Shown here one piece after another: positions 1-64,000 of a stretch of DNA of 64,000 nt. A program made the translations under genes and the position numbers. Positions within the stretch are counted from its first letter, which is position 1. Every line of letters begins with the position of its first letter. This stretch comes from Ostreococcus lucimarinus (Eukaryota). The notes beneath the pieces are model-generated. The model was given only the letters and a program-made list of their open reading frames with translations. It had not been told where the DNA came from and ran no database searches. The stretch lies in assembly GCA_000092065.1 (NCBI GenBank), contig CP000587.1; one strand, written 5' to 3'.

Positions 1-194
1 CGAATGTCTTCTTCCATGCGTCGGGGGCGTCGAAGTACGTCGCGCGAGCGCGAGACCACGATCCAACTGCCGCGTCTACTCGCACGGCGCGCGAAACAAC
101 GACGATGAAGGTCGTCAAAGCGATCGAGGCGCGCATGATTGTGAGCACATGTGCTGTCGTCGGCGTCGGTTACAATTCTCCAATGTCGAGTCGA

Positions 195-2456
195 TCACGG
201 CACGTACGCCGCAGCCGAAGCGACGTCGCCGTGTGTCTCGAAATACTCCACTAATGTCGCTAGAAATCTATCGCTGCTTACTGTGTCGCTATCGATGATG
301 AGGCAACAGTGCTTCCGTGCCCGCGTCACGGCGACGTTCATGCGCCGACTATCGGAGAGGAATCCCACCTCGCCCGATGCGTTCGAACGCACTGCGCTGA
401 TAATGATGGCTTCTTTTTCGCGTCCCTGGAATCCATCGACGGTAGACACTTCCAGATTTTTGAGCGCGTCGTCTCTGGCGCGAAGTTCACGAAGCACCGT
501 GACTTGACCGTTGTACGGCGTGATGACGCCGATGTCGTCCACGGCGACGTCGTGGCGAGCGACGAGACGCCTGACCACTTCCATTACCACCGCCGCTTCG
601 TCGGGATTTTCTTTGCTTTCGCCATCCTCTTCTACGCGCTCGTCCATATCGCAGCCGGCGGTGTCGATCAAGAGTAAAACGGGAGGGTCGTCCTCGCCGT
701 CGCCTCGAAGTCGATGCGTCGCGACGGATTCCGCCGCAGTGAGCTTACCTTGGTACATCGCCTCCGAGGACCACGTCATGATATCAGCATGCATGCGATA
801 CTGCACGGTAAGCATACGAGCAACTAAATCGCCGTACATGTCGTGAAGCCGTTGAAAAAGCGTGTCGCTCAATCCTTTCGCCTGCGCTTCATCCGAGATC
901 ACCGTAGGCGGAAGCTGCAAATGATCGCCGGCGAGCACAGTCTTCTTACCTTTTAAGACTGCTCCCCAGCACGCGGCTTCGAGCGCCTGGGCGGCTTCGT
1001 CTATGACAACGACATCGAAATCTTGAAATTTCAACGTTCCCGACAGCGCTCCACTGAGCGTTGAGCACACGACGCGCGCGCCGTCGACGACATCCCTCAT
1101 CGCCGCCTTTTGACGATTCCGTTCCTCCTTTGCTAGCACTCTCAGCTCCTTGCGAACTTCGTTCCGTTCGACGCGATCTTTTCTGTCGTTGAGCTTCAAC
1201 AACTTTCTACGCAATATTTTGCTCTCCTTTGCGCAATCTTTAGCGAGCTTGCTGTTATCGCTCGCCAGGAGTTGTGCCTCGAGTGACGCCGCGAGCACGG
1301 ACGGCAGCAATCTTGCCGGGTGACCGACGCGTACCAGGCGCATTTCGCCTCCTTCGGGAAGCTTGATTTTCATCAAGCGTTCGACTAAGTTGTCTATGGC
1401 TATATTTGAGGCCGTGCACGCGAGCACGCGAGAGCCGCGCGCGACTTCCTGTGCCACGTACTCGACCACCGCCGTCGTTTTGCCCGTACCGGGAGGTCCA
1501 TGAATCAGTGCAAAGTCTACGCAGCGCAACGCGTGCTCGATCGCACCACGCTGCGACGCGTCTAAAGCGGTGTTGATCCATTCGACCTCTTTCCCAGTTT
1601 TCGAAACTCGAGGCTTGGAGTCCCCGAACGCGACGCCGACTAGATGCGCCCCCGGCTGTTTCGCGTCGCTCGAACCCCCATATTTCCCTACTCGCTCGAC
1701 CGCGGAAACCAACCTTTTGTGCGTCGCCTCGTTGGATAACCGTTCTAAACGTAACGTGCCGCTGAGCTCGTCCGGCATGTCATCGCACGCGAGCTCGATT
1801 TGCGTATCCCGAATTCTATACACGACGCCGCTCGCCAGCGGTTCGCCCTCCGCCGAAGACTTATTCGGCCTCAAGCAAACCACATCGTGCGGACTCAGCT
1901 TATGCGGCGGCAACGGCAAAGCATCCGAACCATTCGGCCGACTCGCGAGCTCTAAAGTCACGATCGTCTGCCCGAGCAAACCGCCGCGAAGATCCGTCGC
2001 GGTCAATCCCAACAGCGCTCGACCGCGTCTCGCCGCCGCCTCGGGAGATAGCCCTCGCAATATCTCCTGCGCCTGCGCCTCCTCGGCCTCGCGCTCGAGT
2101 TCGAGCAAATCCATCGTTTTCTTCGTCCAGCGCGCCAAACCGTCCCCATCGCTCGCGTCCTCGCCGAAATCGCGCAATTCCTCGAGCGTCGCCGAGACGC
2201 CCAGCCGTCGACGCAGCGCCTCGACCACGTCTTCGTCCCGCACGCAAACCATCTCTCGATAAATCCGCGCGTTCGCGCTCAGGTCCCCGACGACGATTCT
2301 TCGGTCGCTTCCCGCGTCGCCGTGCGAGGCGTGTTCGAGGCCGTGGCGTTCACAGAACGCGTGCAACTGCGCGCGCTGTTTCGCGGAAAGCGCTGGAGAG
2401 AACTCGACGCGCGCCGGTTTACCGCCGCGCGCGGCGTCACCGCGCGCCATGATCAC
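195..2456 (-). CDS. Superfamily-1 RNA/DNA helicase, UPF1/IGHMBP2 (SMUBP-2)-like, with an N-terminal R3H-like segment
   Basis: 753-aa ORF. Walker A 'LIHGPPGTGKTT', Walker B 'VVIDEAAQA', motif VI 'VTRARKHCCLI' and 'TPYNGQV' are typical of the DNA2/NAM7 (AAA_11/AAA_12) helicase family. The first codon in the track is GTG; the ATG at the third codon is probably the real start. Confidence 0.8.
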   Translation of the reverse strand: MIMARGDAARGGKPARVEFSPALSAKQRAQLHAFCERHGLEHASHGDAGSDRRIVVGDLSANARIYREMVCVRDEDVVEALRRRLGVSATLEELRDFGEDASDGDGLARWTKKTMDLLELEREAEEAQAQEILRGLSPEAAARRGRALLGLTATDLRGGLLGQTIVTLELASRPNGSDALPLPPHKLSPHDVVCLRPNKSSAEGEPLASGVVYRIRDTQIELACDDMPDELSGTLRLERLSNEATHKRLVSAVERVGKYGGSSDAKQPGAHLVGVAFGDSKPRVSKTGKEVEWINTALDASQRGAIEHALRCVDFALIHGPPGTGKTTAVVEYVAQEVARGSRVLACTASNIAIDNLVERLMKIKLPEGGEMRLVRVGHPARLLPSVLAASLEAQLLASDNSKLAKDCAKESKILRRKLLKLNDRKDRVERNEVRKELRVLAKEERNRQKAAMRDVVDGARVVCSTLSGALSGTLKFQDFDVVVIDEAAQALEAACWGAVLKGKKTVLAGDHLQLPPTVISDEAQAKGLSDTLFQRLHDMYGDLVARMLTVQYRMHADIMTWSSEAMYQGKLTAAESVATHRLRGDGEDDPPVLLLIDTAGCDMDERVEEDGESKENPDEAAVVMEVVRRLVARHDVAVDDIGVITPYNGQVTVLRELRARDDALKNLEVSTVDGFQGREKEAIIISAVRSNASGEVGFLSDSRRMNVAVTRARKHCCLIIDSDTVSSDRFLATLVEYFETHGDVASAAAYVP

Positions 2457-2659
2457 CGACGCGCGCGGTCGATCGCGCGGTCGATCGCGCGAGGGAGGTC
2501 GGCGGACGCCGCGCGCGCGCGCGGCGCTGTGGCGGTGTGACCGTCTTCGCGTAACCGTCAGCCGAGTGCGTGCGCCGAGGCCGATTTCTTCATCGCGCGC
2601 GCGACGAACGACGCGACGGCGCGTGGCGACGCGCTTTAATTATAGTAATTATTTCACCG

Positions 2660-4324
2660 CTATTTGGAGCTCGCGGCGATGACCCAGGCGAGCTGACGCA
2701 GAGTTCGTCGCGTGACGTCGACGCACGCGCGCTCGTCGCGAGCGAGTTGCTCGAACGAGGCGTCGGCGACGTCGAGGAGCGTCGGCGCGTCTCGAGGCCA
2801 AACGTCTCGAAGAGCATCGTGCGCGCGACGCGCGAGCGCCGTCGTCGCCTCTTTCGTGGCTTCGATAAAAATCTTGACGTCGTCGTCGTACCCGGCGACG
2901 CGTTCGCGCGCGAGCACGGCGGCTGGAACGGGGTCGACGTCGAGCCAATCGCCGCCGCGAATGGAATCGACGACGCGGACGATTTTTTCGAGCGTCGTCG
3001 TCGAGAGTTTTGCTAATCCGTCGCACACGCACTCGTCGCGCAGTTCGTCCAGCGCCTCCTCGAACGCAGCGACGGTGTCGGCAAAGTTGTCGCGGCTCGA
3101 TCCAGACGTGCTCGCGAGCGTCTCGCCAATCTCTTCCGCTCTCGCGTCGACGGCGGCGATGAGCGCGACGAGCACCGACGACTCGACATCGTGTGCGCGC
3201 GCGGCATCGTCGCCGAGCGGTACGGCCACGAGCGTGGCCGGGTCACCGGGCGACGCCGGCGGCGCCGCGTTCGCCGTGGATTGTTCGGCCGTCAACGTCG
3301 CGTCGAGCTCTCGAACGAGCTCTCGAACACGGCGCTGCGCGTCTTCGGACGCGCCGTTCAATAACGCATCCATCGCGCGCTCACACGCGACTTCAACGTG
3401 CGCTTGCGCTGTCGCCGCGCCGAAGTCAGCCAGACGCTCGACCAAAATCGCAGCCGCGCGCTCGTCGTCGTCCTCATCCCCCGCCAGCACGTCCGCCGTC
3501 GCCTTCACCACCGACGTCAGCGCGCTAAAAGCCCCCATACCCACGCTCTGCGTCTTCTTCGTGACGTTCGTCGCGAACGTCTTCGGGTCACTCGCTGCGT
3601 TTTCAATCACTCCCTCAGCGTTTTCCAACGCGCGCTTCGCCTTGTTCGCCGCGCCGCCGAACGCGGCCCAAGCGCCCGATGCGAACGTCTCCGCCAGCCG
3701 CACCGCGTCCGCCGTCTTCGGCGCGTCATCTCGGGCGTCTTCGTTTCCATCCTCCGCGTCGTCATCGTCTTCGCGAACGACGCGCGTTCGCGCGCCATCG
3801 TCGCCGACGACGTGCGACGAAAACGTCTTCAAGTCTCTTCGCAGCGCGCGCGCCGCGTCCGACGCCGCCGCCTCCTTCACCACCGCCTTCGCCTTCGCCA
3901 AGCTCGCGCTCGCCCATCCACCCAAATTCATCGCCAATTTTCCCACGTCTGGCGCGTCCAACGGCGGTAACGGCGGCGGTTTCGCCGTCGACGCCTTTTC
4001 CGTCTCCGTCGTCGTCTCCGTCGTCGTCGTCGTCTCTGTCTCGCCCTCGCTCGCCGCGCGATCCGCGTCGTCCGTCACCGACGACGAACCATCGTCGCGC
4101 GTCGTCTCTTCCGGCGTCACCGCCTTCCCGTCGCGCCCGTCGCGCGCGTCGTCGTCGTCGTCGTCATCGTCATTCTTTCCGTCAAACACATCATCGTCGT
4201 TCTCGTCGTCGTCGTCGCGCGTCTCCGGTGACGCGTCGCGCGCGTCGCCGTCGACGCCTTCGCTCGCCTCGTCGTCGTCGCTCGAATCGAGCCAGGCGTC
4301 GATCTCGTCGTCGTCGTCGGACAT
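2660..4324 (-). CDS. Hypothetical acidic (Asp/Glu/Thr-rich) protein
   Basis: Long ORF. I placed the start at the internal 'MSDDDDEIDAW...' ATG (~4324), because the upstream R-rich extension looks like non-coding GC-rich DNA. Poly-D/T low-complexity blocks; no recognisable domain. Confidence 0.45.
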   Translation of the reverse strand: MSDDDDEIDAWLDSSDDDEASEGVDGDARDASPETRDDDDENDDDVFDGKNDDDDDDDDARDGRDGKAVTPEETTRDDGSSSVTDDADRAASEGETETTTTTETTTETEKASTAKPPPLPPLDAPDVGKLAMNLGGWASASLAKAKAVVKEAAASDAARALRRDLKTFSSHVVGDDGARTRVVREDDDDAEDGNEDARDDAPKTADAVRLAETFASGAWAAFGGAANKAKRALENAEGVIENAASDPKTFATNVTKKTQSVGMGAFSALTSVVKATADVLAGDEDDDERAAAILVERLADFGAATAQAHVEVACERAMDALLNGASEDAQRRVRELVRELDATLTAEQSTANAAPPASPGDPATLVAVPLGDDAARAHDVESSVLVALIAAVDARAEEIGETLASTSGSSRDNFADTVAAFEEALDELRDECVCDGLAKLSTTTLEKIVRVVDSIRGGDWLDVDPVPAAVLARERVAGYDDDVKIFIEATKEATTALARRAHDALRDVWPRDAPTLLDVADASFEQLARDERACVDVTRRTLRQLAWVIAASSK

Positions 4325-4354
4325 CACAGCGCGACGCGCTGTGACTCCGAAACG

Positions 4355-5341
4355 ATGTTCGCGCCCGGACCGCGCGGTCGCGCGCGCGCGCGCGGCCGCG
4401 ACGGCGCGTGCGGGGACCCGATGTTTTACTACCTCGCCTGGCGCTCGCTCGAGGCGATCGCGCGGTGCTGGCGGGCGACGCGCGACGCGTTCGGGTTCGA
4501 GCCGGTCGGCGCGGCGGCGACGCTGGGCGTCGTTTTCGTCGAGCGCGTCGCGCGACGCGCGCCGGGCGCGATCGGGGACGCCGCGCGCGTCGTTTCGAGC
4601 GCCGCGATGTGCGCGCGCGGGCGCGGGCGCGGCGGCGCCGCGGAGAGGCTTCGGGACGCGGCGCTCGCGACGTGCTCGCACGAGAGCGACTTCGCGGTGG
4701 CGTGCTTCGCGGGATCGATGTTCGCTAAGATGGCGGAGACGGAGCGGCGAGTGCGGGAAGCGGTCGGGACGCGCGCGAGCGCGCCGGCGACGGTGGCGTT
4801 CGCGCTGGCGCTGGGAATGGCGACGAACGCGGCGGCGGCGGCGAGCGCGCGCGCGCTCGGATACGGCGACGCGTGCTGGCGCGGCGCGGGGGGGCTCGTG
4901 TTCGCGCTGAAGACGTATCGGGCGAGGGTCGATTACGCGAGAGGATATCGCGGACGGGTGAGCTTTTTTGGATTCATCGACGTGCCGGCGGAGACGGCGA
5001 GCGTGGCGGAGATTGTCATTTTGGCGTTGATGGATTCGTCGCCGACGGCGTTGAATCTGTACGGCGCGGGCGCCGCCGTGGGATTCATGGTGGCCTCGTT
5101 TGAGCGAGAAACGATGCGCGGCTTAGCGTGCGCGACGAGAGGCGTGAAAAAATTGCTCGGCGTAGCGCTGGGACCGAGCGTTCGCGTCGGCTCGCGCGTC
5201 GTGTTGGCGCGCATGCGCAACGCGTCGCTCAACGGCAATTGGGGAATCGTCGTCGAGACGCGCGGGGATCAGGTGACGGTGTCTCTGGACGTCGACGGGC
5301 GAAACATCACGGCTTTACGAGATAACCTAATCGTCGTCTAA
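4355..5341 (+). CDS. Hypothetical protein (conserved-looking C-terminal beta-rich region)
   Basis: 328-aa ORF. ATG at 4355; an alternative ATG at ~4421 (MFYYLAWR). No recognisable family. It lies 30 bp from the divergent start of the neighbouring gene, so the true start may be downstream. Confidence 0.4.
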   Translation: MFAPGPRGRARARGRDGACGDPMFYYLAWRSLEAIARCWRATRDAFGFEPVGAAATLGVVFVERVARRAPGAIGDAARVVSSAAMCARGRGRGGAAERLRDAALATCSHESDFAVACFAGSMFAKMAETERRVREAVGTRASAPATVAFALALGMATNAAAAASARALGYGDACWRGAGGLVFALKTYRARVDYARGYRGRVSFFGFIDVPAETASVAEIVILALMDSSPTALNLYGAGAAVGFMVASFERETMRGLACATRGVKKLLGVALGPSVRVGSRVVLARMRNASLNGNWGIVVETRGDQVTVSLDVDGRNITALRDNLIVV

Positions 5342-5394
5342 ATTCTACGTCTACGCGCTGCTGTAAAACTAAACTGTACCGATTGCCGAACGCT

Positions 5395-6621
5395 TCACCT
5401 TCGCACGACGGCGAAACGATACACCGGTCGCCATTTGCCTTCGCACACGATATCGCGCTCGGTGAACGCCTCGTACGGATTTGCCCGTAGCCATCGTCGA
5501 TTTCGAACCGGCTTTACGTCCGGAAGCGGTTCCCATTCAAATTTGTGCGCGGCGTCGTGCTCCGGGACGTCGTCCAAAGAAGCGGGCACCTCGGATTCGT
5601 CCATATCCCCCACTCGCGCGTACGTCGCTTCGTCGATGATAAAGTCATCGTTCGCGGCAACGACATCGTACATTTCAGACGCCAACGCTTTCACGTCCGA
5701 GCAACAGAAGAGCTCGCCACCGCTCGGAAGGACATTCGCGAGCGCTCGCGCGAATTCGGGCGTCATCACGCGCCGCTCGAAGTGTCGTCCTCGACTCCAA
5801 GGATCGGGGAACTGCACGCACACCGCGCGCACGTTCGGTAAGTTCATACTCTCCAACGATACGTTCACGTTGGCTGAAACGAAGTGCACGGGCAGACGTA
5901 ATCGCGCCTCATTCGCCCGCACCCACGCGTTCGCCTGCCGCACCAGCGGCGGGTAAATTTCAACCCCTAATAAATTAAACTCCACGCCCTGCTTCGCTCG
6001 CGTGAACGCTTCCGCGCGTTCGGTTGATAAAGCCTTAATGAAACCGCCCTTAGCGGTGCCGACGTCTACTAACAGCGGCCGTCCGCGCGCGTCTCCGAAC
6101 GCGCTCGACCAATACGCTTCGTCGAGCGTCAACGGCGCCTGAAACGGCGCCGACATCGGATTGGTCATCTTCTTCATTCGTCGATTCAGATTCTTCTTCT
6201 TTCCATCGTGCGTCGTCGCCGCCTCCGTCGTCGTCGTCGTCGCGACGTTCAACATTTCGTTCGCGTCTCGACACAACGTCTCGTCCGCATCACCCTCTTC
6301 GAACGCGCGGTGCCGCGAGCACATCGTCCCGCCGTCCCTCGCCTTTGCCGCGCAAAACCGTCGTTTTCGCGGCACGTACCGCGCGCAGCGCCCCTCACCG
6401 GGTTCACCGGCGAGCGCGCGTTCGAGGCGCTTCAATTCTTCGTACTCGGCGAGCCACGCGGGGTCGGCGACGATGGCGTCGAGCGACGCGCGCGCGCCGG
6501 GTCGGTCGACCTCGTAGTCGTCGTCCCGGCGGCGGAGCGTCTCGCGCAGGACGCGCGCGCGCGCGACGACGGCGGACGACGACGGGTCGTCATCGCCGAC
6601 GTCACCGACGCGGGAGGACAT
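5395..6621 (-). CDS. tRNA (guanine-N7)-methyltransferase (TrmB/METTL1 family) with a Cys-rich N-terminal extension
   Basis: 'LVDVGTAKGGF', 'GVEIYPPLV', 'FPDPW...RRV' and 'ELFCCSDV' match the Methyltransf_4 (TrmB) motifs. Confidence 0.8.
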   Translation of the reverse strand: MSSRVGDVGDDDPSSSAVVARARVLRETLRRRDDDYEVDRPGARASLDAIVADPAWLAEYEELKRLERALAGEPGEGRCARYVPRKRRFCAAKARDGGTMCSRHRAFEEGDADETLCRDANEMLNVATTTTTEAATTHDGKKKNLNRRMKKMTNPMSAPFQAPLTLDEAYWSSAFGDARGRPLLVDVGTAKGGFIKALSTERAEAFTRAKQGVEFNLLGVEIYPPLVRQANAWVRANEARLRLPVHFVSANVNVSLESMNLPNVRAVCVQFPDPWSRGRHFERRVMTPEFARALANVLPSGGELFCCSDVKALASEMYDVVAANDDFIIDEATYARVGDMDESEVPASLDDVPEHDAAHKFEWEPLPDVKPVRNRRWLRANPYEAFTERDIVCEGKWRPVYRFAVVRR

Positions 6622-6802
6622 CGCGCGCGCGGTCGCGCGGTCGCGCGTCGCGGCGATGTGTCGTAAAGCGCTGTCGTAAAGCGTAAAGCGACGCGGCGCG
6701 GCGGCGCGTCTTACAAAAGTGAAAAATGCGTCATCGCGTCGCGCGCGTCGCGCGACGGTCGAGTCGGTCGACGTCGATCGATAAAGGTTTGATTCCGTCG
6801 GT

Positions 6803-7468
6803 TCACGCCGATTTGGCGGCGTACCACGCGGCGACTTCCGGAATGGCGTGAAACTTTTCGTAGTACGCGACGACGTCGGCGAAGGCGTCGAGACACTCTT
6901 TGGGCACGTGATCGATCCCGCCGCTGCGAAATCTGCGCAACAGCGGCACCAACGCGCAATCCGCGATCGTCACCCGGTCGCCGCAAAGAAACTTGCCGCC
7001 CGCGACGCGCTTGGAGATGAAGCCGCAGTATCGCGGAAGCTCTTCGCGGATCCAGCGCTCTCGCATCGCCTTCGTCGTCGCCGCGTGCGCGTCCGACCCT
7101 TTCTCGAGATTATACTTCTCGGGCGCCATGCCGACCGCCAAGTTCGGGTACCACGACTCGCGCATGTCCTCCACCAGCGACACCGCCTCGTCGATTTCGC
7201 TCGCGCGTTGTTCGTCGTACAATCCGGCTAACCGTCCGCAGTATCTCAAAATCGCATCCGATTGCGCCATCGCTTCGTCGTCGACGTACATCACGGGCAG
7301 TTGTCCGTACGGCGTCGTCGGTTTCACGCTCGGCCAGTCCTCGAACGCGACGCGGTCGTCTCGGAAGGGAATCTTCGCGATCGACAGCGTCAATCGAATC
7401 TTCTCCGCGGGGCCTTCGATGTTAAAGTATTGCAAGCGCAGCGCGGGCGCGGCGGCGGCGGCGGACAT
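6803..7468 (-). CDS. Glutathione S-transferase (GST_N + GST_C)
   Basis: 'LRLQYFNIEGPAEKIRLTL...PYGQLPVMYVDD...QSDAILRYCGRL' is thioredoxin-fold GST. Start set at the internal ATG 'MSAAAAAPALRL' (~7468). Confidence 0.8.
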   Translation of the reverse strand: MSAAAAAPALRLQYFNIEGPAEKIRLTLSIAKIPFRDDRVAFEDWPSVKPTTPYGQLPVMYVDDEAMAQSDAILRYCGRLAGLYDEQRASEIDEAVSLVEDMRESWYPNLAVGMAPEKYNLEKGSDAHAATTKAMRERWIREELPRYCGFISKRVAGGKFLCGDRVTIADCALVPLLRRFRSGGIDHVPKECLDAFADVVAYYEKFHAIPEVAAWYAAKSA

Positions 7469-7691
7469 GTCGAAGCCGTCGTTTATTCGGTCGCTTCGTT
7501 CGCTCGGTTCGCGCGGATCGCGCGAAAGTGACGCGCGCGGGTGGACGCTGACGATGATGATTGATGATGACGAATCGCGTCGCGTCAACGCCGACACGCT
7601 TCGACACGCTTCCATGGTGAAACTAGTCGCGAAGGCGCGTTACAACAAAATAGAGCGTCGCGAAGGAGCGAGACTAGGACGCGCGGATCGA

Positions 7692-10600
7692 TCACACGAA
7701 CGCGTTGCTGGCGCTGAGGTGCTGGATCAAACCGAGGGCCAAATCGCGGTCGACGCCGCTTCGCTCGGCGACGGCGCGCTGCTCGGTGAAGGTGAGCGTC
7801 TCGAATTTGGAGAGTAAACCGCCGTCGAGGACGTCGAGGGGGGCGAGTAATTGCACATGCTTGCCTTCGAAGACTTTGGGGGTGCGAAACGTGCGCGGGT
7901 TGCAACCGATCGGTGAGCGCACCGTGGTGTTCAACTCGCGTTGAAGGGCGTGGAGCTTGGCGTACGTCGGCTCGTCGGTGGGCATGAAGATGCCCAAAGC
8001 GCCGTCGAGCGTGCCGAAGAAGACGGCGTGTCGATTGGTGCCTTTGGGGCGTTCTCCCGGCGCGGCTTTCGCGGTCGTACCTTCCACGTTAAAACGCACC
8101 ATGCGAGAGATGGGCGAACCGACGTGGTACGCCGAACGCACGAGGAGTTTCTGTCCTTTCCACGACTCGAGCGATTTTGGATCGTAGCCAAAGATGCGCG
8201 CGTTGCCGCTCATGTCGGACCCGAGCAAACTCAGAGTGGCGCCGTCGATCAAGAACTCTGTGCTCACGACGTCCATGCGATCGAAATCCTTGCTGAGCTG
8301 AATGATCGACTTCTCGAAGCCGTTCGCCTTCCAGCGGAAAAAGTGCAAGCCCTTCTCTAAATCGCCCACCAGGATGAAATTCTTCACGACGTTGATGCTC
8401 ACGGTGTGAATTGGGGTGTCGAAGAAAGCGACACTATTCAATTCGACGCCATCCCACGTGTGCACGGTGAGCTTGGTACCGACCGCAACAATCAGGTGAC
8501 CGTCGAGCGCCGATAACGCGGTGCACGCCATCTTCGCTTCGCGCACGCAGCACACTTGTCCTTTCCATCTGTACCCATCCATGGATTCGGCGTCGCGCTC
8601 CCACACCATTTGAAATAAAATGACGCGACCGCGACACGGCGTGTCTTCTCCTCCAGGCATCGCCGTACCGACGGCAAGAAGTGAAAGGAGTGCCCCAGTG
8701 TTAATGTCTCTCAATTGGACATTTCGAACGCACTGCACGTGCTCGCCCGGTTCGAGCGCGTGTTGCCACGCGCTATCGAGCGATCCAGGAACGAGGAGTC
8801 GCACCGAGTATTGTAACTCCATGTCATCGTTCGCTTTCGCGCGCTCGCGTCGCACTTTTGCCAAGGCGATACCGTGGACATTATCTTGCTCTATTTCCCG
8901 TTCGACCCAAGGCACAGGAGCTGATGTAACCAGTGCGTAGAGCTTGAAATCTGGCAGGTACGTAATCGTGTGCGGCGTACACTTGAGCGCCACCTTGCGC
9001 ACCGGCCACGCAGCTTCGTAGTGCATTTTACTAGGCATCTGACAAATGCGCACGCCACCCAACGCGGTGCCTAGAATGAAACCGTGCGGACAGTTGACGT
9101 TGTGGAATACCGTGAATGCGACGACCTCGCCTTCACCACGCGTCGGGAGAGCTAATACGCGAGACCTGCGAACGATGAGCCACAACGGGTTTGGGCCTGC
9201 GACAAAGATGCCTTGCACGCCTTGTCCTTCGCCGACGTTACCGATGCGCGTCAATCGCGCGCCCGCTAGGGAGTCTCTAAGCTGACCTGCGGCGCCTATG
9301 CCAGCGACATTCAAACCAGAACCTTCAACGTCGACGTTGACGCGAGAAAATCGCAACTCATTCTTTTCGAGCGGTTCGTCTTGTCCTTCGTACGTCGTCC
9401 CGGCGGGAACAATGAAACCCTTATACAAGAGCAACGTGCCATCGCCACGCACTGCGGTGAGCAAAGGGCGCTCGTGCGCATCTTGGAATGAATCGATGCG
9501 AATATCGACAATCTCAGGGACACTGGACTCAGCGTTGACGGGTGTTTGCGGACTCAATACGCGCATGCCCTCGGACAGCCCATCGGCGCACCAGATGCGC
9601 GTGCAGCTGGGCAACGAAAACAATTCCAGACTTCCACCCTCGCGCGTCAGCGCGACGATGGCCTCGCTGTTGTTGCACGCGCCGCTCTTCTTGTTCCCTT
9701 CCAAACCCGTAATGGTGCCATTCGTCGCAGCTCGATGAATCCATCCGCTCTTGCGTTCGCCCCCGCCCGCCGCGTCTGCGGCTTCAACAGAATCATCCAC
9801 CAGAGCGAACGCCGTTACTGAAGATGTTGGGATCGCCCCCGTTTCCATCAACGAAACACTCATCTGTTTTTCGTCTCCGGACAACAATCTTATCGAACCA
9901 TCCGATAGCCGAACGATGATGTAAGGATCTAAAATCTGTGCGGACGCGATCGCGGCTCCCTTCGGTGCGTCCATGTCCTGCAAACCGACGTCTTGTACCT
10001 TCACGCCTCCCTTTAACACGCGGATGCCCGTTCCCGTGACTTGGACCGAGCAGTAATGTCCGAAAATATTCGACGCCGCCAACGTGGCTTGATTCGTGAT
10101 GAACTCGAGCGAGGCGCTCACTTCTTGAAGCTCCTCGCCGGTTTCCATGATCATCGTCGACGACTTCATGCTCAGTAACAAATGATGATGGAAAGGTTCG
10201 CGTTCTTCTTTCGAACCTTCTTTGCGATAGTGCAACGTCCACAAACCTTGTAAATTGGGCAGCGTACCGGATTCGACTTCGGTGACGAGTTCAGGCTGGA
10301 CGCCACGAGTCAAAATTGCCAGCGCACCGTTCTTCCCTTGACCGCACGCGGTGATGAGCTCGGTGCGCTCGTTCTTGTTCGAACCCATGGGCGCGCTCGC
10401 GCCGACGGCGATATCCACCACAGGCGCGACGCCGAGCAAAGAGTCCTTGACCTTCAAATCGTAACCAGCAACCTTCAAGCCTGGGATGATGCCGGCCAAG
10501 CCTTCGCGCTTCTTCTCCGTTTGCACGGCGTCGGTCTGCACAGTCTCCGTTTTCGTCGTGCCGTAGAGCAACGCCTCGAGCTCGTCATCGTCATCTTCGG

Positions 10601-12035
10601 GACTCGGCGTCGACGGCGCTGGTGGCGGCGCCTCGGCGGTTTTGGCGCGTTTGCGATTCGCCGCGCCGCCCGATTTAGAGCGCTTACCCTTCGACTTCTC
10701 CGTCGCCTCATCCTCGCTCTCGTCTTCGGCGTCGGGAAGCATGAGAGGTGCCGTCGGTTCTTCTTTAGGCGTGAACTTCACCAAAAGCGAGTCACCAATG
10801 CGACTTCCTAGGAACAACAAATCTCTCGACAGCAGACACATGCCCGAAGAGAGCACAGCGCCGCCGGCGCGCTGAAGCATCATGCGACGTAAACTACGGC
10901 CATCGGTGTGAAGAGCTAAGAGCAACAACGCACCGGTTTTTGTTGTCACCAAGACGCGATCTTCCGACACAACAGACGCCTGAGCGCCATCTAACGTGAT
11001 CTCTAATCCGCAATCGACGGCGCGCGCCGCGCACGCCGGCGGCGGGTTCGCCATGGCGTTCTCCCCCATTCCCGCCGCGCGCGCGGCGACTTCGGCGTCG
11101 TTCCCTTCTTGCGGCCCACCGTGACCGAAAGTATTCAACCCGAGCACGGACGAGCTCTCTTGGGATTCGTGCAGCAAAAAGTCTTGCGAAAACACCAACG
11201 CGCCGCCGAGCGGCGGCAAGAGCGCCGTCAACTTGTACGAGCTCGACGGCAAGTTCTGCCGACGCCAAATCACCGTCCCCTTTTGCTTGTCAACGTCCAC
11301 GCTCAGCGCCACGATCTCACACGTATCTTTGCTCAGGTTATACCGCCCAGCCCACGTCGGCGTCTTTTCGTACAAAACCGCCAGCGCCGGCTCGCCGTAT
11401 CCGTGCAAAAAACACGCGTCGCGAATCAATCGCACCCCCGGCAGGTGCAGCGGGAACGACTCGCGCACGCTCGCCGCGGGTCCTCGCACGCGTCCCTCGT
11501 CGTCGTTCGCCACCAGCCCCAACCCCCCGTCCACGCTCGGCAGCACTCGCACCTTGCCCGCGACGCCGTCCTCCCGCAGCACCACCGCCGCGCACCGACC
11601 CTCGGGATCGCTCACCACCAGCGGCGCCTCTCTCGACATCCGCAGCGTCGTTCCCAGTGGATTACACCCCAGCGCACTCTCGAACGAGTGCATCGACGAG
11701 CAGCACACGTCCCCGGTCGCCGCGTCGTACTCCACCACGCTCAGCTTTCGCTCGCGAATCGCGATCAACAGCGCGTCTCGCTGATTCCTCGGCGCCCCGA
11801 ACCGTCGTCTCAGGACGCTCATCGACCCTATCGCGCCCTGCGCGTCGAACTCGGCGCACACGTCGAGCGATTCTTCGTCACCGCGCCGATTGACGGCGTA
11901 CACGGTGATGCGATTCGCGCTCGCGACGATCAGATTCGGGTCCCCGCCGTCGCCCACGGGGCGCGTGAAGTACGCCGTCACCGCGTGGTCGACGCCCGTG
12001 GGCGGGTGCACCTCGCGGTGCACCGCGTGCGACAT
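7692..12035 (-). CDS. CPSF1: Cleavage and polyadenylation specificity factor 160 kDa subunit (CPSF-A/CPSF1)
   Basis: ~1,447 aa from 'MSHAVHREVHPPTGVDHAVTAYF' (matches the CPSF160 N-terminus 'M..Y...HPPTG') to the CPSF_A C-terminal tail '...LDGGLLSKFETLTFTEQRAVAERSG'. Single exon. The upstream R-rich part of the track ORF was rejected as non-coding. Confidence 0.85.
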   Translation of the reverse strand: MSHAVHREVHPPTGVDHAVTAYFTRPVGDGGDPNLIVASANRITVYAVNRRGDEESLDVCAEFDAQGAIGSMSVLRRRFGAPRNQRDALLIAIRERKLSVVEYDAATGDVCCSSMHSFESALGCNPLGTTLRMSREAPLVVSDPEGRCAAVVLREDGVAGKVRVLPSVDGGLGLVANDDEGRVRGPAASVRESFPLHLPGVRLIRDACFLHGYGEPALAVLYEKTPTWAGRYNLSKDTCEIVALSVDVDKQKGTVIWRRQNLPSSSYKLTALLPPLGGALVFSQDFLLHESQESSSVLGLNTFGHGGPQEGNDAEVAARAAGMGENAMANPPPACAARAVDCGLEITLDGAQASVVSEDRVLVTTKTGALLLLALHTDGRSLRRMMLQRAGGAVLSSGMCLLSRDLLFLGSRIGDSLLVKFTPKEEPTAPLMLPDAEDESEDEATEKSKGKRSKSGGAANRKRAKTAEAPPPAPSTPSPEDDDDELEALLYGTTKTETVQTDAVQTEKKREGLAGIIPGLKVAGYDLKVKDSLLGVAPVVDIAVGASAPMGSNKNERTELITACGQGKNGALAILTRGVQPELVTEVESGTLPNLQGLWTLHYRKEGSKEEREPFHHHLLLSMKSSTMIMETGEELQEVSASLEFITNQATLAASNIFGHYCSVQVTGTGIRVLKGGVKVQDVGLQDMDAPKGAAIASAQILDPYIIVRLSDGSIRLLSGDEKQMSVSLMETGAIPTSSVTAFALVDDSVEAADAAGGGERKSGWIHRAATNGTITGLEGNKKSGACNNSEAIVALTREGGSLELFSLPSCTRIWCADGLSEGMRVLSPQTPVNAESSVPEIVDIRIDSFQDAHERPLLTAVRGDGTLLLYKGFIVPAGTTYEGQDEPLEKNELRFSRVNVDVEGSGLNVAGIGAAGQLRDSLAGARLTRIGNVGEGQGVQGIFVAGPNPLWLIVRRSRVLALPTRGEGEVVAFTVFHNVNCPHGFILGTALGGVRICQMPSKMHYEAAWPVRKVALKCTPHTITYLPDFKLYALVTSAPVPWVEREIEQDNVHGIALAKVRRERAKANDDMELQYSVRLLVPGSLDSAWQHALEPGEHVQCVRNVQLRDINTGALLSLLAVGTAMPGGEDTPCRGRVILFQMVWERDAESMDGYRWKGQVCCVREAKMACTALSALDGHLIVAVGTKLTVHTWDGVELNSVAFFDTPIHTVSINVVKNFILVGDLEKGLHFFRWKANGFEKSIIQLSKDFDRMDVVSTEFLIDGATLSLLGSDMSGNARIFGYDPKSLESWKGQKLLVRSAYHVGSPISRMVRFNVEGTTAKAAPGERPKGTNRHAVFFGTLDGALGIFMPTDEPTYAKLHALQRELNTTVRSPIGCNPRTFRTPKVFEGKHVQLLAPLDVLDGGLLSKFETLTFTEQRAVAERSGVDRDLALGLIQHLSASNAFV

Positions 12036-12350
12036 CGCGGCGCCGCGCGCGTCGAGGGCGGCGCGAAATGCAGGTCGAATGCGATCGAAGGCGCGCGTCG
12101 CTCGACATCGCGACGCCGCCGACGCGCCGGCGCGTCGATGCGGACGGCGACGCGGACGACGACGACGACGACGGCGACGGCGACGCGCGCGCGACGCGGG
12201 ACGCGCGCGACGACGACGACGCGCGCGGACGCGCGCGGTCGACGGACGACGCGCGCGCGCGGGACGTTCGAGGACGACGACGCGGGCGCGCGGACGACGC
12301 GCGCGCGCGGCGACGGGCGCGCGGGAGAAACGCGGGCGCGGGACGACGCC
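12036..12350. promoter_or_regulatory. Putative bidirectional promoter between the divergent CPSF160 (-) and BT1 transporter (+) genes
   Basis: A ~315 bp GC-rich ((GACGAC)n, CGCG-rich) interval between two divergent start codons. Confidence 0.35.
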
Positions 12351-13769
12351 ATGGGCGGCGCGCGGCGAGGCGCGGGCGCGGAGGACGGGACGACGGCGGC
12401 GGCGGCGACGGCGAGCGCGGCGCGAGACGACGCGGGTCGGAGGAAGACGAAGGAACGGCGCGTGCTGTTCGGGGTGCCGATGTCGCCGGAGGTGTACGCG
12501 ATCGCGTTGGTGTATTTCGTGCAGGGCGTGATCGGGCTGTCGCGGTTGGCGAAGGATTTTTATCTCAAGGATGAGCTGCGCTTGGGGCCGAGCGAGACGG
12601 CGATGATTTTGTCGATTTCGCAAGCGCCGTGGTTGATCAAGCCGCTGTGGGGGTTTCTGAGCGATTCAGTGCCGCTTTTTGGCTATCGGAGAAAGTCGTA
12701 CTTGATGGCGTGCGGCGCGGTGGGGTGTTTGGGTTGGGCATCCATGGCGACGTGGGTGGACGCGCCGGAGACGGCGCTCGTGGCGTTCACGCTCGGGTCG
12801 CTGAGCATCGCGTTTAGCGATGTTTTGATCGATAGTATCGTCGTCGCAAAGGCGAGAGGTGAAGAACAAGGGGTGTCGGGATCGTTGCAATCGCTTTGCT
12901 GGGGGTTCGTCGCCATCGGGAGCATCGTGAGTTCGTATTTTAGCGGGAGTTTGATTGAATCGTACGGCACGAGATTCGTCTTCGGCGCCACCGCGGTGTT
13001 TCCGCTCATGATCGCCGGAGCGTCGACGTTGGTGCAAGAGAAGCCGATCGTCGAGACCGCGCAGGTGTCGAGCGAGGGCGTGTTGAGTGATTTCAAGGCG
13101 ATGTCGGGGAAATTGTTCCAAGTCGCCAAGCGGCGAGACATTTGGGCGCCGGCGTTCTTCGTGTTCTTGTGGCAAGCGACGCCGAGCGCTGGGACGGCGA
13201 TGTTTTATTTCAACACGAATGAGCTCGGATTTTCGCCAGAGTTCTTAGGCCGCGTGGCCCTCGTGCGCGCGTTTTGCGCGCTCGGCGGCGTGGCGTTGTA
13301 CAACGGTTACCTCAAGCGCGTACCGCTCAAAAAGATGTTTTTGTGGACCTCCATCTTGGGCACCGCGCTCGGCTCCACTCAACTTTTACTCGTGAGTCGC
13401 ATGAATTTAGAGTTAGGGATTAGCGATAAAGTGTTCGCGCTCACCGACACCGCGGTGTTGACGGTTTTGGGCGAAGTGAGCTTCCTGCCGGTGCTCGTCT
13501 TGGCGGCGAAAATTTGCCCGGAGGGCGTAGAGGCGACGTTCTTCGCGGCGCTCATGTCTCTCTTCAACGCCGGCGGCGTGACGAGCGAGTTTCTGGGCGC
13601 TGGGTTGACCAAATCGCTCGGTGTTACCGCGGACAACTTCGACAACCTCTTTTTGCTGTTGTCCATTTGTCTCGTCACCGGTTTACTCCCGCTCGCAGCC
13701 ATCAACCTCATAGACGAAGTCAAGGACGACGACGCGGACGACGTCGAGTCGGCGCAAAAGAACGCGTGA
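12351..13769 (+). CDS. Folate-biopterin transporter (BT1 family, MFS-like)
   Basis: Multiple TM segments. 'LSDSVPLFGYRRKSYL' and 'GFSPEFLGR' are BT1-type motifs. Start at ATG 12351, or possibly 12480. TGTAA lies ~60 nt past the stop. Confidence 0.75.
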   Translation: MGGARRGAGAEDGTTAAAATASAARDDAGRRKTKERRVLFGVPMSPEVYAIALVYFVQGVIGLSRLAKDFYLKDELRLGPSETAMILSISQAPWLIKPLWGFLSDSVPLFGYRRKSYLMACGAVGCLGWASMATWVDAPETALVAFTLGSLSIAFSDVLIDSIVVAKARGEEQGVSGSLQSLCWGFVAIGSIVSSYFSGSLIESYGTRFVFGATAVFPLMIAGASTLVQEKPIVETAQVSSEGVLSDFKAMSGKLFQVAKRRDIWAPAFFVFLWQATPSAGTAMFYFNTNELGFSPEFLGRVALVRAFCALGGVALYNGYLKRVPLKKMFLWTSILGTALGSTQLLLVSRMNLELGISDKVFALTDTAVLTVLGEVSFLPVLVLAAKICPEGVEATFFAALMSLFNAGGVTSEFLGAGLTKSLGVTADNFDNLFLLLSICLVTGLLPLAAINLIDEVKDDDADDVESAQKNA

Positions 13770-14620
13770 GTTAGTTTAAGAGCGCGACGTAGACGTAGAA
13801 ATTATTACATTATTTACTACAGACTCGTGTAACCGCCATTCGCGCGCAACCTCGCCTCGAACTTGGTCGCACCGCGGAGTCGAACCGCGAGACGAGCGCC
13901 CTTCGGCGCCGCCGACCCTCTTGCGACGGGACCCTCCGGCTCGCCTTCTGAGGCGGCCTTCACAGGGAAAATATATACGGGTGATCTAAGGAAGTAGAAA
14001 ACTAACCAATAATTGCCGCCGTGCAGTGCGGTTCGTTCGTTCGTTTTGTTTGCCTATGTTCTGAAAAACGTTGGAGGACAAATTTTGATCTACCGCAGGA
14101 TACCGTGTTTTGTTTTGCGTGAGGCTGAAAGATGGTCGAAACATGCATGTTGTGATCTGGAGGATCGAGCGCGTAAACGAGTAAACAAAAGAGGTTCACG
14201 TAAACCTGATCAAGAGCGCCCATAATAAATGCTATCGAAGCAAGCATATCAACATGATGGATGACTGCGGAGAATAAATCCAAGCGAAGCGCGCGAAGCG
14301 CGTGAATGATAAAGAACAAACAGACAAACTTTTTCTCGCACTATCGGCGAAGGAGGATCCAAAATAACGCATCGGCGATCTACGAATGAAACGACGCGAC
14401 GCTTGAAAACACTCAAAAAGCAAACCTCGTCCAAAGCGCGACGAAACGTGCGAAAAACGCGCGCGCGTCCGCGTTCGCGGTGACATTCTTTCTGCGCGTC
14501 GCGATCAAACGTACCGCCCGAGGGCGAACAACGGTAAACGGTAAACATAGAGTGCGCGTACGCTATCTTCGTCGCGGAAATCGCGCGCCGCGCGCCTGCG
14601 TTCGCGTGCGTGCACGAGTT

Positions 14621-14634
14621 TTTTTTTTTTTCGC
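14621..14634. repeat. Poly(T) tract, T14
   Basis: 'gagttttttttttttttcg' inside the AT-rich intergenic island. Confidence 0.8.
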
Positions 14635-15001
14635 CCTAACGAATGAATGAATGCGTGCGTGATCGATTCACGCGAGATCTCCCGCCGTCCCGCTCGCGCG
14701 CGCCTTTCCCTGCCCCCCGCGCGAGCGCTCGAGCGCCGCCTCGCCCTCGCGCGCGCTCGGAGCGTCGACGCGCGCGCGACGCATCGCGCGCGCGTCGAGC
14801 TGCCGCGCCGATCCCTTCGCCCGCGGGGTGCCCTCGGGGTCGCGCATATTCGGACATTCGGACGATTTACGACGCACGCCGCGCTCCCGCGATGGCGTCG
14901 AAGACGTCCGCAGTATGGCGCGCACCGCCGCGCGCGTCCTCGCGTCGCCGACGCCGTCGCCGCGCCGCGCGCGCGCGCCGCGCGGTGCGACGCGCGCCGC
15001 G

Positions 15002-15763
15002 ATGTCGTCCTCGACGTCGTACGTCCCGCGGGGCCCGATCGAGCGCGCGCGCGTCGCCGTCACGGGCGCCAATCGCGGGATCGGGCTCGAGCTCTGTAAA
15101 GCGCTGCTCGCGCGCGAAAACGTCGTCGAGGCGGGGTGTCGACGCGCGAGCGACGCACTGCGCGCGCTCGAGCGCTCGAGCGATGGACGGTTGATCGTCA
15201 GCGAGGGCGTGGACGTCGGCGACGACGCGGCGATCGACGCGTGGGCGAGGGCGATGACGACGCGGGGACGACGACTGGACGTCGTCGTCAACAACGCGGG
15301 CGTCGTCGGAACGAACGGGTACGACGCGTGGGATTTAGAGACGACGACGGCGGAGGAGATGATGTACGTGTTTAAAATTAATTGCGTCGGGCCCACGCTC
15401 GTGGTTCGAGCGCTGCTGAGACACGGATTGATCGGCGCGGACGCGAACGCGCCGTCGCTCGTGGGCAACGTGACGTCCAAAGTCGGAAGCGTCGAGGACA
15501 ACGGATCGGGTCGAGGATACAGCTATCGCGCGTCGAAATCGGCGTTGAACATCGTCACGAAATCTATGTCCATCGATTTAGCGAGCCGAGGCGTGCATTT
15601 CGCGCTTTTACACCCCGGCTGGGTGAAAACGGACATGACGGAGAGCAGAGGCCTCATCGACGCCGAAGAGTCGGCGCGCGGTCTCATCCGCGTTTTGCAG
15701 GGCGAATTCGGCGATTGCGAGCGGTTTTGGTTCGATTACAAGGGCGACAAGATTCCTTGGTAG
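15002..15763 (+). CDS. Short-chain dehydrogenase/reductase (SDR, C-factor/sniffer-like)
   Basis: 'VAVTGANRGIG' is a TGxxxGxG NAD(P)-binding motif. 'NNAG' and 'YRASKSALN' are the catalytic YxxxK motif. Upstream in-frame ATGs (14915) could add a presequence. Confidence 0.75.
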   Translation: MSSSTSYVPRGPIERARVAVTGANRGIGLELCKALLARENVVEAGCRRASDALRALERSSDGRLIVSEGVDVGDDAAIDAWARAMTTRGRRLDVVVNNAGVVGTNGYDAWDLETTTAEEMMYVFKINCVGPTLVVRALLRHGLIGADANAPSLVGNVTSKVGSVEDNGSGRGYSYRASKSALNIVTKSMSIDLASRGVHFALLHPGWVKTDMTESRGLIDAEESARGLIRVLQGEFGDCERFWFDYKGDKIPW

Positions 15764-15998
15764 CGCATTTCGTGTCATCGACGCACGCGTAGACTCCGAA
15801 CGCGCCCCTTTCGCCCGCCCGAAACGCCCAAAGCGCCCCGCTCGACATCCACGTGGAAAGCGTCTTATCCGCGTCACCGCCGCGAAATTCGGTGGTCGAT
15901 CGCGTTCGTCACACGCGCGCGCGTCGAGCACGCGCGATTCGCGCCGCGAGCGGCGCGCTCGGCGAAAGAAATTTTTGCGCGTCGAATCGTCGTCCGTC

Positions 15999-17252
15999 AT
16001 GGACCGCGTGCCGAGCGCGGACGACCTCATGGCGACGTTTCTGTGGAACGCGCAGCGCGCGAGCGCGGGGACGCCGTCGAACGGGACGTCCGGCGCCGCG
16101 GCGCACGGCGCGCGCGGCGTGAACCGCACGCCGTCGCAGCACGAGATGGAGAGTTATTACAACGCCATGATGGCGAGCGCGGCGCACGGCGCGCACGCGG
16201 GATTCGGGGCGTACGGGGCGCTGGATGGATCGATCGCGCACGCGCGAGACGCCGCGGGGGGCGCGGGGAGCGCGCCGGGAAGTCGAGAGGGCACGCCGGG
16301 AATCCCGCGGGTGGCGTCGATCGACGTGCTGCGGAAGATGATCATGAGCGGGGGGCTGGGGGGGGGCGGAGGACCGGGAGGAGCGTCGCCGGGGTCGGCG
16401 ACGCCGACGACGGCGGCGGCGTTTTCGGCGTTCGCGAGCGGGGCGAATTTGGACGCGCTCGGCGCGGCGGTGGCGATGGAACAGAGCAAGGCCGACGATG
16501 AGGGGAAGAAAACGACGACGACGAGGTCCGGGGCGAAGCGCTCGGGGAGGAAACCCGCGGCGAAGGCGCCGGCGGCGAAGAAGGCGAAGGCGCCGCCGGC
16601 GAAGAAGGCGGCGGCGGCGACGACGACGCGCGGAGGAAAAGCGGCGAAGGACGCCGTGGCGTCGCCAGCAAAGGCGGCGGCGAAGGCGCCCGCGGCGAAG
16701 GCGCCCGCGGCGAAGGCGAAGGCGGTGGCGGCGAAGAGCGAGCCGTTGTCTTCGGACTTGGATCACGATAGCGACGGCGACTCTCGCGATGGCGACGGCA
16801 ACGGCGACATGCGACGCCGACGCCGAATGTTGAGCAACAGAGAGAGCGCCAGGCGCAGTCGGCGACGCAAGATTGAACACGTGGCCACGCTCGAAGGGCA
16901 AATCGCTCAGTTGACGGCTGAGTTGACGGCGGCGTTGCAACACACGCAAGGCGTGGAGCAGCGCTACCAGGCGCTCGTGCGAGAAAACCACACCATTCGC
17001 GCCGAGAAGGATAGACTTTTACAACTTCTCCGCGAGGCCGGTCCTCCGGGAGGTGGGGTGACGACGCCCAAGACGGGTTCCGCCATGGAGCGCAAATCTA
17101 GTTTACAGCGAATCTCGAGCAACGGAGACATCAAGGGCGAGCTCGGCAAGGGGTCGCCGACCATCGGTTTGGGCACGGGCTTCGTGCCGTTCCGATCGTT
17201 ACAGAGTTACGAAAACCTGCTCTTGCTCCAACAGAAGTCCGAGAAGCAGTGA
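15999..17252 (+). CDS. bZIP transcription factor with a histone-H1-like Ala/Lys/Pro-rich region
   Basis: The basic region 'NRESARRSRRRK' followed by heptad leucines (L-x6-L) is a bZIP. Upstream are (KAPAAKA)n H1-like repeats. Confidence 0.65.
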   Translation: MDRVPSADDLMATFLWNAQRASAGTPSNGTSGAAAHGARGVNRTPSQHEMESYYNAMMASAAHGAHAGFGAYGALDGSIAHARDAAGGAGSAPGSREGTPGIPRVASIDVLRKMIMSGGLGGGGGPGGASPGSATPTTAAAFSAFASGANLDALGAAVAMEQSKADDEGKKTTTTRSGAKRSGRKPAAKAPAAKKAKAPPAKKAAAATTTRGGKAAKDAVASPAKAAAKAPAAKAPAAKAKAVAAKSEPLSSDLDHDSDGDSRDGDGNGDMRRRRRMLSNRESARRSRRRKIEHVATLEGQIAQLTAELTAALQHTQGVEQRYQALVRENHTIRAEKDRLLQLLREAGPPGGGVTTPKTGSAMERKSSLQRISSNGDIKGELGKGSPTIGLGTGFVPFRSLQSYENLLLLQQKSEKQ

Positions 17253-17351
17253 ATCCGGCGTCGAATCCATTGTATTGCGCACCATTCATTCATCCTAGCC
17301 ACGACGGTGACTCACGCGCGCGCGCAGTCGCCACTCTTCGACGCGTCCACC

Positions 17352-18017
17352 ATGTCGCCGGCGCTCGCGCCGTTCGCCGGCGCGCCGTTCGCGCGCGCGC
17401 GCCGTCCCGCGCCGACGCGTCGCGCGTCGCGCGCGCGCGCCAGAGAGAGCGACGACGCCCGCGCGTCGCTGTCGTCGCTCGACGCGATTTTATCCACCGA
17501 CGCCGACCGCGCGTCCTCGAGCGACGGCGCGTCGGCGCGCGACGACGCGCCGAGCGACGCCGCGACGCCGACTCGAGTGGTCTCGCGCGCGGTCGACGTC
17601 GCGCTCGACGACGACGTCGTCGCGCGGGTCGAGCTCGAGGTGCGCTCGGCGACGTCGCGGTTGACGCGCGCGACGATGAAATCGCCGCTCGGCATCGTCT
17701 TCGAAGACGTCGACGGCGACATCGCGGTGGTCGAGTTTTACGACGAGAGCGATCTGGGACCGCGCGGGCGCGGGATCAGGGAGGGAGACGTGTTGCGCGC
17801 GACGTCGGCGATGATTCCGGAGATGCGGTATCCAAAGTTGAACGTGATAGGCGGCGGCGTCGGGCGACCGGGATGGCGTCGGGTGATGTACACGTGCGCG
17901 TCGTCGCAGGACGGTAACTTGGACGACGTGACGTTCGATCAGGCGATGAAAGCGATCGGGTCGAACGCCAAGGCGGGAAATTACGACGTCGAGCTCGTGT
18001 TTGAACGCCGCGCGTGA
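17352..18017 (+). CDS. PDZ-like domain protein with a Ser/Ala/Arg-rich N-terminal presequence (organelle-targeted?)
   Basis: 'LGIVFEDVDGDIAVVEF...GIREGDVLRATS' resembles a PDZ fold. The N-terminus 'MSPALAPFAGAPFARARRPAPTRRASRARA' looks like a transit peptide. Confidence 0.45.
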   Translation: MSPALAPFAGAPFARARRPAPTRRASRARARESDDARASLSSLDAILSTDADRASSSDGASARDDAPSDAATPTRVVSRAVDVALDDDVVARVELEVRSATSRLTRATMKSPLGIVFEDVDGDIAVVEFYDESDLGPRGRGIREGDVLRATSAMIPEMRYPKLNVIGGGVGRPGWRRVMYTCASSQDGNLDDVTFDQAMKAIGSNAKAGNYDVELVFERRA

Positions 18018-18347
18018 ACGCTCGCCGCGCGATGACGCGCGCGAATAAAGACAGAGAGCGCAAGCAGGAAAAAGGGACCGGCGTCGAAACCGACCGCGCG
18101 TCCTCGCGCGCGCCCCGTAGAGCCACTTTAGCGTTGTCACGAACTTTCCTTTGCGTTTCGCGCGATCGCGCGCCGTCGCGAGCGCGCCGTCGCGCGCGGC
18201 TTCCGCGCGCGCGCGCGGAACCAGGCACCCCCCTCGTCCCCGAGATCTCGGCCCTCGCGTGCCGCACTCGTCGTCGCGCGCGACGACGCGCCCGAGCGCG
18301 CGCGCGCTTGGAGCGAAAGAAACAACGTCCCGCGCGTCGTCATCGCC

Positions 18348-21300
18348 ATGGACTTCGACGACTGGTTCGCGAACGACGACGAGTTGCGTCGGATGTCCGT
18401 CGAGGCGGATGCCGCGCGCACGGCGCGGGATGACGCCGAACGCGCGCGCGGCGCGCGCGCGAGCGCGAGCGCGGAGACCGCGGTGGCGATCGATGACGTC
18501 GCGCACACCCCGGGGGGCGAATTCGAGGCGATGGAACGAGAACTCGAACAAATCGTCGACGAGGAGCGCAGATCCGGATTCGAAAGCGACGACGACGACG
18601 ACGGCGGATTCGACGATGATTTGATCGACTACGATGACGAGGACGAGGATGAGGACGACGACGATGATTTCGACGATGCGTTCGTCACGGACGAGTATTC
18701 GTTTTCGAGCGACTCGCACTCCTCGATCGATGAGACGCAGGAGGGTGAAGTGCAGCAAACGCAAGAGGCGTTCGAGACGGTCGTCCCGGAGACGCAAGTA
18801 TTGATTTCGCAGCAGGCGAACGATGATGTCGTCATCATTCCGGACGAAGACGCGGACGAGATTCCACCGGGCGTGAACGACGCGATCGAAGTGCGCGATG
18901 CGAACGCGCTGCCGACTGAGGATTTAATCCGGTTGCTCAAGGAACGTATGAGGTCTGGCGAAGCGAGGGAGATCGAGGCGAGGTTGGAGAGTGAAGGCTT
19001 CGTTCGGGCGGATCGCGATGTACCCCGTGCTACGCCAGCGCAAACGGAGCCGATACGTCGGCGCGGACGTGGCCCCGACCGTAGACCACGAAAGAGGAGA
19101 CGCCGCGTCGTCGAGCCTGGGCAACGGACGCTTCACGACGTTGGCTTCGGGACGGGCGCTGAAAACGGCGCCGAAAGGGCTGTCGACGATGACGACGGTG
19201 ACATCGTCGTAGAAGGTGTGTCGCGTCACATCCCACGACTCGATCGACCTCCCGTGCCATCGACTGTTGATGAGCTTTACGATGTTTGGGAGCGCACGGC
19301 GAAGGATCTCGTTCCGCGAGACGCATCTATTTACAGTAATTTTCGGTATGCGTTCGGAGACGAAAGCGAACGCGGCGAGCGTTATCGCGAGAAAGAAATG
19401 AAGGATATCGGAAATCTGCTGTTCAAATATAAAGCGGACAAAAAGCCTGGACAGCACGCAATGCTCAAAGGCCGCGAACGCGAGGGTAAGACGGGCGCGT
19501 TGTTTTCCATAACTCTCGCAGCCTTACTCTTGAACATCCGCGTCGTCATTCTTTGCGCGCCTTTGAAGGTTGCGCCGATCTGCGACATGGTACGAAAGCT
19601 CAGACGTGCTGGTTTCGGGCGTATGTACGACACGCAGCACACGCTCGGACCGGTGCAAGCCAAAAGAAATAAGATCCCCAGCGCTCAAATGGGACAAATA
19701 TACGTCGCCTCTCTTTGTACGTTGGGAGATTTGAAAAAGGTGAAGAACTGGATCAACTGTCAGAAACGAGACGGTCAGTTGACGTTGACGCTCATGGATG
19801 AATGCGACGAGCTCACTCAAGGAAAGGGGCACAGTACAATAGAGATTGAGCACAGAGTAGACCCAGACACGTTTGCGCAGTACATCCGTCAAGAAAGACG
19901 CGGTGAAGATTATGAAGACGTGCTCGATGTACCAAGCGATCGAAAGGCGAGAGGGAAGAATTTCAAAGCGCAAATCGCAAAGGCATCCCAATATTTTCGA
20001 CAGCACGTGCATCCCGAGACGCAAGTGATCGCGTGCTCTGCGACGCTGAGCGGCTACGTCTTGAATCCTATTGGCGTCTTCCGTAACGATTTGCCGACGA
20101 GTATTTTCAAAGTGTTTCCAAAGGATGGATACTGTGGCATCGAAAGATTCAAAATCCCCGAAGGCTGCGAGCTCGAACACGACGGCAATTTATCCTTGGA
20201 GGCTTTCAGTGAGTCGAACGCTGTGGGAAAGTTACTACAACGCTTTTATACGCGAAGAAACGAATGCGATGGGCAACGTCTCCAACCTTTGCCAGGGAGC
20301 TCAGCGACCGAAATCGCACTTCGTGGTATGCTGTTTTTATCGTGCACCCCGAAGGTGAACGTGCACGGCGGCGTGCATGATCTCGCAAAAACGGTGACAC
20401 AAATGGTTGATTCTTGGGGCACTGGCATCAGTTCACAGAAGACTCTATTTATTTGCTACGTTGGATCGCCGCGGGTACTTTTCGCGGGTAGTTGGCAGTC
20501 GATGCCCAGTGGATATTCGTTTGAAGCTATTTACAACGAAACCGCGTCTCGTGTGAAAAAAGAGAAATTTGCGAACGTTTCCCTTCGAAAAGACGAGCCA
20601 TTCAGCAAAGTTTGCACGCACGTCGTCCTCATCGGCTATAATCTCACGCGTCGCGCGATGACGGCGGCGTTCACTCCGAAAGACGAACCTGGAGTACTGT
20701 GCAAAATCCAATATGGCATCATCACTGCGCCGAAGACAACGGCAGTCGATACCACGAGCCAACGAGTGAATCGTCCATCTCACGAGTTCGCGCAGCACGT
20801 GGTGCCTGAAAACTATAGCGTCGACGTCGCGATGTGGCCTCAAACTTTGGAGGTGTGCCAACGTTATCGAGAGATGGAGGACAAAATGGTGGAAGAACAA
20901 CGTGGGTCGCCGAAAATCCACGCCGAGTTCCGCCAAGCGATCGACGTCTATCAACAAGGTCTCGACAGCCACATAGTTTCCAAGAGGCGCATTCCTCTCG
21001 ATTGCATGAGCAACACCGGTCGCAAAGAGCGATATCGCCAGCAATCGGCCGTGGATCCGGACGAAATCGAACATCTGAAGGCCTTCAAAGTGTGGCTAGA
21101 GAATCACGAATACCAGCCAGGCAAAAAGTTGCACCAAGAATCAGTGAGGGTCTACTACGCAATCATAAGACGGTATTTCGTGAGCAACGCTGACATTGGA
21201 GACATTATTAAAGAAGTGAAAGATTGGGTAGAACGTCATCCAGAAGCCTCGGACTCTGAGGAAAACGAATGCAATCCGCGTAGCGCAGCTAGCGAGCGCA

Positions 21301-21395
21301 CTAGCGAGCGCACTAGCGAGCGCACTAGCGAGCGCTTCCTTGCGCTCGCAAGGAAGCATTTCCTAAGTTTTTGGGAAGATAGATCTCGTGGGTAG
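18348..21395 (+). CDS. Large protein with an acidic N-terminal third and an SF2-like P-loop NTPase/helicase core; family not recognised
   Basis: Motif I 'GREREGKTGALFS' (GxxxxGKT), motif II 'LMDECDEL' and motif III 'ACSATLSG'. C-terminal (SERT)4 repeat. GC drops to ~50 % from ~19.2 kb onward. Confidence 0.5.
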   Translation: MDFDDWFANDDELRRMSVEADAARTARDDAERARGARASASAETAVAIDDVAHTPGGEFEAMERELEQIVDEERRSGFESDDDDDGGFDDDLIDYDDEDEDEDDDDDFDDAFVTDEYSFSSDSHSSIDETQEGEVQQTQEAFETVVPETQVLISQQANDDVVIIPDEDADEIPPGVNDAIEVRDANALPTEDLIRLLKERMRSGEAREIEARLESEGFVRADRDVPRATPAQTEPIRRRGRGPDRRPRKRRRRVVEPGQRTLHDVGFGTGAENGAERAVDDDDGDIVVEGVSRHIPRLDRPPVPSTVDELYDVWERTAKDLVPRDASIYSNFRYAFGDESERGERYREKEMKDIGNLLFKYKADKKPGQHAMLKGREREGKTGALFSITLAALLLNIRVVILCAPLKVAPICDMVRKLRRAGFGRMYDTQHTLGPVQAKRNKIPSAQMGQIYVASLCTLGDLKKVKNWINCQKRDGQLTLTLMDECDELTQGKGHSTIEIEHRVDPDTFAQYIRQERRGEDYEDVLDVPSDRKARGKNFKAQIAKASQYFRQHVHPETQVIACSATLSGYVLNPIGVFRNDLPTSIFKVFPKDGYCGIERFKIPEGCELEHDGNLSLEAFSESNAVGKLLQRFYTRRNECDGQRLQPLPGSSATEIALRGMLFLSCTPKVNVHGGVHDLAKTVTQMVDSWGTGISSQKTLFICYVGSPRVLFAGSWQSMPSGYSFEAIYNETASRVKKEKFANVSLRKDEPFSKVCTHVVLIGYNLTRRAMTAAFTPKDEPGVLCKIQYGIITAPKTTAVDTTSQRVNRPSHEFAQHVVPENYSVDVAMWPQTLEVCQRYREMEDKMVEEQRGSPKIHAEFRQAIDVYQQGLDSHIVSKRRIPLDCMSNTGRKERYRQQSAVDPDEIEHLKAFKVWLENHEYQPGKKLHQESVRVYYAIIRRYFVSNADIGDIIKEVKDWVERHPEASDSEENECNPRSAASERTSERTSERTSERFLALARKHFLSFWEDRSRG
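21281..21336. repeat. 12-nt tandem repeat (tagcgagcgcac) x ~4 encoding (SERT)n
   Basis: 'ctagcgagcgcactagcgagcgcactagcgagcgcactagcgagcgc' inside the 3' end of the 18348..21395 CDS. Confidence 0.8.
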
Positions 21396-21471
21396 AACTT
21401 GTGTATGTATTGACGAAAGAATTGAATATTAAACAACGAACGCGCCGCGACGCGGCCTATGACGACGACGA

Positions 21472-22782
21472 TCACGATTTGAAGTTGACGTACGACGACG
21501 TGCGAAGGGCGTTGACGATTTCGTCGCTGTACCCCTTGCCGCCGTTGATCGGCCGCACCGCGCGCACGGGGGCTAGGACTTCTTCCGAGTAGTCGCACTT
21601 GAACCCGCCGATGACGGCGTCGAGAAGTTCTTTATCTTCGACGCACGCCATGAGCATGCGCGGCGAGCCGTACACCTCGCTCACGAGCTCGAATTCGTTC
21701 GCGTCGGCCGCGCTGAGGTTCTGCACGTCCCACGAGAGCGTTCGCATGACGTCGTCCACCAACGCCGGCGGACATCTCAAACCCATCAAACGCTGCGCCA
21801 GGGCGACGCGCACGCCCATGGAATCCGGCGCGCCCTCGGGCGCCGCGTTCAGCTCGGCGATTTTCGCGTCGTTCTCCGCCGCCGCGAAGTTGTCTCGGTA
21901 AATGCGCGACACGCCCGCGATGTGGTCGACGCCGATGACGGCGACCACCGTCCCGTCGTCCGTCTTCTCCGCGCACTCCTTGATCGTCGACGCCATGACG
22001 CGATCGCGCTCGTCGATGATGATTCGCTCGAAGCAATCGTCCACGCGCTCGTTCGCCTTGGCCGCTAACGGGTGATCCTCCGGTAACAGCAGGCGATAGT
22101 TCCGCTCGCTCTGCGCCGCGAACGTCCCGTCCAATTCCTCCAGCGTCGGCGTCGCCATCAATCGCTTATACGTCACCGCTTTCGGTCGATCGCCGTAAAT
22201 CACCGTCGCTCCGACCGCGAACGCCGCGGCGTACACCAAGACCTCGGGCGGTAACTGCGCCTTCATGTTTTCCCACTGCGGCGAGTCCGCGATGGGTCCC
22301 AGCTCCCCCTTCAGCGCCCCCGCCAATCGCGTCACGAACACCAGCGCCTCCGGCGCCGTCGCCGCGTCCACCATCATCGCCGTCACTCCTTGCTCGTAAT
22401 TCACCGCGTTTCCCGTCGCGTCGCCGTGTTCGCTCGTCACCGCCGTCTCCACGACGACGACTTTCGGCCCTCGTCTCAAAATGTACTCCGCCGCGTCGTG
22501 CGCCCCCTCCACCAGGTGCGACACCCCGAACGCGACGCACCGCTCGTCGAGCGGCGTGAACGTTCCCGTCGTCCACGCGTCCGGCGTCGCCGTCGCCGTC
22601 GTGGACGGCGACAGATCGAAGTCGTCCTCCTGGTCCTCGAAGAACGCCCTCGGCGCGCGCGCGACGCGAGCGGGACGCGCGCGGGACGCCGTCGATCGCG
22701 CGATTCGCGCGCGCGTCGGACGACGCGCGTTGGACGACGCGTTCGCGCGCATCGTCGACGCGCGCGCGATCGAGGCGCGCAT
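21472..22782 (-). CDS. TraB-family protein (GumN/TraB domain), likely organelle-targeted
   Basis: 'GPKVVVVETAVTSEHG' and 'VIGVDHIAG' are TraB-family motifs. The N-terminus is S/A/R-rich (transit-peptide-like). Confidence 0.7.
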   Translation of the reverse strand: MRASIARASTMRANASSNARRPTRARIARSTASRARPARVARAPRAFFEDQEDDFDLSPSTTATATPDAWTTGTFTPLDERCVAFGVSHLVEGAHDAAEYILRRGPKVVVVETAVTSEHGDATGNAVNYEQGVTAMMVDAATAPEALVFVTRLAGALKGELGPIADSPQWENMKAQLPPEVLVYAAAFAVGATVIYGDRPKAVTYKRLMATPTLEELDGTFAAQSERNYRLLLPEDHPLAAKANERVDDCFERIIIDERDRVMASTIKECAEKTDDGTVVAVIGVDHIAGVSRIYRDNFAAAENDAKIAELNAAPEGAPDSMGVRVALAQRLMGLRCPPALVDDVMRTLSWDVQNLSAADANEFELVSEVYGSPRMLMACVEDKELLDAVIGGFKCDYSEEVLAPVRAVRPINGGKGYSDEIVNALRTSSYVNFKS

Positions 22783-23545
22783 GACGCGTCGCGCGGGCGT
22801 GTGTCGAAGCGATGTTTAACGCGTTCAGGGTTTGAGACTCGTCTCGCATTACGCGCCGCTCGCGCGGCGAGCGTCGATATCGTGCGCCCACGCGGACGTC
22901 TTGACGTGCGACGTCGTGGTAAACGTCTTACCGGCCTCACCGCCGACGACGTCCTTATCCTGCGTCGTCGCGCGCCGTCGTCGTCGTCGTCGTCGTCAGT
23001 CGGTCCGTCGGCGCGTCCGTTCGCGTCCCGATTCGCGTCTCGCGTCGTCCAATCCTCGCGCGTTCGCGCGCCCGCGTCGTCGTCCGCGGCGCGCACCTTC
23101 GGCACGTCGTTCCCCTTTCGCGCCTTTGCCTCGCTTTTGGCCCTCGCGACGTCTTCCTCGCGTCGTCGCGCCTCGGCGAGCTCGCGCTTTCCCGCGCGTC
23201 GCGCCCTGTTCTTCTTGTTGTTGCTCCGCGCGTGTCTCGGCAGCGCCGCGGTCGCCGCGCGCGACGCGCTCGACGGCGCTTTCGTCGGCGTTTTTCGCGT
23301 CGTCGCCGGCGCGCCGCCGCGTCCGAGCGCGCGTCGCAGCAGCGCGAACGCGACGGCGCCGACGACCGCCAGCGGCACGAAAAGATTCGTCGACGCCGCG
23401 TCGTCGCGCGTCGTCGCGCGTCGTCGCGACGCGTCCGAGCGCGCGCCGCGAGCGTCGCGTCGCGTCGACGCGCGCGCCATGCGAGCGCGCGGGCGCGCGC
23501 GACGCCGCGCGTCGACGATTCGGTGTCGCACAGTGACGCGCGTCG

Positions 23546-24345
23546 ATGCCGACGCGCGACGGCGACGCCGCGCACGCGCGCGCTCGAGCGCGACCGTACG
23601 CCTCGCTCGAGGGCGACGCGCGCGATTACGCGCGGTGGGCGCGCGCGTGCGCGGCGTCGCGCGGCGACGCGACGACGCGCGACGCGCGAGACGCGCGACG
23701 CGGACCGCTGCGCAGGCGTTTCGACGTCGCGCTCGACGCCCTGCTCGCCGAGCTGCGCGCGCACGAGGACGCGGAGCCGTTCGCCGTGCCGGTGGACGCG
23801 CGGTACGCGCCGGATTACTACGCGGTGATCGAGCGGCCGATCGACGTGGCGACGATGCGCGCGCGCGCCGGCGCGAGCGCGTACGCGAGCAAGGACGCGT
23901 TCGCGGAGGATCTGGCGCTGATGGAGGCGAACGCGGTGGCGTACAACGGCGCGGGGTCGACGGTGGCGAAAATGGCGCGCGCGGTGGTCGGCGCGGGGGA
24001 GGAAATGCTGCGGCACGTGCCGCGGGTGGATTTCGAGACGTGCGAACGCGTGGCGGCGTACGCGGCGCGCGTCGAGCGAGGGGAGACGCTCGAGGGCGAG
24101 GGCGAGAGCGAGAGCGAGAGCGAGAGCGAAGAAACGCGCGAGAACGATGCGGACGAACCGGGAACGAAATCGTGGAGGAAACGGACGCTGGAGACGCGCG
24201 TGCGGCGAGTGCTTCGGGCGAAGGCGCTCGCGGACGCGCCCGTGGGAATGCGACGCGCGTGTCGACCGAGAAGCGCGCGCGGTATGCTCGAGTTCATGCG
24301 CGCGAGCGAAGATCACGTCGATGCATGCGTCGGTGCGCGCGCGTT

Positions 24346-24377
<32 letters not shown>

Positions 24378-24817
24378 TTCCCGAGGACGAAGGTTTCGTC
24401 GCCAACGCCGTGCCGACGCTTCCGAAATATTCCGCCACCGCCGAGTGTGTGAGCGCGGAAGCGCTGGACGACATGATGATGCGGTCGATCGCCGTCATCA
24501 TCGACGCGCGCTCGCGCGTGGGCAAAGCGTCGATCGAGTATTCGATGACGAGCGCCGCCGCGAAGCTGCTTCTCTCCGTCGCCGACGATTTCACCGCTCG
24601 AATCTCCGTGGACGTGGCCAAGGCCCTCGCCGCGCGAGAGCTCGAGCGCAAACGCGAACGCGCGCGCGCCACCGTGAACGCGTCGGGGATCAACGTTCCC
24701 GAAATCGCCCACCGCATCGGCCTCCGCGCCGACGTCGCGCGCGTCGCCGCGCGAGCCATCAAAAAATTTCTCGAGCGCCCGCTCGGTCCGCATCCGCGCT
24801 CGCGCTCGAAAACATAG
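23546..24817 (+). CDS. Bromodomain-containing protein with a C-terminal histone-fold/BTP-like region
   Basis: 'FAVPVDARYAPDYYAVIERPIDVATM...FAEDLALMEANAVAYN' is the canonical bromodomain (FxxPVD...PDYY...P[MI]D...NAxxYN). EG/ES and poly-D repeats are present. Confidence 0.7.
24092..24128. repeat. Hexanucleotide repeat (gagggc)2(gagagc)4 encoding EGEGESESES
   Basis: 'gagggcgagggcgagagcgagagcgagagcgagagc' inside the bromodomain CDS. Confidence 0.75.
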
Positions 24818-25001
24818 TTTCATATCGTTACAGTAGGATATTAGTTTTAGCGTTTTCATTCCACACTAGCGGCGTAGCCTCGAGCGCGCGACCCGTCGCG
24901 CTCGTCGCGCTCGCCTCGCGACGTCTGTCTGTTTCAACTGTCCGTTCGGGTCACCGTCAGTCCGCCGCGCTCGCTCCATCGCGTCCGGCCGCGCTCGCGC
25001 C

Positions 25002-25421
25002 ATGTCGCCGTCCGGGTCGCTCGCGCGCGCCGACTCGGCGTCCTCGAGCCCCCTCGCGAGCGAACGCGCGGATTCCGTGGGCGATTTACCGCGAATTCCC
25101 CTCGGATTCGGCGCCCCGACGCGAAATCACGCGCGCACCGACAGCTCGTGCAGCACCGACGGCTTGATCTCGCGCGACGTCGACGTCGAGCGCGCGCTGG
25201 GTGATTTCGCCGAGACGTCGGACGGCGGCGTCGCGCGCGCGTCGACGTCGCCGCTCGCGCCGCGCGTCTCGCGGGGGAAAGTATCGCGAGCGCTCGCGAG
25301 CGTCGGCGACTACTTCACCGAACGCGCGAACCGACGGTTGAAGTTCGCGGTCGCGATCGCGCTGGTGCTGGCGCTCGTAGTGTTGATCGGGATGCCGCTC
25401 CGAGCGTGGACCAAGGGCTGA
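25002..25421 (+). CDS. Possible small tail-anchored membrane protein (hypothetical)
   Basis: 139-aa ORF ending in a hydrophobic helix 'FAVAIALVLALVVLIGMPL'. No homology recognised, so it may be spurious. Confidence 0.2.
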   Translation: MSPSGSLARADSASSSPLASERADSVGDLPRIPLGFGAPTRNHARTDSSCSTDGLISRDVDVERALGDFAETSDGGVARASTSPLAPRVSRGKVSRALASVGDYFTERANRRLKFAVAIALVLALVVLIGMPLRAWTKG

Positions 25422-26381
25422 GCCGACGACGCGAATCGACGCGCGTCGCCGCGGCTAATAATACCGCGCGCTCGCCGAGTCGCTCGCGACTTTTAACGCG
25501 CGTCTCGCGTCTCGGCGCGCGACGTCGCACCGCTGTAACACCACGCGTTGGATTAGTTTCGAGTTCGACGACGTCCGCGTTCGACGCGTCGCTCGTTCGT
25601 ATGCTACAAATCGCGTCGCTCCGCGCGTCTACGCGTTCGGCCGAAACCCCATCAATCGCGCCGCGCTGCTCTGCGTCGCGTACATCACCCCGAACGCCAG
25701 CCCGAGTCCCCCCATCGTGACCGCCGTCGGCGTTCGCATGCACACCTTCGCCCGCGCGCCGCCGCCGACGATCCATCCCAATCCACCGCCCGCGCTCGCG
25801 CCCAGGAGTACGTCCCGGTAGTCCGTCGCGTTAAAGTTGCTCGCTGCGCGCGCGCGTCGTCCCGACGGCTTCCGTCAGTCTCCCGTCGCGCGTCGCGCGT
25901 CGGTCGTCGACGCGCGAGAACGCATCGACGGTTCGCGCGTCGTCCGTTCGCGTCGTCCGTTCGCGTCGTCGCCGCGCGGCGTCGCCGTCGGTGTCACCGA
26001 TCGACGGTCGCGCGGCGTCGCGCGGCGTCGTCGCGTCGCGCTTTGTCGCGTCGCGCGCACCGACGGCGCCGAAACTCGGCGCGCGATCGACGACGTCGTG
26101 CGTCGGGCGATCGGCGATGACGCCCATGGATTCGCGCGCGTCGACCACTGCGGGCGAAGGTCCGCGCGAAGGATCGATTCGATCGCGCCGCACACGACGT
26201 CGCGGCGACGCGCCGACGACGCGCGCGATCGAATCGGCGCGCGGCGCCGTCGGACGACGACGCGCGCGACGGCGGCGGCGAACGGCGCCGCGCGTCGAGG
26301 GAGGGAGGGATCGATCGCGCGCGCGATTTGAAAGTCGACCTCGCGAAGACGCGGCGCGAGCGCGCGGGCGCGCGGGCGAGG

Positions 26382-27524
26382 ATGACGCAGGGCATGGGGG
26401 TGTCGACGTCGGATCCGTCGTCGCTGCCGCCGCTCGTGGAGGCGAAGAAAGGGACGACGGCGGGGTGGTTGGGACGGGGACGCGCGAGGGAGGACGCGAG
26501 CGGGACGCGGGACGACGACGACGGGACGAAGGGGGAAGCGAAGGCGAAGGAGGCGCGCGAGGGACGGTACGAGCGGGTGAATCCGATGAATTACGCGTCG
26601 GTGAACGATACGACGAAGCTGCTCGTGTGCGGAGGGATCGCGGGGGCGTTTAGTAAGTCGTGCACGGCGCCGTTGGCGAGGTTGACGATTTTGAACCAGT
26701 TGCAGGGGACGAACGCGGTGCCGGGGTGGGAGGCCGCGGCGGGACGAGCGTCGATCGTGAGCTCGCTGCGACGGATCGTCGCCACGGAGGGAGTGACGGC
26801 GCTTTGGAAGGGGAACGGGGTGACGATCATACATCGCCTGCCGTACAGCGCCGTCAACTTTTACGCGTACGAGCAAATCATGAACGTGCTGGATAAAGTG
26901 ATGACGACGTTACACTTCGACGAGAACGGCGACCCAGCGGTGGGGGCGTTTAAGTGGGGGTTCGCGCAGCGCTTGCTCGCGGGCGGGAGCGCGGGCTGCA
27001 TCGCGTGCACGCTGACGTATCCCTTGGATTTGATTCGCACGCGCCTCGCCGCGCAGACGACGGTCAAGCATTACAACGGCATCGCCGACGCGTTCATGAA
27101 GATTTTGCGCGATGAAGGCACGAAAGGCTTGTACCGCGGTCTGAAACCGACGCTGATCGGCGTCGGGCCGAACTTGGCGCTCAACTTTGCGGCGTACGAG
27201 ACGTTGAGAAATCACTTGCAATCGCTCGATCACGGGATGTATCCGATGGCGGTCGATTTGGCGAGCGGGAGCGCGGCCGCCGTCGTGAGCGCCACGGCGA
27301 CTTTCCCCATCGATCTCGTGCGACGCCGAATGCAGATGCGCGACGCCGTGCGAGGTGACAGTTTTGTCGGTGTATTTAAGCGCGTGTTGGCGAAGGAGGG
27401 CGTCACGGGACTGTACCGCGGCATCCTCCCTGAATTCGCCAAAGTCGCGCCGGGCGTCGCGATCACGTACACGTCGTACGCGTTTCTCAAGCGACTGGCT
27501 GGGGTGGACACGGGTCGTCTTTGA
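26382..27524 (+). CDS. Mitochondrial carrier family protein (SLC25; CoA/adenine-nucleotide carrier-like)
   Basis: Three Mito_carr repeats. 'PLARLTILNQ', 'PLDLIRTRLAAQ' and 'PIDLVRRRMQM' are Px[DE]xx[KR] signatures. Six TM helices. Confidence 0.8.
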   Translation: MTQGMGVSTSDPSSLPPLVEAKKGTTAGWLGRGRAREDASGTRDDDDGTKGEAKAKEAREGRYERVNPMNYASVNDTTKLLVCGGIAGAFSKSCTAPLARLTILNQLQGTNAVPGWEAAAGRASIVSSLRRIVATEGVTALWKGNGVTIIHRLPYSAVNFYAYEQIMNVLDKVMTTLHFDENGDPAVGAFKWGFAQRLLAGGSAGCIACTLTYPLDLIRTRLAAQTTVKHYNGIADAFMKILRDEGTKGLYRGLKPTLIGVGPNLALNFAAYETLRNHLQSLDHGMYPMAVDLASGSAAAVVSATATFPIDLVRRRMQMRDAVRGDSFVGVFKRVLAKEGVTGLYRGILPEFAKVAPGVAITYTSYAFLKRLAGVDTGRL

Positions 27525-27589
27525 ATCGCGCGCACGCTGGAGAAAGTAGTTGAATCACGTTGTATTAGGAGAGAAAGTAGTCTGCGAAA

Positions 27590-28063
27590 TCACGTCGTCG
27601 TCGTATTCGTCTCGGCTGTCGGCCACACGTACTTGGGCTTGATCGGCGCCGCGCGTTCGATGATTTCCACCATGAGATCCGTCGGAAGCGCCCCGAGATC
27701 GCGTCCGTCGCCCTCGCGTTCGAGTCTCTTGTGCGCCAACAAAAACGCGCGCGTCGCGAGTTTAAAAGCGTCGCAGAACGTCGAATGATTCTCGATCGAC
27801 CACGTCTCCATCGTCGGTCGGCGAATCTCCACCTCCTCCCTCTTCGTCCAGATTTGATCCCACTCGTCGTAATCCATCTCATCCTCGCGCGCGACGACGC
27901 GATAGATGAACGAATCGTTCACCACGCATCGCTGCCTCGATCGCGAGCACGAAAGAAACGTCCACGGATGCGAATCGTACGTCCTCTGCTCGCGCTTCTC
28001 GCCCGGCTGCAACACGTTGTACGCCTTCACCCGTCCATCGTACGCCAGCCAATACGCCCGCAC
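27590..28063 (-). CDS. Hypothetical protein
   Basis: 157-aa ORF with ordinary amino-acid composition. No recognised domain. Confidence 0.35.
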   Translation of the reverse strand: MRAYWLAYDGRVKAYNVLQPGEKREQRTYDSHPWTFLSCSRSRQRCVVNDSFIYRVVAREDEMDYDEWDQIWTKREEVEIRRPTMETWSIENHSTFCDAFKLATRAFLLAHKRLEREGDGRDLGALPTDLMVEIIERAAPIKPKYVWPTAETNTTTT

Positions 28064-28537
28064 GGGTTCGTCCGTCCTGTTCGAGCGTCGATCGTGGATT
28101 CGTCAGTCCCGTCGTCGATTCGCCGTCCCGTCGTCGATTCGCCGTCTCGTCGCGCCGCGCGTCGTACACGTTCATAAACGTCACGCGAACCGCCCGGTCG
28201 CTCCGAACGCTCCGCATCGTCTCGGGAGCGACTTCTCGCGTTTTTTCGAGGAGCTCTCGAAGCGGATCGACCGCCGTCGCCTCCTCGACGCTCGTCGGCC
28301 ACTCCGACGCGCCGGTTCGAGTTCTGCGAAATTTGGACGGCAGACACGACGGCGCGTCGCGCGCGACCGCGTCCGCTCGACGCCTCCGCGCGACGCGCGT
28401 CGCGCGCAGCAAAAAACATCCGATCGCGCGCGCGAATCGCGCGGCGAGCATCGCGATCGCGCGCGCGACGGCTCCAATCATGCGCGCGGGCGAGTGCGGC
28501 GCGCTCTCGGACGAACCGTCGGCACTTCTCGACGCGC

Positions 28538-30241
28538 ATGGACGCGCGCGAGGCGGTCGCGCGCCTCGCGCCGACGCTCGCGATGCTCGCGGCGATCGTC
28601 GCGGCGCGCGCACGGGCGCTGACGCGCGCGATGTACGGCGCGATGACGACGAACGCGCTCGTGAGCGGTGGGTTGATGTTCAGCCTTTCGCGTTACTTCG
28701 CGAGCGTCGGGCGCGCGCTGGCGCGGCGCGCGGTCGTCGCGGTCGATCGCGCGGTGTTCATGACGTTCGTCGTCGCGCGAGGGGCGTACGAGGACGACGA
28801 CGACGAGTACGAGGACGTGCGCGCGTTCGTGGAGGAATACTTTTCGCGCGAGTCGTCGACGTGCGAGTTTCGCGCGAGGTACGCGTACGAAGGATTTCAA
28901 TCCGCGCGGGCGAGCGAGGCGCGAAAGGGTGACTCCGGAACGCCGCAGGATCGATCGCTGCGCGGCGTCAGACTGGATGCGCTCGTGGGGGGAAGCGCGA
29001 TTCGAACGCGCGTCGACGGGAAGTCGGTGCGCGTCGCGCATCGATCCGGGAACGCTTCGAGACGCGGCGACGGCGACGAGACGGATGGTTCCTGGTACGA
29101 CGACTTCGTGCGTCAGCGAGAGAGGAACGCGCCGGGACGCGGGGACGGAGACTCGTTGGGCGATCAGTTTGAGGTGAAGATGTATCGGCTTTTCCAATCC
29201 GAGGCTCGCATGAAGGAGCGCTTGTTCGAGTTGATGAAGAGGGGTCGGGCCGCGAAAAAGAAGCACCAACAACAGCGCTGCAGCGAGCACACGTCTGTGT
29301 ACATGCCGAAGACGGTGACGCAGTATCACGAGACGACGACGCCGGGACGTCAACCGTCTCACGTGCAACGAGTTCAACAACAGTGGATCTTGCGCGAGAA
29401 ACCGAGTCGACCTCTAGAAACGGTGGTGCTGCCTCCGGGCGCTAGGGAACGGCTCGTCGCCGATGTCGACGATTTCTTGTCGAGCGAGCGTTGGTACGTC
29501 AATCGCGGTTTGCCGTGGCATCGCGGTTACCTACTTCACGGTCTCCCCGGTACTGGGAAAACGTCGCTCGTGTTCGCGCTCGCCGGGCACTTTAAACTGC
29601 CTCTGTACACCATTCGGCTTAGCGATGAACGATTGGACGATGAAGGCTTACACTGGCTCTTCTCGAACACGCAGAGACGATCGATCATTCTCCTGGACGA
29701 CGTCGACGCGCCCGGCGCGAACGCGGTATTTCGAGAGCCGGCGCCGGAGAGCACGGGAAATTTGTCCGTTTCGTCGACGCTTTCTTTGCTCGATGGAGTC
29801 ACCGCCGTCGACGGTCGCTTGATTTTCCTGACGTGTCGAGATAAGTTGTCGTTAAACCCAACGCTCATTCGACCCGGACGCTTCGACGTCCTCATGCGCT
29901 TCGACGCGCCCAGCAAAGAGCAAATCGCGGCGTATTACAAGCATTTCTACGCCGAGTGCGACGTCGCCGACGACGAGCTCTGGAAAATGGCGAACTCTTT
30001 CGCGGCGATCGCCGTCGACGTGGACAAGATGCCTAAATCCATGGCCGCGCTCCAAGCACTGTTCATCGCGAACAAGGACGACCCAGCCGCCGCTTTGGAG
30101 GCGATGCAAAGCCGAGTGACGCAGCAAAAATCCAAGCGCGTCTCCGCGCTCGGCGGCGCGCTCACGCGAAGTCGCAGCGGAGGCGAGACGGAGCAGCGCG
30201 ACGCGGTCACCAAGCTCGAAACCATCGAAGCGAACGAGTGA
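28538..30241 (+). CDS. BCS1: BCS1-like mitochondrial AAA-ATPase chaperone
   Basis: BCS1 N-terminal TM/import domain, then the AAA core with 'GYLLHGLPGTGKTS', 'IILLDDVDA' and 'NPTLIRPGRFD'. Confidence 0.8.
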   Translation: MDAREAVARLAPTLAMLAAIVAARARALTRAMYGAMTTNALVSGGLMFSLSRYFASVGRALARRAVVAVDRAVFMTFVVARGAYEDDDDEYEDVRAFVEEYFSRESSTCEFRARYAYEGFQSARASEARKGDSGTPQDRSLRGVRLDALVGGSAIRTRVDGKSVRVAHRSGNASRRGDGDETDGSWYDDFVRQRERNAPGRGDGDSLGDQFEVKMYRLFQSEARMKERLFELMKRGRAAKKKHQQQRCSEHTSVYMPKTVTQYHETTTPGRQPSHVQRVQQQWILREKPSRPLETVVLPPGARERLVADVDDFLSSERWYVNRGLPWHRGYLLHGLPGTGKTSLVFALAGHFKLPLYTIRLSDERLDDEGLHWLFSNTQRRSIILLDDVDAPGANAVFREPAPESTGNLSVSSTLSLLDGVTAVDGRLIFLTCRDKLSLNPTLIRPGRFDVLMRFDAPSKEQIAAYYKHFYAECDVADDELWKMANSFAAIAVDVDKMPKSMAALQALFIANKDDPAAALEAMQSRVTQQKSKRVSALGGALTRSRSGGETEQRDAVTKLETIEANE

Positions 30242-30248
30242 GCGCGCG

Positions 30249-30268
30249 ATTGATTGATTGATTGATTG
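30249..30268. repeat. (gatt)5 microsatellite
   Basis: 'gattgattgattgattgatt' immediately 3' of the BCS1 stop codon. Confidence 0.85.
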
Positions 30269-30364
30269 TTTTTAGACTTTTAGATTTCGTACACGACGCA
30301 CAGAACGCGCGTCTCTTCGTCCCGGTCGACGTCGTCTCCGACTGAACACTAAAATAACAACCCG

Positions 30365-31468
30365 ATGCGATCGAGCGTCACATCGCGCGCGTCACGTCTC
30401 GCGCGCGGCGCCCATCGCGCGATGTCCGCGAAAAAGAGTGAAACGAAAGTGAGCGCGTTCGAGACGGACACGTCTCGTCTCATCGACGGCGACGATGACG
30501 ACGCGCACTTCGACAGCTCGCGCTCGGTGTGGGGAAAGCGAGACCCGGGATGTTTGGGCGGTTATAACGACGTCGTCAGTCGACTGCCGTCGTTTCAGAT
30601 CTTCATGTTCGTCGCCATCAGCGCGGCGGTCATGACGGTGCTCTGGGGGACGACGAGCACGCAGGCGGAGAAGAAGGAGCTCATGAGCGCGTTCATCGGA
30701 AGCGCGGCGGTGGAGACGATGCTGAGCCTCGATAACTTGGTGGTGTTTCATCAAATTTTCGGCACGTTCAAGGTGCCGCCGAGTCGAAGGCCGGGAATTC
30801 TGGTCGCCGGTTTGCCCATCATGCTCGTCGTGCGCGTGACGCTGTTTTTGAGCTTTCACGGCGTGTACACGTACGTGCGCGTGCTCTTCGTGCTCATCGG
30901 CGTGTTCATAATTTATCAAGGCGTGTGCGTGGCGTACTTCTCGGAAGACGACGACGATAACGATGATTTGAGTTCAAATTGGATAGTCAAGGGGGTGCGG
31001 GGGTGCTTCGGGAATAGGATGTCGACGAAATACGAAGGGAGCGCGTTTTACGTGCGTACGCCGGATGGGGCGTTGCAGTTTACGCCGCTCATCTTGGTCA
31101 TGGTCTTCATCGAGGCGTCGGATTTGATGTTTTGCATCGACGGCGTGTCTACCATTTACGTCGTCGGTCACACGGACTTGCTCGCGGTCGTCTGCGGCGA
31201 TTGTTGCGCCGTGCTCCTGGTGCGCGCGTTGTACCCGCAGTTGCAAGGCACGGTGGAGATTTTCCCGGATTTGAACTACGCCGTCGCCGCGACCTTGGTC
31301 GCGGTCGGCGTCGACATGATTCTCACCGCGTCCAAGCGAGAGCTCCCCGTGTTCGTGCTCGTGTGTTTCATGGTGGCTGTGTTCATCGCCGGCGTCGTCT
31401 CTTCGTTGGTTCGCGGGTTGATATCCAAGACGTGCGCCGACCGCAAACCGGCGACGCACGACGTCTAA
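30365..31468 (+). CDS. TerC-family integral membrane protein (thylakoid TerC-like)
   Basis: 'ETMLSLDNLVVF' and 'FIEASDLMFCIDGVSTIYVV' correspond to the duplicated TerC motifs (E.SLS.DN / E.TD..FA.DS.PA). Multiple TM helices. TGTAA lies 25 nt past the stop. Confidence 0.75.
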   Translation: MRSSVTSRASRLARGAHRAMSAKKSETKVSAFETDTSRLIDGDDDDAHFDSSRSVWGKRDPGCLGGYNDVVSRLPSFQIFMFVAISAAVMTVLWGTTSTQAEKKELMSAFIGSAAVETMLSLDNLVVFHQIFGTFKVPPSRRPGILVAGLPIMLVVRVTLFLSFHGVYTYVRVLFVLIGVFIIYQGVCVAYFSEDDDDNDDLSSNWIVKGVRGCFGNRMSTKYEGSAFYVRTPDGALQFTPLILVMVFIEASDLMFCIDGVSTIYVVGHTDLLAVVCGDCCAVLLVRALYPQLQGTVEIFPDLNYAVAATLVAVGVDMILTASKRELPVFVLVCFMVAVFIAGVVSSLVRGLISKTCADRKPATHDV

Positions 31469-31547
31469 CCGCGCGCCGCGTCGCCGCGCATCGTGTAACA
31501 TACGACTCATAATAACGCAACGCCGTCGCGAGCGTTCGCGCGATCGA

Positions 31548-31943
31548 TCACGTCAGCGCTCGCACCGCGTCGTCCGCGTCGCACGCCTCGCACGCCAACC
31601 GCGCCGCGTCCTCGAACGCCGCCTTCGCCTCGCGAACCGCCCGCCCTCGCGGCGCGCGATTCGACGCCGCCGCCGTCGCCGTCGCGCGTCGTCCCTCCAA
31701 AGCTTCGATCACGCGCGTTCGCGCGCGCCGCGCGTCCACCGCGACGCACGCGCGTCCGTCGTCGCGTCGCGCGCGCGCGAGCGCCAGGAATCCTCGTCGC
31801 AGCGCGCGCTCGAGCTCGAGTTTCGTCGCCATCGCGCGCGCGCACGCGTCGAGCGCCGCGCGCAGCTCGTCGTCGGGTCGCGTCGACGCGCCTGGGCGCG
31901 CGCGACGCGCCGCGCGCGACGACGACGACGCGCACGCGCCCAT
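31548..31943 (-). CDS. Small hypothetical protein beginning MGACASS (predicted N-myristoylation/palmitoylation motif)
   Basis: 131 aa from an ATG lying inside the 18-nt inverted repeat it shares with the divergent neighbour. Downstream frame is open. No homology. Confidence 0.4.
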   Translation of the reverse strand: MGACASSSSRAARRARPGASTRPDDELRAALDACARAMATKLELERALRRGFLALARARRDDGRACVAVDARRARTRVIEALEGRRATATAAASNRAPRGRAVREAKAAFEDAARLACEACDADDAVRALT

Positions 31944-32039
31944 CGGCGACGAGTGCGGCCGCGGCACATCGCGAAGACGACGCGACGCGAAGCGAACGCG
32001 TCGCAAAGCGCGAGGGCGAGCCCGAGGCGCGCGCGCGAC

Positions 32040-32864
32040 ATGGGCGCGTGCGCGTCGCGCGCGCCCGCGTCGTCGCGCGAGACGACGGACGGCGTCGAAT
32101 CGCGCGACTCGAGCGCGACGACGACGACGACGACGACGACGGCGGTGGACGGCGGCGACGGGAAGGCGCGCGAGCGAAGCGACGGCGTGCCGACGCCGCG
32201 ACACTGGGACGAGGGCGACGGCGCGGCGCGCGCGAGCGACGCGGACGGGTTGCCGCGACGCGTGCGGGCGCTGGAGGCGGATTGGGAGGCGACGGCGAGA
32301 CGATCGGCGACGGAACGGCGAGCGCACGCGGTGATGCTCGCGGAGGAGCGCGCGGTGCGGAAAAGATTGATGGAGGGGATGTCGGACGAGCGAAGGATGC
32401 GAGGACTGGGCGCGGGAGGGCGGGACGACGCGACGCTGCGGGAGATTCGAGAACGCGGGGCGACGCACACGACGTTCGGCGCGGTGTTGGATCGGCGGTA
32501 CGTCACGGGATTGGTGGACAGCACGAGCGATGCGATCGAGTTGAAAGGCGTGCGGAGGGCGAATTCGGTGTCGCCGCCGCTGTGCGATGCGAACGATTCG
32601 GTGGACGCGATGAGTCGAGCGTCGTTCGGGTCGGCGTTCGCGGCGAGCGCGACGGCGATGTCGGTGTCGACGAGCGTGTCGGAGAGGCTGAGGGACGAGG
32701 ACGGCGGCGCGGGGGACACGACACCGCGCTCTCCGCGGGTGACGAATGACTTCCCCGAAGACGCCGAGGTTCCCACGCGCACGACGCCGTTTAGCGATCG
32801 AGTCGAGCGACAACTGCAGGCTTCGGCGCTCAAGGGAAAACGTCCCGAAGAGGCGACGCCGTGA
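32040..32864 (+). CDS. Hypothetical protein beginning MGACASR (predicted N-myristoylation/palmitoylation motif); Thr- and Asp-rich
   Basis: 275 aa from ATG 32040. Gly2/Cys3/Ser6 fit the MGxxxS consensus. It is divergent from the small MGACAS gene. Confidence 0.45.
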   Translation: MGACASRAPASSRETTDGVESRDSSATTTTTTTTAVDGGDGKARERSDGVPTPRHWDEGDGAARASDADGLPRRVRALEADWEATARRSATERRAHAVMLAEERAVRKRLMEGMSDERRMRGLGAGGRDDATLREIRERGATHTTFGAVLDRRYVTGLVDSTSDAIELKGVRRANSVSPPLCDANDSVDAMSRASFGSAFAASATAMSVSTSVSERLRDEDGGAGDTTPRSPRVTNDFPEDAEVPTRTTPFSDRVERQLQASALKGKRPEEATP

Positions 32865-32944
32865 AGCGCGACGCTTCGCAATCGTAGCACACCAGTAGCA
32901 ACAGTAATTCACCAGTATCAGTAGTTGTTGTAGTTCTATCATCG

Positions 32945-34060
32945 TCAAGCCGCGAGCGCCGTCGGCCGTTGTGGCCGCGTCGCTTTGCAATCGGGGAATT
33001 TCCGCGACACGGCCACGATTGGGTAGTGATCGCTGAGAGCCAACCCCCGAGCGTCTCGACACATCGCATGGTGTACGTAGCCAGAGTCTGCGTGTCTGTG
33101 GTGCAGCGGCACGCCGCGCGTGACCATCGATGAGAGGTCGATGACGTAGTCGAGGACGACTTTCGGCACTAAATCGATGTATCGCGACTCGCCGAGACAC
33201 GGCAACACGACGTGCCGCCAACGCGCGACGGGAAAGGTCAAACGAAAACTTCGGTCGACACCTCTCGTCGATCCTTCTCGTCCAGCGATCGATCCATCGA
33301 TATCAGTCAACGGCGCCATGAGATCGACGGATCCGGGAAATTTGTTCATCAGATCTTCGTACTCGCCCGAGCCAGCGACGATGTTCAAGTCGCCGACGAG
33401 CATAATCCGATCGACCTCGTACCCGTTACCCGCGCATTCCATCTCCGCGCGATGCACCACGTCCTTGATGCACGAGATCTGCTTCGCACGCGTGTCTCGC
33501 CCGGATGACCAGTAGTCGGACTGCAGGTGCGTGTTGAGCACGATGGCGACTCGCGTCGTCGGGTCCTCCGCCGCAGTCAAGCGCAAAAAGCTCGTGCTCA
33601 CGCCTTTGGTGAACGACAATCTCTCGACCCCTTTCGCCGGTAGCGCAGTGAAGTGGTTGCACACCATCGAGAATTTTGACGCGATCATCAACCCGCATCG
33701 GGCGCTCGGGGCGTAAACGAATGGAAACTCCTCGCGCAGCGCCACTTTCAAAGCCTTGGCCGCTTCGACTTCCCACATTTCTTGCAAACACACGACGTCG
33801 ATCGCGTCCGCTCGAGAACAGCACAGAATGTTATTCGCCATCGCGTGCGCGCGCTTCGCGATGTCCGTTCTCGTCCCTCCTTGACCTGCAAACACGCCCG
33901 GCAACATTTGCGCGTTCCACGTGCACACCTTCAACAACGAGTTCATCCCAGCGGGGCGCTCGCGCGCGAGCGCGTCGTCGAGGGCGCGCGTGCGGGCGTC
34001 GAGCGCGTGTGTGTGAGCGATATCTACGGTCGACGGCGGCTGATTCGCGTGCGGTACCAT
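32945..34060 (-). CDS. Endonuclease/exonuclease/phosphatase (EEP) family protein, neutral sphingomyelinase/nocturnin-like
   Basis: 'CTWNAQ', 'VVCLQEMW', 'LNTHL', 'LVGDLN' and 'SDHYPI' are EEP catalytic motifs. Start at the internal ATG 'MVPHANQ' (~34060), or at 34168. Confidence 0.65.
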   Translation of the reverse strand: MVPHANQPPSTVDIAHTHALDARTRALDDALARERPAGMNSLLKVCTWNAQMLPGVFAGQGGTRTDIAKRAHAMANNILCCSRADAIDVVCLQEMWEVEAAKALKVALREEFPFVYAPSARCGLMIASKFSMVCNHFTALPAKGVERLSFTKGVSTSFLRLTAAEDPTTRVAIVLNTHLQSDYWSSGRDTRAKQISCIKDVVHRAEMECAGNGYEVDRIMLVGDLNIVAGSGEYEDLMNKFPGSVDLMAPLTDIDGSIAGREGSTRGVDRSFRLTFPVARWRHVVLPCLGESRYIDLVPKVVLDYVIDLSSMVTRGVPLHHRHADSGYVHHAMCRDARGLALSDHYPIVAVSRKFPDCKATRPQRPTALAA

Positions 34061-34333
34061 GGCGTCGCGTTGTGAAGTTCGAGGCGCCGTCGCGTCGTCT
34101 CGGCTCGCGCGACGAATAGCCGAGCGCGCGTGGATTTCACTGGAAGCTAGTCGACACCAATCGTGCACCGTGCCGTGCGCGAGGAGCAGAGTAAATGTAA
34201 ATCGTAAATGGATTTTACAAGCTATCCAACGCCAATCACGACGTCGCGCGCTCCCCTTCTAAAGTAATTGAGAATAGTCACCACGTAAGAGCGTAAATGA
34301 AATTTCTCGTGTCACGACATCCGCTACGTCTGC

Positions 34334-35353
34334 TTAGAAGACGCCGAGAGTGATCGCCTTGTCGATCGGGAGGCAGGCACCGATGCCCATCCAAATCGCG
34401 TAGAAGGTACCGACCAAGAAAACCGTCATCGCCAACGGTCGGCGGAACGGGTTTTGGAACTTGTTGATCGACTCGAGGAACGGCACGGTGATCAAACCAA
34501 CCGGCACGGCAGCCATGGAGAGGACACCGAGGAGCTTGTTCGGGATCACGCGAAGCGCGTTGAAAGTCGGGAAGAAGTACCACTCCGGCAAAATTTCGAG
34601 CGGCGTGGCGAACGGATCCGCCGGCTCGCCGAGCTGGGTCGGTTCCATCACCGCGAGGCCGATGCACAACGCGATGGTACCGAGGATAACGACCGGGAAA
34701 ATGTAGAGTAAATCGTTCGGCCACGCCGGTTCGCCGTAGTAGTTGTGACCCATGCCCTTGGCGAGCTTGGCGCGGAGCACCGGGTCGGACAAGTCGGGCT
34801 TCTTCGTCACCGACGCGACGACTTGGAAGTTACCGCGAGCCTTCGGGGAGACACTGCGATCGCGCGCGAATCGTCGCTTCGTCAGTCTTCATTCATTCGC
34901 CCTCGCGCGCGCGTCCACGCCGCCGTCACCGCCGCGCCGATCCTCATCCGTCGTCTCGCGCGTCCGCGCGCGCGCGTCCGTCGTCCCGCGCCAAACCCTA
35001 TCTTATCATGGGGGGATCGCGATCCCGTCGCGCTTCGTCGCCCGCCCGCGCGTCGCGCGCCGCGCCGACCCCCGATACCCGCCCGCTCCACCGACGCATC
35101 CCTCGCCATTCGCATCGCATCGCGCGTCCCGCGCGTCCCGCGCATCGTTTCGCGCGTCGCCTCGCGCGTCGTCATCCGCCCTCGATCGCGTCCCGTTCGC
35201 GTCGCGCGTCGCCCATTCATCCCCCACGCACCGCAACGGATCGAACCCCCTCACGGCGCCGAACTGCGCGCGCGCCGCGGTGGATTTTTGCGTCGCGCGC
35301 GCGCGCGCGACGACGCGCGGTCGCGCGACGTTGGAGAGCGTTTGCGCGATCAT
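34334..35353 (-). CDS. petD: Cytochrome b6-f complex subunit IV (petD), nuclear copy. Proposed exons 35255..35353 (transit peptide) and 34334..34877; intron ~34878..35254
   Basis: Exon 2 encodes '[44 protein letters not shown]...PEWYFFP...PFRRP...LTLGVF', near-identical to plastid petD. Codon usage is GC3-rich. The track ORF begins with GTG and there is no in-frame ATG. A stop lies 10 codons upstream, so an upstream exon is required. The candidate exon 1 '[33 protein letters not shown]' ends at a GTGAGG donor. An AAG acceptor would restore the frame (...[21 protein letters not shown]|SVTKKPDL). Confidence 0.65.
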
Positions 35354-35380
35354 CGTCTCGTCGCGGTGTGCCGTCGTCGA

Positions 35381-35424
35381 CGCGTCGTCGCGCGTCGTCG
35401 CGCGTCGTCGCGCGTCGTCGCGCG
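35381..35424. repeat. 10-nt tandem repeat (cgcgtcgtcg) x ~4.5
   Basis: 'cgcgtcgtcgcgcgtcgtcgcgcgtcgtcgcgcgtcgtcgcgcg' in the petD/TPR intergenic region. Confidence 0.75.
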
Positions 35425-35732
35425 TTTATTTCGCCCCACGGCTCGTAGTCGAGACGCGCGTAAGCCCATCGAGACGTCGCGATCGTCGTCGCCGCCTGCG
35501 CCGCGTCATCGTTCGGTGCGCCATTCGGGACGGGGTTTCATTCATGCGCGCGCGGGTTTATCGTTCGCGCGCTTTCGCGCGTCGCGAGACGTTCGTCTTA
35601 TATTGTACTCGATCTGAAGCCCATGTATTACGCGCGGCGCGCGCGCGGGCGTCGACATCGCATCCGTCGGTAGCGGCGCCGCGAGACGCGCGCGCGCGTC
35701 GCGTCGGGTCGGGCGAGCGTCGGCGAGCCGCG

Positions 35733-36749
35733 ATGGACGACGACGTCGCGCGCGGCGCGCCCGGCGCGGCGCTCGCGGACGCCGCGCGCGCGGTTCGCGA
35801 GCGACGCGCGCGAGGCGACGATGATTACGACGACGACGACGCGACGGCGACGACGACGGCGCGTCGTGGACGCGCGCGGGACGCGGTCGCGCGCGCGCGG
35901 GCGCTGATGGCGCGCGGACGACGCGCGGAGGCGAAGGCGGCGCTGGACGGCGCGGCGGTGGGGCGAGACGACGACGACGACGACGACGCGACGTTCGCGC
36001 TCGCGGCGCTTCGCGCGGAACTGCCGTATCATTTGAACGATGCGCGCGGCTCGTTGGACGCGATGTGCGCGGTGCACGCGATGTGCGCGAGAGAGGCGCG
36101 GGAGGCGCGCGGGGCGGAGGCGCGAGAGGCGTGGCGGCGGAGACGCGACGCGGCGGCGAGGGGGGTGGCGAGACGACACATGTTGGGCGATGATCCGCGC
36201 GCCGCGCTCGTGTGGCTCGATGCGTTGGCGCGTAGCGAACCGGACGAACCGGCGCACTTTTCCGCGGCGGGACGCGCGCACTTGATGATGGGAGACTTAG
36301 AGGGCGCGCGGCTGTGTTTCGAGGCGGCGGAGAAGAAGACGGCGGCGCTCGGCGAGGCGGCGACGGAGGCGCAGCGCGGGCGCGTGTTGCGCGATCGCGG
36401 TGATTACTTTCTCACGGGGTTGAGGTTTCCCGAAGCCAGGACCGCGTTCGCGGCGGCGATGGCGAAGGGCGAGACGGACGTCGCGGCCAAGGTGAACTCG
36501 GCGGTGGCGGCGGTGTACGACGGCGATTTGAATTCTTCGCGCGCGCTTCTAGAGAGCGGTTTGGCGAACGTCGTGAACGCTGATGTGAATTCAAAGGCGC
36601 GCGCGTTCATCTCTCCGAGTGTGGTGAAAAACTTGAATAGCATATACGAGCTCACGGCGCGTTCGCCCGCCGAGGCCAAGCGCGCGATGAACGACTTCAT
36701 CAAGCTCGTCGCGCCCGAGGACTTTGACGTCACGTGCATGGCGACCTAG
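35733..36749 (+). CDS. TPR-like helical repeat protein (hypothetical)
   Basis: Start 'MDDDVARGAPG' (ATG ~35733). The C-terminal half forms Ala/Leu-rich helical repeats. The upstream part of the track ORF is antisense to the petD region and was rejected. TGTAA lies ~70 nt past the stop. Confidence 0.5.
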   Translation: MDDDVARGAPGAALADAARAVRERRARGDDDYDDDDATATTTARRGRARDAVARARALMARGRRAEAKAALDGAAVGRDDDDDDDATFALAALRAELPYHLNDARGSLDAMCAVHAMCAREAREARGAEAREAWRRRRDAAARGVARRHMLGDDPRAALVWLDALARSEPDEPAHFSAAGRAHLMMGDLEGARLCFEAAEKKTAALGEAATEAQRGRVLRDRGDYFLTGLRFPEARTAFAAAMAKGETDVAAKVNSAVAAVYDGDLNSSRALLESGLANVVNADVNSKARAFISPSVVKNLNSIYELTARSPAEAKRAMNDFIKLVAPEDFDVTCMAT

Positions 36750-36874
36750 CCCTCGCGTCTTAGCACATAGACAGCGCGCGCGCGGCTGCCGCGAATGACG
36801 TGTACACGTACGGTTTGTAATTAAAAAATGCGCTTTGCTAAGAAAAGTTATGTGTGTGTTCTACGGTGCTGACG

Positions 36875-37681
36875 TTAAACGTTTACGTTCAACGCCTTGG
36901 AGATGGCGAATGAAACCAAATACGCGGACGCCGCGGCGAGCGTACCGTTCAAGAGCATATACAGCGCGCTACTCGTGACGTTTTGATTCGTGAACTTCGC
37001 TTTGGCCGCGCCCAAAGCGGCCATCGTCATCGCGGTGAGTCCGCACGCCAACCCGAAGAGCGCGTCCCCGTTCGCCCCTCCGATCGCTCGCCCGAAAACG
37101 TACGGCACGAGCGGAACGAAACCAAACAGCGCGAACGCGCAAAACGTCACCAGCCCATTCTTCGCCGGTGAATCCGTTTCATCCGGCGGCATTAACCCGA
37201 GCTCCTCGACCATCATCAAGTCCAAGAAGAAGTTTTTATACTTTGCCAAGCGCTCGATCACCATCGTCGCGTCCTCTTCGCTCACGCCGCGCGCCATGAA
37301 AAGCTCAATCATTTCTCGTTTCTCTCCCTCTGGATAGTTTTCTAATTCCCATTTCTCCCGCTTCTTTTCCGTCTTCGCGTAGTCGAGCTCCGCCTTGCTC
37401 GAAAGGTAATCTCCGAACCCCATGGATATACCGTCGGCCACGAGGTTGGCGAATCCCATCAAAAGCACGACTTCCGTGCTCAGCCCGCCACCCTTGCTCG
37501 CGGCGACGACGGCAAAGGTCGTGATGGTGCCGTCCAGTCCGCCGAAGACGAGAGATTTGACGTACTTGCCAGCCTCCCCCGCGTGACCGGCTTCTATTTC
37601 GCTGTCGTGCGCGGCGCGGCTTGCCGCCGCGTCGGCGCTCTCGAACGCATTCTTCGCCGCGTCGAGATCTCGAGTGGCCAT
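36875..37681 (-). CDS. Vacuolar iron transporter (VIT1/CCC1 family)
   Basis: 'FGGLDGTITTFAVVAA...GFANLVADGISMGFGDY' and the C-terminal TM bundle are the VIT-family signature. Start 'MATRDLDAAKN' (~37681). Confidence 0.8.
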   Translation of the reverse strand: MATRDLDAAKNAFESADAAASRAAHDSEIEAGHAGEAGKYVKSLVFGGLDGTITTFAVVAASKGGGLSTEVVLLMGFANLVADGISMGFGDYLSSKAELDYAKTEKKREKWELENYPEGEKREMIELFMARGVSEEDATMVIERLAKYKNFFLDLMMVEELGLMPPDETDSPAKNGLVTFCAFALFGFVPLVPYVFGRAIGGANGDALFGLACGLTAMTMAALGAAKAKFTNQNVTSSALYMLLNGTLAAASAYLVSFAISKALNVNV

Positions 37682-37787
37682 CGTCGCTGAATTCCGCGCC
37701 GGCGTCGAGGAGTGACGCGCGAAGGGCGTCAAACGTCCTAGGAAAAAGTCGGACGGATGGATAGACGCGACCGCGTCGCCGGAATCG

Positions 37788-38582
37788 TCACGGCGACGGC
37801 GCCGAACGGTGCGATCGCGCGCTCGAACCGTCGTCATCATCATCCAATAAACGCGCCAGAGCGTCATCGCGATCGAGCGCGCCGAAACGCGCGACATTGG
37901 GAGTCGCGAACGCCGCGCCGCCGACGTCGGCGCCGCCGCCTCGACGAGCCGCGCGACGGGTCGGAGTCTCAATCGCGCCCTCGCTCGCGGTTTCCGACAC
38001 CCGACGTCGCTGATGCACCAAAACCGAGGAACCCTCGCGCGCGATCGCGGACGGCGACGCGCGCCGAACGTTCGTGGACGCCCCGGTCGACGGCGGATCG
38101 ACCGCCGACTTCTCGACCTCGCGCGATCGAACCTCCCGCAACGCCACGGGAATGACGGTGTCTCCAAAATTCTCCCCTATCGCGCTCGACGGCGAACCGA
38201 AACACTTCAGCCATCCTCCGCGTCGTTGTTTTGCGCCCTCGACCGTTCCCGCGTCTCGACGCCGCGGCGCGCCCGTTCTCGCCGCGCCTCGTTCCGACGA
38301 CGCCGGCGTCGCCCGCCCCGAGGACCGCCCGCTCGAGCTCAGGCTCTCCATTACCCCTCGCGTGATCGCGAACGCGGTGTCGAACGACCCTCGCTTTCGT
38401 CGGTCGACGCCGTCGCGTCGCTTCGCGCGCGCGTCGCTCGTTCGCCCGCCGCGCGCTTTGGGTTGAATATCCACGCGCGAGGTCACCACCGCCGCGTCGC
38501 TGTCGAGAATCGTGCGCGTGCCGCCGAGCCAATCCGCGAACGAGGCCTCGTCGACGTCGGGGCCGCACTTAAGTTCCGTCAT
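37788..38582 (-). CDS. Hypothetical protein (low complexity)
   Basis: 264-aa ORF with no recognised domain. Overlapped by antisense ORFs. Confidence 0.25.
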   Translation of the reverse strand: MTELKCGPDVDEASFADWLGGTRTILDSDAAVVTSRVDIQPKARGGRTSDARAKRRDGVDRRKRGSFDTAFAITRGVMESLSSSGRSSGRATPASSERGAARTGAPRRRDAGTVEGAKQRRGGWLKCFGSPSSAIGENFGDTVIPVALREVRSREVEKSAVDPPSTGASTNVRRASPSAIAREGSSVLVHQRRRVSETASEGAIETPTRRAARRGGGADVGGAAFATPNVARFGALDRDDALARLLDDDDDGSSARSHRSAPSP

Positions 38583-38711
38583 CTTCGCGCGCGCGGCGAT
38601 GGACGCGGACGCGCGCGAGGGTCTGCGGCGAGGGGAACGACGCGCGCGAGATTTGAATTTGAACGCGAAACGCGCGCGCGCGGGGCGGGCGCGTCATTTC
38701 CGCGCGCGACG

Positions 38712-39548
38712 ATGATGAAAGCGCGCGACGCGGAGAAAACGAAAGAAAACGATGAGCGGTCGCCGAGCGAGGCGCGCACGCTGTTCTATTCGCCGTATTA
38801 CGACGTGCCGAGCGATTTGGGGTTCCCGCCGGCGCCGCGCTCGACCGCGGGCACCGGGCACAGCGCGGCGCCGAGTTCGACGCGTGGGTTCTCGCTAAAG
38901 AAGATGTATCACTCCGCGATCAGCGCATTTAAGCCGTTCAAGCGATCGCGATCGCCCGAGCGCGCGGGGAAGGGTACGGAGACGGGGAAGACGCTCCGAA
39001 GGCCGAAGGCGCGCCGCGCCGTAAACGCGAACGCGAAGAACGCGACTTCGTCGTGGTTTTGGGTATTCGATAGCCCGAAATCCGATCCCCCAGCGAACGA
39101 CGAGAACGAGTCGGGTGCAGTGGTGAATGATATGTCGATCGAGGAGGGAGCGAACGTGCTCGGGGAAATCAATCGAGATTTCAGCGCAAACGCGCGCGAG
39201 ACAACGACGAGATTGACGACGCAGCCGAAGAATGCTTTACACGTGAGGAAGACGATTCGAAAGAAACCACCGGTCGCTCCAGCGGCTTCGAAGTACCATA
39301 GAAGACGCACCGAAACACTGAAGAATGGACAGGTTCGAAAGTGTTCGAGGTGCGCGATCGAGGGCGACAATTCAATCCACTGGCGTCGATCGTACGATTC
39401 GAAGAGTCCATTCTTCGGGTCAGACCTGTGTGATCGGTGCGGCAAAGCGGAATCGCGCGCATTAGCGAAGCTAAACTCTTCTACGGCGAAGGTTGTTGTG
39501 GCGAATCGACGTCGTACTGATACTCGCGCAATGCCGCGCCGTCGATGA
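38712..39548 (+). CDS. GATA-like zinc-finger protein (C-x2-C-x25-C-x2-C with TxxWRR-like 'SIHWRR')
   Basis: 'CSRCAIEGDNSIHWRRSYDSKSPFFGSDLCDRCG' resembles a GATA-type finger with an unusually long loop. Start 'MMKARDAEK' (ATG ~38712). Confidence 0.45.
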   Translation: MMKARDAEKTKENDERSPSEARTLFYSPYYDVPSDLGFPPAPRSTAGTGHSAAPSSTRGFSLKKMYHSAISAFKPFKRSRSPERAGKGTETGKTLRRPKARRAVNANAKNATSSWFWVFDSPKSDPPANDENESGAVVNDMSIEEGANVLGEINRDFSANARETTTRLTTQPKNALHVRKTIRKKPPVAPAASKYHRRRTETLKNGQVRKCSRCAIEGDNSIHWRRSYDSKSPFFGSDLCDRCGKAESRALAKLNSSTAKVVVANRRRTDTRAMPRRR

Positions 39549-39655
39549 AGCGCGCGCCTGTGACGAGAACGACTGAAATGAAGGAATCTGATCTAGAATG
39601 TGCTATGAAGAGTTGTAACTGCTGCTATGTGCGTGTATCGTACATGATGAATCAA

Positions 39656-41419
39656 TCAAATCGGTGTCCCGAAGTCCGCGTCGACTGGGTTCTTCCAGTG
39701 GTTAAAGTCGTTGAATTGTTCCTCCGCCACGCTTCCCGTCACCGGGCACGTATCTTCAATGGGCGGGAACATTTCGTGCGCGAGCTCGTTGACCTCGGAC
39801 AACGTGTACTGCTTCACTCGCTTTGTCGTCTCGCACACGACCTCGCCTTTCGGGTTGATCGTGAATACGCGGTGTTGAGGCACGCCCACGGCGAGGTAAG
39901 ACTCCACGTCTGTATCTCGGTTCCCGAACCCTGCATGAAAAGGATTCCACCCGGGTGGGAACAAGTTGCGAATGTCTTGCAAGCATCGAATCTTGAACCG
40001 CTGAGGGTTCCTCGTGACGACTTCGCGAAACAACGCTTTGGACAAAGGATCCGGCGCGCACATCACCGGCCCTTGCGCGAGCGTCTTGTCGCCCTGACGA
40101 AGCGACGACAGGTACTTTCTAGTTCCCGAAGCGTGCGAAATCGCTCGCGAAGTCAAGAACATCATCTTGTATCCGTTGTCGGTGATGTTGCTGTAAAGCG
40201 ACGCGACACCGTCGTGACTCCAGTCTTTACCGACCATCGGTGCGAGATGGCCGAGGACGTCACTCTTCGTGATCGTCCCGTCGACATCACTGATGACGAG
40301 CTTTATGTTCCAATCCCATAAATACACGAACGCCGAAACCTCTTGCAATCCCCACACGCGCGAGTTGAACGCGAACGAGATGGTATTGGTGCCGGGCTTG
40401 AGATCGAGCGACATCACTTCATCTTGCGTTAACTGCACGCGACGTACGCGACGACCTCGTCTCGGCGACGTCAACGCGTCGAAACCAACCGATCCGCCTG
40501 GCGCGTTGACCAAAGGCGACGCAGGCGCGTTGACGCGACCGTTCGAGGTCAACTTCCAGTTCGATGGCAAAGGAGTGCCGAACGCGAGGTGCGCCAAGAC
40601 GTGCGGTGCTGCCGCGCTCCAAGGTAATGCCTTCGCGGGTGGTCCCGCCGGACTGCGTCGCGGTCGCACGACGAGCCCAGAATGTCCGATCAGCCCAGGG
40701 TGCGCCTTGAAGTGCTCGAGCGTCACCAAGTGCTTGTCGAACTCCTCCACTTTCCCCCCGCACAAGCTCAACTCCACGGCGGGCAACACGGTCATTCCGG
40801 CGCTTTGTAACGCATCCACCGCCGTCGCCACTTCCTCTTCGGACATCGTACGTTTCCCGTCTTCTACGTCCCCGCTCGAACCCGACGTACTCGGCCTCGT
40901 CGTCTTCGGCGGCGTCTCTAATCGAAGCGCCGACAGCGCCTCGACCGCCCCGACCTCGTCTTCATCCCCGGTTCCTAACTCTATATCGCTTTCCTCATCT
41001 TCGTCCTCGTCGTCGTCGAAATCGTCCACACCGTCCGCGAAGTACGCCTCGCCGTTGGATCCGAGCCGCATCGTCAGCTCGCTCAGCGTCCCGTTCACCG
41101 TCACCGTCACCACCTTGGCTTCGCGTCCTCGCAGGAACGACTGCGCGTTACCGAATCGCACGTAGAACGGACTCGCCCTGAGTCCTCCGTCGGGTTGTTT
41201 GATCACCAGCGTGTCTGCGAGCGACGCGCGAGGCGTTGATTAGTCGACAGTTGGATCTCTCGCGCGGGTCGCGTTCGCGTTCGCGTCGTTCGTACCTATA
41301 GCGCCGCTCGCGCTCGGGACGAGCGTGCTCACGGCGGCGACGGAGCCGCCGACGGTGCCCACGGCGACGGAGCCGGCGACATCGCGGATCTGGCGAAGCC
41401 GCGAGGCGAGGGTCTTGTT
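39656..41419 (-). CDS. Lipin/Pah1 phosphatidate phosphatase (N-LIP + LNS2/HAD). Exons ~41287..41419 and 39656..41214; 72-nt intron
   Basis: Catalytic 'DVDGTITKSD' (DxDxT). Splicing exon 1 (MGDNKTL...SGAI, AG|GTACGA donor) to exon 2 (CAG acceptor) restores the N-LIP motif 'GAIDTLVIKQPDGGLRASPFYVRFG'. The track ORF begins at a GTG inside exon 2. Confidence 0.8.
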
Positions 41420-41538
41420 GTCCCCCATGACGCGAGGCGGGCACTGACGCGCGACGAACTGGAAAAAGTTGGAGATTTGATCACACGTATCGAGGAGTGA
41501 AAGTCGAGTCATGGTCTTGATTCGCGCGCGCGATGGCG

Positions 41539-42747
41539 TCACGCCGCGGGCGAGGACTTGGCGGCGCCCGCGCGGTGGTGCCCTCGAAGCTTTTGCGACA
41601 TGTCATCCGGACGCAACGGGAAATCGCTGACTTGCTCGCACGATTCCAAAAGCATCTGCGGTCGATTTTTAGCGTGAAAGATGAAGAGACTTCCCGTGAT
41701 GAAGCAAAAGTTGCGAGCGTTCTGACAGTAGCGCGCGTGGAGTAAAGCCTGAAGTCGTCCGCTTTCCATCGAGTTCGCGTCGTCCATCCAAAGGTTAAAC
41801 GGATATCGTCGCGTGCCGGCGAAAATGCACAATCCCTGCTTCCCGCCTTCGTATCGGATGAGCTGCATGACGCCGTCGTAAAGATTGGATTGCGTCGGCT
41901 GAAGATCGACTAAAATTGTCGCCTTTTCGCGCGCAGCCGCGGCGACTAGAAGTTTTTGGTAATCTCGCGCGTCGCGCGGGTTCAGAATGTCCTTCGTCAG
42001 CCCGAGATGTCCCCAGTGACGCCAGTCTTCGATGAACAATTCTCGCTCTCTCCACCAAGGCAACAATCGTCGGTAGTCCCGGCTGTACTCTAACATGCCA
42101 AACGATGCGAGAGACGCTCCGGCTGGGTCCCAGATTCCTCGAATGTTCTCAATCGCCAGCTTCTCGGCGAGCGCGAATTCACCGTGATAGAGTCTCGATC
42201 TGCCGTGCTTCGTGAAATACGGAGACTGACCAGCCAGCACGGTTTCCACGTTGACGCTGTTGCCGTTGTGATATACGTACGCGAGAACGCGTCCGTACTT
42301 ATCGAGAGAGTACTCGCGCGCGCGAGACACCGAAGTCATGAACTCGCAGGTGTCGAATTCGATGTCCACCTCGACGTCGCCGCATCGACCATCCGCCGCC
42401 GATCCCAGACGCTTCTTGAGCCAATCGAACGCCTCCACGCCCGCCGGCGTGATCGGTTTGTACGCTTGCTCCTCCTTCTTCACATCGAGCGATTCTTCGG
42501 TGTCGACGTAGATCAACCGCACGTCCACTTTCTCCCACGTCGTCGGGTCGACGCTCGACGCGTCGAGCTCGTCGCTCGGTATGCGAGACGTGGGTTCGCT
42601 GCCCACGACGAGCGAGTCTTCCCAACCGTCGCCCGTGGACGAGCGTTGCTGACCGCCGTCGGGGTTGAGAAGCACGCGGATGGTCTTACCGTCGATGACG
42701 TGCGTGACGATGCAGTTGCGAATGAAAGTTCCGTGAAAGCTGTGCAT
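41539..42747 (-). CDS. Staphylococcal-nuclease (thermonuclease, SNase)-like domain protein with a C-terminal extension
   Basis: 'VIDGKTIRV...RLIYVDTEE...DKYGRVLAYVY...NVN..LAGQ' matches the SNase fold motifs. Start at 'MHSFHGTF' (~42747). Confidence 0.55.
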   Translation of the reverse strand: MHSFHGTFIRNCIVTHVIDGKTIRVLLNPDGGQQRSSTGDGWEDSLVVGSEPTSRIPSDELDASSVDPTTWEKVDVRLIYVDTEESLDVKKEEQAYKPITPAGVEAFDWLKKRLGSAADGRCGDVEVDIEFDTCEFMTSVSRAREYSLDKYGRVLAYVYHNGNSVNVETVLAGQSPYFTKHGRSRLYHGEFALAEKLAIENIRGIWDPAGASLASFGMLEYSRDYRRLLPWWRERELFIEDWRHWGHLGLTKDILNPRDARDYQKLLVAAAAREKATILVDLQPTQSNLYDGVMQLIRYEGGKQGLCIFAGTRRYPFNLWMDDANSMESGRLQALLHARYCQNARNFCFITGSLFIFHAKNRPQMLLESCEQVSDFPLRPDDMSQKLRGHHRAGAAKSSPAA

Positions 42748-42813
42748 GTTGGTTTCGCGTCGCGCGCGTCGCGCTGTGACGCCGTCGATATCGCGAATGA
42801 AATCTAATATAAC

Positions 42814-43845
42814 AACGAACCGCACGCGATGGCGGTGATGGCGACGGAAAAGTTATCGTCGACGATGGACGTGATCGGTAACGATTCCACGAGCGCGCAC
42901 GCGAAAGCGATGATGAGCGTGACAAAGTACGTCGTCGGCGTGGCTTCGATGAAGCCAAACGCGTCGAAATACGCCAATAATCTGCGTCGGCGACGAAACG
43001 AAACGGCGCGATGTCAGTCTTCGAGATCGAGCGGACGCGCGCGCGTCGAAAGCACACCCCGACGCATCGCGAGCGATATCGCGCGCGAATCGCGAATCGC
43101 GAATCGCGAATCGCGAATCGCGTTTATCAATCGAAACGCACCCGCTCGCGACGCCGAATCCGCCCGCCACGAACCCCGCGCTCCCAGCGAAACTCTTCTC
43201 CTCGTTCCACGGCAGCGCGTTCCCTTTCCCGAACTTCCGCCCGACGAGATCCGCGAATCCATCACCGCCGCACATCATCGCCATCGCGACTATTCCAATC
43301 GGATTCGTCCGCCAATACGCGCTCGTGCACGCGGCGAGCACCGCCGTGTAATACAACGGCCCCTTCAACAGCTCCTCCTTCCCCCCCTCTCGGCTCACGG
43401 CCCGCACCGCGCTCGCGTTCTTAATCATCCCCGACCCTATGCCGAATAATCGCACCCCCTGCGCCAGCGGGATCGCCGCCGCGAAGAATCGCGCCGCGCC
43501 GCTCGCGCTAAACAGCGGCCACGTGCACGCGAAAAACGTCCCGCTCGTCACGTGCACCAACTTCCTCGACGTCGTCGACGCGAACGCCCCGCGATCGGCG
43601 AGCGCGTCGAATGCTTTCACCCACACGAACGCGCCGATCGTCGTGAGCGCGCTCGCGGCGACGTCGCGCGGCGTTTCGTCGACGGAGGCGACAAACTGCG
43701 CGACGGCGTCAAAGACCATCGGCGCGGACGCGCGCGCGTCGATCGCGCGACGTCGCGCGCGAGAGAGACGTCGCGCGCGCGCGCCGCGCGTCTCGCCGCG
43801 CGACGGCGCGGCGCGCGCGCGCGAGGCGCGAGTCGTCGCGCGCAT
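42814..43845 (-). CDS. VTE5: Phytol/farnesol kinase (VTE5-like, CTP-dependent polyprenol kinase family). Exons ~43135..43845 and 42814..42981; 153-nt intron
   Basis: 'RKLVHVTSG', 'GDGFADLVGRKFGK' and the TM-rich body match VTE5. A GG|GTGCGT donor and CAG acceptor join on the conserved C-terminus '...LLAYFDAFGFIEATPTTYFVTLIIAFACALVESLPITSIVDDNFSVAITAIACGSLLY*'. The N-terminus looks like a transit peptide. Confidence 0.7.
43084..43115. repeat. (cgcgaat)4.5 heptanucleotide tandem repeat
   Basis: 'cgcgaatcgcgaatcgcgaatcgcgaatcgcg' inside the VTE5 intron. Confidence 0.85.
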
Positions 43846-44102
43846 GCGCGCGGGGACCGTGCGGCGCGCTTTGACGCCGCACTCACGCGCGCGCGCGCCG
43901 ACGCGACGATCGAACGCGCGCGAGGGCGTCGAACGCGATGTGCGTCGCGCGTCGAGCGCGCTCGAGCGACGCGCGAGGCGCGAGGCGAGGCGCGCGCGGA
44001 CGGTTTTCACCGCCGCCGCCGACCGCGACGACCGACCGACTGACGACGAACGACGACGACGGCGACGCGACGCGCAGGTTTAAGCGACGGGACTGGAACT
44101 AC

Positions 44103-44197
44103 ATGCACGCCCGCGATGGGGACTCGTCGAGCGATTCGGATTCGGTCGAGTCCGCGGGACCGGAGGCGCGGTCGAGCGATGAAGAAGCGAGCGCGAG

Positions 44198-44228
<31 letters not shown>

Positions 44229-44840
44229 GAAGAAGCGGCGACGAACGAGGAGGCGACGTCGACGCGCGAGAGGTATGATGACGCGCGAACGATGATTGAA
44301 GACGCGTTAAAAGGAGATTCTGACGCGAAGAGCATCGCGGCGAAGTGTCGGGCGTGTCCGGGGACGCTGTTGTTGAGCGCGGCGAATATGCGCGCGCACG
44401 CGGCGAGCAAGCGACATCGAAAGAATTTGGAAAAACTCGGAAGGGCGAACGACGAGACGTTCGTGTGTTTTTATCCCGCGGTGCGCGAGGATGATGGAAT
44501 CGTGAGCGACGGGGAGGCGGAGACGCACGCTGAACGCCTGGCGCGATTGCGGGCGCAAAAAATTTTACGCTCGGCGGAGGGCGAGCGGGCAAAGGGTGGA
44601 AAGTTTTCGCTCGATCAGTTTGATTCTTCCGGTGACGAAGCCTCTGATGATGAGTCGGACGGCGATGACGACGCGAAAATGACGAAACGCTTGGCGAAGA
44701 AGGAGTTCGCGAGAAAAGTGAGCGATAGCGCGCCCAAGGAGAAGGAGAAACGTTCGAGGCGTCACGCGCAGAGCAAACGCAAATCCGGCAAGAGCAAGCC
44801 TGGGAAGAGGCAGCGCATGGCGATGAAGAGTGCGACGTGA
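44103..44840 (+). CDS. Acidic/basic nuclear protein with a C2H2-like zinc finger (ZNF593/Bud20-like?)
   Basis: 'KCRACPGTLLLSAANMRAHAASKRHRKN' (C-x2-C...H-x5-H) is flanked by poly-D/E and a K/R-rich tail. Start 'MHARDGD' (ATG ~44103). Confidence 0.45.
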
Positions 44841-44989
44841 TGCAGTGTGGTAGTCTGGGCGTTGTATTAAGACAGTGATCAATTGGAATGGAGTGGCAAG
44901 TGTCGGTATCGTGCTTATCGCGTGCAGGTGTAGTGAAAGGGTCGTTCATCAATCCCGTTGACTTTGCGGCCTTCGCGGCGTAGCGAGAT

Positions 44990-45062
44990 TCACTCGGCGC
45001 CGCGGCCGACTCCATCCAGTTTCGCTTCTTGCTTTGCTATTCTTGCGTCATCGCTATCCGTC

Positions 45063-45093
<31 letters not shown>

Positions 45094-45901
45094 CGGTGAG
45101 ATCACCCGAACCCGAAGTCTTCAACAGCGAGGTGTGCCCGTCTTGTTTTGATTTGTTCTCAGCGGCGTCGCCACTGCTCGAAGGGACGGCTTCGGTGGTT
45201 TTGTCCGAACCGGTTTTGTCCGATCCACCATTCTCGCTTCCGGTCGCGCCAGATCGTCTCCACAGCAACGCCGGTCGCGGGGCATGGTTCTTCGCCGCGT
45301 ACAACCCGCACGCGTTGCACAGAGATCCGATTCCGTCCTTATCCTTCCTCCAAAACGGCGTCTCGGTCGATTTGCAGTTGACGCAAATCTTTTGCTTTTG
45401 CGCCTTGACGTTCGTCGACGCCTTGACCGTCGCCTTGCACGCGCGAATCGATTGCGTCACGCCCCCCTTTCGTCCCGCGCGACCGCCTTTCCCGCCCTTC
45501 TTGGCCCCGCCGCCGCCGCGTCCCGTGCGCGCGCTCGTCGCTTCGCCGCCGTACGCCGCCGCGCCCATCGCCGGCGTCCCGTACGCGCCGCTAAACGGTG
45601 GCGAAGCGCCCATCATCCCCGCGTACGCCTGCACGTTGTACGTCTGCGACTGCACGTACGCCACGTACGCCGCGTACGACGCCATCATGTGCGGTCCCAT
45701 GGCGGCGAGCGCGGCGTTCTGTCGTTCGTAGTACGCCGCCCCCATCGCCTCCGGCGTCATCGTCGTCATCATCTGCTGCGCGTACATCGCCTGCGTCGCC
45801 ATCCCTTCGAGCGCGATCGCGCGTTCGTCCCCTCCCGCGCCCTCGCGCGCGGCGTCCGCCGGCGTCCGGCTCGGCGCCGCATTGCCCGCGTTCGGCCCCA
45901 T
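44990..45901 (-). CDS. GATA-type zinc-finger transcription factor
   Basis: 'CVNCKSTETPFWRKDKDGIGSLCNACGLY' is the canonical C-x2-C-x17-C-x2-C GATA finger. It carries a poly-Thr tract. Confidence 0.7.
45061..45092. repeat. Trinucleotide repeat (tcg)5(tag)6 encoding poly-Thr on the minus strand
   Basis: 'tcgtcgtcgtcgtcgtagtagtagtagtagtcg' inside the GATA CDS. Confidence 0.8.
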
Positions 45902-46345
45902 CGCGTTTTCCTCGCTCGTCCCGACCCCCCCTCGCGCCTCGCCTCGCCGTCCTATCGACGTCTCGCGACGTTTACCTTCGCGCACCGCGCGCCGAGCTCG
46001 TTCGCGCGCCTCCTCGCGTCGTCACCGTCCCCGATCGTCGCCCGTGCGCGCCGCGATGTTATCCGCGCGCGTCCTCGCGATCGATCGCCGCGCGTCCGGC
46101 GCCCGCGCGCGCGGCGTCGATCGCGACGGCGTCGATCGCGCGCGCGCGATCCGATCGAGATCGAGATCGCGCGATCTTTGGATGGTTGGTTTTACGGGTC
46201 GCGCGCGCGCGCATTTAACGAGGTTTGAGCGGTAATAAAAAAAACGCGCGAAATCGACCGACGCGGGAAATTGGCGGGAAAAGACGCCGCAAAGCGCGCG
46301 GGCTGGCTGTTGAAGTCTAGAGTCTAGTTGAAGTCTAGCGGGCGG

Positions 46346-48633
46346 TTAAGGATGCCCGTGGAGCTCGCGCGCCGAGTCCCAGAGGGCGGTGGCGCGGAAC
46401 ACGCGCGCGCGAGCGGTGGCGAGGGCGTCGGCGGCGACGCGCGCGTCGGCGGCGTCGGCGAGACGCGCGACGAGCGCGCGAGAGGCGAGGAGTTGCGCGC
46501 GCGTCGGCGTCAACTCGGCGCGCGCCGTCGGACTCGACGGCCCGCGACGCGTGTCGGCGGAGTCGAAGTCTCGAAGTAAGCTTTCCGCTCGGGTGTGCGC
46601 GGCGAGGGCGTAGACGTCGAGCGTGCGTCGTCTGGACGCGCGCCAAATTCGCGCGAGCTCGCGCAGGTGCGAGTACGACGTGAGCTCGCGGACGTCGGCT
46701 TTGCCCAAAGCGAGCGCGTCGGCGTGTTCGGGTGGTTCGACCAACTGGAGCGTCGAAAGATATTCGGATAGCGCGCGAAGTGCTTTCGTTTCGACGCGCA
46801 AGCGCGCCGAGTGCTTGTCGCGCGAAACGACGTCGCCGTCGTACGAGTCCGTTTTGAGCGACTCTTCGTCGGCGCCGTACATCGCGACGTACTCTTCCTC
46901 GTCCTCAGTATCTGTTCCGTTCGCTGCGAAAACATCCTCTTCTTGATCCCACACATCGTCGTCTCGAGTGGGCGCGGCGTCTTCGCGGTCGGCTAGTAAA
47001 ATTGGCTCAGCCTCGACGAAGTGCGCTCGCGCCACGTCGAGAAGCTCGACGAACGGCTTGTACGTGTAATCGGCCGTAGTCGCCAGCTGTAGCATGATTT
47101 CCTGATGCTTTACAGCTCCCTCGTCGTCCGCGCCGCACACGAATCGTCTGAAATCGTCCTTGTCGACGCGAAACCGATCGTTACTCGAGCCGTCCGGCTC
47201 GACGTTCTCCTTGAAACAAAACCCGTATCGCAAGAGCAAATCTGTGTTCCCTTTGGCTCCGTACGTGATGTGCAAGAACTCGCCGGCTTTAAAATTGCGA
47301 AGCGCCTTCATCGTGACTTGCCCGTTTCCGTTGAAGCCGTCGGAAGAAACGTACGACACCTCGCGCGGTCGTTTGTGATTGGCAAAGTCCATTCCGGGAG
47401 CCATGAAGATGCCGCAAAAGTCCATTCTTCGAAACATGTCTCGCCATGGATCATTCGAAACCGGGTTCGGCGACTGAAACGAACGCGACATGACAACCGC
47501 ATACGCCCACCGAAACTCCCCCGCCGTGATTTCATTGCCCCTGGAGCCCGTTGGCCCTCGACTGGACGAGTTTCCATACGTCACCTGGGACACAATTTGA
47601 CTATACGTAAGCTCAACCGCGCGCTCGATTCGGTGACGCTCGAGAATCAGCCAACGTAAGTCGGCGTTGCACCGAGGCTCGTACCCGTACGCCGCTTTGC
47701 TTTCGCCGTATCCGAATAAATTGACGAAATAAGGCATCGGGAGGTACGCCGGAATGAAGGCTTGATACTCTTCGAGCGTCGGCAACTTGCTCAAATACTC
47801 GTAATGCGACGAACTTTTACCCTTTTTCTTCTCCAACGCGAGAAAGCAACACAACAACGTTTCATCGAGCGTCAAGTGTAACTGTTCGCTCGTCGGATCG
47901 ATGACGTACCCGTCGCCTTCAAAATCTTCCTTTTTCGCCCACGGAGCCAGCGCCCTCGCGCGACGCGTTCTTCGCCATTGTCTCAATTCCTGCCTCGACA
48001 CCAGCGTTCGCACCGCGGCCGACGACTGCACGAGAAGCCAATACCTCGCCAACTCCGCCAACGCCGGCGTTCGCGCGCACGACTGCGCGGTGATCAACTG
48101 TCGCGGTCCGCGCAACTCCAGCACCGTCTCGCCTCTCGCGGCGTCTCGCGTAAACCGCAACCCGTACCCGCGCATCTCCCTCGCCCCCGCGCGCCCCTCA
48201 TCGCGTTCACCGTCCTCGAACGCTTCCCTCGCCACCTCCAACAGCGCCTTCGCCCCTCGACGATCGTCCTCCGAGTACGCGACTCGCGCGCGAGTCGCTT
48301 CAACCGTCTCCTCAACCGTCTCCTCAACCGTCGCGTCCGCCTCCGCGCGCCGATCGCGCTCGATCGCCGCCTCCGACGCGCGCGCGCGCACCTCGATCGC
48401 GCGCGCCGATCGCGCGCGCGAGAGATCGAGCACCCATCGCGCGAACGCGTCGCGCGCGTCCGGCGCGTCGTTCGCGCCGTCATCTCCGGCGCGCGTTCGA
48501 CGCCGTTTCCTCCCGCGCGCGCGCGTCCGCGCGCCTCGCGCGCGCGCGCGCGCGTCCGAGGCGTCCGCGCCGTCGTCGCCGTCGCCGTCGTCGTCCGCGC
48601 GCGCGCGCGCGCGTCCGAAGAGTCGCGCGAGCG
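46346..48633 (-). CDS. SET-domain lysine methyltransferase (RBCMT/SETD3-like) with a Rubisco-LSMT-type C-terminal domain
   Basis: 'FMAPGMDFANHKRP...EFLHITYG' is the SET C-terminal/post-SET region. Start at 'MMRALARLFG' (~48633). The upstream 246 codons of the track ORF are R-rich junk. A (VEET)3 12-nt repeat lies at ~48298..48337. Confidence 0.7.
48298..48337. repeat. 12-nt tandem repeat (cgtctcctcaac) x3
   Basis: 'caaccgtctcctcaaccgtctcctcaaccgtc' inside the SET-domain gene. Confidence 0.75.
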
Positions 48634-48910
48634 CGCGCATCATCGAATCGATTCGCTTCGCGCGTCGCACACTGCCGCGCGCCGACCGCGCCGCGCATGC
48701 TCGTGCGCCGCGGCGCGCTCGCGCGCGCCGTCGTGCTCGTCGGCGCGGCGATCCCGTGCTCGACGTTCGCGCTGAAGATGCGCGAGGACGCGGCGAAAGA
48801 TCCCGCGGAGGCGGCGCGACGACGCGACGACGACGACGGCGCGTGAGGCGCGCGCGACGACGCGACGACGACGACGACGGCGCGCGAGGCGCGCGCGAGG
48901 CGCGATCGCG
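48634..48910. promoter_or_regulatory. Putative bidirectional promoter between the divergent SET-domain (-) and ABC1-kinase (+) genes
   Basis: A 277-bp CG-rich interval between two divergent ATGs. Confidence 0.3.
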
Positions 48911-50470
48911 ATGACGCGGCGCGCGCGAGGCGTCGCGGCGGCGGTCGCGCTGGCGACGCTCGGCGCGGCGGCGACGGTCGAAGAGGACGAGGGCGACGCG
49001 GCGACGCTCGCGCGAGGGACGGCGCGCGCGGCGCACGCGGCGGCGACGGTGGCGACGATGGTGGTGGACTATAAGCTCGCGAAACGCGAGACGTGGCGAA
49101 GCGAGGGCGGCGCGCACGATAGGAACGCGAAGCGGTTGCACGCGATGTGCGGCGCGAACGGAGGACTGTACGTCAAGGCTGGACAGTTCGCGTCCACCGC
49201 CGGCGGCGTGCCGGAGGCGTACGCGCGACGGTTGAGTAAGCTGCAGGATGAGGTGGCGCCGTCGCCGCGCGACGCGGTGCTGAAAGTGGTGAGGAATGAG
49301 TTCGGCGGTCGCGCGCCCGAGGCGCTGTTCGAGACGTTTGAACCCGAACCCATGGCGGCGGCGTCGTTGGCGCAAGTGCATCGCGCGGTGTTGAAGAGCG
49401 GACGGACGGTGGCGGTTAAGATCCAGCGACCAGGGCTCGAGCGGTCGATCGAGAGCGACATATCGACGATGAGCGCGCTGGTGCGCTTCACCAGGCTCTT
49501 CTTTCCGTCGTTTGATTTCGGTTTCATGGTGGACGAGTTCAAGTCAAGACTGGAAAAGGAGATCGATTTCGAAGCGGAAGGACGGAACTGCGAACGGCTC
49601 GGATTGGCGTTCGCGGACGACGCCCGCATCGACACCCCAGAGGTTTTCTGGGATTTAACCACTCGTCGCGTGTTGACGATGGAGTTCATCGACGGCGAGA
49701 AACTGACGAACATCGAAGGGATGCGCGAGAAAGGTCTCGACCCCGAGCACGCCGCGCTCGCACTGAGCGATTGTTTCGCGCGCATGCTTCTCGTGCACGG
49801 GTACATCCACGGAGATCCTCACCCTGGAAATTTGCTCTGCCGCGCGCATCCCGACGGAAGCGGGCGAACGCAAGTCGTGCTGTTGGATCACGGCTTGTAC
49901 AGCGAGCTCACGGAGGAATCGCGCAAGGCGATGTCAAATTTATGGATCGCTATCGCGGTCGGCGACAGCGTCCGCGCGGTGGCCGCCGCGAAAGCTTTGC
50001 AAGTGCCGGATGAATTCGCGTGGCTCATGCCGCTCGCGTTGGCGAGAAAGACGTCGAGCGGCGAACCGGTGGATCGACGAGTCCTCGAGAAGCAGTGGGC
50101 CGACGACAAGGCCAAAGGCGGCGCCGGGCGTCCAGGTCTCGGCGAGGCCGCGATCATCGGCAACAATTTATCGAAAGAGATGATCATCGTGTTACGAGCG
50201 AACGCGCTGGTGCGAAACGTCATCAAGGCGCTCGGTGACTCGCGCGAGAGCTCCATCGCCGCGCTCGAGATGAAGCGTCAGTGGTGCAACGTGCGCTACG
50301 CCGCGCTCGGTCTCATCGTCCCGCGCGCTCTCGGTGCGTCTTCCATCTCGCGCGGCGTCTCCACGCGGCGTAAACTTCTTTGGCGCGCGCGTTCTTTCGG
50401 CATCTTCGCGCGCGTCTCTCGGCGCGCCTTCGCTCGCGTCTTCGCGCGTCGTCGGAGCGCGCCGCCGTAG
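48911..50470 (+). CDS. ABC1/UbiB-family atypical kinase (ADCK, aarF domain)
   Basis: 'VAVKIQRPGL', 'HGDPHPGNLL' and the conserved ADCK N-terminal 'KLAKRE' region. Confidence 0.8.
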   Translation: MTRRARGVAAAVALATLGAAATVEEDEGDAATLARGTARAAHAAATVATMVVDYKLAKRETWRSEGGAHDRNAKRLHAMCGANGGLYVKAGQFASTAGGVPEAYARRLSKLQDEVAPSPRDAVLKVVRNEFGGRAPEALFETFEPEPMAAASLAQVHRAVLKSGRTVAVKIQRPGLERSIESDISTMSALVRFTRLFFPSFDFGFMVDEFKSRLEKEIDFEAEGRNCERLGLAFADDARIDTPEVFWDLTTRRVLTMEFIDGEKLTNIEGMREKGLDPEHAALALSDCFARMLLVHGYIHGDPHPGNLLCRAHPDGSGRTQVVLLDHGLYSELTEESRKAMSNLWIAIAVGDSVRAVAAAKALQVPDEFAWLMPLALARKTSSGEPVDRRVLEKQWADDKAKGGAGRPGLGEAAIIGNNLSKEMIIVLRANALVRNVIKALGDSRESSIAALEMKRQWCNVRYAALGLIVPRALGASSISRGVSTRRKLLWRARSFGIFARVSRRAFARVFARRRSAPP

Positions 50471-50531
50471 CCCGCGTTGCAATTTTATTCTTTACGTGAC
50501 TCCCGCGCGCGCGTCTCGCCTCGGCGACGTC

Positions 50532-51401
<870 letters not shown>

Positions 51402-51577
51402 CGTCGCGCGACGCGATGCCAACGACGAAGAACTTAGAAACGCGCGCATCATGTCAATTGTATGATTTCTCTGTACACTAACCGCCTCCGCCGCGCCATC
51501 GCCGAGCGACGCCGCGACGCCCGCGCGGATAACCGCCGCGACGCCGCGTCTCGCCGCAAATCGCCGCGCGCGGTGCC

Positions 51578-52696
51578 ATGGCGAACCGCTACGGCGACGC
51601 GGGCGATGAATCTCCCATAACGTCCGCGCGCGCGAGCGATCTCGCGCGCGCGCGCGTCGACGGCGCGCGCGGCGAGAGCGCGAACGCGTTTTCACAATCT
51701 GGGGGGACAAAAGAAGATGGCCCACGCTCGCGGAAAAAACGCGCGGTGTCGCCCATCGACGCCATCTGGCAGCCCGAAGACCTCGTCGTGGGACGAAAAT
51801 CGGTCGTCCCGAAGGAGTTGTCGACGTCGATGCGCGCGCTGTCGGACATCGGGAACGCGGGCGCGGCGCCCGCGCGTGAGGCTGACGCGCCGAACGAAAT
51901 AGACGTGGAGTCGTACTTGCTCGGACAAAAGCACGCGCTGGAATCGGCGTTCGATAAATCGTTACCGCAGAGACAGTTATTGGGGGCGTTGCAGCTCGCG
52001 CTGCACGACGTGCGCGAGAAGACGAGCAAGTTGGAGGCGTCGAGTTCGGAAATCGAAGGCGCCGTTCGGCGTTCCGAGGGCGTCCAAAATCAAGTGACGG
52101 GCGACGTTCGCGCGCTGACGACGTCGACGATTCCGGCGATTGAACGTGCGATCGGCGAGCTGCGATCGCGCATGGATGCGGAGGAACGACGGAAGACGAT
52201 GTCATTGACGGCGTTGGTGAAGGAGACGGCGATGCGAACGCTCTTCGGCGTCGCTTCGCTCGAGACGGCGGTGGGGAACTTCACGCGATCCGTGCTGTTC
52301 CCTCCAATCAATGAGGGCGATGCGTCGGCGGTGGACGCGGTGGACAAGGTCGATGCGACTCCAGAGTACGCGCAAACGCTCGGCGCGATTTTTCTCGTAA
52401 CGGCGCTCGAACTCGCCTCGAGAACGAACGAGTATATTCGCTCGAGAGCACCGCCGAGCGTGCAACGGACGACGACGACGTTTACGTGGGGTTTAAATGC
52501 ATGTCGCACACTGGTGTGGGCAGCGGCTGCGATTGAATGTCTACAATTCACGAAAGTGCGCTGTCACGCGCTCGCGTCGATCGCGTACGCAGCCGCGACG
52601 GAGACGACGGACGAAGTCAAAGAAGTGAACACCAGCGACGACGACACCCCCGGCGTGCCGACAGGCGTCATCGCGCTCGCGGACGACACGAGATGA
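51578..52696 (+). CDS. Hypothetical protein
   Basis: 372-aa ORF with ordinary composition and a coiled-coil-like middle region. No recognised domain. Confidence 0.4.
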   Translation: MANRYGDAGDESPITSARASDLARARVDGARGESANAFSQSGGTKEDGPRSRKKRAVSPIDAIWQPEDLVVGRKSVVPKELSTSMRALSDIGNAGAAPAREADAPNEIDVESYLLGQKHALESAFDKSLPQRQLLGALQLALHDVREKTSKLEASSSEIEGAVRRSEGVQNQVTGDVRALTTSTIPAIERAIGELRSRMDAEERRKTMSLTALVKETAMRTLFGVASLETAVGNFTRSVLFPPINEGDASAVDAVDKVDATPEYAQTLGAIFLVTALELASRTNEYIRSRAPPSVQRTTTTFTWGLNACRTLVWAAAAIECLQFTKVRCHALASIAYAAATETTDEVKEVNTSDDDTPGVPTGVIALADDTR

Positions 52697-52868
52697 ACAT
52701 CGCGCGATTCGCGCGCTCGACTAGCGCGCAAAAAAGAAGCATCTGTAACATAATTCTTCCCTTGGCAGCTTTACGGCGCGATAGGGGAAAGAACCCTCTC
52801 TCGCGCGCGCCGCGCGCGCTCGCACTCCACGACGCGCATTCGAGCCGCGCGCGCGCGCGGAACGTAGG

Positions 52869-53579
52869 ATGAATAGAACCAATCAAATCGCACCAGTCAG
52901 CAGAACGCCGTCGCGCGCGACCGAGCGCGCGCGCGCTGAGACCTCGGTGATACGCGGTTCTGTTCTGAGCAGTTCTTCGTTTGACGCCGTGGACAACGCC
53001 GCGCTGGAGACGCCCTCGGACGAGCATTCGTTCGATACCGATGAACACGTTAACGTGGATGACGGCGACGACGTCGATGACGCGCGATCGACGCCAGAGA
53101 CGGTGGAGGAGACGCAGCGTTCGAACGGTGCTTCGTTGCACGCCTCGGACGCGACTTCGGCGACGACGAAAGGCGACGAGTCGCGCGATGAGGTTTCGCT
53201 GGAAGAAAATACGGACCCGCGAGCGAACGAAACGAACCCGACGAAGAAGCCGACGGGCGAGACGGTGACGTGCGGGCTCTCCAAGAACGTCGATTTCTTA
53301 CTCGTGAAGACTGGCCACGTGAAGTCGATATCAAAGCGTAAGGCGAAAACAACCACGGTGTCGCAGAAGAAACCGTCGAACGAGGTGGCGCTGGTGGAAA
53401 TGCCGCGCGCATCGCGCACGCTGACGACTGCAAACGACAAGCGCTCGACCGCACACACGTGGAAGTCGTGTCCGTTTGCTATTGCGCAAGGATCCGAGCC
53501 GGCGCCCGCCGGATCGCAACAGTGCGGTAACTGCAGAGCGTTGGATTTGTTTTATCTTGATTCGTCGTGGAATCAATGA
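52869..53579 (+). CDS. Hypothetical Ser/Thr/Asp-rich protein with a Cys-containing C-terminus
   Basis: 236-aa ORF in a lower-GC stretch. No recognised domain. Confidence 0.35.
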   Translation: MNRTNQIAPVSRTPSRATERARAETSVIRGSVLSSSSFDAVDNAALETPSDEHSFDTDEHVNVDDGDDVDDARSTPETVEETQRSNGASLHASDATSATTKGDESRDEVSLEENTDPRANETNPTKKPTGETVTCGLSKNVDFLLVKTGHVKSISKRKAKTTTVSQKKPSNEVALVEMPRASRTLTTANDKRSTAHTWKSCPFAIAQGSEPAPAGSQQCGNCRALDLFYLDSSWNQ

Positions 53580-53826
53580 CCGACGCCAGAGACGCATTTT
53601 AGCCTAACGACGTATATGTATGCACACGCTTATTGATTTTATCGCGCGATCGATTGAAATATTGAATATTGAAATAGTAATCGTCGCCGCGGCGCGGCGA
53701 CGTCGCGCGATCGGTTTCTCTCGCTTCTACTACGCGAGGCGTCAATTTAACGTACAATCATATCGCTGTGCTGAGAATTAAAAGCTGCGTCTAAGACGCA
53801 CAAGTGAACGAGACAGAAGTATGAAA

Positions 53827-54741
53827 CTAGCAGCAAGAGCTCTTCGCGTTGACGCTGCGACCTTCGCCCGGTCGCACGGTGTTTCCTCGCGGACCCGCGT
53901 TCATTTGCGGTTGGCTCGCCATGCGGTTCTTAATTTCGTTCGCCATGGTCATGAAAGCTTGCTCAACGTTCGTCGCATTCTTCGCCGACGTCTCTATGAA
54001 CGGGATCCCAATCTCATCCGCGAACGCCTTCGCCGTCGCGTAATCCACCACCTTTTGACTCGTCAAGTCGCTCTTATTCCCCACCAGCAACTTGTTCACA
54101 TTTTCGTTCGCGTAGCGATCGATCTCGTTCAACCATCCCTTCACCGCCTCAAAACTCTCCATGTCGGTCACATCGTACACGACGATGATGCCGTGCGCGC
54201 CGCGGTAGTACGACGACGTGATCGTCCGAAATCGTTCCTGCCCCGCGGTGTCCCAAATTTGAAGCTTGATCGTCTTACCCTCCAGCTCCACCGTGCGAAT
54301 CTTAAAATCAACCCCGATCGTCGAGATATACGTCCCCGTGTACGTATCGTCCGCGAAGCGAAGCAACAGACACGACTTACCGACGCCCGAGTCGCCGATG
54401 AGCTGCGCGCGCGCGTCGATAGATCCGCCCTCGTCAGTCCTCGCGTCTCCCTCGCCTCCGTTCGCGCCTCCCGCGCCCGCGCGTCGATCCCGTCCTCGTC
54501 CGCGTCGCCTTCGCTCGCGTCCGCGCGCGCCCGTCCCTCGATCCCTCGCGTCACCGCGCGTCGCGGTCGAGCGTTCGCGTCGCGACGATCGCCCGTCTCA
54601 ACGGCACGCGGCGCGTTCGCGCGCGCGTCGCGTTCGCGCGCGCGCGCGCGCGTCGCGCGCGCGCGCGCCGAGGCGTCGGTCGTCGCGGCGACTCGTTCGA
54701 CGCACCAGGAGCTTGAACAGGTAATCGTACTCGGGATTCAT
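53827..54741 (-). CDS. RAB1: Rab1/Ypt1 small GTPase. Two exons: ~54706..54741 (12 codons) and 53827..54402
   Basis: The exon 1 sequence '[12 protein letters not shown]' joins at a GTGCGT donor and CAG acceptor to '[22 protein letters not shown]...[28 protein letters not shown]...SSCC*'. It is an almost perfect Rab1 match. Confidence 0.85.
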
Positions 54742-55052
54742 CGTCGCGCGCGCGAGATTCTGGCGCGCGCGGGCGTCGCGCGCGCGCGATGGCGCGCGAT
54801 TTAGCGCCCCGAACCCTAGTGCGTGGCGTCGCATAGAAGGACGGTGCGAGCGCATCACGAAGTCAACTGTTTCGGCGGCGGCGCGACGCGCGCGCGCGCG
54901 CGCGCGGCCGCACACGACGACGCGCCTCGCGCCGTCGACGCGCGCAAACGTCGCTCGCACGCCGCGCGCGCGTCGCGCCGCCGCGCCCGCGACGCGCGTC
55001 GCGCGGGAGCGCGCGAAAACGACGCGCGAACGCCTCGCGAGGCGGCGCCGAC
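54742..55052. promoter_or_regulatory. Putative bidirectional promoter between the divergent Rab1 (-) and PRMT1 (+) genes
   Basis: A 311-bp interval dominated by (CGCG)n between two divergent start codons. Confidence 0.3.
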
Positions 55053-56252
55053 ATGACGAACGCGCCGATGGACGCCGACGGCGCGGGCGCGAGGGACGAC
55101 GGGGACGGGCGCACGGCGAATCTGGTGGTGACGAAACCGAAGGACATCGGCGACGCGGATTTCGCGAATTATTTTTGCACGTACGGGTACCTGTATCACC
55201 AGAAGGACATGCTGGAGGATCAGAATCGAATGACGGCGTACAGCGACGCGGTGCGATTGAATCCGGATTCGTTCAGGGGGAAGGTGGTGCTGGACGTGGG
55301 GACGGGATCTGGTGTGCTCGCGATGTGGGCGGCGCAAGCGGGGGCGAAGAAGGTGTACGCGGTGGAGGCGACGCACATGGCTGTGCAAGCGAGGAAAATC
55401 GTCGCGGCGAACGGGCTGAGCGACGTCGTGGAGGTGATACAAGGATCGATGGAGGAGGTGGAACTGCCGGAGAAGGTGGACGTGATCATCAGTGAATGGA
55501 TGGGGTACTTTTTATTGCGCGAGTCGATGTTTGATTCGGTGCTGTGCGCGAGGGATAAGTGGATGAAGCCGGGAGGGGCGATGTTTCCGTCGCACGCGAA
55601 GATGTATCTGAGCGCGATTAAGTCGAACAAGAGTGGGCAAAAATATCAAGAGCTTCAAGAGAGCTTGAACGTGTGGGAGGATTTCGTGCGGAACACGCAC
55701 GAAAATTATGGCATAGACTTGTCGTGCATGAACGGCGAATACGAAGATGAGCAAAAAGAGCACTATTTGAACACCGCGGCGTGGGTGGACATTCACCCGT
55801 CGCAAGTCATGGCTAAGCCGTTTACGTTGGCGAGCTTTGACTTGAACACGTGCTCGATGGACGACATCAAAGTTCTTCGCGACGTCGACTTCAAGCTGCG
55901 CCTGTTCGATGGACTCGCAGGGCCTTCGGGGGAGACGCGCGTCGGCGCGTTCGCGGGCTGGTTCGACGTCACGTTCGCGGGATCCAAGGAGAACCCGTGC
56001 GAGAACCCGGTCGAGCTCACGACAGCACCGGACGCGAACGGCGCCACGCACTGGGGTCAACAAGCGTTCTACATGTTTCCTGAGGTATACGCCAGCGATG
56101 GTCACTTCATTTCTGGTAAGTTTGACATGGTTCGTCGCAAGGAAAACCAACGCCTGTACAGCGTTCGGATGAACTGGACGCAGTCCGACACGGACGCTGG
56201 GCCGCCGAACGAGTCCATCGGCACGCGTGGGATCGTTTGGCAGATTGAGTGA
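55053..56252 (+). CDS. PRMT1: Protein arginine N-methyltransferase, type I (PRMT1-like)
   Basis: 'VVLDVGTGSGVLAMWAAQAGAKKVYAVEAT' (motif I), 'SEWMGYFLL' (double-E loop) and the THW-loop region. Confidence 0.85.
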   Translation: MTNAPMDADGAGARDDGDGRTANLVVTKPKDIGDADFANYFCTYGYLYHQKDMLEDQNRMTAYSDAVRLNPDSFRGKVVLDVGTGSGVLAMWAAQAGAKKVYAVEATHMAVQARKIVAANGLSDVVEVIQGSMEEVELPEKVDVIISEWMGYFLLRESMFDSVLCARDKWMKPGGAMFPSHAKMYLSAIKSNKSGQKYQELQESLNVWEDFVRNTHENYGIDLSCMNGEYEDEQKEHYLNTAAWVDIHPSQVMAKPFTLASFDLNTCSMDDIKVLRDVDFKLRLFDGLAGPSGETRVGAFAGWFDVTFAGSKENPCENPVELTTAPDANGATHWGQQAFYMFPEVYASDGHFISGKFDMVRRKENQRLYSVRMNWTQSDTDAGPPNESIGTRGIVWQIE

Positions 56253-56400
56253 GCGCTCAACCCTATCACTAATACTAGTACGGTTTAACCAAAGCTCACG
56301 CACATTTTTCCGCACGTCTCGTCCGTCTCTAGTCCGCGTTGACTGTTTGACTCCCCAACGCGCGACGACCTCACTCGCACGCGCGCGGCGATCGCGCTCC

Positions 56401-57420
56401 ATGTCCGCCGCGAGCGCCCTTGCGAGCGCGCGCGACGCGTTCGACGACGAGGACTACGACGAATCGCTGCAAATATGCGACGACGCTCTGGGAACCGGCG
56501 ACGAAGGTGAAAAAGTGGCGCTGCTGTGTCACCGCTCCAAGACATTTCTAGCGGTCGGGCTCGCGCAAGAGGCGTTCGCGGACGCCGTAGACGCGGTGGC
56601 GCTCGAGGGCGACAACTCCGAGGCGCTGCTCAGGCTCGGGATCGCGGCGTACGAGATCGGGGCGTATGCAAAGGCACGGGAAGCGCTCGAGCGCGGCGTC
56701 GGCGCCGAGCCGAGCGGGACGAGCCGACGCGCGACAACGATGAAGTGGCTCGAAAAGGCGAAAACGGCGGAAATGAAGGCGAGAGATGGCGGCGAAGATG
56801 CATCGCCACACGCGAACGACGAGCGTTTCAAGCGGGCGTGGTATCAGTCGCAGACGCACGCGACAGTGGAAATTTTCGCGCGAGGCGTCACGGCGGACGC
56901 GTTGACGTTGGATTTCAACGACGCTTGCGATGTGTTGCGGGTGACGATAGATGCTTTGAGTGGGGGCGATGCGCACGCGAAAATGTATGATCCATACATT
57001 TTAGAGCTGAAACTTTTCGGGGCGGTCGATCGCGAAAGTGGTGTGGTCAACGTGTCGCCGGCCAAGGTGGAGATTCGCATGAAGAAGAAGACACCCGGAC
57101 ACTGGAACGATCTCGAGCGACGGCCGGGAGGCGGATTATCGACATCGTCAGTGAACGCGTACAGTGAAGTAAAACCGCAAGCTGACAAGCGCACGGCGAA
57201 AGATTGGGACGCTCTGGAGGCAGAGCTTGACGCCGAGCTCTCGGAAGAAAAGCCCGAAGGCGAAGCGGCGTTGAACGAGCTTTTTCAAAAGATTTACATG
57301 AACGCAGATGATGACACTCGGCGCGCGATGAATAAATCATTTCAGGAGAGCGCCGGGACGGTCCTGAGCACGGATTGGAAAGACGTGGGCTCAAAAACTG
57401 TCACTCCTGAGGCGCCGTGA
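56401..57420 (+). CDS. SGT1: SGT1 (TPR + CS + SGS domains) co-chaperone
   Basis: N-terminal TPRs, the CS domain 'WYQSQTHATVEIFARGV', and the C-terminal SGS motif 'RAMNKSFQESAGTVLSTDWKDVG'. Confidence 0.75.
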   Translation: MSAASALASARDAFDDEDYDESLQICDDALGTGDEGEKVALLCHRSKTFLAVGLAQEAFADAVDAVALEGDNSEALLRLGIAAYEIGAYAKAREALERGVGAEPSGTSRRATTMKWLEKAKTAEMKARDGGEDASPHANDERFKRAWYQSQTHATVEIFARGVTADALTLDFNDACDVLRVTIDALSGGDAHAKMYDPYILELKLFGAVDRESGVVNVSPAKVEIRMKKKTPGHWNDLERRPGGGLSTSSVNAYSEVKPQADKRTAKDWDALEAELDAELSEEKPEGEAALNELFQKIYMNADDDTRRAMNKSFQESAGTVLSTDWKDVGSKTVTPEAP

Positions 57421-57523
57421 TGGAAACGCGCAATTTAGAGATCGGTACGAACACACGGGTTTAGATTTGATGAATTCACACCGCACTAGTAAAGCTATGA
57501 TTTGCGACGTCGTCTTTTCGCGC

Positions 57524-58583
57524 TTAAAAACAAATCGTGTCCAGCATCACCCCGAGCGTCTGCACGATGTTATCCGCCATGAGCTTTTGCACGTTCTCGC
57601 TGAGATGTTTCTTCGGATCCTGCCGGCCGACGTTTTTCACCACGAGCTCTTGCGCCGTCAGCTTGTCCTCCTCCACGACGGCCTTTTCGTACTTGGTCGC
57701 CAACTCCTTGAGCTCGAGCACGACGTTTTCGTTTTGCTTCTCTTGCTCGTCGAACTTGTTCACCTTCAAACCCGCGCTCCACTTCGACTTGTTCAAATTC
57801 AACAACATCTTTTCTTCCAGCACCGATTTGGCGTACGAAATGCCGATGCTGTAGTAGTGCCTATTCAACCCGTGGATCAACGCGCTGATCGAAGGTTTGT
57901 TCAAGTGCCCCAGATTCGACGTCGTTTGTCTCGGCTCCTGACCGAGCATGATCGTCTGCGGATTAATCAATCGAAACGCATCGATCACCACCTTCCCTCG
58001 CACGCTCTGCACCGGGTCGATGACCACGGCGACGAGCCTCGGGTTCAACTGCTCGAACGACTGCTGCGTGTTGATGTCCACCCCCGACAGCCAGCACCCG
58101 AACCCAGGGTGCGAGTGGTACCAACCCACCACCATCTCCTCTCGCCCGGTCTGCTTCAACATGTCTAACATTTTCGTTTGAAACACCGGATCGACCGCCT
58201 CCACGCTGACCCCCGTGCCGCTCTGCGGCATCGCGAAGACGTCCACCACCGTCACCGTGTACTCATCGACGAACTGTCCGAGCATCAGGCCCATGACTTC
58301 CATCGGCACTCCCGCGCGACCTATTTCGAGCGACGGCGGCGTCCATCGGTCAGTCCACGCCCGCGCGTCGCGCACACGACCGCGATCGTCTCGAGATTTC
58401 GCGTCAGATCCAACAGTCAACTCGACGATGATTCGTCGCTCGCGTCGCGCGCTCACCGTGTTTGAGCATTTTGAGCAGCGCTAAGCTAGATATGTACACT
58501 TGTTCCGCGGTGTCGACCTGCGCGGCGTCACCAGCGCCGGGCATGGCGCCGGGCATACCGCCAGATTGCATCAAGCGTTGCAT
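57524..58583 (-). CDS. RPN11: 26S proteasome lid deubiquitinase RPN11/PSMD14 (MPN+/JAMM). Two exons: ~58457..58583 and 57524..58320; 136-nt intron
   Basis: The JAMM motif '[18 protein letters not shown]' is present. Exon 1 '[43 protein letters not shown]' ends at a GTGAGC donor. A TAG acceptor precedes '[14 protein letters not shown]'. Confidence 0.85.
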
Positions 58584-58626
58584 GGCGAGAGGCTCGGTGT
58601 GCGGTGCGTCGTCGTTGCAACGAGGA

Positions 58627-60072
58627 CTACGCGATCGGGCGAATCATGGTCGCTGGATTGTTCTCGAACGTATCGGGGTGAACTTCGTAAGAATCGAACC
58701 TCCAACCGAGCTTGCGCGCGGATGGTAGCGCCAGCCGCGTGAGCACGTCGGTCGGCGTCACGACGCGCAGAGGCGAGCCTTCTAAATCGACGACGAAGAC
58801 GTGATGGATGGAGTTCTTCGCGAGCGCACCCAGGACGTCGATGAAATCAGCGTCCTCGGTGAGGGTAACGAGTGGAATGCGCGTGAGCGCTCGTGACTTG
58901 AGGTATCGTTCGACTGTGTCGCACAGCGCGTCGACATCGAACACGGCTTCGCGAATGTCGGATACGGAAAGGACGTCGATCAATTTACCGCGCGGTTCGT
59001 CGACCACGCCCAGACACGAGTGACCGGTGACGTGCATCATCACGAATGCATCGAGTAAGCGCGTCTCCGGGAACACGCACATGACGTCAGAGTCGGGGAA
59101 AACGCGGTGCGATTTCCGCGCGCCCAAGCCCAGCGACGTCAAGTTTCGACGCTTGAGGGCGTCGTCGAACGAATCGCTGTTGTCGTACAGAAACTGCACA
59201 ATATCAGCTTGACTGACGAGCGCCTCGACAACCATCTTCTCTTTCATCTCATCCTTGTCGTCGGGTTTGAGCGAGTACGTGCACACGCGATGACACACGT
59301 GCGCCTGGCGAGGCGCGATGAAGTCCCCTGCGGTGACGATGTGGCGCAGGAAGCCGGATCGAACGAGCTCGAGAAGATCCGCATCCGCCGCCGCTACGCG
59401 ACTCACCATTCTCCCGTCTTCCTCACTGTGTGTCTTTCGTCGCGCTTCTTTGAGCGTCATGTTCAGCACTTCATCGATCGCGTTTTTCACGTCCTCCGGC
59501 GAGATCGAGGAGAGCCATTCGCGGCGATGATTATCGAGTTCGACCTCTCGGCGCTCGACAGATTCACCGCTCAGCCGTTCCGCGGAAGTCACGGTTCGAA
59601 ACGCGTGTCGAAGCACGCCCCACGCCGAGTGCACGTGAGGCTGCCCCGTCAACGCAGCCGTCTCCCGAACGATCTCTCGACCCGGCGGCTTCGCGCGTTG
59701 AATCGCCGCCGCGACGTCTCGGAGAATGTCGAAAACGCTGCACCACCCTATGAAAGTTTTCGCATCACCGGTGAGCACGGGCGCGCTCGACACGTTAAAC
59801 GCGCGCATGAACTCGATACACTCCGACATACTGAGCGTGTCCGCGAGCATCAGAGGCGGCGTCCGATCGCTCTCGCCGTAGTATTCATCCAAGTAATCCT
59901 CCACGCGGTGGCTCCCGAGAAGTTTTCGCCCGCTCTCGAAGGATGCAAAGACGTCGCGGCGAAACGTTTCTTCCGCGGCGGCGAGCGAGTCGTCCTGCAA
60001 CGCGTGAAGCGGTCGGCCGAGCTCGTCCTCGAGAAGTTTCGTTGGTTTTTGCTTTCGTTCTTCGATCGACAT
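58627..60072 (-). CDS. CBS-domain protein (tandem CBS pairs; SNF4/AMPK-gamma-like or CBS-only plastid regulator)
   Basis: Repeated CBS-like segments ('[19 protein letters not shown]', '[20 protein letters not shown]', '[20 protein letters not shown]'). Start 'MSIEERKQ' (ATG ~60072). Confidence 0.6.
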
Positions 60073-60173
60073 CGCGCGCGACGAGGCGATATGTGGCGTT
60101 TGACATGTGACGTTCGCGTCGGAGTCTCTCCGTGTATATGAAACAAAACTACTGTGACAGCCGGACGATCGGG

Positions 60174-60948
60174 TCAAAATCCACCGCCAATTTGAGCCTG
60201 CGCGCACAGCCCACTCGCTAACTTTGACTCCTCGATCGCCTTATCCCGCTCGGTCTTCATCAGCTCGTAGAGCTTCGTCTTCAACTCGAGCTCTTGTTGC
60301 AACACCTGCACCGTCTGATCGCGATTTAGCAACTCATTCTCCTTACTCTCGAGTTCGAGCTCGCGCTCCGCGAGCTCCTCGCGCAAATCTGCAAGTTGTT
60401 TCATTCGTCCCCGTCGATCGGGCTTTTCGCTCTTCGGCTTACTCTCCGCCGTTTCGGCGTTCGTCGTCGCGCTCTTCGATTCCGACTTCGTCGCCTCGGC
60501 GTTCGGCGCCGTCTCGCCGTTCGCCATCACCACCCCCGGCGCGCTCACCTCGGCCGCCGTCGACGCCTCACCGACGATTTCACCGCTCTGCGCGCGCTCG
60601 ATCGTCGCATCGCCGCGCGCGACGCTCTCGACGTCGTCCGCCGCGCTCGCGCCGCCGCCGCTCGCCACGACGAGCGCCGCGCACGCCGCCGCCGCCGCCC
60701 GACCGAGCGTCCCAGCCGCGCGTCGCGCCGCGCCCTCGCGCGCGGCGTCGCCGTCGTCGAGCGCGACGCCCGTCGCGCGTCGACCGTCCGTCGCGCGCGT
60801 CCCTCGCGCGCCGCGCGCGTCGCGCGGCGTCGACCGCGCGCGACGTCGATTCGTCGCGTCACCGATTCGCGCGCGTCGTCGCGTCGACGCGACGCAGACG
60901 GCCGCGACGCGCGCGGCGTCGCGCGATCCGACGTGCGCGCGCGCCATG
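60174..60948 (-). CDS. Hypothetical coiled-coil protein with an S/A/R-rich N-terminus
   Basis: The C-terminal 80 aa form a heptad coiled coil (LADLREELAERELELESKENELL...). The ATG lies in a CCATGG palindrome shared with an opposite-strand ORF. Confidence 0.35.
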
Positions 60949-61065
60949 GCTCGCGCGCGCGCGCGCGTCGACGACGTTCGACGTCGTCGCGTTGTGCGGT
61001 CGGGCGCGCGCGCGAGGCGCGCGGACGGCACATCGACGCACGCGGCGCCGATCGACGACGCCGCG

Positions 61066-61797
61066 ATGCGGCGACGCGCGATGCACGACACGTTCGGGTA
61101 CGGCGCGCAGCCCGGGCCGGCGCCGGGGGTGTACGCGCCGGGAGAGGGCGCGAACTCCGGGCCGGGGCTGATGCCGTTCGACGGGTCGTCGCAAAAGAAA
61201 CGGAGAAACGCGGCCGCGGAGCGCATCAAGAAGACGTTCAACCCGTGGCACCTGGTCCTGGTGTTCATGACGCTGTTTCTGTACCTGAGTTATTACAGTC
61301 GCAAGGAGGTGGTGAGCAAAAGACGCGTGAGAAAGCACAAGGATGGGCTGGAGGGGGATTTGCGAGAGGTGCGAGCGCGAATGACGACGCTCGAACACGA
61401 CCTGTTTGTGCGCAGCAAAGAGCACGAAACGCTGACGCGAGAGTTGGATTCGATGCGACGCGAGCACGAGACGACGAAACACGAGCTAGAGGCGAAGAAG
61501 ATTGAGGTGAAGGAACACGTCGAGCGGGCGGCGAGCAAGCCGGTTCGAGCGGGCGACGTCTCGACGTGCCAAAAGGAGGTGAAGACGCTGAAGACGGAGA
61601 TGGAGTTGATGAGACACAAGTGCAGAGTGACGGAGCTAGAGTTAGAGCGCGCGAAACACGAAGCGGAGTTCATGAAGGAGCACATCAGAGAGGAAGTCAT
61701 CAAGGAGGATATCGAGCAACTCGAGAAGCAAATCGAAATCGATGAAAAGGCTGAGGCTGAGGCTGCGGCTCGCGAAGAAGTATCGCACTTTTCGTGA
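61066..61797 (+). CDS. Single-pass membrane coiled-coil protein (hypothetical)
   Basis: TM helix 'WHLVLVFMTLFLYLSYY', then a long charged coiled coil with a KEDIEQLEKQIEIDEK tail. Confidence 0.45.
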   Translation: MRRRAMHDTFGYGAQPGPAPGVYAPGEGANSGPGLMPFDGSSQKKRRNAAAERIKKTFNPWHLVLVFMTLFLYLSYYSRKEVVSKRRVRKHKDGLEGDLREVRARMTTLEHDLFVRSKEHETLTRELDSMRREHETTKHELEAKKIEVKEHVERAASKPVRAGDVSTCQKEVKTLKTEMELMRHKCRVTELELERAKHEAEFMKEHIREEVIKEDIEQLEKQIEIDEKAEAEAAAREEVSHFS

Positions 61798-61874
61798 TCG
61801 AACGGTAAATAGTATTCTTTTCATTCGAACAGTACAACTATACCTTTCTGATCTACCTTTCTATCGGCATCGCG

Positions 61875-63053
61875 CTACGTCAAGTCTACGGTCTCGATGT
61901 CGTTCCCCCCGCGCTCGTCGAGCTTTCGAGATTTTCCACGCAGCGTGAGAAGCAACCCGAAATGATCACTCGGCACAACGGGTAGCTCTAGTATTTGCGC
62001 CTTGCCGCGGTTGCTAACCGTTTTATGATACGTCACGCCTGGAATCGGATCGGTGCCCACCATCTCAACGCGTTTGACGTCAAAGTGCTTGAGTTTCACG
62101 AACGCCCGATCGAGACGCTTTTGCAGATAGCCACGAAGCATGGCGTTCTTGCGAGCGTCGTACGTGAAACCCGGATCGCCAGGCCGCGCCTCTAGCCACG
62201 CATCGCGCCAACCGTCGGGTAAAGGCACGGCGCCATCTTTGTCGTCCCAATTCGTATCGCCCATGAAAATCGCGTTCTCGTGCTGGTTCAGCCACGAAAA
62301 ACACTCAGACATTTGCACGGCGCGTTCGCGCGCGCTCGTTCGACTGGCGCTGATGTACGATTCCAGGTGCGACGTACCGAGCGCGAACGTCGCCCGGCTG
62401 CTCGGGCATCGCATATGACTGACGACGTCTAAATATCGTCCCATTTGCGAATTTCTAAACGCGTACTGATCTCGCTTCAAAACCTCACTGCGAACCACGC
62501 GCTTGAACAGCATCATGCTAAAATACTCTTGCAACGGGGGCTTGGGCCCGACCACGTAGGCATCCCACCACGGCTGCGCCCGCAACACGAACAACGCTTG
62601 CGGCGTCACCTCTTGCAAGCACACCACATGCGCGTCGCACGTCTCGATCACCTTCCCGAGCGCCTCCAACCGCTCCGCCTGCGCCACGTCTCCGAACCAC
62701 ACGTTATACGTCAACAATCTCAAATCTCCTTTTTCGATCGCGACGCCTTCGCGCGAGTCCTCCGCGTTCGCTTTCGGTTTCGCCGGCGCCGCCGTCGCGC
62801 GAAGCGTCTCCGACGTCTTCTCGCCCGCGCTCGGCGCGTTCACCATCGTCATCGCCAGCGCCCGCGCGCGCTCGTTCGCGCGCTCGCGAGTCACGTCTTT
62901 CGCGGACGGCCCCGGCGCGATCCCGCGTCGTTCGAGGCGTTCGGCGTGGAGCGCGGCGAGCCATCCGTTGTCGGAAGCCGTTCCAGCTGTCGTCTTTGGA
63001 TTTGAATCGACGTCGGCGCTCGTTTTCGCGCGTTTCGAGCGCGGCGACGACAT
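61875..63053 (-). CDS. TDP2: Tyrosyl-DNA phosphodiesterase 2 (TDP2)-like EEP nuclease
   Basis: 'LLTYNVWF', 'VVCLQEV', 'FMGDTNWDD' and 'PSDHFGLLL' match TDP2/EEP motifs. ATG ~63053. Confidence 0.7.
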   Translation of the reverse strand: MSSPRSKRAKTSADVDSNPKTTAGTASDNGWLAALHAERLERRGIAPGPSAKDVTRERANERARALAMTMVNAPSAGEKTSETLRATAAPAKPKANAEDSREGVAIEKGDLRLLTYNVWFGDVAQAERLEALGKVIETCDAHVVCLQEVTPQALFVLRAQPWWDAYVVGPKPPLQEYFSMMLFKRVVRSEVLKRDQYAFRNSQMGRYLDVVSHMRCPSSRATFALGTSHLESYISASRTSARERAVQMSECFSWLNQHENAIFMGDTNWDDKDGAVPLPDGWRDAWLEARPGDPGFTYDARKNAMLRGYLQKRLDRAFVKLKHFDVKRVEMVGTDPIPGVTYHKTVSNRGKAQILELPVVPSDHFGLLLTLRGKSRKLDERGGNDIETVDLT

Positions 63054-63203
63054 CGCCGGCGTTCGTCGCGCGACGAACGCGACGCGGCGCGCGCGGGCGG
63101 CGATGCGGGCGCGCGTGGTGCCGTTGCCCGCGCGCTCGCGAGTGCGGCGCGCGCGCCGGCGTCGCGGGAAACAATTCGTGTTTTACAAGAGCGAGCGCGT
63201 CGG

Positions 63204-63947
63204 TCACGCGTCGTCGTCGTCGTCGTCGGACGACGCGTTGCCTAATAAAGGCGCGGTGGTTTGCGCGACGTCCTCGCGCGTCGCGGTTTCGGCGGCGGCG
63301 CGACCTTCGTACGCGGCGAGGCACTCCTCGTCGCTCGCGCGCCAATACGCGGGCGCGCACCAACACCACAGCAATTCGCAAAACGCACCGTCGCGCTCCC
63401 AGCACGGTTCGGCGATGCCCTCGACCCAGCCGCGTTCGAGCGCCCAGACGTACGCGCCGCCGAGCGCGGCGTACGCGACGACGGCGCTCAACGCGACGAC
63501 GAGCGCCGCGCGAAGCGCCGCCCGACCGGCGCCGCCCTTCGCGAACGTCGACGGCGGCGGCGGCGGCGGCGGTGGTTTCGGCGGCATCGGCGGCGCGTCG
63601 GGCGGCGTCGGCGGGCTCGGCGCGCCCGGCGCGACCGACCCGACGACGCCGAGGAAATCAATCTCCGCCACCGCTCGCGCGCCGCACGGCAAAATCTTAT
63701 TCCGACACTTCATCGTCACCGTAAACTCCGTCCAAGACCCATCCTTCGGCGCCCCCTCCAGCGCGCACCGCTCGCTCGTCTCCCTCACCTCGCAAAACTT
63801 CCCGTCGTACCTCTCCGTCAGCGCCGCGTTTTGCGTCGTCAGTCGCGTCGCGTACGCGTCGCATCCCACCGCGCTGCACGCCGCGTCCCCTCCGTACGTC
63901 GTCGGTCCCAGCGCCGATCTCTCCCGCGTCGACGCGTTGAACGTCAC
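63204..63947 (-). CDS. Hypothetical proline-rich single-pass membrane protein with Cys-rich ectodomain (5' end may lie beyond the window)
   Basis: It has a poly-Pro stretch ((GGC)n on the + strand), the TM helix 'ALRAALVVALSAVVAYAAL', and a poly-D C-terminus. The frame stays open towards the window edge. Confidence 0.35.
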   Translation of the reverse strand: MTFNASTRERSALGPTTYGGDAACSAVGCDAYATRLTTQNAALTERYDGKFCEVRETSERCALEGAPKDGSWTEFTVTMKCRNKILPCGARAVAEIDFLGVVGSVAPGAPSPPTPPDAPPMPPKPPPPPPPPSTFAKGGAGRAALRAALVVALSAVVAYAALGGAYVWALERGWVEGIAEPCWERDGAFCELLWCWCAPAYWRASDEECLAAYEGRAAAETATREDVAQTTAPLLGNASSDDDDDDA

Positions 63948-64000
63948 CGTCTCTCCCGTCGGCAGCGTCGCCTCGCCCGCGCGTATCGTGAACGTCTCGA

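What the first reader, a model, noticed from the sequence alone, without database searches (positions are those of the whole stretch)
18348..21395. 1,015-aa orphan ORF with SF2 helicase-like motifs I-III and a GC shift from ~70 % to ~50 %
The ORF starts with ~280 acidic, GC-rich codons. From ~19.25 kb onward, GC falls to ~50 % and the protein shows a Walker A 'GREREGKTGALFS', a DExD-like 'LMDECDEL' and an 'ACSATLSG' SAT motif. No canonical C-terminal helicase motifs or known accessory domains are recognisable. It ends in a (SERT)4 repeat encoded by a 12-nt tandem array. Composition and content differ from the surrounding housekeeping genes. Candidates are a laterally acquired (virus- or mobile-element-derived) NTPase or a fast-evolving lineage-specific gene. 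The acidic N-terminus may be a separate exon or an artefact of an open GC-rich frame.
Basis: partly seen in the sequence, partly recalled or inferred. Interest (0 to 1): 0.6.

Follow-up and report, generated by a model that had tools for sequence, protein, structure and literature searches.

The report
Hypervariable algal helicase with integrase-like tail
The ORF is a real, conserved but uncharacterised helicase-like gene of Ostreococcus and related tiny green algae, not an orphan or a recent viral import, and its DNA-binding tail is unusually variable between otherwise near-identical wild genomes.

Summary
A 1,015-aa ORF lies at 18348-21395 (+). It has an acidic N-terminus, Walker A, DECDE and SAT motifs, a 12-nt (SERT)4 array and a GC drop (core GC 51%, GC3 0.57; neighbours' GC3 0.83-0.87).

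The window is Ostreococcus lucimarinus CCE9901. The gene has syntenic orthologues in other Ostreococcus lineages and about 50 full-length relatives (44-56% identity) on Mamiellophyceae-like contigs, one of them an MMETSP transcript. None was found in IMG/VR. The N-terminus is conserved, so it is not an artefact.

The new result is that nucleotide divergence among wild haplotypes is confined to this gene. Flanks differ by 0-0.5%, the gene body by 1-3%, and a C-terminal cassette by about 26%, which exceeds the inter-lineage divergence of the flanking genes (4-7%). Other species groups also show tail swapping: cores 96-99% identical carry tails only 40-65% identical.

My best reading is a nuclear DNA motor whose recognition module is under diversifying or balancing selection, possibly in a genetic conflict. 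The function itself is inferred, not shown.

The parts
18348..21395 (+). Complete intron-less ORF of 1,015 aa plus stop codon: an uncharacterised SF2 helicase-like protein
   Evidence: ORF listing. Full-length homologues cover 100% of it. The locus is syntenic in L001, L014, L018 and L019.
18348..19214 (+). Acidic N-terminal region, probably disordered (residues 1-289; 30% D+E, pI 4.1)
   Evidence: Composition. The acidic character and the start are conserved in homologues. GC3 is 0.73. Disorder is inferred from composition; this region was not modelled.
18732..18812 (+). S/TQ cluster (ETQ129-131, TQ138-139, ETQ148-150, SQ154-155). T130/Q131 are nearly invariant in the family
   Evidence: Reading these as ATM/ATR-type phosphorylation sites is inference only.
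19089..19106 (+). Basic run RKRRRR (residues 248-253) inside a 45% K+R stretch; NLS-like
   Evidence: Similar basic runs lie at the aligned position in many relatives. Nuclear targeting is inferred.
19122..19148 (+). QRTLHDVGF (residues 259-267): a degenerate copy of a PIP-box-like motif Q-x-x-[LIM]-x-x-[FY]-[hydrophobic]
   Evidence: The regex matched 43 of 50 relatives with a full N-terminus (my count from the output), about 110 residues before Walker A. Q259 is nearly invariant. The window copy does not match the regex.
19458..20063 (+). RecA1 domain of the SF2 motor (residues ~371-572)
19470..19508 (+). Motif I / Walker A, GREREGKTGALFS. LKGREREGK and A384 are invariant
19791..19814 (+). 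Motif II, LMDECDEL. D484-E485-C486-D487-E488 are invariant
20031..20054 (+). Motif III, ACSATLSG. A562-C-S-A-T-L567 and G569 are invariant
20313..20834 (+). RecA2 domain (residues ~656-829). It includes LRGMLF (658-663), GYNLTRRAMTAAF (763-775, motif V-like) and SQRVNRPSH (804-812, motif VI-like Q-R-x-x-R)
21069..21392 (+). C-terminal helical domain (residues ~908-1015) with the fold of the tyrosine-recombinase core-binding (phage-integrase SAM-like) domain. No catalytic domain follows it
21121..21350 (+). Hypervariable cassette within the C-terminal domain. There are two deep allele classes in the O. lucimarinus population, plus recombinants
   Evidence: 26.5% nucleotide divergence between window and L001, against 0% in the 76-nt spacer and the TraB gene just downstream. 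Allele alignment.
21282..21335 (+). 12-nt tandem array (AGCGCACTAGCG, 4.4 copies) encoding (SERT)4. Copy number varies among class-A alleles
   Evidence: TRF and sequence. 3 units in L018/P0198, 1 unit in L026, none in class B.

Best explanation
The ORF is a functional, vertically inherited gene of Ostreococcus lucimarinus. It belongs to a small, unnamed protein family restricted to Mamiellophyceae-like picoalgae, with a few more distant relatives.

Shown: the protein consists of an acidic N-terminal region, a complete two-RecA SF2 ATPase motor with motifs I, II, III and a VI-like motif intact, and a C-terminal domain with the fold of the core-binding domain of tyrosine recombinases but no recombinase catalytic domain.

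Inferred mechanism: the basic run takes the protein to the nucleus. The integrase-like tail docks it on DNA or on a particular DNA structure. The SF2 motor then uses ATP to translocate on or remodel that DNA.

Shown: in natural populations, sequence divergence is concentrated in this one gene and peaks in a ~230-nt cassette of the tail. Tails are exchanged between nearly identical cores in several species.

Inferred: the recognition module is under diversifying or balancing selection. That is expected for a protein engaged with a fast-evolving partner such as prasinovirus DNA or proteins, selfish DNA or rapidly changing chromosomal sequences. On this reading it is a conflict or defence-type DNA motor and not a routine housekeeping helicase.

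For: Real gene. Syntenic orthologues exist. One relative is a complete MMETSP transcript. All wild alleles listed in full length are intact ORFs of 996-1007 aa. piN/piS is 0.25 over codons 725-924 in 8 haplotypes.

Hypervariability. Flanks are 99.6-99.9% identical and the gene 96.1%. Per region, flanks differ by 0-0.5%, the core by 0.2-3.2%, and the tail by 16-17.5% between allele classes. The cassette differs by 26.5% within the species, while flanking genes differ by 4-7% between lineages. piS is 0.085, against 0.0008 for TraB, 0.008 for the 221-aa gene and 0 for bZIP. dN/dS is 0.92 for residues 901-1000 and 0.1-0.5 across codons 301-900, i.e. the core. Recombinant alleles occur. In other species groups, core/tail identities are 99.1%/39.6%, 97.2%/42.9%, 96.2%/53.6% and 94.6%/48.3%, and some pairs are discordant in the other direction. 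The exact TraB and TerC proteins recur on 203 and 193 contigs, whereas each target allele appears on only 1-4 contigs.

Conflict flavour, all weak. OTU deubiquitinase domains are gained or lost at either end in 9 of 55 relatives. The P0074 gene overlaps a C5 DNA methylase gene. The best viral structural matches are uncharacterised algal giant-virus proteins.

Against: dN/dS in the cassette is about 0.9, not clearly above 1, so relaxed constraint on the tail is not excluded. Elevated dS could also reflect a local mutation or gene-conversion process and not selection.

The divergence profile is asymmetric. It rises slowly 5' to 3' and then drops abruptly after the stop codon. Simple linked balancing selection does not predict that shape.

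The conserved TQ cluster and PIP-like motif point towards replication or repair housekeeping. Metagenome assemblies can be strain chimeras, although the same allele classes recur in independent assemblies and in the finished CCE9901 genome.
Confidence: 0.45

Rival explanations
1. It is a housekeeping replication or repair helicase specific to this algal lineage. It is recruited to forks or lesions through a PIP-like motif and regulated by ATM/ATR-type phosphorylation of the TQ cluster. The variable tail is simply a weakly constrained appendage.
For: A PIP-box-like motif Q-x-x-[LIM]-x-x-[FY]-[hydrophobic] is conserved inside an otherwise unconserved acidic region in 43 of 50 relatives, directly after a basic run. 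T130/Q131 are nearly invariant and there are 3-7 S/TQ sites in the N-terminus. The gene is single-copy, syntenic and surrounded by housekeeping genes. The core is under purifying selection. Between Ostreococcus lineages its protein identity (80%) lies within the neighbours' range of 78-97%.
Against: The window's own motif is degenerate (QRTLHDVGF) and fails the regex. Relaxed constraint cannot raise synonymous divergence 10-100-fold over the flanks. It also cannot produce tail swapping between 96-99% identical cores. Housekeeping helicases are normally widespread, but this family has only 84 representatives in 1.84 billion proteins. GC3 is the lowest in the window.
Confidence: 0.25
2. The divergence island is neutral. 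A gene-bound mutational or gene-conversion process, for example conversion from unsampled donor copies or locus-specific hypermutation, generates the diversity and the low GC3 without any selection on specificity.
For: dS as well as dN is raised. It rises monotonically 5' to 3' and stops at the end of the ORF. Low GC3 would fit a locus driven towards the GC-to-AT mutational equilibrium reported for O. tauri (PMC5498103). Repeat copy number is unstable in the cassette.
Against: The derived changes show no strong GC-to-AT bias: 35 against 29 in the window lineage and 22 against 18 in L001. No donor copy was found. All six metagenome hits to the conserved 3' flank lie in the same TraB-adjacent context, and there is only one copy per locus. 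Discrete allele classes with recombinants look like old alleles, not scattered hypermutation. Every allele keeps an intact ORF and the CB fold.
Confidence: 0.15
3. It is a laterally acquired viral (prasinovirus or other giant-virus) or transposon gene, active or recently domesticated.
For: GC and GC3 are low compared with neighbours. The CB/SAM-like domain and the OTU domain are common in mobile elements and viruses (my own knowledge). The best BFVD structural matches are uncharacterised proteins of algal giant viruses, for example M1I2R9 at E 1.5e-11 and Heterosigma akashiwo virus 01 at 5.9e-10, both with TM about 0.4.
Against: The locus is the same in two Ostreococcus lineages and in every wild haplotype sampled. 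Another species also has a fixed single locus across 8 shown places (24 contigs) from different metagenomes. No terminal repeats were found, there is a single copy per locus, and the gene sits tightly among host genes with spacers of 330 and 76 nt. No sequence relative exists in IMG/VR and there is no PHROG hit. The GC3 deficit is shared by relatives in other genomes. An ancient mobile-element origin of the family is not excluded.
Confidence: 0.07
4. It is a non-functional open frame or decaying pseudogene whose ORF is kept open by chance.
For: Pfam finds no family. The exact protein is not in the 15-billion-protein collection. Codon usage is unusual.
Against: Intact ORFs of about 1,000 aa occur in dozens of lineages, with 100+ invariant residues including all ATPase motifs. 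The AlphaFold model is confident. piN/piS is 0.25 in the core. A relative is transcribed, as shown by an MMETSP transcript.
Confidence: 0.02

Closest known systems
Superfamily 2 helicases/translocases in general (structural neighbours: HCV NS3, Mfd, DEAH-box DHX37/Prp22, Snf2-type Ino80/CSB/SNF2H, type I restriction HsdR, T4 UvsW)
   Different: No subfamily stands out. Sequence identity is 7-15%, and Pfam DEAD scores 15.4 bits against a cut-off of 26, with no Helicase_C, SNF2 or ResIII hit. The motif variants are family-specific (LKGREREGKTGA, GYNLTRRAMTAAF). Accessory domains of the named subfamilies, such as OB/HA2, Snf2 protrusions or a nuclease, were not detected.
Core-binding (phage-integrase SAM-like) domain of tyrosine recombinases (XerC/XerD/XerA, IntI4, lambda Int, Brujita Int)
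   Different: In recombinases the domain is N-terminal and is followed by the catalytic domain with its active-site tyrosine. Here it is C-terminal to a helicase and the protein ends after it. The Pfam scores stay below the curated cut-offs, and the window's own tail gives no Pfam hit.
Motor-plus-variable-recognition-module enzymes of prokaryotic restriction systems (type I HsdR/HsdS target-recognition domain shuffling, type ISP/III)
   Same: The working logic is alike: a conserved SF2 motor coupled to a DNA-recognition module that exists as divergent, exchangeable cassettes within a population. Distant relatives carry RAMA or sit next to a C5 methylase.
   Different: The window protein and its locus have no methylase, nuclease or specificity subunit. 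There is no PADLOC hit. The gene is eukaryotic and nuclear. Homology is not established, so the comparison is by analogy only.
Low-GC, hypervariable outlier chromosomes of Mamiellales (small outlier chromosome linked to virus resistance; PMC5498103, PMC5082852)
   Same: Lower GC than the rest of the genome, fast evolution and strong between-strain variability.
   Different: This is a single gene embedded in an ordinary, collinear, GC-rich chromosome region. Its variability is allelic (SNPs and cassette swaps) and not presence/absence of large segments.
Uncharacterised SF2-like proteins of algal giant viruses (BFVD: M1I2R9, Heterosigma akashiwo virus 01 A0A1C9C5C9, CeV-01B A0A0N9QIR2)
   Same: These are the best Foldseek matches among viral models, at E 1.5e-11 to 9e-8 and of similar length.
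   Different: TM-scores are only 0.33-0.44 on the query (target-normalised 0.37-0.61) and identity 9-13%. No sequence-level relatives were found in IMG/VR.

Membership tests
Superfamily 2 (SF2) helicase/translocase | Motif I (Walker A, GxxxxGK[TS]) | tested here: met
   GREREGKTG at residues 375-383. G375-K381 are invariant in 30 and in 55 sequences.
Superfamily 2 (SF2) helicase/translocase | Motif II (DExx) and motif III (SAT/TAT) | tested here: met
   D484-E-C-D-E488 and S564-A-T566 are invariant. Distant relatives have DE[CAV]D and TAT.
Superfamily 2 (SF2) helicase/translocase | Two tandem RecA-like domains, the second carrying motif VI arginines | tested here: met
Superfamily 2 (SF2) helicase/translocase | Recognition by curated sequence models (Pfam DEAD/ResIII/SNF2 plus Helicase_C) | tested here: not met
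   DEAD scores 15.4 bits against a cut-off of 26. There is no Helicase_C hit. PDB sequence and profile searches found nothing.
Superfamily 2 (SF2) helicase/translocase | Nucleic-acid-stimulated ATPase or unwinding activity | not testable with these tools
   Requires biochemistry.
DEAD-box / DEAH-box RNA helicases | Q motif, DEAD or DEAH signature, and family accessory domains (HA2/OB for DEAH) | tested here: not met
Tyrosine recombinase (phage integrase family) | Core-binding / SAM-like four-helix DNA-binding domain | tested here: met
Tyrosine recombinase (phage integrase family) | Catalytic domain with the R-K-H-R-[HW]-Y active site | tested here: not met
   The protein ends about 110 residues after the start of the CB-like domain. 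No Phage_integrase hit was found. It is therefore not a recombinase.
DNA transposon / Helitron-type element gene | Multiple copies, variable insertion sites, terminal repeats or target-site duplications | tested here: not met
   One copy per locus. The context is the same in all haplotypes and across lineages. No terminal inverted repeats flank the ORF. Genome-wide copy number in CCE9901 could not be tested.
Prasinovirus / giant-virus derived gene | Sequence homologues in viral genomes | tested here: not met
   IMG/VR scans with two alignments found none. PHROGs gave nothing. Only weak fold similarity was seen, with TM about 0.4.
PCNA-interacting (PIP-box) proteins | Q-x-x-[LIM]-x-x-[FY]-[FY] in a disordered region | tested here: inconclusive
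   43 of 50 relatives match a relaxed form in which the last position is any hydrophobic residue. The window copy (QRTLHDVGF) does not match. Binding was not tested.
OTU deubiquitinase fusion proteins | OTU domain (PF02338) | tested here: not met
   Absent from the window protein. Present N- and/or C-terminally in 9 of 55 relatives.
Known anti-phage defence helicases (PADLOC models) | A match to a defence-system protein model | tested here: not met
   The only match is mad8 at E 0.028.

The most novel reading that the evidence does not exclude
This may be a eukaryotic innate-immunity or genome-defence motor built like a restriction-system translocase. A conserved nuclear SF2 ATPase would carry an exchangeable, integrase-derived DNA-recognition cassette, with allelic forms older than the species maintained by balancing selection and shuffled by recombination. 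Its targets would be prasinovirus or selfish DNA. An alternative, PRDM9-like version is that the cassette directs the motor to fast-evolving chromosomal sites.
Probability: 0.25. Interest if true: 0.85.

Novelty: new variant of a known kind. Interest (0 to 1): 0.66.

Why it matters
Ostreococcus and its relatives are among the most abundant marine eukaryotes, and they coexist with lytic giant viruses. So far their known virus-resistance variability has been tied to a whole outlier chromosome.

This locus shows a single gene in an ordinary chromosome region with outlier-like composition. Its diversity within a species exceeds the divergence of its flanking genes between Ostreococcus lineages, and the protein architecture (SF2 motor plus integrase core-binding domain, sometimes OTU) is not matched by any curated family model in the libraries searched here (Pfam, PADLOC, PHROGs), and the source databases give it no name beyond 'hypothetical protein'.

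If the variable tail is a specificity module, this is a compact and genetically tractable candidate for studying host-virus or host-selfish-DNA coevolution in picoplankton, and possibly a eukaryotic analogue of recognition-domain shuffling in restriction systems. More modestly, it defines a new helicase family and a useful hypervariable marker for strain-level population genomics. It is also a known place where metagenome assemblies break.

Tried and rejected
- Sequence searches for a named family all failed. These were Pfam on the protein and on 30 relatives, PDB by phmmer and by three profiles, PADLOC and PHROGs.
- Foldseek against AFDB50 was unavailable.
- IMG/VR scans with the close-family alignment and with the distant-family alignment found no relatives.
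- The last two large protein searches, with P0074 and with alignment A4, returned only P0074 and added nothing.
- The search for terminal repeats around the ORF found only GC-rich low-complexity matches.
- A RIP-like or deamination explanation for the low GC was rejected because derived substitutions show no strong GC-to-AT bias.
- An intron or separate exon near 19.2 kb was rejected because the ORF aligns continuously with its orthologues.
- Silent donor cassettes were rejected as far as testable: there is one copy per locus, and all six metagenome matches to the conserved 3' flank are in the same genomic context.
- Mating-type idiomorphs were considered and set aside. The region has normal GC and collinearity, and other species show three or more tail classes.
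- tRNA and Rfam scans of the window found nothing.
- Literature searches found no description of this family. The O. tauri population-genomics paper does not mention such a gene.
Full report
**1. The observation**

The ORF lies at 18348..21395 on the + strand and encodes 1,015 aa. All quoted features are present at the stated places:
- Walker A GREREGKTGALFS, residues 375-387
- LMDECDEL, residues 482-489
- ACSATLSG, residues 562-569
- SERTSERTSERTSERF, residues 982-997

The SERT repeat is encoded by a 12-nt array at 21282-21335, with 4.4 copies at 97% match. Residues 1-290 are 30% Asp+Glu with pI 4.1.

The GC drop is real but milder than '70% to 50%'. The N-terminal part has GC 0.62 and GC3 0.73. 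The core has GC 0.51 and GC3 0.57. The four neighbouring genes have GC3 0.83-0.87. The ORF has the lowest GC3 of 31 long ORFs in the window. Blocks of other long genes reach 0.62-0.63, so it is an extreme of the distribution and not a separate class.

**2. Organism and orthology**

The adjacent TraB-like protein is identical to XP_001418828.1 of Ostreococcus lucimarinus CCE9901, which identifies the source of the window. The exact 1,015-aa product is not in the protein collection.

The gene is nevertheless not an orphan. Fifty-five homologues were found, most about 1,000 aa long. Identities to the window protein are:

| Homologue | Identity | Note |
|---|---|---|
| P0001 | 92% | syntenic locus on a 116-kb TARA contig |
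| P0002 | 80% | syntenic locus in a second Ostreococcus lineage |
| P0003 | 67% | |
| the rest | 44-56% | compact, gene-dense, Mamiellophyceae-like contigs with different neighbours |

The syntenic locus reads adh_short, bZIP, a 221-aa gene, the target, TraB-like, and a bromodomain gene. In the second lineage the neighbours are 78-97% identical at protein level and the target is 80%. One relative is a complete MMETSP transcript. In another species the gene sits in one fixed context in the 8 places shown (24 contigs from different metagenomes).

An exhaustive profile search of 1.84 billion representatives found only 84 hits. These include a few distant full-length relatives that keep the same motifs. 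Two IMG/VR scans found none. No terminal repeats flank the ORF and there is one copy per locus. Homologues in other genomes also have lower GC3 than their neighbours, so the composition is an old trait of the family.

Recent lateral acquisition and a mobile element are therefore not supported. 'Fast-evolving lineage-specific gene' is supported.

**3. Anatomy**

N-terminus. The alignment shows that the N-terminal start, the acidic tract, a nearly invariant TQ (T130/Q131) and the basic run followed by a nearly invariant Q259 are conserved in one continuous ORF. The N-terminus is therefore genuine. The basic run RKRRRR (residues 248-253) is NLS-like. It is followed in 43 of 50 relatives by Q-x-x-[LIM]-x-x-[FY]-[hydrophobic], about 110 residues before Walker A. 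This looks like a PIP box, but it is degenerate in the window copy (QRTLHDVGF).

Fusions and contexts in relatives. Nine relatives carry OTU deubiquitinase domains at the N- and/or C-terminus. The gene for relative P0074 overlaps a C5 DNA methylase gene in convergent orientation.

**4. The unexpected part: a divergence island**

The window and the TARA contig L001 are 99.6-99.9% identical in the flanks but 96.1% across the gene. In 200-nt bins, mismatches are 0-0.5% outside 18.0-21.4 kb, mostly 0.5-6.5% inside, and 14-21% at 21.0-21.4 kb. They return to 0% in the 76-nt spacer and the whole TraB gene.

Four haplotypes were compared: CCE9901 and three independent assemblies.

| Region | Nucleotide divergence |
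|---|---|
| Flanks | 0-0.5% |
| N-terminal part | 0.9-3% |
| Core | 0.2-3.2% |
| Tail, between allele classes | 16-17.5% |
| Tail, within a class | 1-1.4% |

In the 230-nt cassette (21121-21350) the two classes differ by 26.5%. That is as much as either differs from the other Ostreococcus lineage (24-28%), whereas the flanking genes differ between lineages by only 4-7%.

Synonymous diversity over codons 725-924 in eight haplotypes is 0.085. The corresponding values are 0.0008 for TraB, 0.008 for the 221-aa gene and 0 for bZIP. piN/piS is 0.25, so the core is constrained. Between the window and L001, dN/dS is 0.1-0.5 across codons 301-900 (the core) and 0.92 for residues 901-1000.

Both lineages carry derived changes, without a strong GC-to-AT bias. 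Wild alleles include clear recombinants between the classes. The window's class also occurs in nature, with 3 or 1 SERT units instead of 4. The exact TraB and TerC proteins recur on 203 and 193 contigs, while each target allele occurs on only 1-4. Several metagenome contigs end inside or at the edge of the gene.

The same pattern recurs in other species groups:

| Pair | Core identity | Tail identity |
|---|---|---|
| P0008 / P0010 | 99.1% | 39.6% |
| P0006 / P0011 | 97.2% | 42.9% |
| P0025 / P0031 | 96.2% | 53.6% |
| P0026 / P0044 | 94.6% | 48.3% |
| P0044 / P0048 (reverse discordance) | 81% | 87.5% |

Tail hypervariability and cassette exchange are therefore properties of the family, not of one strain.

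**5. Explanation**

Shown: this is a conserved, constrained gene, transcribed in at least one relative, that encodes an SF2 motor with an integrase-type core-binding tail. The tail is a hypervariable, recombining cassette.

Inferred: the protein is nuclear, binds DNA through the tail and uses ATP to translocate on it or remodel it. The diversity reflects diversifying or balancing selection on recognition, as in proteins engaged in genetic conflict with viruses, selfish DNA or fast-evolving chromosomal sequence.

Weak supporting hints are the sporadic OTU fusions, the RAMA and methylase associations in distant relatives, and structural similarity to uncharacterised algal giant-virus proteins. 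The low-GC, hypervariable small outlier chromosome linked to virus resistance in these algae is a further parallel (PMC5498103; PMC5082852, listed).

Rival explanations are:
- A lineage-specific replication or repair helicase, suggested by the PIP-like motif and TQ cluster, with a loosely constrained tail.
- A neutral, gene-bound mutation or conversion process.
- Viral or transposon origin.
- A pseudogene.

Each of the last three is argued against by specific results listed under the rival explanations.

One feature remains unexplained. The island is asymmetric: dS climbs gradually from 5' to 3' and collapses within 100 bp of the stop codon. Simple linked balancing selection does not predict this.

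**6. Comparison and novelty**

The protein works like an SF2 DNA motor with an appended recognition domain. It is a member of SF2 by fold and motifs but belongs to no named subfamily. It shares a domain with tyrosine recombinases but is not one, because the catalytic domain is absent.

The closest analogy in operating logic is prokaryotic restriction enzymes with shuffled target-recognition domains. No homology to them is shown. No curated family model in the libraries I searched (Pfam, PADLOC, PHROGs) matches the family, and the source databases give it no name beyond 'hypothetical protein'. I found no paper describing it. I rate it a new variant of a known kind.

**7. Verdict**

Interest is 0.66. 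The gene-confined diversity, older than the species, in an integrase-like tail of an unnamed helicase family is unexpected and directly testable. Its function remains inferred.

Noticed in passing
window 21282-21335; L018 and L026 (same gene): The copy number of the 12-nt SERT-coding repeat varies among natural class-A alleles: 4 units in CCE9901, 3 in L018/P0198 and 1 in L026. The repeat is absent from class-B alleles.
   Followed up: yes
L018 (contig ends 75 nt after the gene), L023 and L027 (contigs start inside the gene tail), L028 (ends just after the stop): Independent metagenome assemblies tend to break at this gene. That fits strain-level hypervariability and makes the locus a practical marker, but also an assembly hazard.
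   Followed up: partly
L021:2023-2748 (-) next to P0074 at L021:21-2063 (+): The gene of a distant family member overlaps, tail to tail by about 40 nt, a gene for a C5 cytosine DNA methyltransferase (PF00145, E 2.7e-19). The contig is only 2.9 kb and its organism is unknown.
   Followed up: partly
P0072 residues 848-951: A distant relative carries a RAMA domain (restriction-enzyme/adenine-methylase-associated, E 1.5e-12) where the rest of the family has the integrase-like tail.
   Followed up: partly
P0025, P0026, P0028, P0029, P0031, P0032, P0036, P0041, P0054: OTU deubiquitinase domains are fused at the N-terminus, the C-terminus or both (P0025). Near-identical cores such as P0044 and P0046 lack them. 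The gain and loss of this module was not explained, and intron or read-through artefacts were not excluded.
   Followed up: partly
window 13770-14915: An unusually long (~1.1 kb) and AT-rich (GC 45-54%) spacer lies between the BT1-transporter-like gene and the adh_short gene, in an otherwise tightly packed 63% GC region. No tRNA or Rfam match was found anywhere in the window.
   Followed up: partly
window 17361-17441, 18159-18217, 18275-18307, 18437-18473: Short (CG)n and GC-rich microsatellite-like tracts lie in and around the 5' region of the target and the upstream 221-aa gene. The 330-nt upstream spacer also differs by 1.8-2.5% between the window and the metagenome haplotypes, although the three metagenome haplotypes differ from each other by only 0-0.7% there.
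   Followed up: no
window 22800-29000 compared with L001 and L019: Downstream flanking DNA shows 0.5-1.2% divergence between haplotypes. This is higher than upstream (0-0.5%) but far below the target gene.
   Followed up: no

Follow-up and report, generated by a model that had tools for sequence, protein, structure and literature searches.

Two divergent genes in the Ostreococcus lucimarinus DNA analysed here (64,000 nt, referred to below as the window) start with the same six codons, and the question arises whether this identity reflects the peptide that they encode, a function of the DNA itself or the copying of one gene start from the other. The start codon and codons 2-6 (MGACAS) of a gene encoding a 131-aa protein (31548-31943, minus strand) occupy positions 31926-31943 on the minus strand (left arm, CGACGCGCACGCGCCCAT), and those of a gene encoding a 274-aa protein (32040-32864, plus strand) occupy positions 32040-32057 on the plus strand (right arm, ATGGGCGCGTGCGCGTCG). 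The reading of the sequence and a repeat search indicate that the arms face outward, are complementary at 18 of 18 positions and lie 96 nt apart, and that each begins at the first in-frame ATG of the relevant ORF and shares its frame. The original prediction of a perfect, outward-facing 18-nt inverted repeat, each copy of which supplies the start codon and the first codons of a different ORF, is confirmed, with the spacer corrected from ~90 to 96 nt.

The divergent gene pair and the extent of the repeat

Both ORFs are real, conserved and mutually unrelated genes in a divergent arrangement, as had been proposed. The gene order of TerC, the small (131-aa) gene on the minus strand, the 274-aa gene on the plus strand, Exo_endo_phos and PetD-like is kept in chromosome 7 of O. 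tauri and in five other lineages, and, judging by the synteny with O. tauri chr7, the window represents nuclear DNA of Mamiellales (Ostreococcus-like). Each of the two genes is a single uninterrupted ORF, colinear with its homologues. The 96-nt region between the two start codons (31944-32039) presumably contains a shared bidirectional promoter and both 5' UTRs. In other lineages, the head-to-head arrangement is kept and the ATG-to-ATG distance, when the conserved starts are used, is 51-102 nt. With its head-to-head orientation, short shared intergenic region and synteny in seven lineages, the pair is a putative bidirectional-promoter pair. It resembles such pairs of compact eukaryotic genomes in being divergent, in having ~50-100 nt between the start codons and in being conserved in at least seven lineages, but identical first codons in both genes are not a known feature of such pairs.

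The possibility that the 131-aa gene is a spurious small ORF was ruled out by its synteny (orthologues in O. tauri and five other lineages), by the core motifs conserved in its family (ERALRRGFLALARAR and REAxxAFEEA) and by the in-frame character of its indels. In the AF2 model of this helical-hairpin protein, residues 1-18 are disordered and are followed by a helix (21-61), a beta-hairpin (76-89) and a second helix (98-130). Our searches gave no significant Pfam, PDB or fold match. The V-ATPase assembly factor Vma22/CCDC115 is also a small protein of the helix/beta-hairpin/helix type; Foldseek ranks yeast Vma22 (8eas_A) third, with a probability of 0.85, and the C-terminal xREAxxAF of the 131-aa protein resembles LRQAQASF. 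Identification of the protein as Vma22/CCDC115 was rejected, given no Pfam match at E <= 10, an empty PDB profile search, an hhalign probability of 1.7% and a Foldseek E of 0.64. The start codon of the 131-aa gene is secure, since translation from the internal Met38 would miss the beginning of the conserved helix 1 and the window contains no other in-frame ATG upstream. An out-of-frame ATG is present on the minus strand at 31967-31969, 26 nt 5' of this start codon, and would imply a very short 5' UTR or a uORF for the small gene; in the related contig L002, the corresponding ATG precedes the motif by 27 nt and is in frame with it.

Homologues of the 274-aa protein (21 found) appear to be specific to Mamiellales: among 1.84 billion proteins it has only 10 representatives, all from Mamiellales relatives, and its profile search in Pfam and PDB gave no match. 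Most of the AF2 model is disordered, apart from a single long helix at approximately residues 61-124. The conserved motifs of the family comprise TERRAHAVMLAEER, ATHTxxGAVLDRRY and the C-terminal PTRTTPFSDRVExQLQASAxKGxRPEDATP. No in-frame ATG lies between the preceding stop and the start codon of the gene, at which the homologues begin as well.

The bases adjoining the arms differ on either side, and the repeat ends at exactly 18 nt. In local alignments, 72 nt downstream and 48 nt upstream of the arms were no more similar to each other than controls (p = 0.16-0.25), and no further copy of the 18-mer with up to two mismatches is present elsewhere in the 64-kb window. The lack of an extra window copy and the failure of the similarity to extend rule out a dispersed repeat or mobile element. 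They also bear on the origin suggested in the original prediction, namely, a duplicated promoter-proximal 5' exon module that conferred membrane anchoring on two proteins. This part of the prediction is not supported: alignment, which was to define the extent of the repeat, finds no extension past 18 nt, neither the flanks nor the following codons are similar, and no exon is involved in genes that are single ORFs. Moreover, the 131-aa gene already existed with a Cys-Cys N-terminus in outgroups and had ~6 codons replaced in one lineage, and the same 18-mer, composed entirely of modal codons, heads unrelated genes with no neighbouring copy. Conservation in related genomes, which was likewise to be checked, was found for both genes, while the left-arm MGACAS is confined to the window lineage and its sister.

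The shared N-terminus as a predicted acylation signal

The N-myristoylation pattern at the N-terminus of proteins is G-{EDRKHPFYW}-x(2)-[STAGCN]-{P} (PROSITE PS00008). Both proteins start with M-G-A-C-A-S-(R/S), in agreement with the consensus rules for residues 2, 3, 6 and 7 (Gly2, a small uncharged residue 3, Ser6 and a residue other than Pro at position 7). The motif is placed at the translation start in both of them, with the caveat of the upstream ATGs described above (in frame in L002, out of frame in the window). Cys4 lies near Gly2 in both proteins, and every lineage of the 274-aa family has a Cys at either position 3 or position 4. These features support MGACAS as a putative dual-acylation (myristoyl and palmitoyl) signal in both proteins, and both of these Mamiellales-restricted proteins are probably lipid-anchored at a membrane. 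The same assignment had been made in the original prediction, and it fits the consensus as well as the conservation of the motif across the 274-aa family and its invariance among the 131-aa variants. Our search of the literature on MGACAS, the Ostreococcus myristoylome and nuclear petD found nothing directly relevant.

Signals of the SH4 type, in which N-myristoyl-Gly2 is combined with S-palmitoyl-Cys, occur in the Src-family kinases Lck and Fyn, in G-alpha i/o and in plant CBL1 and CPKs. The starts of the two proteins share with these signals the N-terminal Met-Gly, a Cys within residues 3-6, Ser6 and the lack of Pro7, as well as a kept motif followed by a variable linker. They differ from them by the position of Cys (4, as in MGxCxS, vs. 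the classic MGC), by their carriers, which are uncharacterised Mamiellales-only proteins, and by the presence of an identical hexapeptide on two adjacent genes.

Five lineages of the 274-aa family start with MGACAS, L009 with MGVCAS and the L007 lineage with MGCAQS. The overall identity in this family is only 40-48%, yet the N-terminal motif is kept in all lineages, and the MGACAS-type start is ancestral and selected. The DNA of the right arm varies where the peptide varies, reading ATGGGATGCGCGCAAAGC in L007 and ATGGGCGTCTGC in L009, and its synonymous codons are no more conserved across lineages than those of the ATHT..GAVLDRRY block elsewhere in the gene. A constraint on the nucleotides of this arm was rejected on this ground, codon bias being sufficient to account for them.

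These results bear on the possibility that the inverted repeat is primarily a functional DNA or RNA element, i.e., a symmetric transcription-factor site, a promoter cruciform or hairpin, or a means of antisense pairing of the 5' ends, with the peptide identity being secondary. The arms are symmetric about the presumed promoter, and the single-stranded DNA of 31916-32067 folds with the arms paired at a z-score of -3.7 vs. shuffles, but this score comes from the 18-bp stem itself. A loop of 96 nt is unfavourable for cruciform extrusion, and each of the divergent transcripts would carry one arm only. An Rfam search of the region matched no family. The left arm is absent in all outgroups despite the conserved pair and spacing, and this, together with the variation of right-arm DNA along with the peptide in L007 and L009, makes such an element very improbable.

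In the 131-aa protein, the window, L002, ~17 haplotype contigs and 14 cluster variants all have MGACAS(S), while residues 9-26 are polymorphic, with in-frame indels; MGACAS is selected in this protein as well. Much of the protein is weakly constrained, with amino acid differences of 24% between the window and L002 vs. a change of 13.5% at 4-fold sites. That the window and L002 have identical arms was set aside as evidence of constraint, since it is uninformative at a 4-fold divergence of only 6-19%.

Both arms are intact in every clade-A contig examined (L002, L003, L010-L012, L134 and L140-L153). The left arm, namely, MGACAS in the small gene, is confined to the lineage of the window and to its sister (L002, L134, L010-12 and L140-153). 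The outgroup small-gene products start with MRACCGRR (L138, L139 and L004), MSFSCCRR (O. tauri) or MRCCRS (L006), and the called N-termini of some orthologues contain neither Cys nor Gly2 (MASRDARAR in L009 and MRGVRALS in P0029), so the anchor is not universal in the small-gene family. Comparison of these starts shows that MGACAS of the 131-aa gene is derived and that a Cys-rich N-terminal start came before it. GAP-43, the N-terminus of which is MLCCMRR, undergoes di-cysteine palmitoylation. As judged by motif inspection only, the outgroup small-protein starts are similar to it in having two adjacent Cys residues followed by basic residues, and the window lineage differs in having MGACAS instead of the Cys-Cys start.

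One might suppose that only the 274-aa protein is acylated and that MGACAS of the small gene is a coincidence, a product of neutral CG-rich low-complexity drift in a fast-evolving, possibly dispensable N-terminus. The N-terminal linker of the small protein is indeed fast-evolving and of low complexity (mostly A, S and R), CG-rich inverted repeats of at least 18 nt are frequent in the window, where GCG is abundant (see below), and some orthologues have no acylation-type start. In addition, in L141, represented by one metagenomic scaffold, a 19-nt deletion means that the ATG of MGACAS no longer shares the frame of the protein body. We consider this improbable, as none of the clade-A haplotypes varies in the first 6-8 residues, nor do the window and L002 differ in them, while the following residues vary, and the hexapeptide of the adjacent gene has a low probability of being matched exactly by chance. 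Three outgroup clades keep the Cys-Cys and basic N-terminus, which may indicate that a lipid anchor has been maintained.

Codon usage and the origin of the left arm

An 18-nt inverted repeat as such is not rare in this DNA (~1 per 9 kb), because the preferred codons include GCG and CGC, which are reverse-complementary to each other. The real window contains 7 exact inverted repeats of at least 18 nt with a spacer of up to 300 nt, mostly (CG)n-like; 100 whole-window dinucleotide-preserving shuffles gave none, and one appeared in 0.6% of 1000 local shuffles of this kind. The unusual feature is the register of the arms with two start codons, rather than the 18-nt inverted repeat alone. Among the 37 putative CDS starts of the window (666 pairs), the start prefix common to a pair is 18 nt here and at most 9 nt in all other pairs, and the 131-aa and 274-aa genes are the only CDSs beginning with MG.

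The arm codons are all modal for the genome (GGC, 0.38; GCG, 0.72; TGC, 0.72; TCG, 0.43), and GCG constitutes ~9% of all codons. Much of the nucleotide identity of the arms thus results from modal codons writing the same peptide, the probability of this 18-mer given MGACAS being ~0.06 as calculated from genome codon usage. The same 18-mer heads an unrelated Pkinase-domain gene in two Ostreococcus-like lineages (L026 and L104) and a 378-aa gene beside lipoyl synthase in Bathycoccus-like contigs, in both cases with no neighbouring copy, and many GC-rich contigs have it inside bacterial nuoB, where it likewise encodes MGACAS. The metagenome scan was dominated by bacterial nuoB, and the other MGACAS-starting algal genes found in it represent a lower bound; the scan of viral contigs for a 17-mer yielded four unrelated GC-rich phage contigs only. 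The locus is a cautionary example, as in a CG-rich genome with extreme codon bias the same short peptide leads to the same DNA, and GCG/CGC-rich coding sequence yields many perfect inverted repeats.

With moderate confidence, we interpret the repeat as the same six-codon lipid-anchor signal that heads two divergent genes in modal codons and was acquired in the 131-aa gene by substitution and selection, and not as a DNA element in itself. The two signals read as a perfect inverted repeat because both are written in the most-used codons of the genome. Several observations speak against this interpretation. Given the shared peptide, identical codons by independent use would be only a ~6% event, and the consensus does not demand that residues 3 and 5 be the same in both proteins (the 274-aa family tolerates Val3). 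The full 18-nt identity by independent evolution has a probability of ~10^-3 to 5x10^-2, a rough, ancestor-dependent estimate. The starts of L009 and P0029, the frameshift of L141, the in-frame upstream ATG of L002 and the weak constraint on the small protein also fit it poorly, and the recognition by NMT and DHHC enzymes is judged from the consensus alone.

A competing explanation, which we regard as somewhat doubtful, is that MGACAS of the small gene was copied from the start of its neighbour by template switching (homogenisation of quasi-palindrome arms) or very short gene conversion. An imperfect inverted repeat would have been extended to a perfect one of 18 nt and then kept by selection as a new myristoylation site. 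This explanation departs from the above interpretation in the origin of the arm only, the products having the same function in both. Outgroups L138, L139 and L004 have ATG CGC GCG TGC TGT GGA facing ATG GGC GCG TGC GCG TCC, i.e., an 11/12 quasi-palindrome with a spacer of 51-61 nt that diverges further on, vs. the perfect 18/18 repeat of clade A, and the transition between these states needs 7 nt changes in codons 2, 5 and 6, all toward the partner arm. All five synonymous positions are identical, for which ~6% is expected under independence, and the sharing of more than 9 nt at the start is unique to this pair in the window.

The copying mechanism has a documented precedent. In yeast coding DNA, a single template-switching event has been documented to create perfect arms as long as 16 bp and to replace as many as five amino acids (Abraham and Hazkani-Covo 2021, PMC8604942), and it is stimulated by transcription (PMC3820800). 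The locus resembles those quasi-palindrome mutations in having a perfect repeat in the derived lineage vs. 11/12 in the outgroup, with the neighbouring codons shifted toward the partner arm. It differs from them in that the arms lie in two genes, at start codons, that the 96-nt spacer exceeds the spacers of up to 70 nt surveyed in the yeast study, and that the length of the branch prevents a single multinucleotide event from being shown. TerC shares ~72-76% identity with its counterparts in the nearest outgroups, and the topology of the tree is star-like; because of this and the long branch, clustered changes are indistinguishable from many independent ones. No lineage intermediate between the outgroup and clade-A small-gene starts was found among the homologues searched, and the outgroups do not fix the ancestral nucleotide state of clade A, as the starts of O. 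tauri and L006 differ. Furthermore, the identity spans exactly from ATG to Ser6, as selection on the peptide predicts and copying does not require, and other genes have acquired this 18-mer without a template nearby. The most specific form of this explanation, that a single template switch across the shared promoter homogenised the quasi-palindrome ATGCGCGCGTGC / ATGGGCGCGTGC to 18 nt and turned a di-cysteine (palmitoyl-only) start into a myristoyl and palmitoyl one, is in our opinion unlikely. If copying were true, it would represent a new route of protein innovation, in which a short motif passes from one gene to its divergent neighbour. Two co-regulated products would then share a lipid 'address', and template switching would prove capable of carrying a functional targeting signal into an adjacent gene.

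Proposed history and function of the pair

Under the interpretation by substitution and selection, an older di-cysteine start of the 131-aa family (M-x-x-C-C-x-R-R, GAP-43-like) would have been replaced on the branch to the window lineage and its sister. The older outgroup start ATGCGCGCGTGC matches the start of the neighbouring gene at 11/12 nt, and the remaining changes of the small gene would be ordinary substitutions, brought about by strong codon bias together with selection that favoured an acylation signal. In both proteins, the initiator Met would be removed, Gly2 would be acylated by N-myristoyltransferase, for which Ser6 is favourable, and a DHHC palmitoyltransferase would then acylate Cys4, by which both products would become anchored on a membrane. 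The shared bidirectional promoter may express both genes together, and the largely disordered long-helix protein and the small helical hairpin may act at the same membrane. We infer in this way the lipidation, co-expression and co-localisation of the two products.

Such a signal provides a concrete handle on the function of two uncharacterised Mamiellales-restricted proteins encoded on both sides of one very short, presumably bidirectional promoter. Additionally, the change from the Cys-Cys start to the Gly2/Cys4 start is a probable case of lipid-anchor turnover inside one orthologous family.

Extent and codon composition of the inverted repeat

The sequence ATGGGCGCGTGCGCGTCG is read at 32040-32057 (+) and its exact reverse complement at 31926-31943. 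The perfect inverted repeat of the original prediction is thus present; according to sequence search and repeat finding in the window, its arms are 18 nt long, complementary at 18/18 positions (100%), and 96 nt apart. Each arm consists of the first in-frame ATG and codons 2-6 of its own ORF, so that, as had been claimed, MGACAS starts both the 131 aa product of the small gene (31548-31943, minus strand; MGACASSSS) and the 274 aa product of its divergent neighbour (32040-32864, plus strand; MGACASRAP). The bases adjoining the arms differ on either side, which ends the repeat at 18 nt, and the similarity past the arms (72 nt downstream and 48 nt upstream of both ATGs) is at control level (local alignment, p = 0.16-0.25). 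No further copies of the 18-mer with up to two mismatches were found elsewhere in the 64 kb window.

Exact inverted repeats of at least 18 nt with a spacer of up to 300 nt occurred in 0/100 whole-window shuffles and in 0.6% of local shuffles (dinucleotide-preserving), while the actual window contains seven of 18-24 nt with such spacers, mostly (CG)n-like. Examples are located at 23562-23583/23639-23660, 43771-43789/43806-43824, 54635-54658/54881-54904, and 54875-54896/54963-54984. Since codon usage strongly favours both GCG (Ala) and CGC (Arg), which are reverse complements of one another, and the GC content is about 63%, CG-rich palindromy is a background property here, probably driven by this codon preference. 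What is unusual is the start-codon register: in 666 pairs from 37 putative CDS starts of the window, every other pair shares at most 9 nt, and only the small gene and the 274 aa gene begin with MG.

According to a codon usage table of 25 window CDSs (11,533 codons), all arm codons are modal (GGC 0.38, GCG 0.72, TGC 0.72, GCG 0.72, TCG 0.43). The probability of the 18-mer given MGACAS is about 0.06, and that of two independent copies being identical about 0.015. A metagenome scan used the 18-mer with a following purine, a query designed to leave out both studied genes. Among the matches listed, the internal MGACASxGG of bacterial NuoB (NADH-quinone oxidoreductase subunit B, assigned from the sequence pattern) dominates, in dozens of GC-rich bacterial contigs of soil and other metagenomes (L017-L136), and illustrates codon-level convergence in GC-rich DNA. 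Also among the matches listed, the exact 18-mer heads a Pkinase-domain gene of two Ostreococcus-like lineages (L026, L104) and a gene of a 378 aa protein beside lipoyl synthase in Bathycoccus-like contigs (L099, L110, and others), in both cases with no partner arm nearby. As the 18-mer heads these other Mamiellophyceae genes, MGACAS in these codons is a recurrent N-terminal tag of these algae.

Gene order and divergence in related lineages

The window belongs to the nuclear genome of a Mamiellales picoalga, and the genes around the repeat are arranged in the order BCS1-type AAA ATPase, TerC, the small gene (-), the 274 aa gene (+), Exo_endo_phos (-), and PetD-like (-). Related genomes share this order, including the divergent pair: Ostreococcus tauri carries it on chromosome 7 (L001), as do metagenomic contigs from no fewer than five other lineages (L002, L004/L138/L139, L006, L007, and L009). 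Identities of TerC and Exo_endo_phos make L002 a close sister of the window (95-96%), while the remaining lineages are at roughly equal, star-like distances (about 58-76%). Relative to their neighbours, both genes of the pair are fast-evolving: between the window and L002, the small gene has 24% amino acid differences and 13.5% change at 4-fold sites, and the 274 aa gene 13% and 5.9%, as compared with a 4% amino acid difference in TerC, and the changes cluster in disordered linkers.

A complete PetD ORF (cytochrome b6f subunit IV; Pfam Cytochrom_B_C) with GC3-rich, nuclear-type codon usage is present at 34334-34810 (-) and is syntenic in O. tauri chromosome 7 and other lineages (L001:7123-7542, L002:7286-7825, L004:7159-7677, L007:7322-7897). 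In green algae, petD is normally plastid-encoded. The ORF opens with GTG and has no upstream in-frame ATG, which suggests a transit-peptide exon and an intron.

Predicted lipid-anchor signals of the two proteins

Homologues of the 274 aa protein number 21 in a collection of 5.8 billion proteins, and a profile search of 1.84 billion proteins retrieved only 10 representatives; all look Mamiellales. No Pfam or PDB match was found for this protein, and its AF2 model is mainly disordered, with one confident long helix (approximately residues 61-124). Although identity between lineages is only 40-48% overall, the protein begins with MGACAS in five lineages, with MGVCAS in L009, and with MGCAQS in the L007 lineage, so that the whole family retains Gly2, Ser6, and a Cys at position 3 or 4, as a functional myristoylation and palmitoylation signal predicts. 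The myristoylation consensus is that of PROSITE PS00008. A (GAC/ACG)n tract at 32112-32140 (+) encodes a poly-Thr run of this protein and varies within the population (TTTTTTTT vs. TTTTATTT) and between lineages.

A single-sequence search with the small protein retrieved close relatives only; the syntenic divergent ORF of every other lineage is nevertheless its homologue, with the common motifs ERALRRGF(L/M)ALARAR and REAxxAFE(E/D)A. In its AF2 model, residues 1-18 are disordered and are followed by a helix (21-61), a beta-hairpin, and a second helix (98-130); fold searches returned generic helical hairpins only. A resemblance to Vma22/CCDC115 found no support in Pfam, PDB, or fold and profile comparison. 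The start codon in the left arm is secure, because the conserved helix 1 starts upstream of the internal Met38 and the sole in-frame ATG above it is that of the arm. A further ATG (31967-31969, minus strand) lies 26 nt 5' of this start in the window and L134, where it is out of frame, and 27 nt 5' of it in L002, where it is in frame; this ATG would imply either that the 5' UTR is very short or that there is a uORF. The motif around it, CGCGATGTGCCGC, is conserved within the window clade.

The small protein starts with MGACAS in the window, L002, L134, and all close haplotypes. Its first six to eight residues are invariant between the window and L002, in about 17 informative haplotype contigs and in 14 cluster variants, while residues 9-26 are polymorphic with in-frame indels, a pattern that speaks for the motif being under purifying selection. 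One of these haplotype contigs, the metagenomic scaffold L141 (3960-4060), which comes from the same population as the window, has lost 19 nt between short GCGCGCGACG direct repeats, so that its MGACAS ATG no longer shares the frame of the conserved protein body; the deletion is either a misassembly or a naturally occurring null allele. In the outgroups, the start is MRACCGRR in L138, the same preceded by an upstream extension that is not conserved (MGRASTEM or MARASTEM) in L004 and L139, MSFSCCRR in O. tauri, and MRCCRS in L006, while L009 and a further orthologue, P0029, are without Cys or Gly2, some orthologues having no acylation-type start at all. Owing to the Cys-Cys outgroup starts, the older state looks like the di-cysteine palmitoylation start of GAP-43 type, and MGACAS of the small gene is probably a derived replacement on the branch leading to the window clade. 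The acylation-motif reading of the original prediction is reasonable; support for it is good in the 274 aa family and fairly good in the case of the small gene. The case neatly illustrates the probable turnover of a predicted lipid anchor.

Origin of the repeat

The proposed duplication of a promoter-proximal exon module is contradicted by the absence of a common flank and of an intron, and by the pre-existence of the recipient gene. In the outgroup clade, ATG CGC GCG TGC TGT GGA faces the neighbour's ATG GGC GCG TGC GCG TCC as an 11/12 quasi-palindrome with a spacer of 51-61 nt. From this state, a single substitution (Arg2Gly) would create a myristoylation site and six further changes in codons 5-6 the perfect 18-mer, which may have been reached by ordinary substitution with selection for the acylation signal. 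The linker evolves fast and consists largely of A, S, and R, Ser6 is favoured by NMT, and both GCG and TCG are used very often; the chance of arriving at exactly this sequence by such a route is roughly estimated at a few percent. The same quasi-palindrome could have served a short template switch that homogenised and extended the arms, moving the motif between the head-to-head genes. In yeast coding DNA, template switching is documented to yield perfect arms as long as 16 bp and as many as five amino acid changes at once (PMC8604942; PMC3820800). Such an event, which would be the more novel case of motif transfer between head-to-head genes, is a plausible though less likely route here. The identity starts exactly at ATG and stops exactly after Ser6, and the 18-mer arises elsewhere without a template, which gives convergence a slight edge; discrimination is weak, because a long branch leads to the window clade and intermediates were not encountered.

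It is unlikely that the repeat has a role of its own as DNA or RNA. In the fold of the 152-nt region the arms are paired (z = -3.7), but this score is due to the perfect stem as such. All outgroups lack the left arm despite the conserved gene pair, the right arm differs wherever the peptide does, and no Rfam family matches the region. Across lineages, right-arm nucleotides are conserved no more strongly than a conserved internal block of the 274 aa gene, and the fact that the window and L002 have identical arms carries no information, as the two diverge by only 6-19% at 4-fold sites. The repeat is best seen neither as a duplicated module nor as a DNA element, and rather as a by-product of one predicted lipid-anchor signal, written in modal codons, that heads two co-located divergent genes. 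The CCAAT-like sequences GGATTGATTG / ATCCAATCC, absent from the 96-nt spacer of the window, recur in short promoters of outgroup Ostreococcus-like lineages (L004:4961-5000, L138:1450-1500) and upstream of the kinase ATG in L026 and L104.

What the first reader, a model, noticed from the sequence alone, without database searches (positions are those of the whole stretch)
34334..35353. Nuclear, GC-adapted petD (cytochrome b6f subunit IV) gene with a probable transit-peptide exon
petD is plastid-encoded in essentially all plants and algae. Here a ~158-codon segment that is near-identical to petD sits in GC-rich nuclear context. It has nuclear-type GC3-rich codons and no in-frame ATG: the ORF opens at GTG, with a stop 10 codons upstream. 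An upstream ORF (35255..35353) encodes an Arg/Ala/Ser-rich peptide, '[33 protein letters not shown]', ending exactly at a GTGAGG donor. An in-frame AAG acceptor would create a ~56-aa presequence ending 'VVA|SVTKKPDL'. This looks like a functional endosymbiotic gene transfer rather than a dead organelle-DNA insert (NUPT).
Basis: partly seen in the sequence, partly recalled or inferred. Interest (0 to 1): 0.8.

Follow-up and report, generated by a model that had tools for sequence, protein, structure and literature searches.

The report
Known nuclear petD gene of Ostreococcus
This is the working nuclear copy of the photosynthesis gene petD (cytochrome b6f subunit IV) in the green picoalga Ostreococcus lucimarinus, with a chloroplast-targeting leader and one intron; the move from organelle to nucleus is real, but the gene is already annotated and is shared by the whole algal group.

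Summary
Window 34334..35353 (minus strand) holds a functional, nuclear, GC3-rich petD gene with an N-terminal presequence. It is not a dead plastid-DNA insert.

The details needed correcting:
- The intron runs 35231..34854 (GTGCGT…CGCAG, 378 nt, phase 2), not GTGAGG…AAG.
- The in-frame stop lies 27 codons upstream of the GTG, not 10.

The corrected 213-aa product is identical to the deposited protein XP_001418831.1 of Ostreococcus lucimarinus CCE9901, so the window is Ostreococcus nuclear DNA.

Evidence that the gene functions:
- It matches TIGR01156 over its full length (303 bits) and aligns without gaps to solved b6f structures.
- dN/dS is 0.03–0.13 against eight orthologues.
- Bathycoccus and Micromonas-like genomes keep the same neighbouring genes and the same intron position and phase.
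- Intron-free transcript sequences from relatives carry the predicted junction peptide.
- The presequence is homologous to that of Pyramimonas PetD transcripts, which points to one ancient transfer.

Plastome papers show that petD is not universal in prasinophyte plastomes, and nuclear PetD is documented in Euglena. Verdict: real and correctly recognised, but already known, so interest is low.

Side observation: marine giant-virus contigs carry intron-less petD copies that keep remnants of the host transit peptide.

The parts
35232..35353 (-). Exon 1 of nuclear petD. ATG at 35353..35351; 122 nt. It encodes presequence residues 1-40 plus 2 nt of codon 41 ([41 protein letters not shown]).
   Evidence: The spliced product is identical to XP_001418831.1. 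The F-x-PL motif at the exon end is conserved in Bathycoccus, Micromonas and Pyramimonas presequences.
34854..35231 (-). Spliceosomal intron: 378 nt, GTGCGT donor, CGCAG acceptor, phase 2, 73% GC.
   Evidence: Bathycoccus has an intron at the same position and phase (465 nt), as does a Micromonas-like contig (545 nt, also GTGCGT...CGCAG). The L004 and L005 contigs interrupt the reading frame at the same point. Elsewhere in the window the intron has only low-complexity matches.
34334..34853 (-). Exon 2: last base of codon 41, the end of the presequence ([13 protein letters not shown]), the mature PetD, and the TAA stop at 34336..34334.
34814..34853 (-). The part of the predicted chloroplast transit peptide that lies in exon 2 (residues 41-54). 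The processing site is inferred to be after ...VVA54, just before S55-VTKKPDL.
   Evidence: The presequence has 10 basic and 1 acidic residue, 11 Ala and 6 Ser/Thr in 54 residues. Plastid-encoded PetD begins M-S/G-VTKKPDL. The cleavage site is an inference and was not tested.
34337..34813 (-). Mature cytochrome b6f subunit IV (159 residues, SVTKKPDL...TLGVF), including the PEWY motif of the quinol-oxidation site.
   Evidence: TIGR01156 at 302.8 bits. Gapless alignment to PDB 6rqf, 7r0w, 1q90, 2zt9 and 2e74. PEWY at mature residues 76-79. dN/dS 0.03-0.13.
35354..35732 (.). Short divergent intergenic region between petD (minus strand) and the neighbouring plus-strand gene (probable ATG at 35733). 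It presumably holds the petD promoter and 5' UTR, and it contains the tandem repeat (CGTCGTCGCG)x5.3 at 35372..35425.
   Evidence: The relative's sequence P0003 extends at least 18 nt upstream of the ATG ('[10 protein letters not shown]'). Promoter function was not tested.

Best explanation
This locus is the single-intron nuclear gene for cytochrome b6f subunit IV (PetD) of Ostreococcus lucimarinus. It is an ancient, fixed transfer of petD from the plastid to the nucleus.

Shown: the gene is nuclear, intact, intron-bearing, under purifying selection, conserved in position across Mamiellales, and represented by spliced transcript-type sequences in relatives.

Inferred: the mRNA is spliced (GTGCGT...CGCAG) and translated in the cytosol into a 213-aa precursor. 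Its roughly 54-residue basic, Ala/Arg/Val-rich N-terminal transit peptide directs import through the chloroplast envelope (TOC/TIC). A stromal peptidase removes the transit peptide near VVA|SVTKKPDL. The three-helix mature protein is then inserted into the thylakoid membrane, probably by the cpSRP/Alb3 route described for plant PetD. There it assembles with plastid-encoded cytochrome b6 and the other subunits to form the quinol-oxidation (PEWY) site.

Also inferred: because the presequence is homologous in Pyramimonas, the transfer and the acquisition of the transit peptide most likely happened once, before the Pyramimonadales and Mamiellophyceae diverged.
For: - Identity: TIGR01156 at 302.8 bits. 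Gapless match to solved b6f subunit IV chains. 82% identical to spinach PetD and 84% to the Pycnococcus-cluster plastid PetD.
- Gene model: the corrected splice gives 213 aa, identical to XP_001418831.1/ABO97124.1 of O. lucimarinus CCE9901 on a 783-kb contig.
- Nuclear context: the neighbours are Exo_endo_phos, VIT1, Lipin/LNS2, SNase, TerC and a BCS1-like AAA protein, with GC3 0.67-0.80. The window has no petB, no tRNA within 30000..40000 and no other PetD match.
- Synteny: the same Lipin - VIT1 - unknown - petD - Exo_endo_phos order occurs in Bathycoccus chromosomes and in a Micromonas-like 2-Mb contig.
- Intron: position and phase are conserved.
- Selection: dN/dS 0.03-0.13 against eight orthologues, with dS 0.43-1.41.
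- Expression in relatives: MMETSP transcripts from Micromonas polaris and Pyramimonas, and intron-free environmental sequences, carry the junction peptide GFDPLRVSPK.
- Presequence homology: Pyramimonas against Micromonas, presequence only, 43% identity over 53 aa, E 2e-5. These two groups are sisters in chloroplast phylogenomics (PMC4194372).
- Plastome data: petD is not among the 75 genes shared by all prasinophyte plastomes, while petA, petB and petG are (PMC4194372). Relative to the Pyramimonas plastome, euglenids lost only petA and petN of the b6f genes, yet euglenid plastomes lack petD (PMC3308993; PMC5572947).
Against: - Nothing here shows transcription, splicing or import in strain CCE9901 itself. 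The transcript evidence comes from relatives.
- I did not test directly whether petD is absent from the O. lucimarinus plastome. No plastome was available, and Robbens 2007 and Turmel 2009 are not in the held library.
- The tree of the mature protein is poorly resolved. It does not recover Pyramimonas plus Mamiellales as one clade, so the single-transfer inference rests on the presequence homology.
- The cleavage site and the thylakoid insertion route are inferences from other systems.
Confidence: 0.95

Rival explanations
1. The sequence is a NUPT: a recent, non-functional insertion of plastid DNA into the nucleus that happens to keep an open frame.
For: The open frame begins at GTG, not ATG, and covers almost exactly the plastid-length protein.
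Against: - GC3 is 0.84, like the nuclear neighbours.
- No flanking plastid genes or tRNAs.
- A conserved intron and presequence.
- Synteny across three genera.
- dN/dS 0.03-0.13 with dS up to 1.4.
- Spliced transcripts in relatives.
Confidence: 0.01
2. One reading: exon 1 ends at 35255, the donor is GTGAGG, the acceptor is AAG at about 34877, and the presequence reads ...[22 protein letters not shown]...
For: This model also preserves the frame and also gives 213 aa.
Against: - The deposited protein uses the GTGCGT...CGCAG junction.
- Intron-free relatives read AQFGAV(R/K)GFDPLRVSPK.
- Orthologous introns sit in the codon right after that motif, in phase 2, and the Micromonas-like contig uses the same GTGCGT and CGCAG sites.
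Confidence: 0.03
3. The nuclear gene did not come from the alga's own plastid. It was acquired horizontally from another alga, a cyanobacterium or a virus and later replaced the plastid copy.
For: - The mature-protein tree does not place the Mamiellales sequences inside a green-plastid clade.
- The FPTFN-x-LR motif is shared with a red-algal plastid PetD and with unnamed 160-aa environmental PetDs.
- Giant viruses carry close copies.
Against: - The prasinophyte Pycnococcus-cluster plastid PetD has the same motif and is the closest labelled organellar sequence (84%), so the motif is simply ancestral.
- Spinach is the best PDB match.
- The viral copies carry fragments of host transit peptides and lack the intron, which points to transfer from host to virus.
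- The tree has little support anywhere.
Confidence: 0.04

Closest known systems
XP_001418831.1 / ABO97124.1 / UniRef100_A4RZP4, 'predicted protein' of Ostreococcus lucimarinus CCE9901
   Same: Identical over all 213 residues to the corrected spliced product of this locus. It is this gene.
   Different: No sequence difference. The database name is uninformative ('predicted protein', or 'Cytochrome b/b6 C-terminal region profile domain-containing protein'), so the record does not say that this is PetD.
Nuclear PetD of other Mamiellophyceae (Bathycoccus prasinos, Micromonas polaris) and of Pyramimonas (MMETSP transcripts)
   Same: - Precursors of 212-220 aa with homologous presequences.
- In Mamiellales, the same intron position and phase and the same neighbouring genes.
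- 73-95% identity.
   Different: - Presequence length and sequence vary.
- Intron length is 378, 465 and 545 nt.
- No genomic locus was available for Pyramimonas, so its intron and synteny are unknown.
Nuclear-encoded PetD (and PetA) of Euglena gracilis
   Same: It is a documented case of petD moved from the plastid genome to the nucleus in a lineage whose plastid derives from a Pyramimonas-like green alga (PMC11314055; PMC3308993; PMC5572947).
   Different: Euglenids have secondary plastids, which (established knowledge) need a more complex targeting presequence, and they have also moved petA. I could not test whether the euglenid gene descends from the same transfer, because no named euglenid sequence was retrieved.
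Plastid-encoded PetD (spinach 6rqf, Chlamydomonas 1q90, Pycnococcus provasolii YP_002600830.1)
   Same: Same protein. Identity is 76-84% with a gapless alignment, and the PEWY motif and SVTKKPDL N-terminus are retained.
   Different: The plastid proteins are 159-160 aa with no presequence, and their genes have no spliceosomal intron. They are organelle genes, typically next to petB. This gene is nuclear, GC3-rich and sits among nuclear genes.
NUPTs (nuclear plastid DNA insertions)
   Same: Plastid-derived sequence located in nuclear DNA.
   Different: All features expected of a NUPT are absent: plastid base composition, collinear plastid neighbours and decay.

Membership tests
Cytochrome b6f complex subunit IV (PetD; TIGR01156, Pfam PF00032) | Full-length match to the equivalog model above its curated cut-off | tested here: met
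   302.8 bits against a cut-off of 127.05. Protein residues 2-158 match model positions 4-160 of 160.
Cytochrome b6f complex subunit IV (PetD; TIGR01156, Pfam PF00032) | Collinear, gap-free alignment with experimentally solved subunit IV chains (three transmembrane helices E-G) | tested here: met
   Residues 1-158 align with residues 3-160 of 6rqf_J at E 7e-88. The matches to 7r0w, 1q90, 2zt9 and 2e74 are similar and also gapless. Helix topology is inferred from this alignment and was not predicted separately.
Cytochrome b6f complex subunit IV (PetD; TIGR01156, Pfam PF00032) | Conserved PEWY motif of the quinol-oxidation (Qo) site | tested here: met
   [11 protein letters not shown] is present, with PEWY at mature residues 76-79.
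Cytochrome b6f complex subunit IV (PetD; TIGR01156, Pfam PF00032) | Physical assembly into the b6f complex in thylakoids | not testable with these tools
   This needs proteomics or a structure of Ostreococcus b6f.
Functional organelle-to-nucleus transferred gene (EGT) | Located in a nuclear chromosome among nuclear genes | tested here: met
   Exact protein match to a 783-kb O. lucimarinus contig. Eukaryotic-type neighbours such as Lipin/LNS2, VIT1 and Exo_endo_phos. Synteny in Bathycoccus chromosomes of about 1.13-1.19 Mb.
Functional organelle-to-nucleus transferred gene (EGT) | Nuclear gene structure and codon usage (spliceosomal intron, host-like GC3) | tested here: met
   GT...AG intron, conserved in position and phase across three genera. 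GC3 of 0.84 against 0.67-0.80 in the neighbours.
Functional organelle-to-nucleus transferred gene (EGT) | N-terminal organelle-targeting presequence | tested here: inconclusive
   A 54-residue extension with 10 basic and 1 acidic residue, rich in Ala, Arg and Val, homologous across genera. This fits a chlorophyte transit peptide. No targeting predictor or import assay was available.
Functional organelle-to-nucleus transferred gene (EGT) | Expressed and spliced | tested here: inconclusive
   Spliced transcript-type sequences exist for close relatives (P0003, P0005, Micromonas polaris and Pyramimonas MMETSP). No RNA data for strain CCE9901 itself.
Functional organelle-to-nucleus transferred gene (EGT) | Under purifying selection | tested here: met
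   Nei-Gojobori dN/dS of 0.03-0.13 against eight orthologous loci.
Functional organelle-to-nucleus transferred gene (EGT) | The organelle copy has been lost | tested here: inconclusive
   Indirect evidence only. petD is not among the genes shared by all prasinophyte plastomes, and Pyramimonas and euglenid plastomes appear to lack it. The Ostreococcus plastome itself was not available. From my own memory, the published O. tauri plastome lacks petD.
NUPT (non-functional nuclear plastid DNA) | Plastid-like base composition and collinear plastid flanks | tested here: not met
   GC3 0.84. No petB or other PetD match anywhere in the window, and no tRNA within 30000..40000.
NUPT (non-functional nuclear plastid DNA) | Neutral decay (frameshifts, stops, dN/dS near 1) | tested here: not met
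   Intact frame. dN/dS 0.03-0.13.

The most novel reading that the evidence does not exclude
The window locus itself is already known. The most novel reading my evidence leaves open concerns its descendants. The nuclear version of petD, still carrying the tail of the host chloroplast transit peptide but without the intron, appears to have been captured more than once by marine giant viruses (Nucleocytoviricota) from Mamiellophyceae hosts. One viral lineage has a presequence tail identical to that of Bathycoccus; another has a tail like that of Micromonas and Ostreococcus. Such a gene could serve as an auxiliary metabolic gene whose product is imported into the host chloroplast to sustain cytochrome b6f during infection. 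I found no paper in the held library that names a viral PetD. Rieske and PetM subunits are reported, and an unspecified 'cytochrome b6-f complex' gene is listed for the co-PelV virus. The probability given is for the capture being real and also not previously described.
Probability: 0.3. Interest if true: 0.55.

Novelty: already known. Interest (0 to 1): 0.2.

Why it matters
petD encodes a three-helix core subunit of a redox complex. The hydrophobicity and redox-regulation (CoRR) hypotheses both predict that this kind of gene should stay in the organelle. Lineages that moved it to the nucleus successfully are therefore useful natural experiments for those hypotheses. They are also useful precedents for engineering plastid genes into the nucleus.

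That value is already available, because the Ostreococcus gene model is public and the phenomenon is documented for this algal group and for Euglena. What this check adds is modest:
- the corrected splice junction;
- evidence that the intron, the presequence and the chromosomal neighbourhood are conserved across Mamiellales;
- evidence that the presequence is homologous in Pyramimonas, which argues for a single ancient transfer;
- the side observation that giant viruses carry derivatives of the nuclear gene.

Tried and rejected
1. It keeps the frame but is contradicted by the deposited protein, by relatives' transcripts and by the orthologous introns.
2. The NUPT or pseudogene reading. Rejected on composition, context, selection and synteny.
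3. The intron as a repeated 'introner'-type element. Elsewhere in the window it has only low-complexity GC-rich matches of 73-92% identity over 26-138 nt.
4. The primary plastome papers (Turmel 2009, Robbens 2007) and Cardol 2008 are not held. Six full-text searches found no explicit sentence saying that petD is nuclear in Ostreococcus or Mamiellales, so only indirect plastome statements could be cited.
5. A neighbour-joining tree of the 155-residue mature region with 500 bootstraps. It is too conserved to resolve the origin. Only one informative split reached 74%. An earlier Biopython run timed out.
6. A search with Pyramimonas PetD to find euglenid nuclear PetD and test for a shared presequence. 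No named euglenid sequence was among the best 120 hits.
7. An automated exon finder for L004 and L005 failed because it required the motif 'PL.V.PK'. Inspecting the reading frames resolved it.
8. The first Pfam call failed because one ORF was out of frame. It was repeated with correct coordinates.

Full report
OBSERVATION

On the minus strand of the window there is a 158-codon open frame, 34334..34810, that opens at GTG. It is a complete cytochrome b6f subunit IV. It scores 302.8 bits on the NCBIfam equivalog TIGR01156, whose cut-off is 127, and covers model positions 4-160 of 160. It aligns without a single gap to the solved PetD chains of spinach (6rqf, E 7e-88), Synechocystis, Chlamydomonas, Nostoc and Mastigocladus. 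Identity is 129/158 to spinach, 119/157 to Chlamydomonas and 133/158 to the plastid PetD cluster that contains Pycnococcus provasolii YP_002600830.1. The PEWY motif of the quinol-oxidation site is intact. GC3 is 0.84, in a window that is 55-72% GC throughout. So the core observation is real and cannot be chance.

Two details were wrong.
- The nearest in-frame stop upstream of the GTG is 27 codons away (TGA at 34891..34889), not 10.
- The proposed intron (GTGAGG donor after ...AQFGA, AAG acceptor) is not the one used. Transcript-type sequences from close relatives read ...AQFGAV(R/K)GFDPLRVSPK(A/T)RGN...[10 protein letters not shown] (P0003, P0005). So exon 1 continues through the GTGAGG to a GTGCGT donor.

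The corrected model is: exon 1 at 35353..35232, intron at 35231..34854 (378 nt, GTGCGT...CGCAG, phase 2), exon 2 at 34853..34334. It gives an uninterrupted 213-aa protein.

IDENTITY OF THE LOCUS

The corrected 213-aa sequence is, residue for residue, XP_001418831.1 / ABO97124.1 / UniRef100_A4RZP4. That record is a 'predicted protein' of Ostreococcus lucimarinus CCE9901, on a 783,246-bp contig. The window is therefore Ostreococcus lucimarinus nuclear DNA, and the gene model is already public under an uninformative name.

NUCLEAR CONTEXT AND CONSERVATION

The surrounding ORFs encode typical nuclear genes: an endonuclease/exonuclease/phosphatase-family protein immediately downstream, then VIT1, Lipin/LNS2, an SNase-domain protein, TerC and a BCS1-like AAA ATPase. 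Their GC3 is 0.67-0.80. The window has no petB and no second PetD-like sequence, and there is no tRNA within 30000..40000.

The same gene order, Lipin/LNS2 - VIT1 - unknown gene - petD - Exo_endo_phos, occurs on Bathycoccus prasinos chromosomes (NCBI assemblies, about 1.13 and 1.19 Mb) and on a Micromonas-like 2.06-Mb contig. The petD - Exo_endo_phos pair also recurs on two further Micromonas-like contigs.

The intron is conserved in both position and phase. It sits in the codon right after the F-x-PL motif:
- R(CG|T) in Ostreococcus;
- S(AG|C) in Bathycoccus, intron 465 nt;
- G(GG|T) in the Micromonas-like contig, intron 545 nt, with the same GTGCGT and CGCAG sites.

The intron is not a dispersed repeat.

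FUNCTIONALITY

Nei-Gojobori comparison of the mature coding region with eight orthologous loci gives dN/dS of 0.03-0.13 at dS of 0.43-1.41. That is long-term purifying selection.

Spliced, intron-free sequences exist for relatives:
- MMETSP transcripts from Micromonas polaris (P0127) and Pyramimonas (P0050, P0045; taxid 36882 is Pyramimonas);
- P0003, an Ostreococcus-like sequence whose translated 5' end ([10 protein letters not shown]) matches the window upstream of the ATG;
- P0005, a 219-aa ORF on a 903-nt contig, which is too short to hold the intron.

My reading of the 'merc' source label as assembled metatranscriptomes is an inference.

The 54-residue presequence has 10 basic and 1 acidic residue and is rich in Ala, Arg and Val. 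That fits a chlorophyte transit peptide. It ends ...VVA just before SVTKKPDL, which is the N-terminus of plastid-encoded PetD.

These results exclude a NUPT.

MECHANISM

Shown: a nuclear, intron-containing, selectively maintained gene that encodes a PetD precursor.

Inferred from established chloroplast biology: cytosolic translation; TOC/TIC import directed by the presequence; stromal processing near A54|S55; thylakoid insertion, for which the cpSRP/Alb3 route has been proposed for plant PetD (PMC5697057, title and abstract listed); and assembly with plastid-encoded cytochrome b6.

EVOLUTIONARY ORIGIN

The presequences of Pyramimonas and Mamiellales PetD are homologous. Presequence-only BLASTP gives 43% identity over 53 residues at E 2e-5, and the multiple alignment shows a shared F-x-PL ... 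RG-x-LQV-x-x-(S/G)-V pattern. Chloroplast phylogenomics makes Pyramimonadales and Mamiellophyceae sister groups (PMC4194372). The simplest reading is one transfer, with one transit-peptide acquisition, in their common ancestor.

The tree of the mature 155 residues is too poorly resolved to confirm or refute this. The only informative split, at 74% bootstrap, groups the Mamiellales nuclear sequences with the viral and environmental sequences, against Pyramimonas plus plastid and cyanobacterial sequences. The FPTFN-x-LR motif is also present in the Pycnococcus-cluster plastid PetD and in a red-algal plastid PetD. It is therefore ancestral and is not evidence of foreign origin.

COMPARISON WITH WHAT IS KNOWN

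- Lemieux et al. 2014 list petA, petB and petG, but not petD, among the 75 genes shared by all prasinophyte plastomes (PMC4194372).
- Hrda et al. 2012 list only petA and petN as the b6f genes lost between the Pyramimonas plastome and euglenid plastomes (PMC3308993).
- Euglenid plastomes nevertheless lack petD (PMC5572947).
- A 2024 review states that PetA and PetD are nuclear in Euglena gracilis (PMC11314055).

I could not read Robbens 2007 or Turmel 2009. My recollection that they report petD missing from the Ostreococcus, Monomastix and Pyramimonas plastomes is memory, not a tool result. The absence of petD from the O. lucimarinus plastome is therefore supported only indirectly here. Whether the euglenid nuclear gene descends from the same transfer could not be tested.

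VERDICT

The splice sites are corrected here. The gene is already annotated and the phenomenon is known for this lineage, so novelty is 'already known' and interest is low (0.2).

SIDE OBSERVATION

- A 193-aa PetD (P0044, 87% identical to the window protein) and its relatives lie on AT-rich contigs (31-40% GC; petD GC3 0.30) that are very gene-dense, up to 171 kb long, and catalogued in IMG/VR. Some are giant-virus MAGs.
- One such contig has an NCLDV major capsid protein (PF16903) and a D5-type primase-helicase within 10 kb of petD, together with an SNF2/RING helicase, XRN, DnaJ and a 2OG-Fe(II) oxygenase.
- The viral genes have no intron, and their short N-terminal extensions end in host transit-peptide sequence. 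'...SRSLVISNSV' is identical to Bathycoccus. '...SRGNLQIAASV' resembles Micromonas and Ostreococcus. They therefore derive from the nuclear gene, probably by more than one capture.
- Giant-virus photosynthesis genes, including the Rieske and PetM subunits of b6f, are reported. I found no text naming PetD.

Noticed in passing
L006/L007 5001-5582; L011-L013 10001-10579; L014 819-1316; L015 6533-7033; L016-L018 10001-10501; L019 777-1268; L020 10001-10408: Giant-virus (Nucleocytoviricota) contigs from IMG/VR, including GVMAG bins, carry an intron-less petD that is 82-88% identical to the nuclear Mamiellales PetD. The contigs are 31-40% GC and up to 171 kb. L013 has an NCLDV major capsid protein and a D5 primase-helicase within 10 kb of petD. 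The short N-terminal extensions end in host transit-peptide sequence: 'SRSLVISNSV' is identical to Bathycoccus, and 'SRGNLQIAASV' resembles Micromonas and Ostreococcus. This suggests more than one host-to-virus capture of the nuclear gene. No held paper names a viral PetD.
   Followed up: partly
window 35372..35425: A near-perfect tandem repeat, (CGTCGTCGCG) x 5.3 with 97% matches, lies 19 nt upstream of the petD ATG, in the 379-nt divergent intergenic region shared with the plus-strand neighbour. It may be part of the 5' UTR or promoter. Its function is unknown.
   Followed up: no
window 34752..36749 (+): A 665-codon ATG ORF runs antisense through petD exon 2's 5' end, the intron and exon 1. 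Its 5' half looks like a GC-rich reading-frame artefact. The real gene probably starts at the ATG at 35733 (338 aa, no Pfam match). A gene without a Pfam match occupies the same divergent position next to petD in Bathycoccus and in the Micromonas-like contig.
   Followed up: partly
window 32948..41071; L001/L002; L003; L004; L005: A microsynteny block, Lipin/LNS2 - VIT1 - unknown - petD - Exo_endo_phos (with an SNase-domain gene nearby), is conserved between Ostreococcus, Bathycoccus and Micromonas-like genomes. One Bathycoccus assembly (L001) has a reverse-transcriptase (RVT_2) gene of about 1,400 aa upstream of petD where L002 has VIT1 and Lipin, which suggests a retroelement insertion or rearrangement polymorphism between strains.
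   Followed up: partly
protein P0001 (250 aa, JGI contig of 1,814 nt): The top-scoring database hit is a 250-aa PetD with an internal duplication of about 90 residues. The segment from the first transmembrane helix to the [10 protein letters not shown] loop occurs twice in divergent versions. It could be a real tandem partial duplication or an assembly chimera of two organisms.
   Followed up: no
protein P0157 (MBP04666.1), in the cluster of P0062/P0028: A 34-aa fragment annotated 'MAG: cytochrome b6-f complex subunit IV, partial [Euryarchaeota archaeon]', on a 22.8-kb contig, belongs to the 90%-identity cluster of P0062, whose sequences resemble the Mamiellales nuclear and viral PetDs. It is most likely an algal or giant-virus contig mis-binned into an archaeal MAG.
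   Followed up: no
proteins P0023, P0040, P0043, P0051 (213-218 aa, environmental): Several environmental PetD precursors have divergent, less Arg/Ala-rich presequences that still align at the Q-F-G ... (R/K)-x-x-x-V-x-(A/S)-(S/T/N)-V end. They are probably nuclear petD genes of uncultured relatives of the Mamiellophyceae. No organism is assigned.
   Followed up: no
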